This document shows positions 1-15,336 of a stretch of 15,336 nucleotides of DNA, one piece after another; the first letter of the stretch is position 1, and the number at the start of each line of letters is the position of its first letter. The DNA comes from a virus. The translations under genes and the position numbers were made by a program. Where the stretch lies: UHGV virus genome UHGV-1739098. The stretch is one strand, 5' to 3'. The notes beneath the pieces were generated by a model. That model had not been told where the DNA came from. It worked only from the letters and a program-made list of their open reading frames with translations, and ran no database searches.

Positions 1-278
1 CCATTCCCGGCAAGGTTAGGAACAACATCCTGCTGCTTTAATGCTGCGGTAAACACACACTTCCAGCTTTCTGCATCCAGCCAGCGACCATGCCATTCAA
101 CCTGACGAGAGACGTCACCAAGGCAAGCCCAAAGCTTTCGATTCTGGTCTAAGCTGCGGTTGCGTTCCTGAATGGTTACTACGATTGGTTTGGTTGGGTC
201 TGGAAGGATTTGCTGTACTGCGTGAATAGCGTTTTGCTGATGTGCCGGAGATCGAATTTCAAAGGTCAGTTTTTTCAT
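1..278 (-). CDS. ninB: NinB recombination protein, N-terminal part; the gene runs off the left edge of the window
   Basis: Reverse-complement translation from ATG at 278-276 gives MKKLTFEIRSPAHQQNAIHAVQQILPDPTKPIVVTIQERNRSLDQNRKLWACLGDVSRQVEWHGRWLDAESWKCVFTAALKQQDVVPNLAGNG with no stop to position 1. This matches my recollection of the lambda NinB N-terminus. It is absent from the ORF track because it is truncated. Confidence 0.8.
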   Translation of the reverse strand, partial: MKKLTFEIRSPAHQQNAIHAVQQILPDPTKPIVVTIQERNRSLDQNRKLWACLGDVSRQVEWHGRWLDAESWKCVFTAALKQQDVVPNLAGN

Positions 279-471
279 GACTTCCCTCTCTAACAGATTT
301 CAGGTTATTCCACTCCGTTACCGCACTGCGATAATTCGCGGCCGCCACAGCAGCGTGGTTAGCGCAGTAGATTTGGCACCCGTTCTCCATGTCGAATATT
401 GTCGGTGATTTTCCGCATTTACATTTTTTGGCACGCGGTGCGTCTGAACACATTCCGTTAACGGTGTCCAT
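259..471 (-). CDS. Hypothetical Cys-rich 70-aa protein between the helicase gene and ninB (the position ren occupies in lambda)
   Basis: ORF-track ORF with a GAGGGGGA Shine-Dalgarno a few nt upstream of the ATG. It has Cys clusters (CKCG, CQIYC). Its 3-prime end overlaps the ninB start by about 20 nt. Confidence 0.5.
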   Translation of the reverse strand: MDTVNGMCSDAPRAKKCKCGKSPTIFDMENGCQIYCANHAAVAAANYRSAVTEWNNLKSVREGSHEKTDL

Positions 472-497
472 CAGGATCCCCCTCGTTCTTAATCCAA

Positions 498-525
498 TAA
501 AAAAGGGCTACTGTGTAAATAGCCC
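498..525 (-). terminator. Candidate intrinsic terminator downstream of the helicase gene (tR2-like position)
   Basis: Plus strand reads aataaaaaa-GGGCTA-ctgtgtaaa-TAGCCC. On the minus strand this is a 6-bp stem followed by a run of six U. Confidence 0.5.
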
Positions 526-555
526 CTGTTATTAGCTCAGTGATGTAGATGGTCA

Positions 556-1992
556 TCAGAATCCTCCTTTCTTCTTGGACTGCGGTTCCTCGCGTTCACG
601 TCGGCGCATTTCAGCAGACTGTTGGTCTGTGTCATAAATAGCGCCATTTGCCTGAATGCAATACACCGTGCCGGTATTGCCATGACGATTGAGACGAAGG
701 ATTAGTTCGGTTTCACCAGGAGGAACGCTGTCATCAAAAGCACCTTCCCGATGGATCCCAACCCAATAATCGCAATCCTGTTCAATCTGCCCTGTATCTC
801 GTGAGTCACTTGGTAATGGGCGTTTATTGGTTCTGCTTTCCAGTGCGCGGTTAAGCTGCGTCAGAAGCACAACAACGCAATCAAGCTCTTTGGCAAGGTT
901 CTTCAGTCCTTTGGTGATCATGCCGTAAGCAAGGTCGTTGCGATCGGCCTTCTCAGCGGTCATTAGTGTCAGGTAATCGACCAGAATCATGCCAACACAT
1001 CCTTTTTCTCGCTTGATTCGACGGCTTTCGCTAACGATTTGAGCCAGAGATAATCCCGGCGTGTCGTCGATGTAAAGCAGGTCGATTTCACTCAAACGAT
1101 TAGCTGTTTCGATCGCCCTGTTGAAGTCACCATCGTAATCACCCTGATAGCCGTCATCAGCGTCATTTGTCGCCGGAAGGTAAAAAATATTCGGGTTAAC
1201 ACCAGACTTCTGCCCTACCAGTTTTTCCAGTATCTGATCACCTGGCATTTCAAGGCTGAACATCAGAGCGGGCTTTTTCTCATGCACTGCGCAGTTGATT
1301 GCCATCTGGCTGTATAGCGTCGTTTTCCCCATCTTAGGGCGAGCGCCAATGACAAACAGAGAGCCTTTCACCAGACCTTTCGGTGACAGCATCCTGTCCA
1401 GCGATGGGATCCCTGTGCTCATTCCTCGTTGTTCGCCTGACGGGTCAAATCGCTTCTCAAGGTCGCTAACCCAGCCTTCCATGACCTCACCAAATGAACG
1501 AAGGCCGCGACGCGATCCGGTTTTTGCATGGTCTGTCAGTTGCGTGAAAATCGACTGAATAGCTTCGTACTTCTGTGTTGCAGTCATTCCGTTGCGGGAA
1601 TAGAGCAATTCCGTCGCTTCAGTCATGCGGTTGATGGCGTAGCGTTCCATTGCGGTTTCACGAACCTGCATTGCATAGGCAACGATGTTTGCGGCGCTTG
1701 GCGTGTTCTTTGCGATCTCAGCGATATAAGCAAAACCGCCAACAGACGCCGTTAACGATTTACGCTCCAGTTCATCGAAAAGCGTCAGGCCATCTACTGG
1801 CTTTTGCTCCCGGTGCATTCTGGTTATTTCTTCGAAAATGATTTTGTGTGGTCGGCTGTAAAATGAATCAGGCTTCAGCATCGCCAGAACTTTCTGGACG
1901 CGCTCACTGCTGTCATCATCCAGAAGCAATCCACCAATCACCGCCTGCTCTGCCTCGATGCTATGGGGCGGCGCATAAAAATTATCGGTCAT
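556..1992 (-). CDS. DnaB-family replicative DNA helicase (P22 gene 12-like)
   Basis: DnaB N-terminal signature HSIEAEQAVIGGLLLD and Walker A motif GARPKMGKTT. The ORF track starts at a GTG at 2007; the ATG at 1992 preceded by GAGGG is the more likely start. Confidence 0.9.
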   Translation of the reverse strand: MTDNFYAPPHSIEAEQAVIGGLLLDDDSSERVQKVLAMLKPDSFYSRPHKIIFEEITRMHREQKPVDGLTLFDELERKSLTASVGGFAYIAEIAKNTPSAANIVAYAMQVRETAMERYAINRMTEATELLYSRNGMTATQKYEAIQSIFTQLTDHAKTGSRRGLRSFGEVMEGWVSDLEKRFDPSGEQRGMSTGIPSLDRMLSPKGLVKGSLFVIGARPKMGKTTLYSQMAINCAVHEKKPALMFSLEMPGDQILEKLVGQKSGVNPNIFYLPATNDADDGYQGDYDGDFNRAIETANRLSEIDLLYIDDTPGLSLAQIVSESRRIKREKGCVGMILVDYLTLMTAEKADRNDLAYGMITKGLKNLAKELDCVVVLLTQLNRALESRTNKRPLPSDSRDTGQIEQDCDYWVGIHREGAFDDSVPPGETELILRLNRHGNTGTVYCIQANGAIYDTDQQSAEMRRREREEPQSKKKGGF

Positions 1993-2881
1993 CGTGTTCA
2001 CCCTCACGAACTTTCAGGTAGGTATTATCGTTAAGCAGGAAATCAAATCCCTTTTTGTGCCAGACGGTTCCGCGCTGATGGTTTGGGCGCTCTTCGAACA
2101 TCCATCGGCAATTTTCGCCTACGTAGCTCAAATAATTTCTCCAGTCCTGCATCGTGAACCCATGCCCGTCAAGCTGGCGGGTTATCACTCCGGCTTTGCG
2201 CCAGAACGTTCGGATCTGGTTTTTACGCTTGTCATTCAGTGCGCGGATTCTTGGCGCTTCAGGAAGGATTTCGTGGTAAGCATCGACAACATCCTGACAG
2301 CTGACGGGAGGTTTTTTCTTGTCAGACTTTTTGTCTGCTGTGGCACTCTCTAATACGTCAGTATTAGAGATAATATTATTATATTCTTTATCTGTGGTAA
2401 TTTGCTGGTAATCTGCTGGTACAGTATTGCTTACAGGCATTGGTATTGCTGGCTTTGAGGTGGTAATTTGCTGGTAATCTGCTGGTACAAAATTTGACTG
2501 ATAATCGTCATATTTCTCTACCGAGAAAACTGAGAATTTACCGTGTGAAACCCAGTCAATCATGCCGAGTTTTTTGAACTTTCTAAGCAGGTACTGAACG
2601 CGATCTGGTTTGAGTCCTGTTTCAAACGCCAGAGAGTTTCTACCGCCAAGTAGCTTCCCTCTGCCTACCAGAATTTCTCCTGCGTCAGTCATTACATACT
2701 CAGGCGTATGCTTTGCTTTGAGGATTAAGTGAACCCACAGATGCGATGCTTCTGCGTCCTTGTAAAACGGCACATCCATAATTTTACGGTGCAGCAAGGC
2801 ATACCCCTTACCGCTGCTTTGATGCGGTTGTTGTAGCCTTCTGGCCTCTCTGGCTTCGGCTAGATTAGATATGTTACTCAT
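1982..2881 (-). CDS. Replication initiation protein (lambda O / P22 gene 18-like) carrying the ori iterons
   Basis: Sits immediately upstream of, and overlaps, the helicase gene. AAGGAG Shine-Dalgarno. An internal exact 29-bp direct repeat gives a protein-level repeat [10 protein letters not shown], and an AT-rich tract lies next to it, which is the lambdoid ori layout. Confidence 0.75.
2395..2489. repeat. Putative origin of replication: iteron array inside the initiator gene
   Basis: tggtaatttgctggtaatctgctggtaca occurs exactly twice (2395-2423 and 2461-2489). Each copy holds sub-repeats TGGTAAT(t/c)TGC. An AT-rich tract (taatattattatattctttatc, about 2370-2393) is adjacent. Confidence 0.6.
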
Positions 2882-3020
2882 GACCTTTCTCCTTCTGCAT
2901 CAGCTTCACTTTTTCCAACTCAGCCCGGAATCGACCAGGCTGCTTGAAGCTGGACAGGAAGCGATCACGTAGTATGTTTTTGTGCATTTTGTCCTGGTAA
3001 GGACTGAGTGGTTTTGTCAT
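2874..3020 (-). CDS. Hypothetical 48-aa protein, translationally coupled between the 134-aa ORF and the initiator gene
   Basis: Its ATG (3020-3018) overlaps the TAA of the upstream ORF as TAATG. Translation [48 protein letters not shown]. Its 3-prime end overlaps the initiator start. Not in the ORF track (under 60 aa). Confidence 0.4.
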
Positions 3021-3424
3021 TAAGCCTCCTCTACTTCGTAATCAGCGAAGTAACCGGTAGACATTTTTAAAAACCTTGATTCGGTGACTGTGTAAGCCTT
3101 CCTGCCTTTCCTCTCCTTGCCTTCAGGCTCTATGAGGTGGCACGAATAAATGATTCTGCGCTGCCAGTTGCCTGGCATTTCCACCACTGCCAGAACCTCA
3201 AGAATTCTCTTTCCTTCAGCATCAGCGGTGTAAAAACACTGATCACCATAACCACAATCGGCTGGCTCATAATTTTTGTGACAACCGCCAATCCAGCGCT
3301 CATCGGTATCCACGTTGCCGTCATAAGACTGATAATCTGTGCATACTAAGATAAATGGATATACGGTTTCGAACTTGTCACCGGCCTTTATGCCGGTGTT
3401 TACTTGCTTGGTTTGTCCTGGCAT
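3020..3424 (-). CDS. Hypothetical 134-aa protein inserted between cII and the replication genes
   Basis: ORF-track ORF with a strong AGGAG Shine-Dalgarno. Cys/His-containing ([16 protein letters not shown]). No family recognised. Confidence 0.6.
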
Positions 3425-3456
3425 AATTACTCCTGTGGATTGATCCAGTAATTCCC

Positions 3457-3753
3457 TCAGAATTGCATATCAATTTGCTTAAAATCCTCGGTGGCGGCCG
3501 GGTATTTTTTCTTTGTGATTTCATCAAGCGCATACTTAAAAGCCCTACTAATCGGACTGATGTCTGATGCCATTCCGAAAGCACACAAGACCGAAGCAAT
3601 AAATCTCCAGTCCGTTCTGCTTATCTTCGATTCATGACAGCCAATCATCTTTGCCAGACCGCGCTGGGTAAGCGTTGACAGGTTGATGAGTAAATCAGTT
3701 TCAGCGCGATCAATTTCTCGCTGTGTTGGCTTGCTGTAACTTGCTTGTGTCAT
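3457..3753 (-). CDS. cII: CII-like transcriptional activator
   Basis: 98 aa. The C-terminal KKKYPAATEDFKQIDMQF resembles lambda CII KKRPAATERSEQIQMEF. Lies immediately downstream of cro, as in lambda. A TTGC-N6-TTGC motif sits in its first codons on the opposite strand. Confidence 0.75.
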   Translation of the reverse strand: MTQASYSKPTQREIDRAETDLLINLSTLTQRGLAKMIGCHESKISRTDWRFIASVLCAFGMASDISPISRAFKYALDEITKKKYPAATEDFKQIDMQF

Positions 3754-3763
3754 TTCTTAATAT
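3731..3763 (+). promoter_or_regulatory. Candidate pRE (CII-activated promoter for repressor establishment)
   Basis: TTGC-tgtaac-TTGC at 3731-3744 is the CII recognition pattern TTGC-N6-TTGC. TAATAT follows at 3758-3763. It lies within and antisense to the 5-prime end of cII and points toward cro and cI, as lambda pRE does. Confidence 0.5.
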
Positions 3764-3791
3764 TTCCAATAGTGAATAGTTAGTTGAAAGG

Positions 3792-3809
3792 TATGCGTGG
3801 AAACGCATA
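3792..3809 (-). terminator. Hairpin between nutR and cII (tR1-like position)
   Basis: 7-bp perfect stem tatgcgt/acgcata with a 4-nt loop. On the minus strand it is followed by CCUUUC, which is only weakly U-rich, so it may be Rho-dependent or a structural element. Confidence 0.3.
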
Positions 3810-3838
3810 TGACCTTAGTTGGTCAGATATCTTGGGGC

Positions 3839-3884
3839 TCGCTTTGTCAGCGACGTAGGACGAATGTCCATTGTGAAAATAGCG
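3839..3884 (-). promoter_or_regulatory. nutR: boxA-like plus boxB hairpin
   Basis: Minus-strand boxB is UCGCUGACAAAGCGA (3853-3839), nearly identical to the nutL boxB. Upstream on the minus strand is CGCTATTTTCACA (3884-3872), resembling lambda boxA CGCTCTTACACA. Confidence 0.55.
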
Positions 3885-3891
3885 GTGTTAC

Positions 3892-4137
3892 TTATGCTGC
3901 CTGATTCGGTTTTGGAAACAGGTGTGGCAAATCGGGGCGAATTTCGTAAGCCTTGATCTGCCCTCCAGTGGCGTTAACGATGGCGGTAACTTTCTCTGGA
4001 GAGACCAACCCGCCTTTCAGCCATTTGTGTACTGCTGGCTGCGTTACACCACACTTGTCGGCAAGGCGCTTTTGGCTACCGACAATTTTCAAGGCTCGTT
4101 GAATTACTAAATTCATGAGCATACCTCTTGTGGTCAT
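3892..4137 (-). CDS. cro: Cro-like HTH repressor (YdaS/DUF1019-like)
   Basis: HTH segment KRLADKCGVTQPAVHKWL and a C-terminal TGGQIKAYEIRPDL motif typical of YdaS-type Cro proteins. Divergent from cI across the operator region. The true start is probably the ATG at 4116 (M-N-L-V-I), 9 nt after AAGAGG. Confidence 0.75.
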   Translation of the reverse strand: MTTRGMLMNLVIQRALKIVGSQKRLADKCGVTQPAVHKWLKGGLVSPEKVTAIVNATGGQIKAYEIRPDLPHLFPKPNQAA

Positions 4138-4149
4138 TAGTTATAACCA

Positions 4150-4215
4150 AAGATAACTCAAGTTATAAAAAATAGCAATAACCTTTGTTATTTTACTTTG
4201 GATAACCGTAGTTAT
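4150..4215. promoter_or_regulatory. OR region: three operators overlapping pR and probably pRM
   Basis: Three 14-bp palindromes ATAAC-N4-GTTAT at 4153-4166, 4178-4191 and 4202-4215, with centres 24-25 bp apart. Minus-strand pR: -35 TTGCTA (4178-4173), 17-bp spacer, -10 TATCTT (4155-4150), overlapping O1 and O2. Confidence 0.6.
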
Positions 4216-4227
4216 AGATTTGTGGGT

Positions 4228-4935
4228 ATGAAAACATTCGCAGAAAGACTAAATGCAGCCATGAGCTCAGCAGGGGTATCACAATCACAGCTTGCTGACA
4301 TGGTTGGAATATCTCAGCCAGCCATACAGAAGATGTCGTCCGGTAAAACAAACGGATCTCGCAAGATGGTTGAATTAGCCAATGCTTTAAAAGTGCGTCC
4401 TGAATGGCTTAGTTCTGGTATTGGTGAAATGAGGGATGGTGCACATGAAGAACCATCCAATGTCCGTGAGTCATCTTTAAAAGCTGTGGTATGGGAAGAC
4501 ATTAAAAGAAACGATGACGAGTTTGTTGCGTTGCCTCTTCTTAACGTTTCGCTTTCAGCTGGAAGCGGTAGCTGCGAGCTAGAGGAATCATCGGAGTTCT
4601 CTTTGGTTTTCAGAAAGCACTATCTGAAAAAGATGGGAGTATCTGAAAGATCAGCCAAGCTAGTTAGGGTTGTAGGGCAAAGCATGGAACCAACCCTTCA
4701 CGATGGCGATGTTGTTGGTGTTAACACGCAAGATACCACAATCAGAGATGGTAAAACCTACGCTATTTGCCAGTCTGATTTGTTACGAGTAAAAACATTA
4801 ATCGCCACCCCTACATCGGTGATAATCAGATCAATAAATCGCGAAGAGTACCCGGATGAAGTAATGGATAGAGATGAATTTCATGAAACCGTAAGGATTA
4901 TTGGCAGAGTATTCTGGTCGTCTCATAGTTGGTAA
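4228..4935 (+). CDS. cI: CI-type repressor with N-terminal HTH and C-terminal S24 (LexA-like) autopeptidase domain
   Basis: HTH region QSQLADMVGISQPAIQKM. S24 motifs VVGQSMEPTLHDGDVV and a later K. The ORF-track start at 4198 is a TTG that sits inside operator O2/O3; the ATG at 4228, just past O3, is more likely. Confidence 0.85.
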   Translation: MKTFAERLNAAMSSAGVSQSQLADMVGISQPAIQKMSSGKTNGSRKMVELANALKVRPEWLSSGIGEMRDGAHEEPSNVRESSLKAVVWEDIKRNDDEFVALPLLNVSLSAGSGSCELEESSEFSLVFRKHYLKKMGVSERSAKLVRVVGQSMEPTLHDGDVVGVNTQDTTIRDGKTYAICQSDLLRVKTLIATPTSVIIRSINREEYPDEVMDRDEFHETVRIIGRVFWSSHSW

Positions 4936-4975
4936 CCGATAATCAGAAGAAGACTTACGGAAGTGCGGAGGGATA

Positions 4976-5272
4976 ATGGAATTTCTGATAGTTTTTGTTG
5001 TTGTTTTGGTCATCATTCTTTTTGTTTTGCTAAGCATTAGCAAAAAGCTATCTCAAATGATTGAACATAGCTCTAATCGCGCAAAAGAAGAAGAGCATAT
5101 AATTGATATAAAAGAGATTCTCTCTGATATAAAAATCACATTAGATGAAATAAAATACACAACAGATCTAATTGAACAGTATAAAATACCAACCCCAAAC
5201 GAGAGAAAAGCAATAGATCAATATCGTATTGACTTAGAAATCGACGAAATGCTAAGCAAAAGAAAAGACTAA
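4976..5272 (+). CDS. Hypothetical 98-aa membrane protein (N-terminal transmembrane helix plus charged helical tail); moron at the rex-equivalent position
   Basis: GGAGGG Shine-Dalgarno 5 nt before the ATG. N-terminus EFLIVFVVVLVIILFVLLSI. Visibly very AT-rich compared with cI. Followed by a terminator. Confidence 0.6.
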   Translation: MEFLIVFVVVLVIILFVLLSISKKLSQMIEHSSNRAKEEEHIIDIKEILSDIKITLDEIKYTTDLIEQYKIPTPNERKAIDQYRIDLEIDEMLSKRKD

Positions 5273-5277
5273 AAACA

Positions 5278-5304
5278 CCAGGCCTCAGCGCCGGGTTTTC
5301 TTTT
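5278..5304 (+). terminator. Candidate intrinsic terminator ending the cI / 98-aa transcript
   Basis: GC-rich imperfect stem (ccaggcctcagcgccggg) followed by ttttcttttcc. Confidence 0.45.
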
Positions 5305-5469
5305 CCTGCCGTTCACCACCCAATCAACCATCCTCATCATAGACAAGCATCAAGCCAAAGGTAACACCTTCACCCCGCACGCAAGCCCTCAAACACCAAT
5401 CAATCAGCAACATTTACAAAAATAAAATACCTTTGTTATCCATCACTTATAACTTATTTACCATAAAAT

Positions 5470-5511
5470 ATAAATTAGGTTATTGACCACACCTATAACC
5501 TAAGTTATCTT
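5470..5511 (+). promoter_or_regulatory. OL operators and pL promoter
   Basis: OL1 ATAACCTAAGTTAT at 5495-5508 and OL2 ATAAATTAGGTTAT at 5470-5483. pL: -35 TTGACC (5483-5488), 17-bp spacer, -10 TATCTT (5506-5511). Same promoter-operator design as pR. Weaker operator-like half-sites lie further upstream (5427-5460). Confidence 0.55.
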
Positions 5512-5579
5512 TAAGCCATCAGCAGGACGCACTACTCACCATGGCGGTGAATATACAACGATTCGAATATGAATCTACG

Positions 5580-5594
5580 GCGCTGACAAAGCGC
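5580..5594 (+). promoter_or_regulatory. nutL boxB hairpin (P22 type)
   Basis: GCGCTGACAAAGCGC, identical to the P22 nutL boxB as I recall it. Lies between pL and N. Confidence 0.7.
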
Positions 5595-5855
5595 AATAAC
5601 CAAAGTGAACTTTGGGGTGTGGTGAAGCCAGCTAGTCACTGGCAAGTGCTTACCTACTGTTGAGCGGTGAAGCGCTCCCAACGCTAGCAATAGCGTGGAC
5701 GAGATGGGGGGCCGCGGGCGATAAGGCCGCCATAACGCGCACGTTGTCGCATGGAAAAATCACTGGGGTGCCGGTTATACCCCTCCGAATGAGACTCAAC
5801 AAGCTGGAGCTAGACTACCAGCCACCACACCACCAAAGTTCATCAGGAGGTCTAT

Positions 5856-6239
5856 ATGACACGCAGAACTCAGTTCAAAGGCAATTCACGTTCTCGTCGT
5901 CGTGAGCGTTTAAAGGCAAAGGCATTAGCTAACGGCGTACTGGCCCGCGAAGAAGCAATAAGTTCAGAAGTATTACACCGCCCTACTCTAAGCAGATCGC
6001 AGATTCAGGCTAAAGGTACTCACGAAACGCCTGAGCGCATAGAAGACGCTAAGCCAATTAAGTTCATAGCACAGGACGTGATCTGGCAACAGAAAGAATA
6101 CAGACGCAATCTGGAGCGAGCGGCCATTGTGTACGCGAATGAGTTTGGACATAAGCAACCAGAAACTGGTGTATGTCTTCCAAACGTAGCCATTTACTCG
6201 GCAGGCTACCGGAAATCAAAACAACTGACAGCAAGATGA
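5856..6239 (+). CDS. N: N-type transcription antiterminator (P22 gene 24-like)
   Basis: Arginine-rich motif GNSRSRRRERLKAKA near the N-terminus. The C-terminal VAIYSAGYRKSKQLTAR resembles the P22 gp24 C-terminus. GGAGG Shine-Dalgarno. First gene downstream of pL and nutL. Confidence 0.8.
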   Translation: MTRRTQFKGNSRSRRRERLKAKALANGVLAREEAISSEVLHRPTLSRSQIQAKGTHETPERIEDAKPIKFIAQDVIWQQKEYRRNLERAAIVYANEFGHKQPETGVCLPNVAIYSAGYRKSKQLTAR

Positions 6240-6298
6240 CTTGTGTTGGTCGCCAGAAAATGAAATTAGGCAGTAAGCTACTGTATGAGGGGTGAGAT

Positions 6299-6487
6299 AT
6301 GCATAAATGTCAGTTCTGTGGATACATGTTTGAATCAAATGAAATGCAACGTATTTCGTTAAACCTTATCGGTAGGCCATACAACATTTGCCTAGGATGT
6401 AGCGAGAAATACAAAAACAAAGACATGTGGGACGACAATAAAAACGATATCGACTGGAATAAAGTGCCATGTATTGATGATAGTTAA
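6299..6487 (+). CDS. Hypothetical 62-aa zinc-ribbon-like protein (CxxC ... CxxC)
   Basis: GAGGGG Shine-Dalgarno. CQFCG and CLGC motifs. AT-rich. First gene after N. Confidence 0.5.
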   Translation: MHKCQFCGYMFESNEMQRISLNLIGRPYNICLGCSEKYKNKDMWDDNKNDIDWNKVPCIDDS

Positions 6488-6535
6488 AAATAATTATGCC
6501 GCATAGTCGGCCTTCTTTTGGCATAAACAACAGAG

Positions 6536-6820
6536 GTGGATATGAAAGAGTTTAAGGGTACGCCTGGTAAATGGAAGTACACGGTTAGAAACGTCAACGA
6601 GATGATGACTACGTTCCATGGTGTGACGATTGGTGACACATACATTGAAGCAGCAACAAGAAATGAAAGGGAGGATGCGCTACTGATAGCGGCAGCACCT
6701 GATTTGCTTGAAGCACTGCAAGAGCTTGTCTTCCTTTACGAGCATGACGAAGGGTGCAGAGAGTTAACCGAATACAAACGAGCCAAGGCAGCAATCAGCA
6801 AGGCTCTGGGAGGTGAATGA
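6536..6820 (+). CDS. Hypothetical 94-aa protein
   Basis: ORF-track ORF preceded by AGAGGTGG. Overlaps the next ORF by ATGA. Confidence 0.5.
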   Translation: MDMKEFKGTPGKWKYTVRNVNEMMTTFHGVTIGDTYIEAATRNEREDALLIAAAPDLLEALQELVFLYEHDEGCRELTEYKRAKAAISKALGGE

Positions 6821-7020
6821 TGTGCGAGTTTTATGAAGAAGATATCAAACGCCCAGAAATGGCAAGTGATGCGACATTACGTGATTACTTCGCGGCAAAG
6901 GCTATGCAAGCAATGATTAGCAATCCATCGATTATCGATAATGATTCTGATGGAGCTGTTAATTATGCAGCAAGCGCTGCATATAAGTTTGCAGACGCAA
7001 TGCTCAAAGCTCGCGAATAA
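6817..7020 (+). CDS. Hypothetical 67-aa protein
   Basis: Translationally coupled (ATGA overlap) to the upstream ORF. No family recognised. Confidence 0.45.
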   Translation: MMCEFYEEDIKRPEMASDATLRDYFAAKAMQAMISNPSIIDNDSDGAVNYAASAAYKFADAMLKARE

Positions 7021-7115
7021 GCACTGTGTATTCATTCCAACGAGTGAATACACGGAGCAATGTCGCTCGTAACTAAACAGGAGCCGACTTGTTCTGATTA
7101 TTGGAAATCTTCTTT

Positions 7116-7142
7116 GCCCTCCAGTGTGAGGGCATTCTTTTT
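7116..7142 (+). terminator. Candidate intrinsic terminator immediately upstream of the 324-aa gene
   Basis: GCCCTC-cagtgt-GAGGGC stem-loop followed by attcttttt. Confidence 0.5.
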
Positions 7143-7155
7143 GCCTGGAGGAGAT

Positions 7156-8130
7156 ATGAGTAACGCATTGCAAATAAGCATTATTAAAACCGACGCTGGT
7201 AAATGTTTTATCACTGATTGCACAGCAAAGGACGGTTATCACTACCAGTACCATCAATCTAAAATTGCTGATCTCCTATTTGACGGAGTTAAACCCAAAG
7301 CCAGCTTTCACAAAAACTGGTTTGAAATTGAACATTACCCTGAAAAGGTTGAGAGAATTATCTCTGGTGAAAGAATTAATGTTCGCTACGAGCTTAAAGA
7401 TGCTGAACTTGAGAGTAAAAAATACCCTTTGACACTTAGTTACAATGAGCGTGACGCAGTGGACGAGGATATCAGAGGCTCTCTTTATGAATACAAATAC
7501 GATACTGCACCTGATTACACCTCTCCAGTTGATGTTGAATTCACATTAGTATGTGAGGTTGAAAATTTTCGTGACGCACCAGAATTTAATTACTCTGCAA
7601 TTAGGCAGGTTGAGTTCCGGGAGGAGAGGTACGTTGTAAAAAACATAAACGTAAAACACTCTCTTGTTGACTGCATCATAATTCCTGAGCCTTTGCGGGC
7701 TAACAGCCCTTGTGAAATTTCATCAAAAGAAATGTATGACATTGTACGCCAGCACGTAAAAGATAACATCGACAACAAACTGGCTAGAATAACAAGTGAT
7801 TACGCATTTTGCTTTACCGTTAAAAAAATAATACCGCTCCTTAAGCCTCACACATATTCATATCAGGATATTTTTGCCAGAACCAAGAAGCAAAGAGCAA
7901 AGTTGCACTTTAAGACTGACACGGTGAAGGAAATTGAAATTTTCCAAATGACACATGACCAAGAAAATTACAAAGGTTATACGGCGATTAAAGGGTTCAA
8001 AGCCAATAACGAATGGGAGCTAAAGGAAATGATTGATAACTTCCTTACGACGCTTATGGATACCATTCACGCGCCAATAGAGCAATGCTCATGCTGTGGC
8101 GGTACAGGCTACACGCAAGACATCAAATAG
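7156..8130 (+). CDS. Hypothetical 324-aa protein, AT-rich, insulated by terminators; function unknown
   Basis: Strong GGAGGA Shine-Dalgarno 4-9 nt before the ATG at 7156. The ORF track's upstream extension to 7060 runs through the terminator and is unlikely. Ends with a CSCCGGTGY motif. No recognisable catalytic motif. Confidence 0.6.
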   Translation: MSNALQISIIKTDAGKCFITDCTAKDGYHYQYHQSKIADLLFDGVKPKASFHKNWFEIEHYPEKVERIISGERINVRYELKDAELESKKYPLTLSYNERDAVDEDIRGSLYEYKYDTAPDYTSPVDVEFTLVCEVENFRDAPEFNYSAIRQVEFREERYVVKNINVKHSLVDCIIIPEPLRANSPCEISSKEMYDIVRQHVKDNIDNKLARITSDYAFCFTVKKIIPLLKPHTYSYQDIFARTKKQRAKLHFKTDTVKEIEIFQMTHDQENYKGYTAIKGFKANNEWELKEMIDNFLTTLMDTIHAPIEQCSCCGGTGYTQDIK

Positions 8131-8150
8131 CCGCCTGAGTGCGGCTTTTT
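8129..8150 (+). terminator. Intrinsic terminator after the 324-aa gene
   Basis: AGCCGC-ctgagt-GCGGCT followed by TTTT, starting at the stop codon. Confidence 0.6.
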
Positions 8151-8226
8151 CATACCAGCATATCAACAGAGATTCATTCGAGTCTCTTTCGCTATGACAA
8201 CAACATTCAACTTAAGGAACTTCCCC

Positions 8227-8361
8227 ATGATGCACTTTCAGCTCGCGGGTAGCGGCGTCATGTCCGCTTTCTACCCGCACGAATCTGAATTATCACGCCG
8301 AGTTAAACAATTAATCAGAGCAGCAAAGAAACAACTGGAGGCGTTATGCGCAATGAAATAG
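8227..8361 (+). CDS. cIII: CIII-like protein (candidate FtsH inhibitor), 44 aa
   Basis: MMHFQLAGSGVMSAFYPHESELSRRVKQLIRAAKKQLEAL resembles the lambda CIII core (AIAG ... PSESLLERITRKLR). AAGGA Shine-Dalgarno with 8-nt spacing. Lies just upstream of kil, as in lambda. Not in the ORF track (under 60 aa). Confidence 0.45.
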   Translation: MMHFQLAGSGVMSAFYPHESELSRRVKQLIRAAKKQLEALCAMK

Positions 8362-8498
8362 CCATCAATCACCAGATGCTTCGTGCAGCACAAAACAAAG
8401 CAGTAATAGCCAGATTTATTGGTGATTCCAAAATGTGGCTTGAAGCAAATAAAGCGATGAAATCAGCGATCAACATTCCGTGGTATCGCAGGAAATGA
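8346..8498 (+). CDS. kil: Kil-like protein (candidate host cell-division inhibitor), 50 aa
   Basis: GGAGG Shine-Dalgarno. The motif AVIARFIGDSKMWLEA resembles lambda Kil (IATFIGDEKMF) as I recall it. Position between cIII and the recombination genes fits. Confidence 0.5.
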   Translation: MRNEIAINHQMLRAAQNKAVIARFIGDSKMWLEANKAMKSAINIPWYRRK

Positions 8499-8602
8499 GT
8501 TTTACAGATAACTGGTCAGACGAAGAATTCATTCGTCAGATGAACAAAATGCTCAATCAGCACAAAGAACAGGAGAAAGATGATGATTCTGACTCTGAAT
8601 GA
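8495..8602 (+). CDS. Hypothetical 35-aa acidic peptide, coupled by ATGA overlap
   Basis: MSFTDNWSDEEFIRQMNKMLNQHKEQEKDDDSDSE. Overlaps kil at its start and the 103-aa ORF at its end. It may not be translated. Confidence 0.3.
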   Translation: MSFTDNWSDEEFIRQMNKMLNQHKEQEKDDDSDSE

Positions 8603-8891
8603 TAAGCGTGAAATATCGCAAATAATCGCAAGTTTTACTGATGAAGATTACGAACGAATCAACAGTGAAGTTGATCGCCTCTGCAAACGTTGCGACCCAA
8701 TAAGCGAAATGCTTCGCTCATATAAGCCAGATGAACACACTAAGGACGCTATCGACTGGCTGGAAGATGATGACTGTAACTATCAGGAAAAAGCCGCTGA
8801 ATGGTTCTGGGATGCAATAACAGAAAGAGTTAAGGCTGAATATGCCTTCGCAATATTCAAACGCAGACACATTTTTGGAGAAGCAGCATGA
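8580..8891 (+). CDS. Hypothetical 103-aa protein upstream of recT
   Basis: AGGAG Shine-Dalgarno. ATGA overlap with recT. Confidence 0.5.
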   Translation: MMILTLNDKREISQIIASFTDEDYERINSEVDRLCKRCDPISEMLRSYKPDEHTKDAIDWLEDDDCNYQEKAAEWFWDAITERVKAEYAFAIFKRRHIFGEAA

Positions 8892-9790
8892 GCAATATCG
8901 TTGAATTCGTTAAACAGCAAGAGCAGTTATTCTGCGGAGCATTGACTGAACAGACGGTGACATGGGCTAAGGAAAGCCAGTTTGCAATTCAGTATTTCCA
9001 GAAAAATGATTACCTGGCTAAAACGGCACTGGCAAATCCAACCAGCGCACAGAACGCCATCATCAATGTTGCGGCGATCGGCATCACCTTAAACCCGGCC
9101 AGCAAACTTGCTTATCTGGTTCCGCGCGACGGCATGGTGTGCCTTGATATCAGTTACATGGGATTACTTCATCTTGCGCAATCGACAGGATCAATTAAGT
9201 GGGGGCAATGCAAACTGGTGTACTCAAACGACACCTATGAATCAAATGGCCTTGATTCAGCACCAACCCACAAATACAACGCATTTGGTGAGCGAGGCTC
9301 TATTGTTGGAGGTTATTGCACGGTTAAAACAGCAGATGGTGACTACCTGACTGAAGAAATGAGTCTGGCAGAAATTAAAGCTGTGGAAGCAACGAGCAAG
9401 GCAAAGATTGGACCGTGGAAAACATTCTGGGAAGAGATGGCGCGTAAAACAATAGTTAAACGTGCCAGCAAATACTGGCCTAAAGCCCAGCGACTGGATA
9501 ATGCCATTCACCTGCTTAACGAAGATGAAGGTATGCATCAGGAACCAGTTATGCCGCACAAATCAGAGGAAGATATCCGCGAAGATGAACGGAAACGCCA
9601 GCAGGAAATAATGGATAAAGCACAACTTCTTTGTGATGAAATGGCTCAGGCAGAAAACATGGATGATTTGAAGCGATATTTTGCAGAAGCATATCGCCTG
9701 ACATCTGGAATGAAATTGCAGCAGAACGTACAAGCCATTTACATAGAATGCAAAGCGAAACTGGAGGTTGCTAGTGAGCAAACTGTATGA
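8888..9790 (+). CDS. recT: RecT-family single-strand annealing recombinase
   Basis: GPWKTFWEEMARKTIVKRASKYWP matches the conserved RecT segment GPWVTHWEEMAKKTAIRRLFKYLP of E. coli RecT. Size and position in the pL operon fit. Confidence 0.85.
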   Translation: MSNIVEFVKQQEQLFCGALTEQTVTWAKESQFAIQYFQKNDYLAKTALANPTSAQNAIINVAAIGITLNPASKLAYLVPRDGMVCLDISYMGLLHLAQSTGSIKWGQCKLVYSNDTYESNGLDSAPTHKYNAFGERGSIVGGYCTVKTADGDYLTEEMSLAEIKAVEATSKAKIGPWKTFWEEMARKTIVKRASKYWPKAQRLDNAIHLLNEDEGMHQEPVMPHKSEEDIREDERKRQQEIMDKAQLLCDEMAQAENMDDLKRYFAEAYRLTSGMKLQQNVQAIYIECKAKLEVASEQTV

Positions 9791-10256
9791 AATTGCCAAT
9801 GAATACGCAAAATTGATGGATTCAGATTTAGAACCAGAGATGATTGCTGACACAATAGAAGGCATGGAAGGAGAATTTACCGATAAAATAGAGCAACTTC
9901 TTGCCATTATTAAAAATGAATCTGGTTATGCTGAACGCCTCAAGGAAGAGGCAAAGTCACTAAATGAGCGAGCCGCAGTAATTCAAAATAAGATTAACAG
10001 CATTATGGCGTATATAGCGTCATCGCTTGAAATGGTTGGCAAGAAAAAGATTCGAGCAGGTATTCACCAGGTAACAATCCGCAAACCGTCAGAAACTGTA
10101 GAAATCTTCGACTCAAGCGCCCTTCCTCCTGAATACGTTGAGTTCGAAACGACAATTAAAGCCGACAAACTGGCAATCAAACAACAACTAAAAGCAGGAA
10201 TAAATATCCCCGGTGCTCAACTCAAAGTTGGGAAACCTTCACTTCTTATCAAATAA
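9774..10256 (+). CDS. Gp157-family protein (often found with RecT)
   Basis: N-terminal KLYEIANEYAKLMD ... IADTIEGMEGEF pattern and about 160 aa, typical of Sipho_Gp157 as I recall. Likely a GTG start at 9774 after GGAGG; the ORF track gives TTG at 9768. Confidence 0.6.
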   Translation: MSKLYEIANEYAKLMDSDLEPEMIADTIEGMEGEFTDKIEQLLAIIKNESGYAERLKEEAKSLNERAAVIQNKINSIMAYIASSLEMVGKKKIRAGIHQVTIRKPSETVEIFDSSALPPEYVEFETTIKADKLAIKQQLKAGINIPGAQLKVGKPSLLIK

Positions 10257-10267
10257 CGGTATCGCCT

Positions 10268-10582
10268 ATGAAAAAGACTCCATGGGAGAAATGGGAAGTC
10301 GATTTCTTGCGCGAAGTAGCGGCGACAATGCCAGTTGAAGTTATCGCTGAAAAACTGGAAAGGACTGAAAAAGCAGTAATGGCGAAAGCAACAAGGATTG
10401 GCGCTGACATTGTTAGCCGACTTCGTGGAAGACGATGGACAAGAGCCGAAGTATCACTTTTCGGTAAGTTCTCCGCAGAAGAAATAGCAATTGCAACCTG
10501 CCGCTCAATTTATTCAGTAAGGGCTATGCGATACAAGCTAAAAAAACTCGATGAAGAAAGAGCAGGCATACAAATAAATTAA
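10268..10582 (+). CDS. Hypothetical 104-aa protein with two tandem W-x-EV-containing helical repeats (possible DNA-binding)
   Basis: Repeat 1 [25 protein letters not shown] and repeat 2 [20 protein letters not shown]. Confidence 0.45.
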
Positions 10583-10598
10583 CAAAGAGGAATTTACC

Positions 10599-10763
10599 AT
10601 GAGAGGACTTGCATACAATCCCGGCATTCTTCCGGCAGAAATGATTATTCGCCAACGCGTAAAGCCAATGCCATCGAGAGAGGAATTGCTTAAGAGAAAT
10701 TCTTTTCCGTCAGTAAATCAAAACAAATATCTGAATGCGATGTTGCGGAGTGGGAAAAAATGA
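10599..10763 (+). CDS. Hypothetical 54-aa protein
   Basis: AAAGAGG Shine-Dalgarno 8 nt upstream. ATGA overlap with the next ORF. Not in the ORF track. Confidence 0.35.
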
Positions 10764-11389
10764 AACAAATGTCACTAATTGAGATGGATGGATTTCTGAA
10801 AGGTAAATGCATCCCACGAGATTTAAAGGTTAACGAAACAAACGCTGAATATCTGGTGCGTAAGTTCGGTGAACTTGAATCAAAACTAGAAACGGCGTTG
10901 CGGGAGTGTCGTTCTGCTGGAATCACGATTGATAACCTTGATGCCAAGTGCGCGGCGCTGGCAGCGGAGAGTGCGGTGATGAAGGCGGGACATTCATATT
11001 TCTCATATGGCTCTGAGCATAATTTCGAATGGCACAAAACTGCTGAGGAAGCTATCGAATCGGCTGAGGCTGCAATTGACGACTATCGCGGTGATGCTTG
11101 CGATGGATGGAGCGAAGAGGTCGATAGTATTTGCTGGGGAATCATCATGCAATCGTCAACGAATGTTGGCGAACGACCACGCAACGAGGATGACTGTTGC
11201 GATCCTGCGATCGATACGATTTGCGATTATGCGCTTCTGCCTAATATCGAAACCCCAGCCACCGATGCTTTTCTGGCTGAAGTACGGGCGCAGGGCGTGG
11301 AGATGTTTGCTGACCATCTGTTGTGCCCAGACCTTGATGACACTATCCGTGACTTTGCTGCCCAGCTTCGCAAAGGAGGCAACCAGTGA
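10760..11389 (+). CDS. Hypothetical 209-aa protein (ea-region)
   Basis: ORF-track ORF coupled to its neighbours on both sides. Acidic and Cys-containing. Confidence 0.5.
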
Positions 11390-12138
11390 GCGAAATTAAT
11401 TACCAGGCACTGCGTGAGGCGGCGGAACATGCAATTCCAGCAATGGAACGCCTGTTAATGTTGCCAGCTGATGATGATTTGTTAACTGAACAGGAGCTTA
11501 AGGATTACGGTGTGGATATTGATGCGCTCAACGCCTTCAAATTTCTGACCGGACCAGAAACCGTGCTGGCATTACTGGATGAACGGGAAAGAAACCAGCA
11601 ATACATCAAATCACGCGACCAGGAGAACGAGGATATTGCGCTTACGGTTGGGAGGCTGCGCGTTGAGCTGGAAGGCAAAGACAGCAAAATAGCCAATCTT
11701 ACCGCCGAACGCGATGCTCTTCGTGAAGGTGAGATGGGCGACGCTAGGCATAGCAACACACGGGCCGCAGCTGATATCTACTTCCAACTGGTCGAGGAGT
11801 GCGAAATTCCTGCTGGCGGTTCTCTGGTCGAGTACGTTGACTATATGCGCGAGAAGCTGGAAGCCGCAGAGAAGCGCATTGCAGAACTGGAAAGCAACGA
11901 AGTCCGTGAAGTCGGAAATCAGTTTCTTGTTGTTCGCCATCCTGGGAAAACTCCTGTCATCAAGCACTGCACTGGTGACCTGGAAGAGTTTATGCGGAAG
12001 TTAATCGAACAAGACCCGTTAGTAACTATCGACATCATTACGCATCGCTATTACGGGATTGGCGGTCAATGGGTTCAGGATGCAGTTGAGTATCTGCATA
12101 TGATGTCTGACGCTGGCATTCGCATTAAAGGAGAGTGA
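11386..12138 (+). CDS. Ead/Ea22-like protein
   Basis: N-terminal INYQALREAAEHA ... TVLALLDERE pattern and a central coiled coil, resembling the Ead/Ea22-like proteins common in enterobacterial prophages. Confidence 0.55.
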   Translation: MSEINYQALREAAEHAIPAMERLLMLPADDDLLTEQELKDYGVDIDALNAFKFLTGPETVLALLDERERNQQYIKSRDQENEDIALTVGRLRVELEGKDSKIANLTAERDALREGEMGDARHSNTRAAADIYFQLVEECEIPAGGSLVEYVDYMREKLEAAEKRIAELESNEVREVGNQFLVVRHPGKTPVIKHCTGDLEEFMRKLIEQDPLVTIDIITHRYYGIGGQWVQDAVEYLHMMSDAGIRIKGE

Positions 12139-12139
12139 T

Positions 12140-12949
12140 ATGAGCGCTATAACCAAAGAACGTATTGAATTGTTCATTAAAAATCCGCTTGAAAACGGGC
12201 TTACCCGTGGTGAACAAATGGAACTGGCACGGATTGCGCTGGCATCGCTGGAAGCAGAGCCTGTGGCGTATATCATTCAGGACTCTGACGCTCGTAGTCG
12301 TGGAGAGAAAGGCATCCTTCGCTATTTCGCAAATATCAGCGACGAGGATATAAACGAGTACGAAATTACCGTAACTCCGCTTTACGCCGCCCCTCCAGAG
12401 ACGGTATCTGTGCCTGATGCGATGGAAATGGATGATGACTTTGACAGCGCGTTTGAACACGGAAAAGCTGTCGGATGGAACGCCTGCCGTGCAGCCATGC
12501 TCTATGGTGCCGTACATGCAAGCCAGGCTTACAAGTTGCCACAAACGCAGTTTAAACAGGTTGCTGACCTCTACGAAATGCAATTTGATGACGGTCGCAC
12601 TTGTACCTTTCACACTGATGCGCAAAAGGCTGTGCAATGGCTTCAGGCGTGCGACGGAAACAGGGTTCAGGAATACGTTAAGCTGGAACGATTGCAGAAC
12701 GCACTGTCTGGCAACTCTCCGGTAACTCCGGATGGTTGGATAAGCTGTAGTGAGCGAATGCCTGAAAAGGGCCAGAACGTGCTTATTTCGGTGAATTTCG
12801 ATAGCTCTCTGGTTGAACCGCTAATATGCTCCGCACGCTATACCGGAAGCACCTTTCGGCGCGGAGATGCAACGATTAAGCCGGGTAATGGTATTGAGCA
12901 AGCAACTCACTGGATGCCGCTACCAGAACCGCCGCAGGAGGTGAAGTAA
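12140..12949 (+). CDS. DUF551-domain protein
   Basis: The C-terminal WISCSERMPEKGQNVL ... THWMPLPEPP matches the DUF551 signature as I recall it. Confidence 0.55.
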   Translation: MSAITKERIELFIKNPLENGLTRGEQMELARIALASLEAEPVAYIIQDSDARSRGEKGILRYFANISDEDINEYEITVTPLYAAPPETVSVPDAMEMDDDFDSAFEHGKAVGWNACRAAMLYGAVHASQAYKLPQTQFKQVADLYEMQFDDGRTCTFHTDAQKAVQWLQACDGNRVQEYVKLERLQNALSGNSPVTPDGWISCSERMPEKGQNVLISVNFDSSLVEPLICSARYTGSTFRRGDATIKPGNGIEQATHWMPLPEPPQEVK

Positions 12950-13083
12950 TGGACTCCTTCGCGAAATATACAATTATTGACTGGATAGCCTTCCTTCAGG
13001 TTTTGCTCATCTGGTTTTATATGGCTTACAGGAGTGGACAGTGGATTGTCAGTGTAGCCTGTAGCAAGGGATGGCGTTGGTGA
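12949..13083 (+). CDS. Hypothetical 44-aa hydrophobic peptide
   Basis: TAATG overlap with the DUF551 gene stop; GGAGG 7 nt upstream. Translation MDSFAKYTIIDWIAFLQVLLIWFYMAYRSGQWIVSVACSKGWRW has one predicted transmembrane helix. Confidence 0.35.
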   Translation: MDSFAKYTIIDWIAFLQVLLIWFYMAYRSGQWIVSVACSKGWRW

Positions 13084-13223
13084 AACAGAAAGAATAAAAA
13101 AGCACTGGCATTGGATTCGTTTTACGAAGCATTCAATCTTAACAGCCTTCAGCCTGGTTCTGTCATTGTAGTCACCACTCAAAGCGGCATGACCATTCAG
13201 ATTCATAAACCAAAAGAGGAAAA

Positions 13224-13313
13224 ATGATGTGGCCTATATGTGTTAATTGCGGACGGATGTGCCTATCTGGATGGTGCCGAAAGTGCGACAAATGCACGAA
13301 GAAAAGACAATAA
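13224..13313 (+). CDS. Hypothetical 29-aa four-Cys-pair zinc-ribbon-like peptide
   Basis: AGAGGA Shine-Dalgarno. Translation MMWPICVNCGRMCLSGWCRKCDKCTKKRQ. Confidence 0.3.
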   Translation: MMWPICVNCGRMCLSGWCRKCDKCTKKRQ

Positions 13314-13385
13314 CAATCCTCGCACTCTCGGGGATTTCTTTTATCTGAACTCGCTACGGCGAGTTTTGTTTTATGGAGACAAGAA

Positions 13386-13730
13386 ATGTCAGATTTGGCT
13401 ATGAAGGTTTTGAAATGGCAATCGACTGGCGATGTAGGCATCAGTAGCGCAACTCTTGCCTCAATCGCATGTGGACTGAAAAAGAATATCTATGGTCATA
13501 GCTTCGGCGCTCCACATGACGCAGCCGATTTCCGACGATGCGTTGCACTTGTTGAGCAGATTCCAGAAATCAGAGATTCATTCGACAAGGTTGCAAAGCG
13601 CGTTCCGGCATTCAAAGGCATCCTCAACGAATGGGATTCCCTAGTTGCTCTGTTGAAGTCTGAAATGAAGATACACGGAAACAAAGCACCAGAGACTTAC
13701 AGAAGAATTAGCGAGTTACGCAAGGACTAA
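13386..13730 (+). CDS. Hypothetical 114-aa protein
   Basis: ORF-track ORF followed by a hairpin. Confidence 0.5.
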   Translation: MSDLAMKVLKWQSTGDVGISSATLASIACGLKKNIYGHSFGAPHDAADFRRCVALVEQIPEIRDSFDKVAKRVPAFKGILNEWDSLVALLKSEMKIHGNKAPETYRRISELRKD

Positions 13731-13734
13731 TCAC

Positions 13735-13756
13735 AGCCTCACACTCGATGAGGCCT
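13735..13756 (+). terminator. Candidate terminator or hairpin upstream of xis
   Basis: GCCTCA-cactcga-TGAGGC stem-loop followed by a moderately T-rich stretch. Confidence 0.35.
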
Positions 13757-13819
13757 GTTCATTTCTCAAGATATCCAGACCTACCGCAATAATACCAATC
13801 CAATAAATGGAGATTCCAG

Positions 13820-14167
13820 GTGGAAGAAGAAATCTTCACTCGTGAAGAGGCAGCGTCGTATCTGAAGGTAGACAAAGGCACTATCACGCAGTGGATACGA
13901 AGTGGACGACTTCAGGCCGCAAAGATAAATCCAGATAAACCTAAAAGCCCATATCGCATTTGCAAGTCAGACTGCATTGCGGCGCTTAAGTCTGTGAGAC
14001 ACAATAGCGCGGTGAATGCGGTTGATGTGCAGGAGGTTAAAGCATGTCAATCAAACTACGCGGTGGCACGTGGCACTGCGATTTCGTCGCGCCAGATGGA
14101 TCAAGAATTAGACGCTCTCTTGAAACATCGGACAAAAGGCAAGCGCAAGAACTTCACGATCGTCTGA
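13820..14167 (+). CDS. xis: Excisionase-like HTH protein
   Basis: GTG start after GGAG. The segment FTREEAASYLKVDKGTITQWIRSGRL is typical of excisionase/AlpA-type HTH proteins. Immediately upstream of int, overlapping it by about 124 nt in another frame. Confidence 0.6.
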   Translation: MEEEIFTREEAASYLKVDKGTITQWIRSGRLQAAKINPDKPKSPYRICKSDCIAALKSVRHNSAVNAVDVQEVKACQSNYAVARGTAISSRQMDQELDALLKHRTKGKRKNFTIV

Positions 14168-15204
14168 AAGCAGAAGCGTGGAGAGTAAAAAATCTCGGGG
14201 AATCACCGAAAAAGCTATTCAAGGAAGCCTGCATACGGTGGCTGCGTGAGAAATCGGATAAGAAGTCCATTGATGATGACAAGAGCATTATATCGTTCTG
14301 GATGTTGCACTTCAGAGAAACCATTCTCTCTGACATAACAACAGAAAAAATAATGGAGGCGGTAGACGGGATGGAAAACCGCCGCCATCGCCTGAACTGG
14401 GAAATGAGCCGGGACAGGTGTTTGCGGCTTGGCAAGCCAGTGCCGGAGTATAAACCAAAGCTGGCAAGCAAAGGAACGAAGACGCGGCATCTGGCAATAC
14501 TTCGCGCTATTCTCAATATGGCTGTTGAATGGGGATGGCTTGACAGGGCGCCCAAAATATCAACACCACGCGTTAAGAATGGACGAATCAGATGGCTTAC
14601 AGAGGAGGAATCGAAGCGCCTGTTTGCAGAAATTGCTCCTCATTTCTTCCCTGTGGTCATGTTTGCAATCACGACAGGCCTTCGCCGTTCCAACGTTACA
14701 GACCTTGAGTGGTCACAGGTCGATCTGGATAAGAAAATGGCATGGATGCACCCTGATGAAACAAAAGCTGGCAATGCGATCGGAGTTCCTCTTAACGAAA
14801 CCGCATGCCAGATATTAAGAAAACAGCAGGGGCTCCATAAGAGATGGGTATTTGTCCACACCAAACCTGCCTACCGAAGCGACGGAACAAAAACAGCAGC
14901 GGTAAGGAAGATGAGAACCGACAGCAACAAGGCATGGAAGGGAGCGTTAAAGCGGGCAGGCATTAGCAACTTCCGCTTCCATGACCTGAGGCATACCTGG
15001 GCAAGCTGGCTGGTTCAGTCCGGTGTCTCTCTTCTTGCACTTAAAGAGATGGGAGGATGGGAAACTCTCGAAATGGTTCAAAGATACGCCCACCTTTCAG
15101 CCGGGCATCTCACCGAGCACGCGAGCAAAATCGATGCGATTATAAGTCGCAATGGCACAAATACGGCACAAGAGGAGAACGTGGTTTACTTAAATGTTAG
15201 GTAA
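14044..15204 (+). CDS. int: Tyrosine integrase (P22/lambdoid tRNA-targeting type)
   Basis: C-terminal catalytic motifs HDLRHTWASWLVQSGV and MGGWETLEMVQRYAHL; the N-terminal arm resembles P22-type integrases. Its stop lies 14 nt from the tRNA 3-prime end. Confidence 0.9.
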   Translation: MSIKLRGGTWHCDFVAPDGSRIRRSLETSDKRQAQELHDRLKAEAWRVKNLGESPKKLFKEACIRWLREKSDKKSIDDDKSIISFWMLHFRETILSDITTEKIMEAVDGMENRRHRLNWEMSRDRCLRLGKPVPEYKPKLASKGTKTRHLAILRAILNMAVEWGWLDRAPKISTPRVKNGRIRWLTEEESKRLFAEIAPHFFPVVMFAITTGLRRSNVTDLEWSQVDLDKKMAWMHPDETKAGNAIGVPLNETACQILRKQQGLHKRWVFVHTKPAYRSDGTKTAAVRKMRTDSNKAWKGALKRAGISNFRFHDLRHTWASWLVQSGVSLLALKEMGGWETLEMVQRYAHLSAGHLTEHASKIDAIISRNGTNTAQEENVVYLNVR

Positions 15205-15218
15205 CTTATTGATTTAAA

Positions 15219-15294
15219 TGGTGCCGATAATAGGAGTCGAACCTACGACCTTCGCATTACGAATGCGCTGCTCTACCAACTGAGCTATATCGGC
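15219..15294 (-). tRNA. thrW: tRNA-Thr (anticodon CGU), thrW-like
   Basis: The reverse complement folds as a canonical cloverleaf: acceptor stem GCCGATA/TATCGGC, anticodon loop TTCGTAA (anticodon CGT), T-loop TTCGACT, encoded CCA. Confidence 0.8.
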
Positions 15295-15336
15295 CCTGAA
15301 AGGACATGTTCACGAACGTGAATCACGGTGGACAAG

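Follow-up and report, generated by a model that had tools for sequence, protein, structure and literature searches.

Between the cII-type gene and the replication initiator gene of the virus genome UHGV-1739098, a lambdoid prophage, lie two small open reading frames, here designated ORF134 and ORF48, and the question raised by this locus is which of them is foreign to the early operon of lambdoid phages, and what its product might do. The first-pass annotation had described two translationally coupled frames in the rightward early operon, with an AGGAG site ahead of the first, a TAATG coupling between the two and an overlap of the second with the initiator start; all of these are read in the minus-strand sequence of the window (the whole stretch of 15,336 nucleotides analysed). 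The elements of the locus are the following:

556–2007, minus strand: DnaB-type replicative helicase gene (Pfam DnaB_C, E 2.9e-60; DnaB, E 6.3e-32)
1982–2881, minus strand: O-like replication initiator gene (phrog_345, 'replication initiation O-like', E 7.9e-87; 99% identical to VT2-Sakai O)
2394–2494: origin iterons within the initiator gene, a direct repeat of 94% identity with 35-nt copies at 2394–2428 and 2460–2494
2874–3020, minus strand: ORF48, a basic protein (pI 10.1) of 48 aa, Pfam DUF2740, equivalent to P22/HK022 orf48 and HK620 hkaW
3020–3424, minus strand: ORF134, an acidic (pI 4.95), beta-rich protein of 15 kDa, family phrog_30464 (HK639 gp53)
3021–3424, minus strand: cassette of 404 nt, from the ATG to the GCTTA of ORF134, absent from Stx and HK022-type phages
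3399–3427, plus strand: pO-like promoter from a promoter scan, TTTACT / 17-nt spacer / (TG)CATAAT
3430–3434, minus strand: AGGAG ribosome-binding site of ORF134, five bases ahead of the ATG
3435–3511, plus strand: oop-like antisense RNA over the 3' end of cII, predicted from alignment with the lambda oop region and VT2-Sakai (ends inferred)
3457–3753, minus strand: cII-type transcriptional activator gene, 98 aa (Pfam Phage_CII, E 7e-33; phrog_191; 95% identical to VT2-Sakai cII)
3892–4137, minus strand: cro-type repressor gene, first in the rightward operon (Pfam YdaS_toxin/HTH_3/P22_Cro, phrog_35)
4198–4935, plus strand: cI-type prophage repressor gene with HTH and S24 peptidase domains (Pfam Peptidase_S24, E 1.6e-17; HTH_3)

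Anatomy of the interval and identity of ORF48

The order, overlaps and identities of these elements are in our view very nearly certain. The start region of ORF134 on the minus strand is ACAGGAGTAATTATG, and the frame ends in GCT TAA, of which the final A (3020) doubles as the A of the ORF48 ATG to give TAATG. ORF48 in turn ends in ...GGT CAT GAG TAA and has 8 nt (2874–2881), ATG included, in common with the start of the initiator gene, inside which the iterons occupy the positions annotated as 'ori iteron 1/2' in VT2-Sakai.

At the other end of the interval, the region 3435–3511 lines up nucleotide by nucleotide with the oop region of lambda and with VT2-Sakai, and a scan places a terminator-like hairpin at 3487–3502, followed by a T run. 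The predicted fold of the corresponding RNA has two stem-loops (−23.5 kcal/mol, z −2.66), and Rfam contained no family matching the oop region. From this homology, from a promoter that reads against cII and from an intrinsic terminator in the cII 3' end, a lambda-type oop/pO antisense unit is predicted to be present, resembling that of lambda in its near-identical sequence, its promoter and terminator layout and its overlap with the 3' end of cII. The ORF134 ATG, read as its reverse complement, is part of the −10 element of the pO-like promoter, whose −35 element lies in ORF134 codons 7–9. It is in the coding sequence that carries the −35 element that these phages differ, this being the first codons of O in lambda (PMC3349717), those of orf48 in P22 (record BK000583, where the oop promoter is annotated over the first orf48 codons in the same arrangement) and the leader of ORF134 here. 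The complement of the −35 element, GTAAAC, is found at the same position in nearly all loci in which ORF134 follows a cII-type gene, even where the neighbouring codons differ; three of the most divergent loci have it displaced or altered.

The two frames had been regarded as two extra genes, on the premise that in lambda and P22 the cII-type gene is followed directly by the initiator. For P22 this premise fails, as its record BK000583 has orf48, 85% identical to ORF48, between the two. Indeed, the general layout is cII-oop-'orf'-O-P, and it is lambda that has been described as 'naturally missing the orf48 gene' (Hayes et al. 2012, PMC3349717). ORF48 matches Pfam DUF2740 (PF10872) with 102.6 bits against a cut-off of 27 (E 8.6e-30), residues 6–48 covering positions 1–43 of the 43 in the model, and shares about 94% identity with its counterparts in HK022, HK620 and Stx phages. 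The family is present in 127 phage records, P22, HK022 and HK620 among them, and the exact ORF48 sequence occurs on 330 contigs, where it is labelled 'DUF2740 family protein'. Relatives down to about 45% identity keep the length and an HKN-x-x-RD motif, and the dN/dS of ORF48, computed only on codons free of overlapping signals, is 0.16. This match, together with the kept length and motif and the dN/dS value, indicates that ORF48 is not a chance frame. Its position just upstream of the initiator, with the 8-nt overlap, is the layout of P22, VT2-Sakai and Erwinia phage Midgardsormr38. On these comparisons ORF48 is the widespread orf48 of P22 and HK022 in its customary place, and not an extra gene; one extra gene is left, ORF134. 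Likewise, the statement that no family could be recognised stands in part, since ORF134 has no characterised family (its match being the unannotated phrog_30464) but ORF48 belongs to DUF2740.

With the copies in P22 (orf48), HK022 (orf48), HK620 (hkaW) and VT2-Sakai (H0097), all PF10872, ORF48 shares the 48-aa length and the 8-nt initiator overlap. In those phages, however, the gene starts directly at the oop/pO joint and bears the pO −35 element, whereas here it is displaced by 404 nt and reached through the TAATG overlap with ORF134. The PHROG label 'tail protein' given to the DUF2740 family (phrog_1913) was taken as an annotation error, considering its 48 codons, its place in the replication module and the annotation 'unknown' of the P22 copy. 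A literature search on DUF2740, HK639 and orf48 retrieved no functional study of ORF48 or ORF134; the 'orf48' that appears in accessory-gene screens follows those authors' own numbering and is unrelated to the P22-type gene.

ORF134 as a cassette at the oop/pO joint

Global alignment against VT2-Sakai opens a single clean gap of 404 nt, between ...GGAGTAATT and ATGACAAAAC, and in agreement Megablast matches cover the flanks only, in two pieces amounting to 64% of the query. In the pairwise alignment the sequence from the AGGAG site through to the ATG is common to VT2-Sakai, and in Stx phages this site serves orf48. As judged from these alignments, the extra gene is ORF134 alone: compared with Stx phages, exactly 404 nt are inserted at the start codon of orf48. 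A classical lambdoid 'moron' was considered and rejected, as no promoter-like or terminator-like site was found on the sense strand, the gene is coupled to its neighbours at both ends without any intergenic space and the GC content (0.462) is like that of the neighbouring genes (0.444–0.463; window, 0.457).

Other genes occupy the same slot, namely an HK97-type 53-aa ORF, T5orf172/MUG113 proteins and ParB-HTH proteins. They resemble ORF134 in starting at the conserved joint CTGGATCAATYCACAGGAGTAATTATG and in preceding the initiator, but are unrelated to it in sequence and size. ORF134 is by far the rarest occupant, a full copy being found in 1 of 120 sampled viral contigs with the same joint and 5' remnants in 2. 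At two loci (L130 and L214) the leader of ORF134 is present alone and the rest of the gene absent, and the homologues located in the nin region have no nine-codon leader. A further group of slot proteins, the 'MNEKPILFN' proteins of 191–250 aa, had been guessed to be ASCH proteins; Pfam gave no confirmation.

These observations suggest the following arrangement. The region is the variable 'orf' slot of lambdoid phages, extending from the oop/pO unit at the end of cII to the replication initiator gene, and its usual occupant is orf48, whose 5' end normally bears the pO −35 element and whose 3' end bears the Shine-Dalgarno sequence and start codon of the initiator. A 404-nt single-gene cassette would have recombined in exactly at the joint ...CACAGGAGTAATT|ATG, taking over the orf48 ribosome-binding site. 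Its nine-codon leader would supply the pO −35 element, so that antisense control of cII should be kept, and behind ORF134 orf48 and the initiator gene stay coupled through TAATG and the 8-nt overlap. As the promoter and terminator scan gave no sense-strand promoter-like or terminator-like site for ORF134, its production should depend entirely on the rightward early transcript under repressor control. The protein would then appear upon infection or induction, in roughly the same amounts as the replication proteins.

Conservation and predicted fold of ORF134

ORF134 matches phrog_30464 over residues 1–134 of 134 (E 1.7e-93), a family that comprises 125 of its 131 relatives and extends to about 190 clusters at 50% identity. 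Full-length homologues from 26 clusters are 44–97% identical and the motifs GDxF..YPF, W.GG, ADxxG, MPG..QRR.IY, DPxG and GYF..Y can be aligned throughout the family. The gene is rare (2 of 5,426 complete E. coli genomes; 5 of 50,697 phage records). Intact, full-length copies occur at about 80 loci in several genera. The dN/dS over the 134 codons is 0.06–0.09 in comparisons with relatives whose dS is 0.6–2.4. ORF134 is under strong purifying selection and, on account of this and of its full-length homologues, is not a chance frame, so that neither of the two ORFs is one. Such selection, together with the low divergence, is unexpected for proteins engaged in a fast arms race and counts against the explanation favoured below. 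No match was found when the protein and its profiles were compared with Pfam, NCBIfam, PADLOC and the sequences of the PDB; neither ORF134 nor ORF48 matched a PADLOC defence-protein family at E up to 10. All relatives are annotated 'hypothetical', and a single fusion (P0071) joins a DUF3850/ASCH-like domain to an ORF134-like one; as a lone case it was given no weight here.

A close named relative is gp53 of Escherichia phage HK639 (YP_004934083.1, phrog_30464), 90% identical over all 134 residues and likewise encoded immediately after a cII-type gene and its antisense RNA. The HK639 locus differs in that the upstream gene is 181 aa long and annotated CII-like (close homologues elsewhere match Pfam YdaT_toxin), an 'M3-like RNA' is annotated in place of oop, and there is no DUF2740 gene ahead of the initiator, which comes next. 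More generally, the gene upstream of ORF134 relatives is of CII type at 37 of 53 loci and of YdaT type at 11, and the initiators downstream belong to several unrelated families. The replication proteins behind them are distinct as well: HK639 has a P-like helicase loader, E. coli MS 115-1 a toprim-domain protein and Yersinia a DnaC-like (IstB_IS21/Bac_DnaA) protein, against the DnaB helicase of the present locus. At about 50 of roughly 80 loci the gene lies directly before the replication initiator and is translationally coupled to it, which could mean a replication-related role and also counts against the favoured explanation. In about 30 Klebsiella-type loci it is found in the nin region, 0.7–2 kb after the replication genes, and a distant member lies within a leftward ERF/YqaJ recombination operon. 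No conserved partner gene was found among the neighbours of distant members. This occurrence in different early-operon positions, with unrelated initiators, suggests an early accessory protein that is optional and stand-alone, and that would not be tied to one partner.

The AlphaFold2 model of ORF134 is of high confidence (pLDDT 94.2) and, as modelled, the protein has no solved structural relative in the PDB. Small beta-barrels of SH3-like, Tudor and BAH type (the ERCC6-L2 Tudor domain, CarD, the C-terminal Tudor domains of UvrD and PcrA) align with 50–84 of its 134 residues at 4–15% identity, but neither the sequences nor the profiles revealed a relationship, and they have no functional residues in common with it: the likeness is one of fold class, not of family membership. 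In BFVD there is one match, to an unnamed viral protein without annotation (A0A345BR75, E 1e-5, TM 0.64). The N-terminal GDxF..YPF motif also prompted consideration of SH3-barrel toxins of the MazF/PemK/CcdB type, which were rejected since no MazF profile or fold similarity was found.

Across the 131 relatives the invariant or near-invariant positions are P23, G71, F24, W44, G47, P84, R90, P100, G102 and F118, R90 being the sole charged residue among them. The segment from C48 to residue 63, which the first-pass annotation had proposed for metal binding, is present in the translation; the proposal itself finds no backing, as no Cys or His column is conserved across the 131 relatives and no Pfam zinc-finger family is matched. 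Within the close family only C48 is invariant among Cys and His residues, H49 and C63 varying. In the wider set, position 48 is Cys in only 59 relatives, C57 is mostly replaced by D or G, position 95 is R in 85, and C63, H49 and H96 are variable. With R90 as the only charged residue at the invariant or near-invariant positions, and without conserved Cys and His residues, ORF134 is probably neither an enzyme nor a metal protein.

Possible roles of ORF134

The explanation that we favour, comprising anatomy, cassette and function, has as a whole about an even chance of being correct. As to function, we tentatively propose that ORF134 is a compact, soluble, mostly-beta protein with an SH3/Tudor-like barrel, a stoichiometric binder of a host or competitor macromolecule that would serve as an optional early accessory in host takeover or counter-defence, outside the replication machinery. 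The protein would probably be a non-enzymatic binder; it is the position, rarity and mobility of the gene that suggest host takeover or counter-defence. A broader proposal, about which we are somewhat more doubtful, is that phrog_30464 proteins form a class of phage early proteins with a new structure. By binding directly to their target they would disarm a host defence or divert a conserved host process, and their gene would pass between lambdoid genomes as a cassette that is compatible with the promoter at the oop/pO joint.

A different reading would make ORF134 an accessory of the replication module that helps origin firing or recruits or modifies a host replication protein, the coupling to the initiator then reflecting a shared function. 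The about 50 loci that overlap the initiator gene directly downstream (ATGA or TAATG), the location among replication and recombination early genes in all other contexts and a purifying selection fitting a housekeeping-type phage function would all agree with it. We nevertheless consider it unlikely, given that the adjacent initiators are of unrelated families, with different helicases or loaders, that ORF134 is absent from phages such as the Stx phages, whose O and DnaB module is essentially the same, that in the about 30 nin-region loci the gene lies away from the replication genes, and that the acidic character of the protein (pI 4.95) argues against DNA binding. Prophage accessory genes often exclude other phages, and the sporadic, mobile occurrence of ORF134 among prophages would suit a defence or superinfection-exclusion gene expressed from the prophage to the benefit of the lysogen. 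Such a role is rather improbable for a gene that sits inside the repressor-controlled rightward operon without intergenic space and without a promoter or terminator on the sense strand, has a base composition like its neighbours and has no PADLOC match.

We give very little credence to a Cys/His metal-binding (zinc) protein. The enterobacterial subfamily has an invariant C48 and a conservation of 90% or more at C57 and C95, so that a lineage-specific site or disulfide is possible; however, H49 and C63 vary among close relatives, C48, C57, C95 and H96 are not kept across the 131 relatives, and the most distant close-family member (P0026) has neither C57 nor C95, in addition to the missing zinc-finger match. 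Equally improbable is a cassette selected mainly in cis, for the pO −35 element or for the spacing between oop/pO and the origin, with the protein incidental. The −35 element in codons 7–9 is indeed kept in nearly all post-cII loci, the insertion widens the distance from pO to the origin iterons by 404 nt, and a figure in Hayes et al. 2012 (PMC3349717) concerns oop-to-ori spacing and replication inhibition in lambda. Against this, the low dN/dS over the whole 134 codons and the confident compact fold show selection on the protein, which nin-region homologues keep without the leader, and the leader alone is enough for the promoter at L130 and L214. Finally, ORF134 could be a selfish or decaying frame, a homing-element remnant or pseudogene with no phage function, as the slot also hosts T5orf172/GIY-YIG-like genes, four neighbouring long ORFs contain HNH domains and truncated 5' remnants of ORF134 exist; with full-length, intact copies in about 80 loci of several genera at dN/dS below 0.1, and no nuclease domain found in Pfam searches, this is extremely improbable.

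The practical outcome of this analysis is a corrected annotation, in which one of the 'extra' genes becomes the orf48 (DUF2740) that is standard in P22-type replication modules. Variation in the slot from oop to the initiator had already been documented, and the locus leaves the current understanding of lambdoid biology unchallenged. Within this frame, ORF134 would provide a clean example of a single gene recombined at a conserved 27-nt joint, the cassette being compatible with the overlapping antisense promoter because its disordered nine-codon leader encodes the −35 element. With about 190 clusters, a confident predicted fold and strong purifying selection, this unstudied family is a reasonable candidate for phage accessory-gene screens, and as HK639 and E. 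coli MS 115-1 carry the ORF134 gene, genetic tests of its role are possible.

Layout of the early region and its two small ORFs

The region is the immunity and replication part of a lambdoid prophage, and its rightward early operon occupies the minus strand of the window. The following gene order emerges from the ORFs listed for the window and from family scans (Pfam, PHROGs):

4198-4935, plus strand: cI-type repressor (HTH plus S24 peptidase)
3892-4137, minus strand: cro-type gene (YdaS/HTH families)
3457-3753, minus strand: cII (Pfam Phage_CII, E 7e-33)
3020-3424, minus strand: ORF134, the 134-aa ORF (phrog_30464)
2874-3020, minus strand: ORF48, the 48-aa ORF (Pfam DUF2740)
1982-2881, minus strand: O-like initiator (phrog_345, E 7.9e-87)
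556-2007, minus strand: DnaB-type helicase (Pfam DnaB_C, DnaB)

The anatomy described in the first-pass annotation is borne out: an AGGAG box lies 5 bases upstream of the ORF134 ATG, a TAATG junction joins ORF134 to ORF48, the last 8 nt of ORF48 are shared with the initiator start, and residues 48-63 of ORF134 form the Cys/His-containing segment. The O-like gene contains two origin-type 35-nt direct repeats, 94% identical (2394-2428 and 2460-2494), whose counterparts in VT2-Sakai are annotated 'ori iteron 1/2'.

Two further ORFs were observed in the window. A 98-aa ORF (4976-5272, plus strand), directly 3' of the cI-type repressor gene and on the same strand, has an N-terminal transmembrane-like segment (MEFLIVFVVVLVIILFVLLSISKK...) and a GC content of 0.30 (window 0.457). 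Its position is equivalent to that of rexAB in lambda, and it is a candidate for an exclusion or conversion gene expressed by the prophage. Just 3' of the helicase gene, a 70-aa Cys-rich ORF (CKCGKSP...CANH; 259-471, minus strand) matches phrog_6308 (function unknown in PHROGs, E 1.4e-53), with no match in Pfam.

ORF48 and ORF134 had both been read as extra genes of no recognised family, on the premise that in P22 the cII-type gene leads directly to the initiator. ORF48 matches Pfam DUF2740 with 102.6 bits (cut-off 27), and it turned up in 127 phage records by translated search, among them P22 (85% identity), HK022, HK620 and Stx phages (about 94%); the exact protein occurs in 330 contigs as 'DUF2740 family protein', and the VT2-Sakai copy is labelled 'bacteriophage HK022 Orf48'. 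In the curated P22 record the order is c1, the terminator and promoter of oop (in lambda, the RNA antisense to the 3' end of cII), orf48 and gene 18, the oop promoter overlying the first orf48 codons, while Hayes et al. (PMC3349717) describe a general cII-oop-'orf'-O-P layout and a lambda 'naturally missing the orf48 gene'. The P22 premise is thus wrong, and ORF48 is no extra gene, being a long-catalogued lambdoid ORF in its usual place.

ORF48 looks translated, as a very basic protein (pI 10.1). Its relatives, even those of about 45% identity in Klebsiella-type phages, keep a length of 47-49 codons and the motif HKN-x-x-RD, and dN/dS is 0.25-0.35 overall and 0.16 in codons 10-45, which overlap neither the promoter nor the signals (ribosome-binding site, start codon) of the initiator. 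Our literature search found no functional study of ORF48 or DUF2740; one P22 paper reports the region as dispensable for prophage maintenance and says nothing further on it. The label 'tail protein' carried by its PHROG, phrog_1913, and spread to many phage GenBank records is almost certainly an annotation error, since this is a 48-codon gene within a replication module.

ORF134 as a rare occupant of a variable slot

Of the two ORFs it is ORF134 that is inserted. The 2700-3800 segment has hundreds of megablast relatives among phages and 5,426 complete E. coli genomes, every one matching in two pieces and none spanning more than about 65% of the query. Global alignment with VT2-Sakai leaves one 404-nt gap only, collinearity extending up to ...ACAGGAGTAATT and resuming from ATGACAAAAC, the orf48 start, so that the insert comprises exactly the ORF134 coding sequence except for the final stop-codon base. 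In Stx phages orf48 is served by the ribosome-binding site that ORF134 uses here, and the insertion adds 404 bases to the distance between oop with its promoter, pO, and the origin repeats. This precise insertion is also rare: ORF134 occurs in 5 of 50,697 phage records (HK639, in two records, Hafnia phage Meifeng and two Klebsiella phages) and in two of the 5,426 E. coli genomes (CFSAN061770 and MS 115-1), and among 5.8 billion proteins its 90%-identity clusters number 26, the named ones being from Enterobacterales. The exact protein is recorded in E. coli assemblies as 'hypothetical protein', and its gene has the same GC content as its neighbours.

The slot, i.e. the position between oop/pO and the initiator, was surveyed in viral contigs with the conserved joint CTGGATCAATYCACAGGAGTAATTATG, by classifying the first ORF after the joint.

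Slot occupants among the 120 viral contigs listed (proportions of this sample; initiator, ParB-HTH and T5orf172 classes checked in Pfam with one or two representatives each)
Unrelated 53-aa ORF (the ORF length given for HK97 by Hayes et al., PMC3349717): about 34
DUF2740: about 32
None, lambda-O-type initiator directly: about 23
ParB-HTH proteins: about 12
T5orf172/MUG113 proteins: about 7
ORF running off the contig: about 5
Unassigned 191-250-aa proteins: about 3
ORF134 5' remnant: about 2
Full-length ORF134: about 1
Initiator resembling the window's O: about 1

The slot is a known hotspot, documented in the literature, and ORF134, though real, is a hypothetical gene within it that had been catalogued before (HK639 gp53, phrog_30464).

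A predicted antisense promoter across the ORF134 start

Between cII and ORF134 the plus strand aligns nearly base for base with lambda oop, and a consensus scan predicts two elements:

3399-3427, plus strand: pO-like promoter (TTTACT, 17-nt spacer, (TG)CATAAT)
3487-3502, plus strand: terminator hairpin followed by a T run

The predicted 77-nt RNA has two stem-loops (-23.5 kcal/mol, z -2.66); no Rfam model matches the region. Reverse-complemented, the -10 hexamer reads ATTATG and so includes the ORF134 start codon; the -35 hexamer falls in codons 7-9. GTAAAC (Val-Asn) is kept at the -35 position in nearly all of about 30 post-cII ORF134 loci despite differing neighbour codons, being shifted or changed in three divergent ones. 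Residues 1-9 are the sole low-confidence stretch of the structure model, and homologues located elsewhere in the genome are devoid of this nine-residue leader. Two IMG/VR contigs (L130, 2917942753_000002, and L214) retain only the first 27-29 nt of ORF134 (MPGITGYVN) at the oop joint, after which come a Shine-Dalgarno sequence and the initiator ATG; this piece is either what a deletion has left or a pO -35 module standing by itself. In HK639 (L001 2931-2990) the sequence before ORF134 is a different conserved one, cactgtgttacgccaagtaacgggagtaatt, which is not oop-type and is annotated 'M3-like RNA'; it also replaces the oop-type sequence in L005, L008, L015-L018, L022, L025, L028 and L060, and in these loci the CATAAT and TTTACT elements are kept. 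We take the leader to be a promoter module and the cassette to be built so that antisense control of cII would stay intact: a neat case of dual coding.

The ORF134 family and its possible role

An exhaustive profile search retrieved 187 representatives of 50%-identity clusters at E <= 1e-3 (41 at E <= 1e-10), every name given at source being 'hypothetical'. Among 131 aligned members, 125 belong to phrog_30464, a PHROG without annotation. A Pfam scan of the relatives found no domain except in the sole fusion seen in the family, a 280-aa protein (P0071; L086 5001-5843) with an N-terminal DUF3850 (ASCH-like) domain ahead of the ORF134-like one, encoded within an ERF/YqaJ recombination operon of a prophage. 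Selection on ORF134 is strongly purifying (dN/dS 0.06-0.09 vs five relatives with dS 0.6-2.4). The AlphaFold2 model from the 131-sequence alignment (pLDDT 94.2, pTM 0.80) has seven or eight strands and one C-terminal helix; a structure search of BFVD returned one match, an unnamed viral protein, and profile searches of PDB sequences gave none; the modelled fold is apparently unrepresented among solved structures. The N-terminal motif was also considered as MazF-like, a reading that failed when tested. ORF134 itself is acidic (pI 4.95), and so are most family members, although not uniformly.

The positions conserved in the wider family are Gly, Pro and aromatic residues and one Arg, and look like a structural core rather than an active site. 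The Cys/His residues are not conserved across the 131 relatives, and in the close family C48 alone is invariant, which leaves the earlier metal-binding proposal unsupported; a lineage-specific site involving C48, C57 and C95 is conceivable.

The genomic contexts were compared in 81 further loci. In about 50 the ORF134 relative lies between a cII-type gene and an initiator, the upstream gene being Phage_CII in 37 of 53 cases and YdaT_toxin in 11, and the initiators downstream belonging to several unrelated families; DUF2740 intervenes in E. coli-type loci and one other. What replication protein comes next varies: the window has the DnaB helicase, HK639 a P-like helicase loader, MS 115-1 a toprim-domain protein, and a Yersinia locus, where a T5orf172 gene is also inserted, a DnaC-like (IstB_IS21/Bac_DnaA) protein. 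In MS 115-1 (L004, chromosome 3244704-3245254) the ORF134-DUF2740 pair recurs (99% and 96% identity) beside another cII gene and another replication module (a replication protein plus the toprim-domain protein), which indicates that the pair moves as a unit between modules. In some 30 Klebsiella-type loci the homologue sits in the nin region, 0.7-2 kb past the replication genes, and of the distant members one belongs to a leftward ERF/YqaJ recombination operon, one follows DUF1376 and DUF6475 genes and one is found amid helicase and primase genes, with no conserved neighbouring gene in the neighbourhoods compared.

A consensus scan of the sense strand found no promoter or terminator belonging to ORF134, whose transcription would thus depend on the repressor-controlled early rightward promoter alone, with translation probably in step with orf48 and the initiator. 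The main rival reading, a replication helper, is rather unlikely: ORF134 appears to travel independently of any given cII, initiator or helicase, can occur outside the replication module, and is dispensed with by phages carrying a near-identical O and DnaB module. These comparisons argue for an optional accessory protein rather than a replication component. As no catalytic constellation is conserved, the accessory protein most likely acts by binding a target, which might be a host defence, a host housekeeping protein or a competing phage. The observation that opened this analysis is confirmed, and the interpretation given with it holds in part. All of this is in line with what a mosaic lambdoid genome would be expected to show, and the ORF134 family is a fair candidate for functional screens.

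Follow-up and report, generated by a model that had tools for sequence, protein, structure and literature searches.

In phage lambda, the genes rexA and rexB lie downstream of the repressor gene cI in the same orientation, ahead of OL/PL and N, and the cI-rex operon is closed by the terminator t_imm. The Rex system combines a 279-aa cytoplasmic sensor with RexB, a membrane component of four helices. Small inner-membrane superinfection-exclusion proteins are P22 SieA, T4 Imm and Sp, HK97 gp15 and lactococcal Sie2009. Proteins of this type are small, prophage- or early-expressed, membrane-anchored and act alone (see PMC10883804, PMC11436027). The interval between cI and N is a known mosaic hotspot that holds rexAB in lambda and bstA in BTP1-like prophages; in the Salmonella prophage BTP1 the bstA gene is situated downstream of the prophage repressor gene, presumably with a common promoter, and this arrangement is kept across diverse prophages, with homologues also outside prophages (PMC8585504). 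BstA itself is a large cytoplasmic, DNA-associated abortive infection (Abi) protein with a cognate anti-BstA DNA element. PdpSau of S. aureus prophages and AbiP of Lactococcus are prophage cargo that joins an N-terminal transmembrane helix to a cytoplasmic effector domain (PMC10127798). Morons in the sense of Hendrix and colleagues are extra DNA of distinct composition between genes that adjoin each other in related phages (PMC3594210).

The window, a 15,336-nt stretch of the virus genome UHGV-1739098, covers the early region of an E. coli prophage of the lambdoid type, with the + strand in lambda's leftward direction (Table 1). It shared 99-99.9% identity with the Stx1a-converting phage Stx1a_10051 and with prophages of E. 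coli, among them those of O26:H11, O111:H8 and O19:H7. The cI product was matched by PF00717 (1.6e-17), PF01381 (8.5e-07) and phrog_4 (2e-53), and the RefSeq annotation of the gene is the 708-nt form. The half-sites of OR recur in OL at about 5425-5520, and a promoter-like TTGACC-17-TATCTT at 5483-5511 is oriented toward N. ORF98, an open reading frame between cI and OL/PL with the gene for an N-type antiterminator following, thus occupies the rex-equivalent position that an earlier note on this DNA had assigned to it. As in lambda, the gene is co-oriented with cI and ends at a putative terminator, its product contains a predicted membrane component, and production in the lysogen is expected.

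Table 1 Features of the window, with emphasis on the immunity region around ORF98
Feature	Position	Strand	Remarks
DnaB-type helicase gene	556-2007	-	
O-like replication gene	1982-2881	-	
cII	3457-3753	-	
TTGC-N6-TTGC, candidate establishment promoter toward cI and ORF98	3731-3744	+	overlaps the cII start
cro	3892-4137	-	
OR region, repeated TTATAAC/GTTATAA half-sites	4138-4227		between cro (-) and cI (+)
cI, 235 aa	4228-4935	+	HTH_3 and Peptidase_S24 (Pfam)
cI-ORF98 spacer	4936-4975	+	Shine-Dalgarno GGAGGG at 4967-4972; no promoter common to homologous loci
ORF98, predicted 98-aa single-pass membrane protein	4976-5272	+	member of phrog_18389
Predicted transmembrane anchor, purely aliphatic, followed by KK	4982-5038	+	codons 3-21, by hydropathy
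Heptad (coiled-coil-like) helix	5096-5179	+	codons 41-68
Family motif IKYTTD-IE-YK-P-x3-ER-x-ID-x4-D-x-EI, helix-Pro turn-helix	5150-5254	+	codons 59-93
Putative intrinsic terminator, hairpin and TTTTCTTTT	5277-5304	+	stem 5277-5283 / 5290-5296
C-rich, G-poor spacer (38% C, 9% G), rut-like	5298-5417	+	from terminator to OL
OL/PL module, operator half-sites and promoter-like site	5408-5530		homology with L046 and L047 resumes here
N-type antitermination protein gene, start of the PL operon	5856-6239	+	PF25694 4.4e-15; phrog_271 4e-39
cIII and kil homologues	8194-8498	+	
recT/gam-like genes		+	
Integrase gene	14044-15204	+	

ORF98 is a real gene under purifying selection. The co-oriented 98-aa frame and the GGAGGG motif that had been read from the sequence before were both present; the ATG was located 40 nt past the cI stop codon (4935) and only 3 nt behind the motif, a short spacing. 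Frames of at least 98 codons appeared in just 7 of 5000 shuffles of positions 4936-5304. The G+C content, previously estimated by eye to be much below that of cI, was 30.0% for ORF98 versus 43.4% for cI and 45.7% for the window, a value within the lowest 0.07% of the window's 297-nt stretches. Comparison with the Citrobacter homologues (77-78% protein identity, dS about 0.8) yielded a dN/dS of 0.15-0.17. The gene was found in 98 of 5426 complete E. coli genomes (about 2%); O26 and O111 Shiga-toxin producers often carry it, as do bovine, porcine and human isolates. All 33 ungapped E. coli copies were intact, representing 15 alleles; of their polymorphisms, 10 were synonymous and 12 non-synonymous, the latter mostly conservative. 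In one genome an IS3 element splits the frame, hence ORF98 is dispensable for prophage carriage. Existing annotations of ORF98 are hypothetical only; a literature search found no paper that mentions WP_000394868 or LC744178, and keyword searches on the topic retrieved analogies only.

Eight distinct lambdoid immunity regions carry a homologue 1-44 nt past a co-oriented S24 repressor gene: the window, C. freundii L003, L005, L040, L041, L043, L049/L050 and L051. Wherever the flanks were read, divergent cro and cII genes bordered this pair on one side and an N-like gene on the other. The repressors of these regions are mutually 18-64% identical, with no correlation to the identity of the accompanying frames: between the window and L003, cI had 23% identity and the ORF 78%. 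At 8 of the 8 loci the G+C content of the homologue was below that of cI. The placement right behind cI is the only arrangement conserved across the eight immunity types. The Citrobacter loci shared DNA homology with the window over 4966-5299 only, comprising the ribosome-binding site, the frame and the hairpin, which indicates that ORF98 moves by recombination, with the same landing place each time.

The slot behind cI carries other genes elsewhere. E. coli prophages whose cro-cI module is 99% identical (L007) have a pair of genes for 120 aa and 42 aa in place of ORF98. With a 94%-identical cI (L046), the cargo consists of a DUF3024 protein, which matched the PADLOC candidate PDC-S43 (7e-42), and a 177-aa protein, and a 78%-identical module in O157:H7 (L047) has no co-oriented gene in the slot. 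The insertion breakpoint relative to these three loci was 4937 on one side; on the other side homology resumed at 5277 in L007 and only at OL (5408-5418) in L046 and L047, with breakpoints at 5408 or 5418. Since the same cI elsewhere carries different cargo, including a PADLOC defence candidate, the slot is the known cI-N hotspot, and ORF98 is, judged from these comparisons, cargo of this already described hotspot. A distant homologue was encoded in a conjugative element of Pseudomonas gingeri between the genes for TraI and TraG, 67 nt past a gene whose product is an AbiJ_NTD4 / PDC-S32 protein, with a ParDE pair as a neighbour. The contexts of other distant members (Pelagicoccus, metagenomes) were uninformative. 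Guilt by association is weak for ORF98, as the PDC models are candidates and not validated systems.

The limited homology bears also on transcription: as it begins at the ribosome-binding site, no promoter travels with ORF98. A promoter scan detected promoter-like sites at a frequency not above chance (3 found, 3.9 expected), and a promoter-like site at 4901-4929 inside cI was absent from other loci and was for this reason not treated as a promoter. In the lambdoid architecture, the only upstream + strand promoters to be expected are those which make the cI mRNA. Because ORF98 never brings a promoter, its co-transcription with cI is strongly indicated by the layout of these loci. The TTGC-N6-TTGC element is the sole exact match on the + strand of the window; it has the CII-binding pattern of lambda PRE and is located relative to cII as in lambda, and by this analogy it is a candidate PRE-like promoter.

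The terminator proposed in the earlier note was not called by a consensus terminator scan behind ORF98, and in the window the hairpin at 5277-5296 contains an A.G mismatch and had a folding energy of -8.9 kcal/mol, not better than shuffles. About 30 other E. coli copies have a 7-bp stem free of mismatches (ACCCGGC/GCCGGGT, about -13.7 kcal/mol), with a T-run behind it that is mostly TTTTCTTTT, and the 47%-identical homologue of L040 is followed by the compensated stem AACCGGC/GCCGGTT. The terminator is therefore supported by comparison, though not by the hairpin of the window itself. Position 5280 is A in the window copy and C in the other copies; this C-to-A change weakens the terminator of the window, with possible read-through toward OL. 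The spacer that follows has the largest C-over-G excess among all 120-nt stretches of the window and may serve Rho-dependent termination. As the same hairpin closes the different cargo behind the same cI in L007, the E. coli terminator is common to the backbone. This affects the designation of ORF98 as a moron: insertion between backbone genes and foreign composition agree with the term, but a promoter and a terminator of its own are missing. On the comparative data, ORF98 is a passenger cistron of the cI operon and not an independent transcription unit.

The protein was assigned over its full length (residues 1-98 of 98) to phrog_18389 of PHROGs v4 with E = 6.4e-62, and 17 of 17 aligned relatives matched the same family, which carries no assigned function. 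At 90% identity the close relatives, from E. coli and Citrobacter, grouped into 11 clusters. When 1.84 billion representative proteins were searched exhaustively with a profile, only 14 family members were retrieved, all of them with 94-126 aa, a hydrophobic N terminus, a variable linker and a conserved C-terminal motif that is still recognisable at 24-30% identity. With three family members as queries, tblastn against 50,697 phage records found one unannotated Stx1a phage only, and a scan of genome contigs for the family added one Pseudomonas locus. No significant match was obtained in Pfam, NCBIfam or PADLOC. DUF5385, DUF4446 and MscL were rejected as homologues, their scores being sub-threshold and driven by the transmembrane helix or by composition; ZorB, the sole PADLOC match (E = 0.017), aligned over the transmembrane segment and was rejected too. 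Models of defence and exclusion systems, searched in PADLOC-DB v2 with NCBIfam, Pfam and PHROGs also checked, gave no match, including the Sie, Abi and Imm families of Pfam and PHROGs. Searches of the PDB and by fold identified no related structure; the best PDB profile matches were de novo designed coiled coils, which reflect composition and not ancestry. Thus the remote-homology search for a known function, as suggested in the earlier note, led to phrog_18389 and to no exclusion or defence homologue.

The predicted architecture agreed with the earlier reading of one N-terminal transmembrane helix and a charged helical tail. The mean Kyte-Doolittle hydropathy of residues 3-21, FLIVFVVVLVIILFVLLSI, is 3.67, and KK comes next; the first helix should act as an anchor. 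The tail (residues 23-98) contains 18 acidic and 14 basic residues, net about -4. AlphaFold2 modelled an all-helical protein with a break at a Pro-Thr-Pro turn (residues 69-73), at a mean pLDDT of 80-81 and a pTM of only about 0.3. In codons 41-68, isoleucine or leucine occupies 7 of 8 a/d positions, a pattern matched by 28 of 2000 shuffles; these heptad statistics together with the designed coiled coils among the PDB matches suggest oligomerisation. The start of the family motif varies (IKY(T/V)TD), and Y69, P72, D81 and E88 are invariant in 17 sequences. Across the family the transmembrane segment conserves hydrophobicity and not sequence, so the function specific to ORF98 should lie in the C-terminal helix-turn-helix segment. 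Lysine and arginine are absent ahead of the hydrophobic helix in 17 of 17 members, and 1-4 of them occur within 15 residues after it. Under the positive-inside rule, this distribution predicts an external N terminus and a cytoplasmic tail.

Several protein types were considered and set aside. A cleaved signal peptide or a lipoprotein is unlikely because there is no basic n-region, the hydrophobic core has 18-19 residues before the KK, and ORF98 contains no cysteine, hence no lipobox. The absence of polar residues in the anchor argues against a pore-lining helix, and the net acidic tail against nucleic-acid binding. The likeness to an i-spanin (Rz-like) is superficial and architectural, but the gene is located in the immunity region and the charge pattern gives the opposite topology; moreover, no second + strand frame of at least 40 aa overlaps ORF98 as an o-spanin partner. 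A type I toxin was rejected on account of the size (98 aa versus under about 60), the conserved soluble domain and an Rfam search of 3700-6300, in which no RNA family was found at E ≤ 1.

Among the described systems, Rex resembles the locus in position, yet ORF98 is a single gene for 98 aa with one helix; the Rex families were absent from the Pfam and PHROG matches down to E = 1, and no internal promoter was evident. BstA is alike in the retention of its arrangement across diverse prophages and in its homologues outside them (PMC8585504), whereas ORF98 encodes a small membrane protein in which no similarity to BstA was detected, and shows no sign of a self-immunity element. The superinfection-exclusion proteins share with ORF98 a small size and a membrane anchor, but they are encoded at other genomic positions, show no homology in PHROGs, Pfam or PADLOC, and differ from ORF98 in that the predicted functional domain of the latter faces the cytoplasm. 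PdpSau and AbiP follow the same plan of anchor plus domain (PMC10127798). PdpSau, however, is a protein of 278 aa whose nucleic-acid-binding domain is OB-fold-like and positively charged, and its gene is linked to lysis genes; the tail of ORF98 is acidic and all-helical, and the gene is linked to cI.

Our preferred reading, a tentative one that falls short of an even chance, is that ORF98 is a lysogen-expressed, membrane-tethered binding module which hinders superinfecting phages at the inner membrane or directly beneath it. The gene would be the second cistron of an mRNA that also encodes cI and starts at the maintenance promoter and, in the establishment phase, also at the PRE-like promoter; it would be translated from its own ribosome-binding site, and the transcript would end at the hairpin. 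Residues 3-21 would anchor the protein in the inner membrane with a two-residue N terminus outside, leaving about 75 residues in the cytoplasm: the heptad helix, the Pro-Thr-Pro turn and a second helix, with the four invariant residues. This module, probably oligomeric, would trap or obstruct a conserved partner on the cytoplasmic face of the membrane, and the superinfecting phage would be stopped at DNA entry or in early development. A binding module appears the most likely mechanism because only the C-terminal motif is conserved and the anchor is devoid of pore-lining polar residues. An anti-phage role as superinfection exclusion is plausible, with abortive infection less likely; the plausibility of either comes from the position and the neighbours only. 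The coupling to cI without an own promoter suits a protein of the lysogenic switch equally well.

Abortive infection by membrane damage is the nearest rival to the binding-module reading, and we regard it as unlikely. A phage product would bind the motif, the coiled coil would oligomerise and the membrane would be depolarised or permeabilised, similar to RexB, PdpSau and AbiP. ORF98 occupies the position of rexAB, its N-terminal anchor with a cytoplasmic domain is found likewise in PdpSau and AbiP (PMC10127798), the heptad helix could drive oligomerisation, and the distant homologue in P. gingeri adjoins an AbiJ-type protein. The purely aliphatic anchor FLIVFVVVLVIILFVLLSI fits badly to such damage: conserved polar or small residues that could line a channel are lacking and its sequence is unconserved in the family. 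Furthermore, there is no gene for a partner sensor and no homology to RexB, PdpSau or AbiP.

ORF98 may instead be an optional component of the lysis-lysogeny circuit that tunes establishment, maintenance or induction via FtsH/HflKC or the repressor switch, a role to which we assign a low probability. Such a role would account better than the other readings for the strict coupling to cI without a promoter, kept over eight immunity types with repressors down to about 20% identity, in which ORF98 differs from typical self-contained morons. The FtsH/HflKC protease controls CII, and FtsH acts at the membrane, the site where the cytoplasmic domain of ORF98 would be held. The target of the helix-Pro-helix motif would then be either a conserved host factor associated with the membrane or the repressor switch, and synthesis from the PRE-like promoter would supply ORF98 also during establishment. 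Rex functions reportedly assist the lysogenic-to-lytic transition (preprint 10.1101/2021.04.19.439022), and RexA was recently proposed to act on the repressor switch. However, the same cro-cI-OL module elsewhere lacks ORF98 or bears unrelated cargo and one copy is broken by an insertion element, so that the switch does not require ORF98. A CIII homologue is already encoded by the phage at 8194-8361, and distant relatives of ORF98 reside in a conjugative element and in non-phage contexts, which also speaks against a circuit component.

Improbable as well is a host-fitness or lysogenic-conversion factor, with effects on envelope physiology, stress tolerance or colonisation, as cargo of the constitutively expressed cI operon. 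The low G+C content, the behaviour of the slot and the frequent occurrence in O26 and O111 Shiga-toxin producers and in bovine, porcine and human isolates would agree with such a factor, and the first phenotypes associated with bstA, in the same slot, concerned virulence (PMC8585504). Yet the sequence indicates no particular host process, and a family present on phages and mobile elements of unrelated hosts fits a target in mobile-element conflict better. The degenerate remnant considered in the earlier note, or a chance frame in an AT-rich spacer, would explain the lack of an annotated function, of a family outside PHROGs and of close relatives beyond E. coli and Citrobacter, but is effectively excluded by the conservation pattern, with a dN/dS of 0.15, every ungapped copy intact, a motif kept in remote relatives and the rarity of such frames among the shuffles.

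With this analysis, phrog_18389 is defined as a small, apparently unstudied family whose architecture is clear and whose four invariant residues are open to mutagenesis. Should ORF98 block other phages, it would represent a new type of single-gene, membrane-anchored exclusion or abortive infection, with consequences for phage susceptibility and for the movement of Shiga-toxin phages among strains. Should it tune the lysogenic switch instead, its relevance would lie in prophage induction and hence in toxin release.

The hairpin behind ORF98, the gene of the 98-aa single-pass membrane protein that follows cI, is separated from OL by a C-rich, G-poor tract of 120 nt (5298-5417, +; 38 % C, 9 % G). 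Its excess of C over G was the highest among all 120-nt stretches in the window (top 0.02 %). Judged by its sequence, the tract looks like a Rho-utilisation site, and this putative rut-like element could serve as a backup terminator for the cI/ORF98 transcript. Hairpin and tract were retained as a unit downstream of different cargo in the E. coli prophage L007. In the window, position 5280 of the terminator stem is an A; about 30 other E. coli copies have a C there, as do two of three Citrobacter-type loci examined. With the A, the stem is mismatched and folds at -8.9 kcal/mol, compared with about -13.7 kcal/mol for the perfect 7-bp stem. In this prophage, the weakened stem might permit read-through out of the cI operon toward OL/PL.

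A conserved gene of 68-75 aa converges on the same hairpin in the Citrobacter-type loci, on the strand opposite to the ORF98 homologue. Pfam and PADLOC gave no match for it, and a counterpart is absent from the window. An O157:H7 prophage without ORF98 has a 69-aa gene at the equivalent place, and the cores of both genes are faintly alike (GGA..E.I..G..IS.DAI).

On its + strand the window has a single exact TTGC-N6-TTGC motif (3731-3744), which overlaps the first cII codons at the position that the CII-activated promoter PRE occupies in lambda. Two further ORFs of the window have no assigned function (see table). In the lambdoid prophage NC-SV, a small RNA from the 3' end of cI, svsR, was reported to limit phage infection (2026, PMC12803456). 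The equivalent place in the window is the 3' end of cI, about 4850-4935. Rfam matches were absent from 3700-6300.

Features of the window and of related loci (L prefix)
Feature	Coordinates	Strand	Remarks
134-aa ORF	3020-3424	-	phrog_30464; between cII and O-like replication gene
356-aa ORF	7060-8130	+	phrog_20113; PL operon, low-G+C stretch (about 38-41 %)
68-75-aa convergent gene	L003:6324-6530; L004:4383-4607; L005:6324-6548; L043:4733-4960	-	Citrobacter-type loci
69-aa gene	L047:3445-3654	-	O157:H7 prophage
DUF3024 protein gene	L046:3336-3677		matches PADLOC defence candidate PDC-S43 (7e-42)
177-aa protein gene	L046:3867-4400		paired with DUF3024 gene
120-aa and 42-aa gene pair	L007:3282-3644 and L007:3660-3788		no family match
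AbiJ_NTD4 / PDC-S32 protein gene	L048:3112-3921		Pseudomonas gingeri
122-aa distant ORF98 relative	L048:3989-4357		67 nt 3' of AbiJ_NTD4 gene

A distant relative of ORF98 was found in a conjugative element of P. gingeri, where it and the AbiJ_NTD4 gene lie in a cargo region flanked by TraI_2 and TraG_N genes; a ParDE toxin-antitoxin pair adjoins the relative. The AbiJ_NTD4 gene and the ORF98 relative may form a two-gene unit. In other E. coli, the same or a near-identical cI is followed by other cargo genes (L046, L007), which could represent further candidate functions expressed in the lysogen.

Follow-up and report, generated by a model that had tools for sequence, protein, structure and literature searches.

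The closest described counterpart of the element analyzed here is found in phage lambda, whose N leader contains a stem that we take to be an RNase III processing site (rIII), located between NUTL and the N ribosome-binding site. Steege in 1987 and Kameyama in 1991 are said to have found that RNase III cuts this stem, and Wilson, in 1997 and again in 2002, reportedly found that cleavage lifts the repression that N exerts on its own translation via NUTL. This N-mediated translational repression in lambda requires a Nus-dependent complex. The N protein of phage H-19B presumably needs fewer Nus factors. We know of no reliable way to predict RNase III cleavage from sequence. Nut sites are composed by definition of boxA, boxB, and boxC (PMC2724277). 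In rrn operons, the 5′ strand of the leader-trailer helix is boxC, which, according to one proposal, is brought to its distal partner by the Nus complex (PMC10250234). Phage P22, in turn, produces P22B, a stable RNA of 96 nt whose 3′ end lies 16 nt before gene 24 (PMC13397905).

We analyzed a stretch of DNA of 15,336 nt (the window), which is the early region of a mosaic lambdoid prophage, here followed in the pL direction. It includes a cro-like gene (3892 to 4137, minus strand) and a cI-like repressor gene (4198 to 4935). A low-GC open reading frame (ORF) of 98 aa (4976 to 5272, plus strand) is located between the repressor and pL; it has a GC content of 25 to 35%, encodes a hydrophobic N terminus, and is followed by a hairpin and a T-run at approximately 5278 to 5300. 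Exclusion genes are often found at this spot in lambdoid phages. A pL-like sigma-70 promoter (TTGACC, a 17-nt spacer, and TATCTT; 5483 to 5511, plus strand) stands directly upstream of a conserved transcript-start motif, CATCAGCAGGACGCAC (5516 to 5531, plus strand), which is identical in lambda, H-19B, AU5Stx1, and Sf6 and differs by 1 base in Bas106. The pL transcript starts near 5518. Downstream, the ORF at 5856 to 6239 (plus strand) encodes a true N-family protein, a 127-aa antiterminator of the H-19B/HK97/933W type that matches PF25694 (4e-15) and phrog_271 (4e-39). Its Shine-Dalgarno sequence, GGAGG (5846 to 5850, plus strand), lies 5 nt before the AUG.

Three further observations concern the N gene and its surroundings. 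Overlapping the N stop codon, in another frame, positions 6236 to 6295 (plus strand) read MTCVGRQKMKLGSKLLYEG followed by a stop; this stretch, right after the H-19B-type N, is similar to the C terminus of lambda N (GITCSGRQKIKGKSIPLI, likewise followed by a stop) and looks like a recombination vestige of a lambda/21-type N tail. In RefSeq, lambda N (NC_001416, 35037 to 35438) is given as 133 aa, with its start placed inside the leader; only 78 nt further downstream comes MDAQTRRRERR..., the sequence that lines up with the beginning of N in related leaders. Finally, the far end of the window carries a tRNA gene (71.8 bits; 15222 to 15294, minus strand).

The nutL boxB, GCGCTGACAAAGCGC (also given as GCGCUGACAAAGCGC; GCGCU-GACAA-AGCGC), occupies 5580 to 5594 on the plus strand. 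Its nutR partner, UCGCUGACAAAGCGA, is found downstream of cro at 3839 to 3853 on the minus strand; 0.03 occurrences of two such matches were expected by chance. The nutR boxB is preceded by a dyad, GGACAUUCGUCC, and has U-A as its closing pair, versus G-C in nutL. No canonical boxA (GCTCTTTAA) is visible in 5550 to 5579. As in H-19B, a dyad is found there instead (GAUUC-GAAUAU-GAAUC; 5560 to 5575, plus strand), which is predicted to form a hairpin upstream of boxB and is identical in H-19B and AU5Stx1.

Between boxB and the N start codon at 5856 runs a leader of 261 nt, in agreement with the preliminary description, which had put the distance at about 260 nt and had called the region GC-rich. 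The GC content of 5596 to 5855 is indeed 55%, versus 45.7% for the whole window, and 100-nt segments range from 54 to 62% across 5600 to 5800 versus 25 to 47% in the flanks. Folding of this leader, proposed at that time as a check, revealed significant structure (z = -4.18, with 0 of 200 shuffles as good), which is due to a long-range helix rather than to the interior. The predicted helix joins 5605 to 5624 with 5823 to 5843 (plus strand, as are all leader features below) through 20 bp with a single bulged A and spans approximately 200 nt. Its 5′ arm consists of an outer segment, GUGAA (5605 to 5609), a core, CUUUGG (5610 to 5615), and a GU-rich inner segment, GGUGUGGUG (5616 to 5624); its 3′ arm consists of the inner segment CACCACACC (5823 to 5831), the bulged A5832, the core CCAAAG (5833 to 5838), and the outer segment UUCAU (5839 to 5843). 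The helix is present in both the minimum free energy (MFE) and the centroid folds of 5518 to 5875 and of 5596 to 5855, with base-pair probabilities above 0.99, and its halves are the two longest inverted repeats in 5500 to 5900. It measures about two helical turns, and only 2 nt separate its base from the Shine-Dalgarno sequence of N. The 5′ strand includes a GU-rich, boxC-like sequence, GGGGUGUGGUG (5614 to 5624), approximately 20 nt after boxB.

A scan of 5500 to 5900 for terminators gave no intrinsic terminator or attenuator; the 3′ arm is followed by CAGGAGG, with no U tract. We also looked for a long-range helix after nutR (3700 to 3900, minus strand), and it was absent there, so that the stem is specific to the N leader. 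Searches of the window leader against Rfam 15, at the gathering score and at E-values up to 10, returned nothing relevant. Seven further leader types, including those of lambda-, P22-, Sf6-, and Stx-type loci, were searched at the gathering score and gave no match in a leader; Rfam found only tRNA and the cIII thermometer, both in other parts of the loci.

Comparison with lambda (NC_001416) shows the predicted helix to be a homologue of the lambda N-leader stem. Both follow nutL and have their base next to the Shine-Dalgarno sequence of N; the arm cores (CTTTGGGGTGTG, also given as CUUUGGGGUGUG, and CACACCACCAAAG) are identical, as are the bulged A and the pL start, and the lambda leader folds into the same helix (z = -3.16). 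In contrast, the interiors are unrelated in sequence (approximately 90 nt in lambda and 198 nt in the window), and the outer 5 bp differ, with GUGAA/UUCAU in the window and GG/CU plus CAG/CUG in lambda. The window also has a nutL of the H-19B type, with a GACAA boxB loop and no canonical boxA, and an N of a subfamily other than that of lambda. The leaders of H-19B and of AU5Stx1, a 933W-like Stx phage, are identical to that of the window in nutL, both arms, the Shine-Dalgarno sequence, and N, yet they carry interiors of 84 nt (H-19B) and 121 nt (AU5Stx1) in place of the 217-nt Sf6-type cassette of the window. Judged from these alignments, the window leader is an H-19B-type version of the lambda N-leader RNase III stem equipped with an Sf6-type cassette. 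The control element is thus of a known kind, and its mosaic composition is new.

The arrangement also resembles that of Escherichia coli rrn, where a GU-rich boxC comes after a nut-like element and supplies the 5′ strand of a long-range helix, and where this leader-trailer helix encloses a long RNA, is cleaved by RNase III, and is kept by covariation (PMC10250234, PMC8632103). The rrn helix encloses 16S rRNA and follows the order boxB-boxA-boxC, whereas the leaders studied here enclose a variable cassette of 29 to 217 nt before a protein-coding gene. Nus-mediated delivery of the window arm to its partner would be only an analogy.

The preliminary description had suggested a search for covariation across homologues. 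Scanning viral contigs with the transcript-start motif yielded 120 loci, from which 82 unique leaders and 43 distinct arm pairs were extracted. We computed covariation on an anchored alignment (A2), using as controls shuffled sequences and alignments in which the partner strand was slid by 1 to 3 columns. Across the 43 distinct leaders, which contain compensatory changes, 82.6% of the cells hold standard pairs, versus 33 to 40% when slid. Both sides have changed in 18 of 23 pairs (11 to 14 when slid), and the covariation score of 0.441 compares with 0.15 for shuffled sequences, of which 0 of 500 scored as high, and with 0.08 to 0.14 for slid partners. The inner arms provide clear examples, such as GGGGUGUGGUG / CACCACACC, GGGAUUGGAUG / CAUCCAAUC, GAGUAGCGCG / CGCGUUACUC, and AGAUGGCG / CGCCAUCU, and the outer 5 to 7 bp vary with the type of N (GUGAA/UUCAU, GAGAUGG/CCAUUUC, and GUUGG/CCAAU). 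Of the 43 leaders, 37 have an A at the bulge position. The helix is maintained by compensatory evolution among lambdoid phages; since it covaries across leaders, the homologues do share a conserved structure.

The sequence enclosed by this helix is an exchangeable cassette. In the window, the GC-rich interior (5625 to 5822; 198 nt), which we call type A, is 98 to 99% identical to the interiors of Sf6/HK544-type leaders; by megablast, 5610 to 5838 is 99% identical to Sf6, HK544, HK446, HK633, mEp213, mEp043, and Sf101. In the Sf6/HK544-type phages, however, type A is flanked by a lambda-type nutL and a lambda-type N. Measured from core to core, the enclosed sequences belong to at least 24 unrelated families of 29 to 217 nt, that of the window being 217 nt. 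The H-19B-type nutL and N of the window are found with three cassettes (84, 121, and 217 nt), lambda-type N is paired with at least nine interior families, and five interior families are each common to two to four types of N. The inner arms move with the interior, while the outer arms move with nutL and N.

Type A itself occurs in 19 phage records and in 60 of 5,426 E. coli genomes, all copies being at least 97% identical, and in one further copy, 94% identical, on a viral contig (L053). With all copies at least 94% identical and L053 as the single diverged one, type A is too uniform for covariation within the interior; the changes in L053 are scattered over paired and unpaired positions of the predicted MFE fold of the window interior. 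A scan of viral contigs with a 14-mer from the interior gave mostly random GC-rich matches. In E. coli P276M (NZ_CP044293, 503215 to 503321), the 3′ half of type A remains together with the 3′ arm and N, joined to a truncated “packaged DNA stabilization protein” pseudogene. This partial copy, which arose at a deletion joint of a decayed prophage, yields no information on the leader.

The preliminary description had listed several potential hairpins within the leader. As sequences, such hairpins do exist; one of them, among several in the interior, is GGGGU-gccgguuau-ACCCC at 5764 to 5782. Their stability, however, is no better than that of shuffled sequences: the MFE of 5625 to 5822 is -66.4 kcal/mol, versus -66.5 ± 4.5 kcal/mol for shuffles that preserve dinucleotides (z = 0.02); z is -0.30 for the reverse strand. 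These local hairpins are thus at chance level, and the relevant structure, the long-range stem, had been overlooked. The interior is not itself the regulator.

Some other interiors show features of their own. Those of 58 to 62 nt, found in short leaders (L015, L071, L122, L029, and L058) and referred to as the D-family, form a three-way junction whose stems covary, with double changes in 15 of 26 pairs. They share the unpaired conserved motifs GAAWUGCAGC and GCAAC and a hairpin loop, RGAUAAGC. Several other interior families also have loops of the GAUAAG type, and the window interior has one, predicted at 5721 to 5726. The motif is not in Rfam, and the cassettes, like the local hairpin described below, appear to lack Rfam curation. 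At the ends of two interior types are hairpins similar to a T arm, GGUUCGACUCC and GGUUCAAAUCC (L016, approximately 8010 to 8040; L021, approximately 7250 to 7290), which lie directly 5′ of a 3′ arm ending in CACCACACCACCA and are reminiscent of the 3′ half of a tRNA. We rejected a tRNA-like origin of the interiors, as ARAGORN calls no tRNA in the leaders. The prophage anti-sRNA and Pas sRNA families were also discarded as candidates; both map outside the N leader, at the pR′ moron site.

The 5′ arm has a second potential partner close by. Positions 5600 to 5605 (CCAAAG) can pair with the arm core CUUUGG (5610 to 5615) to form a local hairpin, CCAAAG-UGAA-CUUUGG. Because this hairpin would sequester the core, it and the long-range helix cannot form together. 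This hairpin is predicted in all nascent folds with 3′ ends at 5630, 5700, 5822, and 5832 and is displaced in those ending at 5838 and 5843, once the 3′ core has been made; the long-range helix is favored by approximately 9 kcal/mol over the forced local hairpin. Of the 28 leader types, 25 have the same local arrangement, in each case at 5.4% of shuffles or fewer. Variant arm cores are compensated upstream, as in CCGAAG/CUUCGG, CCGAAGC/GCUUCUGG, CCGAAAC/GUUUUGG, and CCAAAC/GUUUGG. In these core-variant leaders, the distal 3′ arm keeps a mismatch, and local pairing is worth -8 to -11 kcal/mol, versus -3 to -6 kcal/mol for distal pairing. The motif-anchored covariation score of the local hairpin is 0.202, versus 0.143 for shuffled sequences (1 of 500 as high) and 0.02 to 0.09 for slid partners, which gives this hairpin moderate formal support. 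RNAalifold detected no structure in unanchored 5′ segments because their loop lengths differ. During transcription, the local hairpin would form first and would be displaced when the 3′ arm emerges. It may act as a transient guard against mispairing of the arm with whichever cassette is present, or it may re-form after cleavage as a protective 3′ hairpin on the nutL fragment.

The preliminary description had thought post-transcriptional control similar to the RNase III-dependent autoregulation of lambda plausible. Homology with the lambda stem supports RNase III-linked control of N in the phage of the window, and we favor a mechanism in which the helix limits N translation and RNase III relieves this limit (probability of roughly 0.7, reasoning from that homology). 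Following the lambda paradigm, the intact helix would abut the ribosome-binding site and hold nutL, with any bound N/Nus complex, beside it. The helix and the nearby complex would keep N translation low. Cleavage of both helix strands by RNase III would then free the Shine-Dalgarno sequence and sever nutL from the N message, so that N synthesis would rise with cellular RNase III activity. The branch of this scheme in which N represses itself may not transfer, because repression in lambda needs a Nus-dependent complex and the nutL of the window has no canonical boxA; by analogy, transfer of lambda N self-repression via nutL to an H-19B-type leader is uncertain.

Other readings of the conserved arms can be weighed against this mechanism. 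The mosaic joints lie exactly at the conserved cores CTTTGG and CCAAAG, as they would if the arms were nothing but DNA-level recombination linkers at mosaic boundaries, with no function as RNA. Linkers of this kind do not require compensatory changes, however, and the two-sided changes in 18 of 23 pairs, across a gap of 200 nt, disfavor this explanation and make it very improbable. We give next to no credence to the notion that the region encodes a small protein, be it the 81-aa ORF that overlaps the N start (5660 to 5905) or a 60-aa “hypothetical protein” of Bas106. Although the ORF is open in the window and a coding sequence is annotated there in one phage record (PQ850599), the region is unannotated in most records. 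The ORF starts with TTG without a Shine-Dalgarno sequence, matches no Pfam or PHROG family, and has a C terminus set by whichever N gene follows; third codon positions account for only 2 of 10 substitutions in the interior of L053, and L217 carries a 1-nt indel. Protein coding by this ORF was rejected on the grounds of reading frame, translation signals, and family membership, and the earlier impression that it is spurious is borne out by these features and by its lack of a coding-type substitution pattern. A third reading retains the RNA helix and dispenses with RNase III: as a purely structural shield, the helix would reduce translation of N or keep Rho from loading on the long untranslated leader. 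Its base does lie 2 nt from the Shine-Dalgarno sequence, and the GC content of the interiors averages 55%, with no fewer G than C in 22 of 24 families, a composition that disfavors rut sites and is weakly compatible with avoided Rho loading on a long untranslated leader. The slight G excess of the interior and its enclosure in structure might, in this weak sense, help the leader escape Rho before N exists. Yet the arms are homologous to the lambda stem, reportedly an RNase III substrate since the work of Steege in 1987; RNase III sites typically have a length of at least 20 bp and a bulge that is conserved; and a shield would not need about two helical turns in every lineage. We consider a shield acting without RNase III unlikely.

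Alternatively, the helix could be a release frame, with the cassette excised by RNase III in the manner of rRNA to become a stable, functional noncoding RNA, either acting in trans or bound to a host factor. The exchange of interiors as units together with their inner arms would suit such a role, as would the covarying stems and conserved unpaired motifs of the D-family three-way junction, whose GAUAAG loop is also predicted at 5721 to 5726. P22 infection yields an abundant RNA of 96 nt, P22B, that corresponds to an N-leader interior plus the 3′ arm (PMC13397905) and ends in a 3′-arm-type sequence, CGCCAGUACCAAAGCC. P22B differs from the window in belonging to another interior family, and its 5′ end lies inside the interior rather than in the arm, so that processing there is not a simple symmetric RNase III cut. 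P22B is consistent with leader processing and also with the release of cassettes as RNAs. On the other hand, the window interior folds no better than shuffled sequences, has no Rfam match, and is rare (60 of 5,426 E. coli genomes and 19 phage records), and interiors can be as short as 29 nt, which indicates that a cargo is not required; a functional cassette product is, in our opinion, doubtful. P22B and the covarying GAUAAGC three-way-junction family also suggest a broader and similarly speculative model. The nutL-proximal helix would serve as a docking frame for swapped, unrelated cassettes that RNase III excises as stable functional RNAs, and the local hairpin at 5600 to 5615 would be a co-transcriptional switch that sets whether the RNase III substrate forms and thereby links N translation to the assembly of the N complex at nutL. 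We regard this model as rather improbable and retain RNase III-relieved limitation of N translation as the preferred reading.

How fast early lambdoid development proceeds is determined by the amount of N, which in Stx phages also influences the route to toxin expression. RNase III-linked leader control of the lambda type appears to have kept its structure in phages that differ in N and nut specificity, the H-19B/933W type among them, and would therefore be directly testable in those phages. The combination of one helix with many interchangeable interiors constitutes a clean natural experiment. Alongside the leader-trailer helices of rRNA, these leaders may thus help in the study of how distant RNA segments pair behind an antitermination complex.

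Follow-up and report, generated by a model that had tools for sequence, protein, structure and literature searches.

The stretch of DNA analyzed here, 15,336 nucleotides of the lambdoid phage genome UHGV-1739098 (hereafter the window), carries an accessory interval whose upstream boundary is the gene for the N antiterminator and whose downstream boundary is cIII, all features described below being located on the + strand. The N gene (5856..6239) is of the HK97/H-19B type (PF25694 N_peptide, E 4.4e-15; phrog_271, E 4.1e-39) and shares ~96% DNA identity with N of HK97 and H-19B. The cIII gene (8194..8361; PF08134 cIII, E 4e-30) may also be read from ATG 8227, in the 44-aa form given to it in relatives, this 135-nt form being the one found in RefSeq and HK97. 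It is preceded by a leader (8151..8226) which aligns with, and is homologous to, that of HK97 and lambda, and which harbors a further hairpin (~8168-8191) whose lambda counterpart has a terminator-like score. In lambda, the N-cIII interval contains sieB and ral, as had been stated in an earlier interpretation made from the letters alone (the sequence-only reading), together with orf28 and ea10. In the window, it contains three small open reading frames (ORFs) and a 324-aa gene.

The first of the small ORFs (62 aa; 6299-6487) encodes a protein with a zinc-ribbon-like CxxC-23-CxxC arrangement that belongs to phrog_19863, a family of unknown function (E 5.6e-47), and yielded only sub-threshold zinc-finger matches in Pfam and the PDB. 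The second, of the XkdD/Y8K6 family (phrog_1273, E 2.6e-23), encodes 92 residues from ATG 6542 (6542..6820) or 94 residues from GTG 6536 (6536-6820), the ATG being preceded by the better Shine-Dalgarno sequence (AGAGGTGG); its 95-aa homologue in E. coli MS 115-1 and at other loci carries PF27050 (Phage_P22_Y8K6), and the window protein was without match in PADLOC, NCBIfam or the PDB. The third (67 aa; 6817-7020) corresponds to the C-terminal part of phrog_2201 (E 1.9e-18) and was without match in the PDB, Pfam or PADLOC. Sequence searches of the PDB with the three small proteins stayed at chance level (zinc-finger fragments, RNA polymerase beta' at E > 0.1, or nothing), and scans of all four proteins of the interval against NCBIfam and, at E <= 0.1, against the defense-system models of PADLOC-DB returned zero matches.

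The three small ORFs had been described as coupled; while all three are present with the sizes then given (62, 94 and 67 aa), only the second and third overlap, through an ATGA at 6817-6820 that couples them translationally. The first and second are separated by 48-54 nt within which lies a weak hairpin followed by a T run (6508-6530). Together with the GGCATAAACAACAGA that follows it, this hairpin forms a motif (6508..6535) that recurs at module junctions: it is also found 3' of lambda ral, and immediately 5' of the PreS element described below in loci L003, L005, L007 and L010, the 92-aa/67-aa ORF pair being inserted 3' of it in the window. We regard the 62-, 92- and 67-aa ORFs as separate mosaic modules.

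Between the 67-aa ORF and the 324-aa gene lies a region (7021..7142) corresponding to PreS (also LPR1), an Hfq-dependent small RNA of ~88 nt reported from the ea10-ral interval of lambda, the 3' end of which is at the terminator tL2a [bioRxiv 10.1101/2024.10.31.621285]. Window positions 7021-7134 match lambda 34045-33932, between ral and ea10, at 114/114 positions; HK97 has the identical element, labeled there as a 'putative terminator', and of 5426 complete E. coli genomes 2237 contain it. Its folding z-score is -4.3. The terminator at its 3' end (7115-7142) consists of a stem at 7115-7134 (7 pairs, 5 of them GC) followed by TTCTTTTT; the tract 3' of the stem reads AUUCUUUUU in the window and GAUUUUUUAU in lambda, that of the window being broken by one C. 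Judged by this identity, the terminator upstream of the 324-aa gene is lambda tL2a, the PreS 3' end. Since no lambda terminators are annotated in NC_001416 or J02459, the identification of tL2a rests on the PreS preprint [bioRxiv 10.1101/2024.10.31.621285]. Lambda PreS was detected during the lytic cycle, and its Hfq binding and regulation of dnaN are reported for lambda only. Rfam 15, searched at gathering thresholds, had no family matching the PreS element, and tRNA-Thr was its only match in the whole window.

A second hairpin (8129..8150) is located at the stop codon of the 324-aa gene, with a stem at 8129-8146 (6 pairs, 5 of them GC) followed by TTTTT, a minimum free energy of -11.2 kcal/mol and a z-score of -1.85. 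It is identical across all loci examined that carry the 324-aa gene, and its sequence, GCCGCCTGAGTGCGG, is the same as that of the hairpin in which lambda ea10 ends, and near-identical to one located 3' of the gene 17 cargo of an E. coli prophage discussed below (L018). The two hairpin-plus-T terminators noted in the sequence-only reading are thus present. The terminator scan alone was not significant, in that 6 terminator-like sites were found in 5000-9000 versus 3.8 +/- 1.9 in shuffled sequences; it is the conservation of the terminators at 7115-7142 and 8129-8150 that argues for their being real. This same conservation indicates that both hairpins are backbone elements common to lambda which bound the interval between them (hereafter the slot), rather than insulators belonging to the 324-aa gene, as the term 'terminator-insulated' had implied.

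The 324-aa frame runs from ATG 7156 to a stop at 8130, nested in a 356-aa mechanical ORF, and is preceded, as had been noted, by a GGAGGA Shine-Dalgarno sequence (7147..7152). The latter is directly legible in the sequence and invariant in 11 loci, with a short spacing of 3-4 nt to the ATG. The gene is AT-rich, as had also been observed, with a GC content of 0.391 compared to 0.477 for N, 0.453 for recT and 0.457 for the window, which places it among the lowest 2% of 975-nt windows. Although no family had been recognized for its product, residues 6-321 align with positions 2-292 of the 293-position Pfam profile PF25705 (Gad1, Gabija anti-defense 1) with a score of 229.9 bits (E 6.5e-68), the curated cut-off of the family being 27 bits. 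Consistent assignments were obtained with the structure of phi3T Gad1 (PDB 8U7I; E 1.2e-43, query residues 14-319 versus chain residues 8-290) and by tblastn against phages phi3T and SPbetaL (E ~2e-41 across 98% of the query). The window protein shares about 30% identity, over 98% of its length, with the products of gad1 genes annotated in SPbeta-like phages and in phi3T, and only about 33% with the Gad1 proteins of phi3T and Shewanella phage 1/4 when these are aligned. It is identical at 324/324 residues to the homologue of E. coli MS 115-1 (IMG 648535034; EFJ96339.1 / WP_000063561.1), which is listed as 'experimentally verified: yes'. The homology to a known protein is thus a confident one, which counts against the sequence-only reading on its own terms, even though Gad1 does not belong to the classical early proteins of lambdoid phages.

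The E. coli MS 115-1 Gad1 inhibits Gabija upon co-expression [Yirmiya et al., bioRxiv 10.1101/2023.05.01.538930], being one of four non-toxic homologues that 'efficiently inhibited Gabija defense' in an assay in which Bacillus cereus Gabija was expressed in B. subtilis and gad1 alone was sufficient. Because the window protein is identical to this validated inhibitor, the 324-aa gene, hereafter gad1, is on sequence grounds a phage counter-defense gene, the opposite of the exclusion or defense function that had been proposed. Structural work on the phi3T and Shewanella phage 1/4 proteins, both of which form octamers and bind GajAB, has shown that eight copies of Gad1 form a web around the GajA4-GajB4 complex [Antine et al., PMC10781630]. 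The C-terminal 'shoulder' domains tetramerize through a cysteine cluster, while the N-terminal 'arm' and 'fist' domains encircle the Toprim nuclease site of GajA, so that DNA is neither bound nor cleaved and the phage grows on hosts carrying Gabija [PMC10781630]. In a full-length alignment with these PF25705 members, the window protein retains the CxCC motif and those residues of the interfaces that had been tested experimentally. Tyr103 of phi3T, at the fist-fist interface, corresponds to Tyr111 of the window in an invariant column of a four-sequence alignment; Tyr190 and Phe192, which contact GajA, correspond to Tyr216 and Phe218 within the invariant motif ARITSDYxFC; and Cys282, Cys284 and Cys285 of the shoulder cluster correspond to Cys311, Cys313 and Cys314 within CSCCGG. 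Replacement of Phe192 by arginine abolishes the function of phi3T Gad1 [PMC10781630]. By analogy, the window Gad1 is presumed to act through the same mechanism, an octameric web that prevents DNA binding by GajAB.

The arm of the window protein differs from that of phi3T Gad1 in carrying an 18-residue insertion, and the arm domain is known to be highly variable [PMC10781630]. This difference is compatible with the protein being a true Gad1 whose enterobacterial target is another nuclease of the OLD family (ATPase plus Toprim), instead of or besides Gabija. GajA is itself an OLD-family nuclease, the family having been discovered through the P2 protein that interferes with lambda, and P2 Old, which exemplifies such a target, excludes lambdoid phages, the type of phage that carries gad1 here. 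Given, however, that Gad1 requires both subunits and binds the assembled GajAB complex only [PMC10781630], and that this exact protein inhibits Gabija [bioRxiv 10.1101/2023.05.01.538930], we consider an alternative target of this kind to be very unlikely.

With regard to expression, the ATG of gad1 lies only 14 nt past the T tract of tL2a, too close for a promoter to fit in between. A crude consensus scan detected no sigma-70-like site on the + strand between pL (5483-5511) and position 7236, and so failed to reveal the classical moron layout, in which a promoter would be located between the upstream terminator and the gad1 ATG. The promoter-like sites that lie within the AT-rich gad1 ORF itself (7236, 7349 and 7763) are at chance level (6 versus 8.3 expected). 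These observations run counter to an independently expressed unit. They also bear on the possibility that the gene is a terminator-insulated moron, expressed from the prophage to guard the lysogen through defense, exclusion or host modulation in the manner of lambda sieB or rex. Such a role would fit a gene that is AT-rich, infrequent in prophages and mobile between them, has hairpin terminators on both sides and sits in the interval used by sieB and ral in lambda. Yet both terminators are shared backbone present in lambda, the 14 nt between terminator and ATG hold no detectable promoter, and the gene is oriented with pL whereas lambda sieB is on the opposite strand. Combined with the identity of the protein to a validated anti-defense protein and its lack of a PADLOC match, these features make a moron of this type hardly tenable.

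From its position, gad1 rather looks like an N-antiterminated early gene, a promoter-less cargo of the pL operon. Because its start is so close to tL2a, gad1 would be expressed only upon read-through by N-modified RNA polymerase, and its product would be made only early in infection or after induction. This is the time at which an infecting genome would need to be shielded from a DNA-cleaving defense. In this respect the window copy departs from phi3T gad1, whose knock-in into SPbeta was made 'with its native promoter'. Unlike the lambdoid phage studied here, phi3T and Shewanella phage 1/4 are moreover phages of other phyla, either large and virulent or of the SPbeta type.

Among the 5426 complete E. 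coli genomes, gad1 was found in 3, each time in front of cIII, and the prophages in which an identical Gad1 precedes cIII are unrelated to one another in their modules for N, cI (repressor), replication and recombinase. Together with its AT richness, this distribution supports gad1 being a rare cargo that has spread horizontally, horizontal acquisition having been anticipated in the sequence-only reading. The closest counterpart is the MS 115-1 prophage, in which gad1 has 99.9% DNA identity to that of the window, lies directly upstream of cIII-kil and is flanked by the same PreS/tL2a leader and downstream hairpin. The two differ in that MS 115-1 has a DUF7446 gene in place of the 62-aa ORF, a different replication module and an ERF recombinase where the window has RecT.

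Could the 62-, 92-, 67- and 324-aa ORFs nevertheless act as one four-gene unit, as the term 'cassette' of the sequence-only reading implies? They are co-directional in pL, the second and third are coupled, and the Y8K6 gene and a 70-aa ORF adjoin gad1 in MS 115-1 and some other loci. Elsewhere, however, gad1 is found beside quite different upstream neighbors (DUF7446 alone, Nmad5, a 285-aa protein, or the 62-aa ORF alone). The small ORFs are common in genomes that lack gad1, the exact 62-aa protein occurring on 542 contigs under the name 'hypothetical', and PreS/tL2a, an element found in lambda itself, splits them from gad1. As gad1 was moreover enough by itself in the published assay [bioRxiv 10.1101/2023.05.01.538930], joint action of the four genes is very improbable.

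Comparison of relatives indicated, in agreement with the variability that had been expected of the N-to-cIII interval, that the space between the two hairpins is taken in some by ea10 and in others by a P22-type gene 17 or an unnamed 322-aa protein, that it can also be empty, and that gad1 is a rare occupant. HK97 represents the empty site, with junctions at both hairpins. In lambda (ral-ea10-cIII), as in the window, the cargo ORF opens just past the tL2a T tract, but the lambda cargo, the 122-aa ea10 (DUF2528), bears no relation to Gad1. The E. coli BUCT2930 prophage (L018) has the same slot and flanks and carries a gene 17 (PF17420) whose 103-aa product is likewise unrelated to Gad1. The 322-aa protein, which occupies the slot in another prophage and is mis-annotated as 'TolA', was considered as a divergent Gad1 and rejected (BLASTP E 2.2; no Pfam family). 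Recombination within the conserved flanks, namely PreS/tL2a on the left and the ea10-type hairpin plus cIII leader on the right, would have placed gad1 in the slot. Taken as a whole, the explanation that gad1 is a counter-defense gene, carried as N-read-through cargo of pL and recombined into a conserved slot, is in our estimation highly probable.

Whether the segment between PreS/tL2a and the ea10-type hairpin is a dedicated, recombination-swappable counter-defense slot of lambdoid phages, the other occupants of which are undescribed anti-defense proteins, is a more tentative matter. In SPbeta-like phages, an anti-Gabija locus offers a parallel: it contains either gad1 or gad2, and there, as here, accessory or counter-defense genes are swapped at a fixed position. 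That locus, however, belongs to another phage group and has other flanks, and none of the alternatives found in the lambdoid slot is known to act against Gabija. Phage P22 depends on its gene 17 to get past the exclusion exerted by a resident prophage, so that this gene, too, would have a counter-defense function. On this reading, ea10/DUF2528 and the 322-aa 'TolA' protein may be anti-defense proteins, as perhaps may the 62-, 92- and 67-aa ORFs. We regard the proposal as possible but doubtful.

The Gad1 family, its structure, its mechanism and this exact protein sequence have already been published and tested. What the present analysis describes is the position of gad1 in lambdoid phages, where the gene occupies the slot of ea10, bounded by PreS/tL2a and the cIII leader, HK97 having the empty site. 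Its practical value lies in the annotation of gad1 homologues labeled hypothetical: the 90% identity cluster comprises 108 proteins of E. coli, E. albertii and Citrobacter amalonaticus, every one of which NCBI and UniRef still list as 'hypothetical protein', and gad1 is left unnamed in RefSeq as well. The location of the slot further points to its other occupants as candidates for counter-defense screens. Should it prove to be a counter-defense slot, cargo located immediately 3' of the PreS terminator would have its expression linked to N-dependent read-through.

The 324-aa protein of the N-to-cIII slot (6299-8150), encoded on the plus strand from an ATG at 7156 to a stop codon at 8130, had been taken in the sequence-only reading for a protein of no recognised family. 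Searched against Pfam, it instead aligned end to end with PF25705, 'Gad1, Gabija anti-defense 1', at 229.9 bits (E 6.5e-68; family threshold, 27 bits). It also matched the Gad1 chain of PDB 8U7I (E 1.2e-43), and tblastn retrieved gad1 of phi3T and of SPbeta-like phages at ~30% identity over 98% of the length. Furthermore, Yirmiya et al. (bioRxiv 10.1101/2023.05.01.538930; Supplementary Table 8) list as experimentally verified a 324-aa homologue of E. coli MS 115-1 to which it is identical at 324/324 residues, and the copy found in the complete genome of MS 115-1 encodes that sequence too. The residues shown to matter in Gad1, namely Y103 of the fist, Y190/F192 contacting the GajA subunit of Gabija and the C282/C284/C285 cluster (Antine et al., PMC10781630), are kept as Y111, Y216, F218, C311, C313 and C314. 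The arm has an 18-residue insertion relative to phi3T, arm length being highly variable across homologues (Antine et al., PMC10781630). Thus, the 324-aa protein is a member, even a tested member, of the known counter-defence family Gad1. PADLOC defence models matched none of the four ORFs of the interval. In public databases, every named member of the 108-member 90% cluster of this Gad1 (from E. coli, E. albertii and Citrobacter amalonaticus) is a 'hypothetical protein' (NCBI, UniRef); RefSeq PGAP leaves the gene unnamed, and NCBIfam lacks a model, though Pfam PF25705 exists. gad1 is already characterised; the residual value of the locus lies in an annotation fix and in the description of a lambdoid cargo slot.

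The window comes from a lambdoid prophage and represents its early region. Genes for a DnaB-type helicase, an O-like replication protein, cII and cro lie on the minus strand. The plus strand carries cI (4198-4935), a 98-aa membrane ORF (4976-5272), N (5856-6239), cIII (ending at 8361), kil, the RecT recombinase gene and more early genes, followed by xis and int (14044-15204). A pL-like promoter was scored by promoter scan at 5483-5511, and 5517-5627, between it and N, is identical to HK97 at 109/111 positions. A tRNA-Thr(CGT) gene on the minus strand (15219-15294), directly past the integrase gene, is presumably the prophage attachment site.

All features first noted in the slot (ORFs, a GGAGGA at 7147-7152, hairpin-plus-T sites and low GC) were found in the sequence. 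The terminator scan placed hairpin-plus-T sites at 7115-7134 and 8129-8146. Shuffled sequence gave 3.8 +/- 1.9 such sites and the region 6, a count that falls short of significance by itself; the reality of the two sites rests on conservation. When the 250 nt upstream of gad1 were aligned across eleven loci, the sequences were unrelated 5' of window 7021 and near-invariant from there on. HK97 carries this element right before cIII, labelled a putative terminator, and in lambda it lies in the ral-ea10 interval, where 34045-33932 matches window 7021-7134 at 114/114 positions. Among 5426 complete E. coli genomes it was located in 2237, at 3199 places in all, so the element is not specific to gad1. 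The Hfq-dependent sRNA LPR1/PreS, expressed in the lytic cycle and enhancing dnaN translation, maps to the stretch that separates ral from ea10 and ends in a hairpin with a poly-U tail that corresponds to tL2a, one of the early left operon terminators (2024 preprint, 10.1101/2024.10.31.621285). From this, the conserved element (7021-7142) was identified as the PreS region, which makes the terminator upstream of gad1 tL2a, the end of PreS. The U tract after tL2a differs between window and lambda (AUUCUUUUU against GAUUUUUUAU), the 114-nt body being identical. Rfam 15 holds no model for the element.

The downstream hairpin, GCCGCCTGAGTGCGG, recurs unchanged at the ea10 3' end in lambda, where the loop contains the stop codon of that gene, and in near-identical form behind a gene 17 of P22 type in a different prophage. 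Past this hairpin the window runs into a cIII leader with homologues in lambda and HK97. Both terminators proposed to insulate gad1 are thus conserved elements of lambda type: tL2a/PreS on the upstream side and the hairpin ending ea10 on the downstream side. A third hairpin just 5' of cIII (8168-8191; AGAGATTC-ATTC-GAGTCTCT) is a diverged copy of AACGCTTCACTCGAGGCGTT of lambda and HK97, the lambda version of which has a terminator-like score; the window hairpin could be part of either the tL2 cluster or the control region for cIII translation.

Compared with HK97, where the site is empty, the window carries an insert of ~1 kb, made up of ribosome-binding site, gad1 and hairpin, with each junction falling at the T tract of one of the two hairpins. 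Comparison of HK97 (L014), an E. coli BUCT2930 prophage (L018), lambda (L024) and loci L020, L021, L022 and L023 indicates that the position just 3' of tL2a (window 7143-8150) is a slot with conserved flanks and exchangeable cargo, occupied by ea10/DUF2528, P22-type gp17 (PF17420), a 322-aa protein, gad1 or nothing. P22 gene 17 counters prophage exclusion. Annotated as 'cell envelope biogenesis protein TolA', the 322-aa protein matched no Pfam family and did not resemble Gad1. Of 5426 complete E. coli genomes, only 3 had gad1 even by sensitive blastn, making it a rare occupant; in a larger collection the exact protein occurred in 139 blocks and, among the matches listed, its gene lay directly upstream of cIII-kil in 10 of 10 loci. 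Carrier prophages have three kinds of N, differing repressors and replication modules, and ERF, RecT or Rad52 recombinases. The GC content of gad1 is 39.1%; N (47.7%), recT (45.3%) and the window as a whole (45.7%) are all higher, and gad1 falls within the lowest 2% of windows of its length. Together, the carrier and slot pattern and the low GC support recent horizontal spread of gad1 via recombination in the conserved flanks. What stands of the original interpretation is a variable, horizontally acquired cargo in phage-host conflict; the unknown protein and its insulating terminators do not.

Three small plus-strand ORFs precede gad1: ORF1 (62 aa, 6299-6487), ORF2 (94 aa, 6536-6820, or 92 aa from an ATG at 6542) and ORF3 (67 aa, 6817-7020). 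Described as coupled, they are so only for ORF2 and ORF3, which overlap (ATGA, 6817-6820), ORF1 and ORF2 being separated by ~50 nt. They match phrog_19863, phrog_1273 and phrog_2201, respectively, all of unknown function, and none had a match in PDB, PADLOC or NCBIfam. The 62-aa protein has a CxxC-23-CxxC arrangement, and homologues of the 92-aa protein carry PF27050 (Y8K6). The 92-aa and 67-aa pair sits between PreS and a junction motif (hairpin plus GGCATAAACAACAGA) that is present after lambda ral. This motif, a short hairpin and T run followed by GGCATAAA(C/T)AACAGA, recurs at N-cIII module boundaries, at window 6508-6535, just after lambda ral, and upstream of PreS in four other loci (L003, L005, L007 and L010). 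gad1 is found without the small ORFs, which are common in genomes without gad1; the three are independent mosaic modules, and from their early place in pL a part in host takeover or counter-defence is plausible.

Only 14 nt separate the tL2a T tract from the gad1 ATG, and the promoter scan revealed no plus-strand promoter-like site between pL and gad1, from which we infer that gad1 would be transcribed from pL by N-dependent read-through. Expression would then be off in the lysogen and come on early upon infection or induction, the reverse of what a moron expressed by the prophage would show. The 98-aa ORF after cI is a better candidate than the N-cIII cassette for a prophage-expressed exclusion gene. 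It lies directly 3' of cI, where lambda has rexAB; its product has a transmembrane segment at the N terminus, and its GC (0.30) is the minimum among the window ORFs measured. It matches phrog_18389 (function unknown); its only PADLOC match, ZorB/MotB (E 0.017), is not significant. MS 115-1 also has this ORF (WP_000394869.1). In the MS 115-1 prophage (L001), the source of the tested Gad1, the CDS just upstream, at the position of N in relatives (L001 3188-3459), is annotated as a frameshifted pseudogene; if it is N and the frameshift is real, gad1 read-through would be compromised there.

A sequence identical to the window Gad1 inhibits Gabija in vivo, as seen with Bacillus Gabija (bioRxiv 10.1101/2023.05.01.538930). 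Other Gad1 proteins form octamers that encase GajA4B4, blocking DNA binding and cleavage (Antine et al., PMC10781630), and by analogy the window orthologue would be expected to oligomerise. Early expression of gad1 would suit a protein that has to disable a DNA-cleaving defence ahead of its action.

What the first reader, a model, noticed from the sequence alone, without database searches (positions are those of the whole stretch)
10268..10582. 104-aa protein built from two tandem W-x-EV helical repeats
The internal duplication ([25 protein letters not shown] and [20 protein letters not shown]) suggests a small tandem helix-turn-helix-like DNA or RNA binder at the head of the ea-gene block.
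Basis: seen in the sequence. Interest (0 to 1): 0.2.

Follow-up and report, generated by a model that had tools for sequence, protein, structure and literature searches.

The report
Small two-HTH phage DNA-binding protein
This is a real, conserved 104-residue gene of a lambda-like prophage that is predicted to fold into two Myb/GcrA-type helix-turn-helix domains and so most likely binds DNA; it belongs to an already catalogued phage family (with T5 D5 and P22 Abc1) whose biological role is still unknown, so it is ordinary, with one interesting lead.

Summary
The ORF at 10268-10582 (+) is real. It is 100% identical to phage HK140 gp39, occurs in 299 of 5,426 complete E. coli genomes, and shows dN/dS 0.07 against its Salmonella phage SEN22 homologue.

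The internal duplication cannot be detected by pairwise alignment (z = -0.06). Other evidence supports it:
- Profile comparison of the two repeats gives P = 2.5e-4.
- The AlphaFold2 model has two equivalent three-helix bundles.
- Relatives carry 3 to more than 10 tandem copies of the same unit.

The gene lies between the recombination module (RecT, Gp157) and DUF2737/EaE, with mosaic joints on both sides. In a three-repeat sister clade, the gene immediately downstream is a DNA methyltransferase in 63 of 78 loci, drawn from several unrelated classes.

This is a new member of a known kind, its function is unproven, and interest is about 0.3.

The parts
10268..10582 (+). CDS for the 104-aa tandem-HTH protein (stop codon included)
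   Evidence: ORF and translation. Identical to HK140 gp39. dN/dS 0.07. Matches phrog_11492 at 4.5e-23 and phrog_323 at 2.2e-20.
10280..10405 (+). HTH domain 1 (residues 5-46): helices 8-17, 23-30, 34-43. Carries the family's most conserved motif, I26-A-E-K-L-E-R32. Near-neutral (pI 6.2 for residues 1-50).
   Evidence: AF2 secondary structure. Invariant columns W6, E10, F13, I26, K29, L30, R32 across homologues of 31-55% identity. Weak sequence match to the NarL C-terminal HTH, E = 0.0023. pI.
10406..10432 (+). Inter-domain linker (residues 47-55, DIVSRLRGR). Basic, with lower model confidence.
   Evidence: pLDDT dips to 71-77 in the residue blocks 41-60, and no helix is assigned there.
10433..10561 (+). 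HTH domain 2 (residues 56-98): helices 59-66, 70-77, 81-98. Strongly basic (pI 10.6 for residues 51-104). Motif W57-T-x2-E61 ... T-C/G-R-S-I-x-S-V-R.
   Evidence: AF2 model. hhalign against the third repeat of relatives, P = 7.7e-11. Sub-threshold Pfam HTH_12 match at residues 70-97. pI.
8888..9790 (+). Context: RecT single-strand annealing protein, part of the upstream recombination module
   Evidence: Pfam RecT 1.6e-32.
9768..10256 (+). Context: Sipho_Gp157 / 'Mu Gam-like end protection' gene directly upstream, leaving an 11-nt gap before the target's ATG
   Evidence: Pfam PF05565 7.3e-37 and phrog_253 1.5e-51. Present upstream of the target in 80 of 80 near-identical IMG/VR loci.
10599..10763 (+). 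Context: DUF2737 (homologue of P22 orf56) directly downstream, followed by the EaE-like gene at 10760-11389
   Evidence: Pfam PF10930 3.4e-32. Downstream of the target in 79 of 80 loci. P22 has the order abc1-abc2-orf56-eaE.

Best explanation
The gene encodes a small basic protein (pI 9.9). It is transcribed as part of the N-antiterminated early-left (pL) operon of a lambdoid/P22-like prophage.

Predicted structure. The protein folds into two independent Myb/GcrA-type three-helix HTH domains joined by a short basic linker.

Inferred mechanism.
- It binds double-stranded DNA as a bipartite monomer. Helix 3 of each domain lies in a major groove, in the manner of Myb R2R3 or the Tc3 bipartite domain.
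- The basic domain 2 and the linker supply most of the affinity.
- Domain 1 supplies a conserved contact surface (IAEKLER, plus T33/K40/R43).

Best guess for its role. It is an accessory DNA-binding factor at the border of the phage recombination and DNA-protection module. That makes it a structural and positional analogue of P22 Abc1 and a miniature of T5 D5. It would modulate phage DNA transactions rather than control the lysis-lysogeny switch.

Status of each step.
- Shown: it is a real gene under purifying selection, it belongs to the family, and its genomic position is as described.
- Predicted: the fold.
- Inferred: DNA binding and the mode of binding.
- Speculative: the biological role.
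For: Real gene.

Fold.
- Two tri-helical bundles, pLDDT 82.7.
- Foldseek against BFVD returns many phage proteins of about 100 aa, some named GcrA or Myb.

Family.
- phrog_11492 at 4.5e-23 and phrog_323 at 2.2e-20.
- T5 D5 is the phrog_323 founder (1.2e-71) and its record annotates it as a DNA-binding protein needed for replication and late transcription.
- P22 Abc1 hits phrog_323 at 1.3e-23.

The unit behaves as a DNA-binding module.
- It occurs in arrays of 4-10 or more copies fused to an SNF2-type helicase (P0053) or to LAGLIDADG_3 endonuclease domains (P0102, P0147, P0174).
- These arrays pass the Pfam Myb_DNA-binding and GcrA thresholds.

GcrA DNA-contact residues (PMC5887438).
- T32, K39, R42 and G44 have identical counterparts T33, K40, R43 and G45.
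- I37 and G38 correspond to M38 and A39.

Genomic position.
- No promoter or terminator above chance, and gaps of 11 and 16 nt to the neighbouring genes.
- Homologues always follow a recombination module, and four module types are seen: RecT-Gp157; DUF3799 nuclease plus a 189-aa protein; Gam plus a 167-aa protein plus YqaJ; and YqaJ alone.
Against: - No experiment on this protein or on any close homologue was found.
- The query itself passes no Pfam or NCBIfam threshold.
- The AF2 model rests on a shallow alignment of 11 sequences. pTM is 0.47, so the relative orientation of the two domains is undefined.
- Domain 1 is not basic (pI 6.2). The GcrA base-reading residues R33, N34 and H41 are replaced by E34, K35 and T42, so domain 1 could be a SANT-like protein-binding module instead.
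- The gene is flanked by mosaic joints on both sides. It is therefore not tied to one recombination system, which weakens the 'Rec accessory' reading.
- The function of P22 Abc1, the closest named analogue, is itself unknown (PMC9836394, PMC12315714).
Confidence: 0.6

Rival explanations
1. It is a true functional equivalent or orthologue of P22 Abc1 ('Anti-RecBCD protein 1', as annotated in phage Gally). It would act with the upstream Gp157/MuGam-like protein to neutralise or redirect RecBCD.
For: - Gally GALLYPH_26, 99% identical to the target, carries this annotation.
- Both proteins match phrog_323.
- Same slot between the recombinase and DUF2737-EaE.
- The target and Abc1/Abc2 never co-occur (0 of 166 loci, and 0 of 80 in the reverse search).
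Against: - BLASTP finds no alignment even at E <= 100.
- Profile-profile comparison gives probability 15%, P = 0.0017, and aligns only one repeat.
- Abc1 is itself rarely next to Abc2 (3 of 77 loci), and its anti-RecBCD mechanism has never been shown (PMC9836394).
- A positional 'Abc1' annotation was already wrong once, for HK620, where the gene encodes an SSB (PMC5928155).
Confidence: 0.15
2. It is a sequence-specific transcription factor. It would reprogramme host genes, or genes of co-resident prophages or satellites such as surface-polysaccharide or defence loci, early in infection.
For: - RefSeq/PHROG name: 'transcriptional regulator, D5-like'.
- T5 D5 is needed for late transcription and early shut-off.
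- P22 Abc1 expressed alone triggers cell death that depends on a P4 satellite, and it sensitises several wild E. coli hosts to phages. The authors suggest it interferes with P4 transcriptional regulation (bioRxiv 10.1101/2023.04.06.535777; PMC12373910).
- Weak sequence similarity to the NarL/LuxR-type HTH.
Against: - There is no local promoter or operator, and no intergenic space around the gene.
- A monomer with two unlike HTH domains and no dimerisation or effector domain is atypical for bacterial repressors and activators.
- The predicted base-contacting positions of helix 3 vary widely within the family.
- No target motif was identified.
Confidence: 0.2
3. It is a GcrA-like reader or partner of phage DNA modification. 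It would bind DNA according to methylation state, or regulate or assist a phage DNA methyltransferase.
For: - The top structural match is the GcrA DBD, which reads m6A (PMC5887438).
- In the three-repeat sister clade (phrog_11492), the gene directly downstream is a DNA methyltransferase in 63 of 78 loci, mostly with a 4-nt overlap. The split is 46 C5 DNA_methylase (some fused to D12), 11 MT-A70 and 6 N6_N4. A further 2 loci have DndB.
- Dam (PF05869) follows the homologue in L007, L095 and L010/L011.
- The hydrophobic floor of the GcrA methyl pocket, I37/G38, corresponds to M38/A39.
Against: - In this window, and in 79 of 80 loci carrying a near-identical copy, DUF2737 lies downstream (next or next-but-one), not a methyltransferase.
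- The third repeat is missing here.
- 4-nt overlaps are the norm throughout this operon, so an overlap is not evidence of coupling.
- The GcrA pocket-wall residues R33/N34 are replaced by E34/K35.
- No HTH-methyltransferase fusion occurs among the top 143 relatives.
- The association could reflect a conserved 'methyltransferase slot' next to a conserved flanking gene.
Confidence: 0.1
4. It is a SANT-like protein-protein adaptor or an RNA binder rather than a DNA binder. One possibility is that the acidic-to-neutral domain 1 docks on a host or phage protein such as sigma factor, RecT or RecBCD.
For: - Domain 1 has pI 6.2 and carries the family's most conserved surface motif.
- NCBI names Abc1 homologues 'sigma-70 family' because of a region-4-like HTH.
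Against: - Domain 2 and the linker are strongly basic.
- The best structural matches are DNA-bound domains.
- The same unit forms the DNA-targeting arrays of endonuclease and helicase fusions.
- There is no sigma region 2, so it cannot be a sigma factor.
Confidence: 0.07

Closest known systems
P22 Abc1 (anti-RecBCD protein 1, P22gp35, 94 aa)
   Same: - Both match phrog_323 (1.3e-23 and 2.2e-20).
- Similar size.
- The AF2 models have the same two tri-helical HTH domains at almost the same residue positions.
- Both have a C-terminal domain with W-x3-E ... G/C-R-S-x-x-S-V.
- Both lie in the pL operon after the recombinase and before DUF2737(orf56)-EaE.

   Different: - No pairwise sequence similarity.
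- hhalign probability is only 15%.
- The N-terminal domain of Abc1 lacks the W/E motif.
- Abc1 is followed by abc2, whereas the target never is.
- Abc1 follows Erf, whereas the target follows Gp157.
Phage T5 D5 protein (T5.118, 255 aa; founder of phrog_323)
   Same: - Built from the same kind of unit: W/F-T-P-[DE]-E ... IA ... G-[KR]-x-x-x-x-[VI]-x-x-K.
- Both match phrog_323.
- D5 is annotated as a DNA-binding protein, and a 2026 preprint reports it as an HTH protein that triggers retron-Kva2 and is predicted (AlphaFold3) to bind its msdDNA (10.64898/2026.07.11.737809).
   Different: - D5 is 2.5 times larger, with more repeats.
- It comes from a virulent phage, sits in a replication gene cluster, and is essential for replication and late transcription.
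GcrA DNA-binding domain (Caulobacter crescentus, PDB 5yiu)
   Same: - Counterparts of the DNA-contact residues W3, T32, K39 and R42 are retained as W6, T33, K40 and R43.
- Repeat arrays of remote relatives pass the Pfam GcrA threshold.
   Different: - There is no C-terminal sigma70-interacting CCCH zinc domain.
- It has two HTH domains rather than one.
- The base- and methyl-reading residues R33, N34 and H41 are not conserved.
- The host is not an alphaproteobacterium.
Eukaryotic Myb R2R3 / Tc3 transposase bipartite DNA-binding domains
   Same: Tandem tri-helical HTH units joined by a short linker. The helix-1 signature W-[ST]-x-E-E and a G-R-[ST] turn before helix 3 are shared.
   Different: - The query does not reach the Pfam Myb threshold.
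- It has one conserved Trp per repeat rather than three regularly spaced ones.
- Repeat 1 has L-E-R-T in place of G-R-T.
phrog_11492: three-repeat 151-155-aa prophage proteins (e.g. P0031)
   Same: Closest sequence relatives outside the 104-aa clade, at 50-63% identity over repeats 1-2 and in the same order. They also sit at the end of the recombination module.
   Different: They carry a third repeat and a conserved C-terminal N-x-E-R-N-G-W-D tail. In 63 of 78 loci they are followed by a DNA methyltransferase gene rather than by DUF2737.

Membership tests
PHROG 323 ('transcriptional regulator, D5-like') | Significant match to the family HMM | tested here: met
   E = 2.2e-20, 74.5 bits, residues 2-99 on profile positions 145-269 of 319. 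T5 D5 scores 1.2e-71 and P22 Abc1 1.3e-23 against the same profile.
PHROG 11492 (unknown function; 152-aa three-repeat proteins) | Significant HMM match over the full profile, including the third repeat and the C-terminal NERNGWD tail | tested here: not met
   The match is strong (4.5e-23) but covers only profile positions 4-93 of 154. The alignment shows that the third repeat is absent.
P22 Abc1 family (anti-RecBCD protein 1) | Detectable sequence homology to Abc1 | tested here: inconclusive
   BLASTP finds nothing at E <= 100. hhalign gives P = 0.0017 at probability 15%, over one repeat only. The A1 HMM against Abc1 gives 9.7 bits. Both proteins hit phrog_323.
P22 Abc1 family (anti-RecBCD protein 1) | Same domain architecture (two tri-helical HTH domains in about 100 aa) | tested here: met
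   [not shown]
P22 Abc1 family (anti-RecBCD protein 1) | Genetic linkage to abc2 within an Erf-type recombination module | tested here: not met
   Abc2 is absent from all 166 loci that carry target homologues. The upstream genes here are RecT and Gp157.
P22 Abc1 family (anti-RecBCD protein 1) | Contribution to phage recombination or anti-RecBCD activity | not testable with these tools
   This needs genetics or biochemistry. Even for Abc1 the mechanism is unknown (PMC9836394, PMC12315714).
Pfam Myb_DNA-binding (PF00249) / SANT | Score above the gathering threshold; three regularly spaced aromatic core residues per repeat | tested here: not met
   The query gives no PF00249 hit even at E <= 10. 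Only W6 and W57 are conserved Trp. Remote multi-repeat relatives do pass, for example P0053 at 2e-41.
GcrA (PF07750) | N-terminal HTH DNA-binding domain of the GcrA fold | tested here: met
   [not shown]
GcrA (PF07750) | C-terminal sigma70-interacting CCCH zinc domain, and m6A pocket residues R33/N34/I37/G38 | tested here: not met
   The protein ends at residue 104 and has a single Cys (C78). The pocket equivalents are E34/K35/M38/A39, from an alignment made by eye to the residues listed in PMC5887438.
Sigma-70 family sigma factor (the NCBI name given to Abc1 homologues) | Presence of region 2 (core binding and -10 recognition) in addition to region 4 | tested here: not met
   Only sub-threshold HTH matches were found. 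No region 2 or 3 is present, and TIGR02937 gives no hit for the query.

The most novel reading that the evidence does not exclude
The HTH-repeat proteins of phrog_11492 and phrog_323 may be a phage counterpart of GcrA. They would be small readers or partners of DNA-modification state, travelling with whichever DNA methyltransferase or Dnd-type modification gene the phage carries. They would couple DNA modification to recombination-dependent replication. On this reading the 104-aa form in this window is a methyltransferase-independent derivative. Its DNA binding could also make it a trigger sensed by abortive-infection systems, as reported for the phrog_323 members T5 D5 (retron-Kva2) and P22 Abc1 (P4 satellite).
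Probability: 0.12. Interest if true: 0.6.

Novelty: new member of a known kind. Interest (0 to 1): 0.3.

Why it matters
Taken alone, the finding matters little. The identical protein is already deposited (HK140 gp39) and RefSeq calls it a 'D5-like transcriptional regulator'.

Value of this analysis:
- It shows what that label rests on: a tandem Myb/GcrA-type HTH.
- It shows that the competing 'Anti-RecBCD protein 1' label in phage Gally rests on position and fold, not on demonstrable sequence homology.
- It places the gene in a superfamily whose two characterised members matter for phage-host conflict. T5 D5 is a DNA-binding protein reported as a retron trigger. P22 Abc1 aids recombination and triggers P4-dependent cell death.
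- It uncovers an association, not found in the papers I searched and read, between the three-repeat sister clade and DNA methyltransferases of several unrelated classes.

If that association is functional, it would point to an accessory factor for phage DNA modification. It would also give a handle on the unexplained role of Abc1-like proteins.

Tried and rejected
- Pairwise self-alignment of the two halves with shuffles: not significant, so the repeat cannot be claimed from this sequence alone.
- Search for DNA-level direct or inverted repeats across the gene: only short chance matches.
- Pfam, NCBIfam and PADLOC scans of the query: nothing above threshold. The HTH_12 hit (20.9 bits against a 21.4-bit cut-off) merely reflects a generic HTH.
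- BLASTP and hhalign against P22 Abc1: no demonstrable homology. I therefore rejected filing the protein as Abc1.
- PDB sequence search with the family profile: only a weak NarL HTH match (E = 0.0023).
- Promoter and terminator scan: counts equal to the shuffle expectation. I rejected the idea of an autonomous, self-regulated cassette.
- Genome-contig scan: only 6 loci. The first viral-contig scan returned only near-identical copies, so diversity had to come from the three-repeat alignment.
- Search for methyltransferase or nuclease motifs fused to the repeats in the top 143 relatives: none matched my regular expressions. LAGLIDADG_3 fusions were then confirmed with Pfam, but no methyltransferase fusion was found.
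- Sigma-factor reading, from the NCBI name of Abc1 homologues: rejected because region 2 is absent.
- Literature searches for 'D5-like' regulators and for GcrA with phage methyltransferases: nothing on this family.

Full report
OBSERVATION

The ORF is exactly as described. ATG at 10268 and TAA at 10580-10582 give 104 codons and the quoted peptide.

It is a genuine gene:
- It is 100% identical to gp39 of coliphage HK140 and 97-99% identical in mEpX1, Gally, Kapi1, Dewey, Louie and others.
- It is present in 299 of 5,426 complete E. coli genomes. All copies are chromosomal, and PGAP labels them 'hypothetical protein'.
- Against the 90%-identical gene of Salmonella phage SEN22, dS = 0.89 and dN = 0.062, giving dN/dS = 0.07.

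The claimed internal duplication cannot be shown from this one sequence:
- A BLOSUM62 local alignment of residues 1-52 against 53-104 scores 21, against a shuffle mean of 21.2 (z = -0.06).
- There is no nucleotide-level repeat.

Three independent lines show the duplication is nonetheless real:
- Profiles of the two halves, built from 11 homologues, align in HTH register ([12 protein letters not shown] with [12 protein letters not shown]) at P = 2.5e-4. Repeat 2 aligns to an additional third repeat in 151-155-aa relatives at P = 7.7e-11.
- The AlphaFold2 model (pLDDT 82.7) has two equivalent three-helix units, at residues 8-17/23-30/34-43 and 59-66/70-77/81-98.
- An exhaustive profile search finds 3,277 cluster representatives at E <= 1e-3. 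Many are proteins of 300-900 aa with 4-10 tandem matches.

The in-register motif is W-x3-E (W6..E10 and W57..E61).

WHAT IT IS

Each unit is a tri-helical Myb/GcrA-type helix-turn-helix domain.

Structural matches:
- Next come the Tc3 transposase bipartite domain, Cef1/Cdc5, SNAPc4, Reb1, c-Myb R1/R2, homeodomains and sigma region 4.
- Foldseek against viral models returns many uncharacterised phage proteins of about 100 aa, a few of them named GcrA or Myb.

Sequence-family matches:
- The query passes no Pfam, NCBIfam or PADLOC threshold.
- It matches phrog_11492 (4.5e-23) and phrog_323, 'transcriptional regulator, D5-like' (2.2e-20).
- I traced the phrog_323 name to T5 gene D5. T5 D5 hits phrog_323 at 1.2e-71, visibly consists of the same units, and is annotated in its record as a DNA-binding protein required for replication and late transcription.
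- Remote array-type relatives pass the Pfam Myb_DNA-binding, Myb_DNA-bind_6 and GcrA thresholds. They are fused to an SNF2-type helicase or to LAGLIDADG_3 endonuclease domains. The unit is therefore used as a DNA-targeting module.

The protein as a whole is basic (pI 9.9). Domain 1 is near neutral (pI 6.2), while domain 2 with the linker is strongly basic (pI 10.6).

I aligned domain 1 by eye to the GcrA residues reported to contact DNA (PMC5887438):
- Retained: W6 = W3, T33 = T32, K40 = K39, R43 = R42, G45 = G44.
- Conservative replacements of the methyl-pocket floor: M38 for I37 and A39 for G38.
- Not retained, all base-reading residues: E34 for R33, K35 for N34 and T42 for H41.

Across homologues of 31-55% identity, the most conserved feature is the helix-2/turn motif I-A-E-K-L-E-R in domain 1.

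RELATION TO P22 Abc1

Phage Gally annotates the 99%-identical gene as 'Anti-RecBCD protein 1, similar to P22 Abc1'.

Evidence against direct homology:
- BLASTP finds no alignment.
- Profile-profile comparison gives only 15% probability (P = 0.0017), and over one repeat.

Evidence for a close resemblance:
- Abc1 hits phrog_323 at 1.3e-23.
- Its C-terminal half reads as the same unit (RWSDDEDKRM...VAKILGRSEESVKSRL).
- My AF2 model of Abc1 (pLDDT 81.3) has the same 2 x 3-helix layout (8-14/20-26/31-40 and 54-65/70-77/81-93).

The genomic position also corresponds. P22 has erf-abc1-abc2-orf56(DUF2737)-eaE, and the window has recT-gp157-[target]-DUF2737-eaE.

I conclude that the target is a structural and positional analogue of Abc1 and a member of the same remote-homology cluster. 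It is not a demonstrable orthologue. A positional 'Abc1' call has been wrong before: the HK620 gene given that name encodes an SSB (PMC5928155).

The function of Abc1 is itself unknown (PMC9836394; PMC12315714). One screen reported two things: that Abc1 has an HTH and triggers P4-satellite-dependent cell death, and that it sensitises several wild hosts to phages (bioRxiv 10.1101/2023.04.06.535777; PMC12373910).

GENOMIC CONTEXT

The window is the early region of a lambdoid/P22-like prophage:
- DnaB-type helicase
- cII
- cro-like and cI-like genes
- N
- a Gad1 homologue
- RecT
- Gp157
- the target
- DUF2737
- EaE, Ea22 and DUF551
- xis and int

The target has gaps of 11 and 16 nt to its neighbours. 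No promoter or terminator signal exceeds chance. It is therefore a pL-operon gene.

In 80 near-identical IMG/VR copies:
- Gp157 is upstream in 80 of 80.
- DUF2737 is downstream in 79 of 80.
- An extra 93-aa gene, like HK140 gp38, is inserted between the target and DUF2737 in 37 of 80.

Both borders are mosaic joints:
- SEN22 carries a 90%-identical target after a DUF3799 nuclease and a 189-aa protein instead of RecT-Gp157.
- DUF2737 copies 98-100% identical to the window's are preceded by Abc2 in all 77 of the 80 sampled loci where an upstream ORF could be called, and no target homologue is present in any of the 80.

More distant homologues also follow recombination modules of other kinds: Gam, a 167-aa protein and YqaJ; or YqaJ alone. 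The gene is thus a constant element at the distal edge of interchangeable recombination modules.

AN UNEXPECTED LEAD

In the three-repeat sister clade, I examined 80 IMG/VR loci at 58-91% identity to P0031. The gene directly downstream usually overlaps the HTH gene by 4 nt. Its identity in 78 loci was:

| Downstream gene | Loci |
|---|---|
| C5 DNA_methylase (representative fused to a D12 N6-adenine methyltransferase) | 46 |
| MT-A70 | 11 |
| N6_N4_Mtase | 6 |
| DndB | 2 |
| Other | 13 |

A Dam-type methyltransferase (PF05869) follows the homologue in L007, L095 and L010/L011. A C5 or N6_N4 enzyme follows it in L092-L094.

So DNA-modification genes of at least four unrelated Pfam classes occupy the slot after a conserved HTH gene. 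Together with the GcrA-like fold, this suggests a functional link, as a regulator, partner or reader.

Several points weaken the lead:
- 4-nt overlaps are general in this operon.
- No HTH-methyltransferase fusion was found.
- The window's own clade is not next to a methyltransferase.

I treat it as a lead only. It does not explain the function of this gene.

MECHANISM AND VERDICT

Best-supported explanation, confidence about 0.6:
- The protein is an early-expressed monomeric bipartite dsDNA-binding protein.
- Helix 3 of each domain is expected to contact a major groove, as in Myb R2R3 or Tc3.
- The basic domain 2 and linker are expected to provide the affinity.
- It acts as an accessory factor in phage DNA transactions at the border of the recombination and protection module, like Abc1 or a miniature D5.

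What is shown, what is predicted and what is inferred:
- Shown: the gene is real, it belongs to the family, and its position is as described.
- Predicted: the fold.
- Inferred: DNA binding.
- Speculative: the role.

Rival explanations, which are not mutually exclusive:
- a functional Abc1 orthologue (0.15);
- a specific transcription factor for host, prophage or satellite genes (0.2);
- a reader or partner of DNA modification (0.1);
- a SANT-like protein adaptor or an RNA binder (0.07).

Novelty: a new member of a known kind. The identical protein and its PHROG label already exist in public records.

Interest: about 0.3. This is raised slightly by the link to the D5/Abc1 superfamily, both of whose characterised members are reported triggers of abortive-infection systems (10.64898/2026.07.11.737809; 10.1101/2023.04.06.535777), and by the methyltransferase association in the sister clade.

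CAVEATS
- The AF2 alignments are shallow (11 and 8 sequences). pTM is about 0.47-0.49, so the orientation between domains is not defined.
- The loci counted are not phylogenetically independent.
- Downstream-gene classes were verified with Pfam only for one representative of each BLASTP cluster.
- The GcrA residue mapping was done by eye.

Noticed in passing
window 7060-8130 (+): A 356-aa ORF in the pL operon, between N and RecT, is a strong match to Pfam Gad1 (Gabija anti-defense 1, PF25705; E = 9.2e-68 over residues 38-353). This prophage appears to carry an anti-Gabija gene. PADLOC gives no hit.
   Followed up: partly
L098-L177, L092-L095, L007, L010/L011 (relatives, not the window): Three-repeat HTH proteins (phrog_11492, 151-155 aa) are followed directly by DNA methyltransferase genes in 63 of 78 loci, mostly with a 4-nt overlap. 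The classes are unrelated: C5 DNA_methylase (with or without a fused D12 domain), MT-A70 and N6_N4. DndB follows in 2 further loci, and Dam PF05869 in other loci. Upstream is usually a YqaJ exonuclease (50 of 76).
   Followed up: partly
L093 5447-6202, L094 1056-1742, L010 5972-6901, L100 (downstream ORF): The C5-methyltransferase genes next to the HTH gene carry a long ORF of 228-309 aa in a second reading frame (MSWLFSQALAEEYSVDTS...). Its start (about 100 aa visible) is conserved in L093, L094 and L100; the L010 ORF is not visibly similar. It could be an overlapping gene, a programmed frameshift or a split methyltransferase.
   Followed up: no
L181-L260 (loci around DUF2737 copies 98-100% identical to window 10599-10763): Abc2 directly precedes DUF2737 in 77 of 77 loci. 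The gene upstream of Abc2 is highly variable. By eye the classes are: SSB-like 157 aa (32 loci), DEDD-type exonuclease-like 182 aa (18), a 195-aa protein (9), E. coli-type SSB 171 aa (8) and an HNH-like protein (6). P22-type Abc1 is there in only 3. Abc1 is therefore not a regular partner of Abc2.
   Followed up: partly
L180 (SEN22) 1111-2501; L004 3611-5001; L007 3881-4384: Alternative recombination modules upstream of target homologues contain proteins with no Pfam match: a 189-aa protein after the DUF3799 nuclease, and a 167-aa protein between Gam and YqaJ. These are candidates for unclassified annealing or SSB proteins.
   Followed up: no
window 9768-10256 (+): The gene upstream of the target is named 'Mu Gam-like end protection' in RefSeq/PHROGs. 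Its significant Pfam match, however, is Sipho_Gp157 (7.3e-37). The match to Phage_Mu_Gam is only E = 0.011, below threshold. The listed ORF starts at TTG 9768. Deposited annotations use later starts (160 aa in HK140, 146 aa in mEpX1).
   Followed up: partly
L012-L091 versus window 10583-10598: In 37 of 80 loci that are otherwise near-identical, an extra 93-aa gene is inserted between the target and DUF2737. It resembles HK140 gp38, which RefSeq labels 'replication initiation protein' and describes as similar to Sf6 gene 24. The window lacks it. It shows no BLASTP similarity to Abc2.
   Followed up: partly
window 4976-5272 (+): A 98-aa ORF lies immediately downstream of the cI-like repressor gene. 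It has a strongly hydrophobic N-terminus (FLIVFVVVLVIILFVLL) and no Pfam hit. It may be a membrane protein expressed in the lysogen, such as a superinfection-exclusion protein.
   Followed up: no
literature (bioRxiv 10.64898/2026.07.11.737809; bioRxiv 10.1101/2023.04.06.535777): Both characterised phrog_323 members are reported triggers of abortive-infection systems. T5 D5 activates the type IX retron Kva2; AlphaFold3 predicts that it binds the msdDNA. P22 Abc1 triggers cell death that depends on a P4 satellite. The 104-aa protein could be sensed in a similar way.
   Followed up: no

Follow-up and report, generated by a model that had tools for sequence, protein, structure and literature searches.

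The stretch of DNA analysed here, a window of 15,336 nt from UHGV virus genome UHGV-1739098, carries two overlapping open reading frames, xis and int, which we assign on the evidence given below to a P22-type excisionase and a P22-type tyrosine integrase (Table 1). The int ATG lies at xis frame +2, such that codon position 1 of int coincides with codon position 3 of xis and codon position 3 of int with codon position 2 of xis; the int frame thus lags that of xis by one base. The first-pass annotation, made from the sequence alone, had stated that the xis frame runs about 124 nt past the int ATG at 14044 and that the int start was probably correct. The former is exact (14044–14167 measures 124 nt), and the latter was borne out, as every homologue keeps the ATG and an MS(I/L) start and has a Shine-Dalgarno-like site of its own. 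A GAGG/GGAG motif stands at an equal distance from the int ATG in 20/20 phage loci, and at all loci compared both the int Shine-Dalgarno site and the ATG fall inside xis codons. P22 record X04052 and the APSE-2 annotation both label the equivalent of AGGAGG as the ribosome-binding site of int, and the purine-rich GGAG/GAGG motif on the xis side occupies the equivalent place in most homologues. A programmed frameshift or a Xis-Int fusion was also considered and found no support, since every homologue has a separate start and Shine-Dalgarno site for each of the two ORFs.

Table 1. Features of the xis–int region, with positions counted along the window.
Feature	Position	Strand	Details	Basis
xis, predicted P22-type excisionase (recombination directionality factor)	13820..14167	+	GTG start, 115 aa	ORF list
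int, predicted P22-type tyrosine integrase	14044..15204	+	ATG start, 386 aa	ORF list
Dual-coding stretch, 124 nt	14044..14167	+	Xis residues 76–115 (linker end, predicted helix 90–105, basic tail) and Int residues 1–41 (N-terminal domain start)	
Predicted winged helix-turn-helix DNA-binding domain of Xis	13820..13993	+	Xis residues 1–58	AlphaFold2, Foldseek
Shine-Dalgarno-like GGAG for xis	13809..13812	+	7 nt before GTG	sequence
Shine-Dalgarno AGGAGG for int	14031..14036	+	7 nt before ATG, inside xis codons 71–73	
xis stop TGA	14165..14167	+	int Leu41 CTG plus first base of Lys42 AAA	
tRNA-Thr (CGU), thrW	15219..15294	-	prophage insertion site, end of int module	ARAGORN

The tRNA-Thr(CGU) gene starts 15 nt past the int stop. 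In mEp213, attP is annotated as similar to thrW, and in E. coli 536 proA comes after the matching tRNA-Thr. Elsewhere the window holds the early part of a lambdoid prophage, with genes for a DnaB-like helicase, an O-like initiator, cII, a cro-like protein, cI, an N-like antiterminator, RecT and Gam-like proteins, and this gene content makes xis–int the last genes of the leftward operon, bordering the attachment site.

Several further observations concern the surroundings of the two genes. When positions 13700–14300 were used as a query, only the first 86 nt (13700–13786) matched HK022, HK97, 434, and Stx phages, at 92–96% identity; this similarity ends shortly before the xis Shine-Dalgarno site, at what resembles a mosaic joint, which would be the left edge of an exchangeable xis–int module. 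A terminator-like hairpin on the plus strand at 13736–13754 (GCCTCA...TGAGGC with a T-rich tail) directly follows the stop of a 114-aa ORF (13386–13730) and lies about 65 nt before xis. If this hairpin is functional, the N-like protein (5856–6239) would have to act as antiterminator for xis–int to be expressed. Two ORFs elsewhere in the window match only PHROG families of unknown function, namely a plus-strand ORF of 356 aa between the N-like gene and RecT (7060–8130; phrog_20113, E = 5e-154), in a position at which the lambdoid early-left region often carries accessory or exclusion genes, and a minus-strand ORF of 134 aa between cII and the O-like replication gene (3020–3424; phrog_30464, E = 1e-92).

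Protein assignments and predicted structure of Xis

Residues 6–51 of Xis match Pfam HTH_17 (E = 1.4e-8, 35.3 bits against a cut-off of 27), and the protein also matches NCBIfam TIGR01764 “excise” (E = 1.4e-7, 31.8 bits against a cut-off of 28.8). Its alignment to the excisionase family phrog_2907 spans profile positions 2–117 of 117 (E = 1.5e-52), and residues 76–115 alone match positions 78–117 of the same profile (E = 5e-15), a result that we weighted less, as it is tied to the Int N-terminus that these bases also encode. Xis shares 98% identity with the proteins annotated as excisionases in mEp213, HK75, and SfX, and the lambda-Xis family was absent from its Pfam, NCBIfam, and PHROG matches. 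In Int, residues 184–353 match Pfam Phage_integrase (E = 9e-35), and the PHROG match is phrog_1, integrase. Residues R214, K241, H313, R316, W339, and Y348 are invariant in a 13-sequence alignment (A2), and their presumed catalytic roles (R-K-H-R-(H/W)-Y) were assigned by inspection. Judged by sequence, Xis can be classed as a P22-type excisionase by its helix-turn-helix, its full-length similarity including a C-terminal extension of about 55 residues, and its overlap geometry, and Int as a P22-type tyrosine integrase by its catalytic domain, its homology from residue 1, and its insertion at thrW. The excision-directing role of Xis, comprising binding and bending of the att arm, is a putative one taken from the literature on P22 Xis.

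An AlphaFold2 run on a 78-sequence Xis alignment gave a confident winged helix-turn-helix over residues 1–58 (pLDDT about 86–94 over residues 1–60), with predicted helices at 8–15, 19–28, and 49–57 and a strand at 45–48. Residues 59–88 were modelled as a low-confidence linker (pLDDT 45–55 over residues 71–90), followed by a helix of moderate confidence at residues 90–105 (pLDDT about 75) and a Lys/Arg-rich end. Foldseek matched the N-terminal domain to BldC and to the mycobacteriophage Pukovnik Xis 4j2n (TM 0.79, rmsd 1.9 Å, 54 columns). Beyond this domain, sequence and fold searches of the PDB returned only whole-chain alignments of high rmsd (13–17 Å), which were not informative for the tail, and no solved structure in these searches matched Xis residues 60–115.

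Spread of the overlap among relatives

The P22 record X04052 annotates “xis-polypeptide (aa 1-116)” at 296–646 and “int polypeptide (aa 1-387)” at 523–1686, which gives an overlap of 124 nt with separate ribosome-binding sites, and the curated P22 genome BK000583 agrees with this geometry. The annotated overlap is likewise 124 nt in SfV, ES18, ENT47670, SfX, HK75, and mEp213, and it is 145 nt in APSE-2 and Serratia phage BZS1. When the geometry was re-derived from the DNA of 20 phage loci, 13 had an overlap of 124 nt and 7 one of 142–145 nt, with a frame offset of 2 throughout. In a tblastn search with the window Xis, matches to at least 80% of its length came from 173 phage records, the lowest at 33% identity, and homologous Xis proteins of 110–123 aa occur throughout Enterobacterales.

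To avoid selection on Xis, we used an Int alignment to scan one genome per GTDB species and then examined the upstream ORF. Among Int homologues of at least about 35% identity with a placed N-terminus, this ORF crosses the int ATG by 124–157 nt in the matching frame, the sole exception being a Thermodesulfobacteriota MAG (L053) with 64 nt. The sources comprise Kluyvera, Pseudescherichia, Chromobacterium, Atlantibacter, Rahnella, Xenorhabdus, Morganella, Providencia, Pasteurellaceae, Castellaniella, and other Betaproteobacteria. Nine of the 10 most distant upstream ORFs tested match Pfam HTH_17, 4 of them above the Pfam gathering score, and the distant Xis-like ORFs share a similar end (...GG..S....A.EY/L..ALGL.T...K...). 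At 28–31% Int identity, in non-proteobacterial MAGs, many homologues have an overlap of only 1–22 nt, and there are distant Int homologues that align from residue 1 yet lack a long overlap.

Because it is annotated in the P22 record X04052 and recurs in the relatives examined, the long xis–int overlap is already known and is ordinary in the P22-type family. That record was reportedly published in 1986 by Leong et al., in J Mol Biol 189:603, and P22 Xis is said to have been purified by Mattis, Gumport and Gardner in 2008, in J Bacteriol 190:5781. What we add is how deep the conservation runs, through Gamma- and Betaproteobacteria, and a measurement of the dual-frame constraint; a limited literature search found no paper describing such depth of conservation or dual-coding constraint.

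Constraint on the second reading frame

We recoded each Int at random with synonymous codons drawn from its own codon usage and asked whether the xis frame would remain open to its observed stop. At the window locus it did so in 15.5% of recodings, which is not significant for one locus. Across 41 loci the frame stayed open in 9–95% of recodings (P 0.09–0.95; geometric mean per locus 0.33), and the actual xis frame is open in 41/41; these loci are phylogenetically related, so that the combined significance is less than the simple product. The other alternative frame closes after 11–74 nt in 40/41 loci and after 131 nt in the remaining one (L059).

As a second measure, we compared 22 Int genes of at least 50% identity and asked how often residues that are identical also have the same codon. 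This fraction was 0.58 for codons 1–20 and 0.58 for codons 21–40, dropped to 0.38 for codons 41–60, and was 0.33–0.45 in the remaining windows, such that the two windows within the overlap ranked first and second of 18. Synonymous identity was higher in the overlap than in the rest of int in 96% of 211 divergent pairs (pairwise counts that ignore phylogeny). In the Xis frame, amino-acid identity over the overlap was 0.45 against 0.27 expected from Int constraint alone (again pairwise, ignoring phylogeny), and it exceeded the 97.5th percentile of the Int-only null in 69% of pairs. Raised synonymous conservation could stem in part from translation-start constraints or from more recent exchange of this segment between phages.

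The position of the xis stop also follows a pattern. In the 124-nt group it is formed by Leu/Met41 (CTG/CTA/TTA/ATG) together with a Lys AAR codon in 16/16 loci. In a 145-nt subgroup (L006, L011, L014, L015, L027, and L059), Int residue 41 is Arg (CGA) rather than Leu, which removes the usual xis stop, and in 6/6 loci the stop instead draws on Int codon 48, which is ATA or GTA. ATA, a rare Ile codon in enterobacteria, is used in 4 of these 6. Over int codons 42–48, synonymous identity was 0.45 in the 145-nt group vs 0.41 in the 124-nt group, a small difference that involves 6 loci only. A single substitution, C14052A, would be a nonsense change in xis (Ser78 TCA to TAA) yet silent in int (Ile3 ATC to ATA).

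Taking together the open-frame, synonymous-site, Xis-frame identity, profile-match, and stop-codon results, we favour the view that the Xis tail is translated and selected in its own right.

Alternative explanations

One could suppose that the true xis ends near the int ATG, as it does in lambda, and that a sequencing or assembly error or a recent frameshift has fused an int-internal frame to it by an indel. All that speaks for this is that the length is unusual compared with lambda, in which the overlap is 23 nt, and it is only in this comparison that the phrase “unusually long” in the first-pass annotation holds. Within the P22-type int family 124 nt is the rule, and the P22-like junctions that we compared show an overlap equal to that of the window in P22 and its relatives, such that its description as an anomaly does not stand. 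The 161 nt around the overlap are free of gaps and 159/161 identical when set against the E. coli 536 chromosome, mEp213, HK75, and SfX. Of the two substitutions, one leaves Int unchanged and alters Xis residue 87 (Ala/Val), and the other leaves Xis unchanged and alters Int residue 22 (Ile/Val). All four records annotate a 348-nt xis overlapping int to the same extent, at least 80% of window positions 13700–15336 is present in 119 complete E. coli genomes, and the overlap recurs at 33–43% protein identity. As these independent assemblies agree, a read error at the junction appears very unlikely, and we put the chance that an error or recent frameshift accounts for the overlap at practically nil. 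The first-pass annotation had left the choice between such an error and a long Xis extension encoded inside int; it is the latter that agrees with the end-to-end match of all 115 aa to the PHROG excisionase profile, and of the last 40 aa on their own, with the 110–123 aa of the enterobacterial homologues, and with the suppression of synonymous change in int over the overlap. An extension of this kind could still be a functionless read-through, in which the working Xis would be the winged-helix part of about 60–75 residues, translation would simply run on into int to the first chance stop, and the conservation of the tail would echo the Int N-terminus encoded on the same bases. This would fit the share of recodings in which the frame stays open given the Int sequence, the predicted disorder of the linker, and the observation that several of the distant loci match the Xis profile in its C-terminal half alone, which is what an echo of Int should produce. 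It is harder to reconcile with a frame that is open at every one of the 41 loci while the other alternative frame closes early at 40, with int synonymous conservation that falls to background in the very 20-codon window holding the xis stop, with Xis-frame identity beyond the Int-only null in most pairs, and with a stop fixed at two alternative sites through particular codon choices, the rare ATA among them. We regard functionless read-through as quite improbable.

Selection might also act on expression, with the peptide of the tail being secondary: an int start and Shine-Dalgarno site placed inside xis would couple or occlude Int translation and so set the Xis:Int ratio after induction. The location of both signals within xis codons at all loci accords with this, as does the fact that the Xis:Int ratio of lambda is known to be regulated (PMC2951348). 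In a simple scan of 13300–15336 we found no sigma-70-like site, inside xis or upstream of int, that could serve as an internal promoter giving int without xis (compare lambda pI), which is consistent with co-transcription; a similar scan for a cII-type motif (TTGC-N6-TTGC / TTGC-N6-TTGY) found none in or near xis. A short overlap would suffice for coupling, however, and control of expression leaves unexplained the conserved length of 124 or 145 nt, the suppression of synonymous change over 40 codons, and the predicted helix near the end of the tail. We consider it unlikely that expression control is the main explanation, while noting that it is compatible with a selected tail.

Discussion

Our analysis makes it highly probable that the overlap is simply how xis and int normally join in a P22/SfX-type integration module, here that of a lambdoid prophage at thrW, with both frames under selection. 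The arrangement resembles that of P22 in the order of xis and int, the 124-nt overlap, the equal relative frame, the separate ribosome-binding site of each gene, and the insertion at tRNA-Thr thrW. The proteins are of nearly the same size (Xis of 115 aa in the window and 116 in P22; Int of 386 and 387), and both Xis proteins have the C-terminal pattern C-x-S...GT..S....EL..LL..RTKGK. The two systems differ in that Xis is only 42% identical (residues 1–112, tblastn) and Int 54% (residues 1–379), that xis starts with GTG in the window and with ATG in P22, that the window phage seems to have E. coli as its host (99% identity to the closest complete genomes) rather than Salmonella, and that its backbone is lambda/HK97-like rather than that of a P22-like podovirus. 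SfX, HK75, mEp213, mEp043, HK542, HK446, and mEpX2 carry an essentially identical module (Xis 97–99% identical; DNA of 13700–14300 96–98% identical). In modules of the SfX/HK75/mEp213 type, xis is 348 nt long, the overlap is 124 nt, and attachment is at thrW, as in the window. Int is 99% identical to that of mEp213/HK75, and the modules of SfX and the coliphages differ from that of the window by few substitutions, for example Xis A87V and Int I22V.

Lambda shares with the window the order and orientation of xis and int, an int start inside xis, a small winged-helix Xis with a flexible C-terminal tail, and the placement of both genes at the end of the leftward early operon, adjoining att. In addition to its shorter overlap, lambda differs in having an Xis of 72 aa, and the window Xis belongs to HTH_17 / “excise” / phrog_2907, outside the lambda Xis sequence family. 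By analogy, the window Xis may work like that of lambda though it is not of the same sequence family. Pukovnik Xis (4j2n) and BldC (6ama/6amk) superpose on its N-terminal 54–58 residues (TM 0.73–0.81, normalised to the target) and match it weakly in sequence (E = 0.0024); at 55–72 residues, they lack anything equivalent to the 55-residue C-terminal extension.

As a mechanism, we propose that Xis residues 1–58, the winged helix-turn-helix, would bind and bend the attachment-site arm, and that the C-terminal extension of about 55 residues would consist of a flexible linker, a helix at residues 90–105, and a Lys/Arg-rich tail. The last 40 residues of Xis are encoded in a second frame over the first 41 int codons, and Int would be translated independently from its own strong AGGAGG inside xis. 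By analogy with lambda Xis, the extension may contact Int or neighbouring Xis protomers to form a cooperative excisive intasome, and its C-terminal helix and basic tail are obvious candidates for cooperativity with Int or for Xis-Xis contacts. For lambda, the C-terminus of Xis is described as needed for cooperativity with Int and not for DNA binding (Numrych et al., 1992, as cited in PMC2951348). P22 Xis, as summarized in PMC7498355, has been purified, binds and bends att DNA, and may at high concentration inhibit re-integration (Mattis et al., 2008). P22 and ES18 prophages without xis or int cannot excise (PMC8575938).

Because conservation reaches across Gamma- and Betaproteobacteria and the dual-frame constraint could be measured, our comparison suggests that the Int frame is the older one and that the Xis tail was overprinted on it. 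A more specific version, which we offer as possible though doubtful, is that the tail is an ancient overprinted peptide, long kept (among Int homologues down to about 35% identity), whose helix 90–105 and basic end may dock on the Int N-terminal domain. If the tail does dock in this way, the interacting surfaces would share 124 bases and would need to co-evolve nucleotide by nucleotide.

Deposited annotations treat the overlap unevenly. An intact xis ORF with an overlap of 124–145 nt is unannotated in Edno5 (L012), HK639 (L013), the 75/02 Stx phage (L014), ev243 (L015), and Klebsiella phage RAH1 (L017), probably through gene callers that penalise long overlaps; the authors of phage L added xis by hand (PMC8022706). 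In the E. coli 536 RefSeq entry NC_008253, the integrase CDS is given a start 6 nt past the conserved ATG, at ATC (L100:645-651), which looks like an inconsistency of the annotated start site, as the ATG and AGGAGG are intact. Because xis is missing from such annotations, prophages of the P22-type family can wrongly seem to be without an excisionase. The overlap itself holds little discovery value and is of practical value for annotation, and the dual-frame constraint that we measured is a clean, small example of overlapping-gene evolution.
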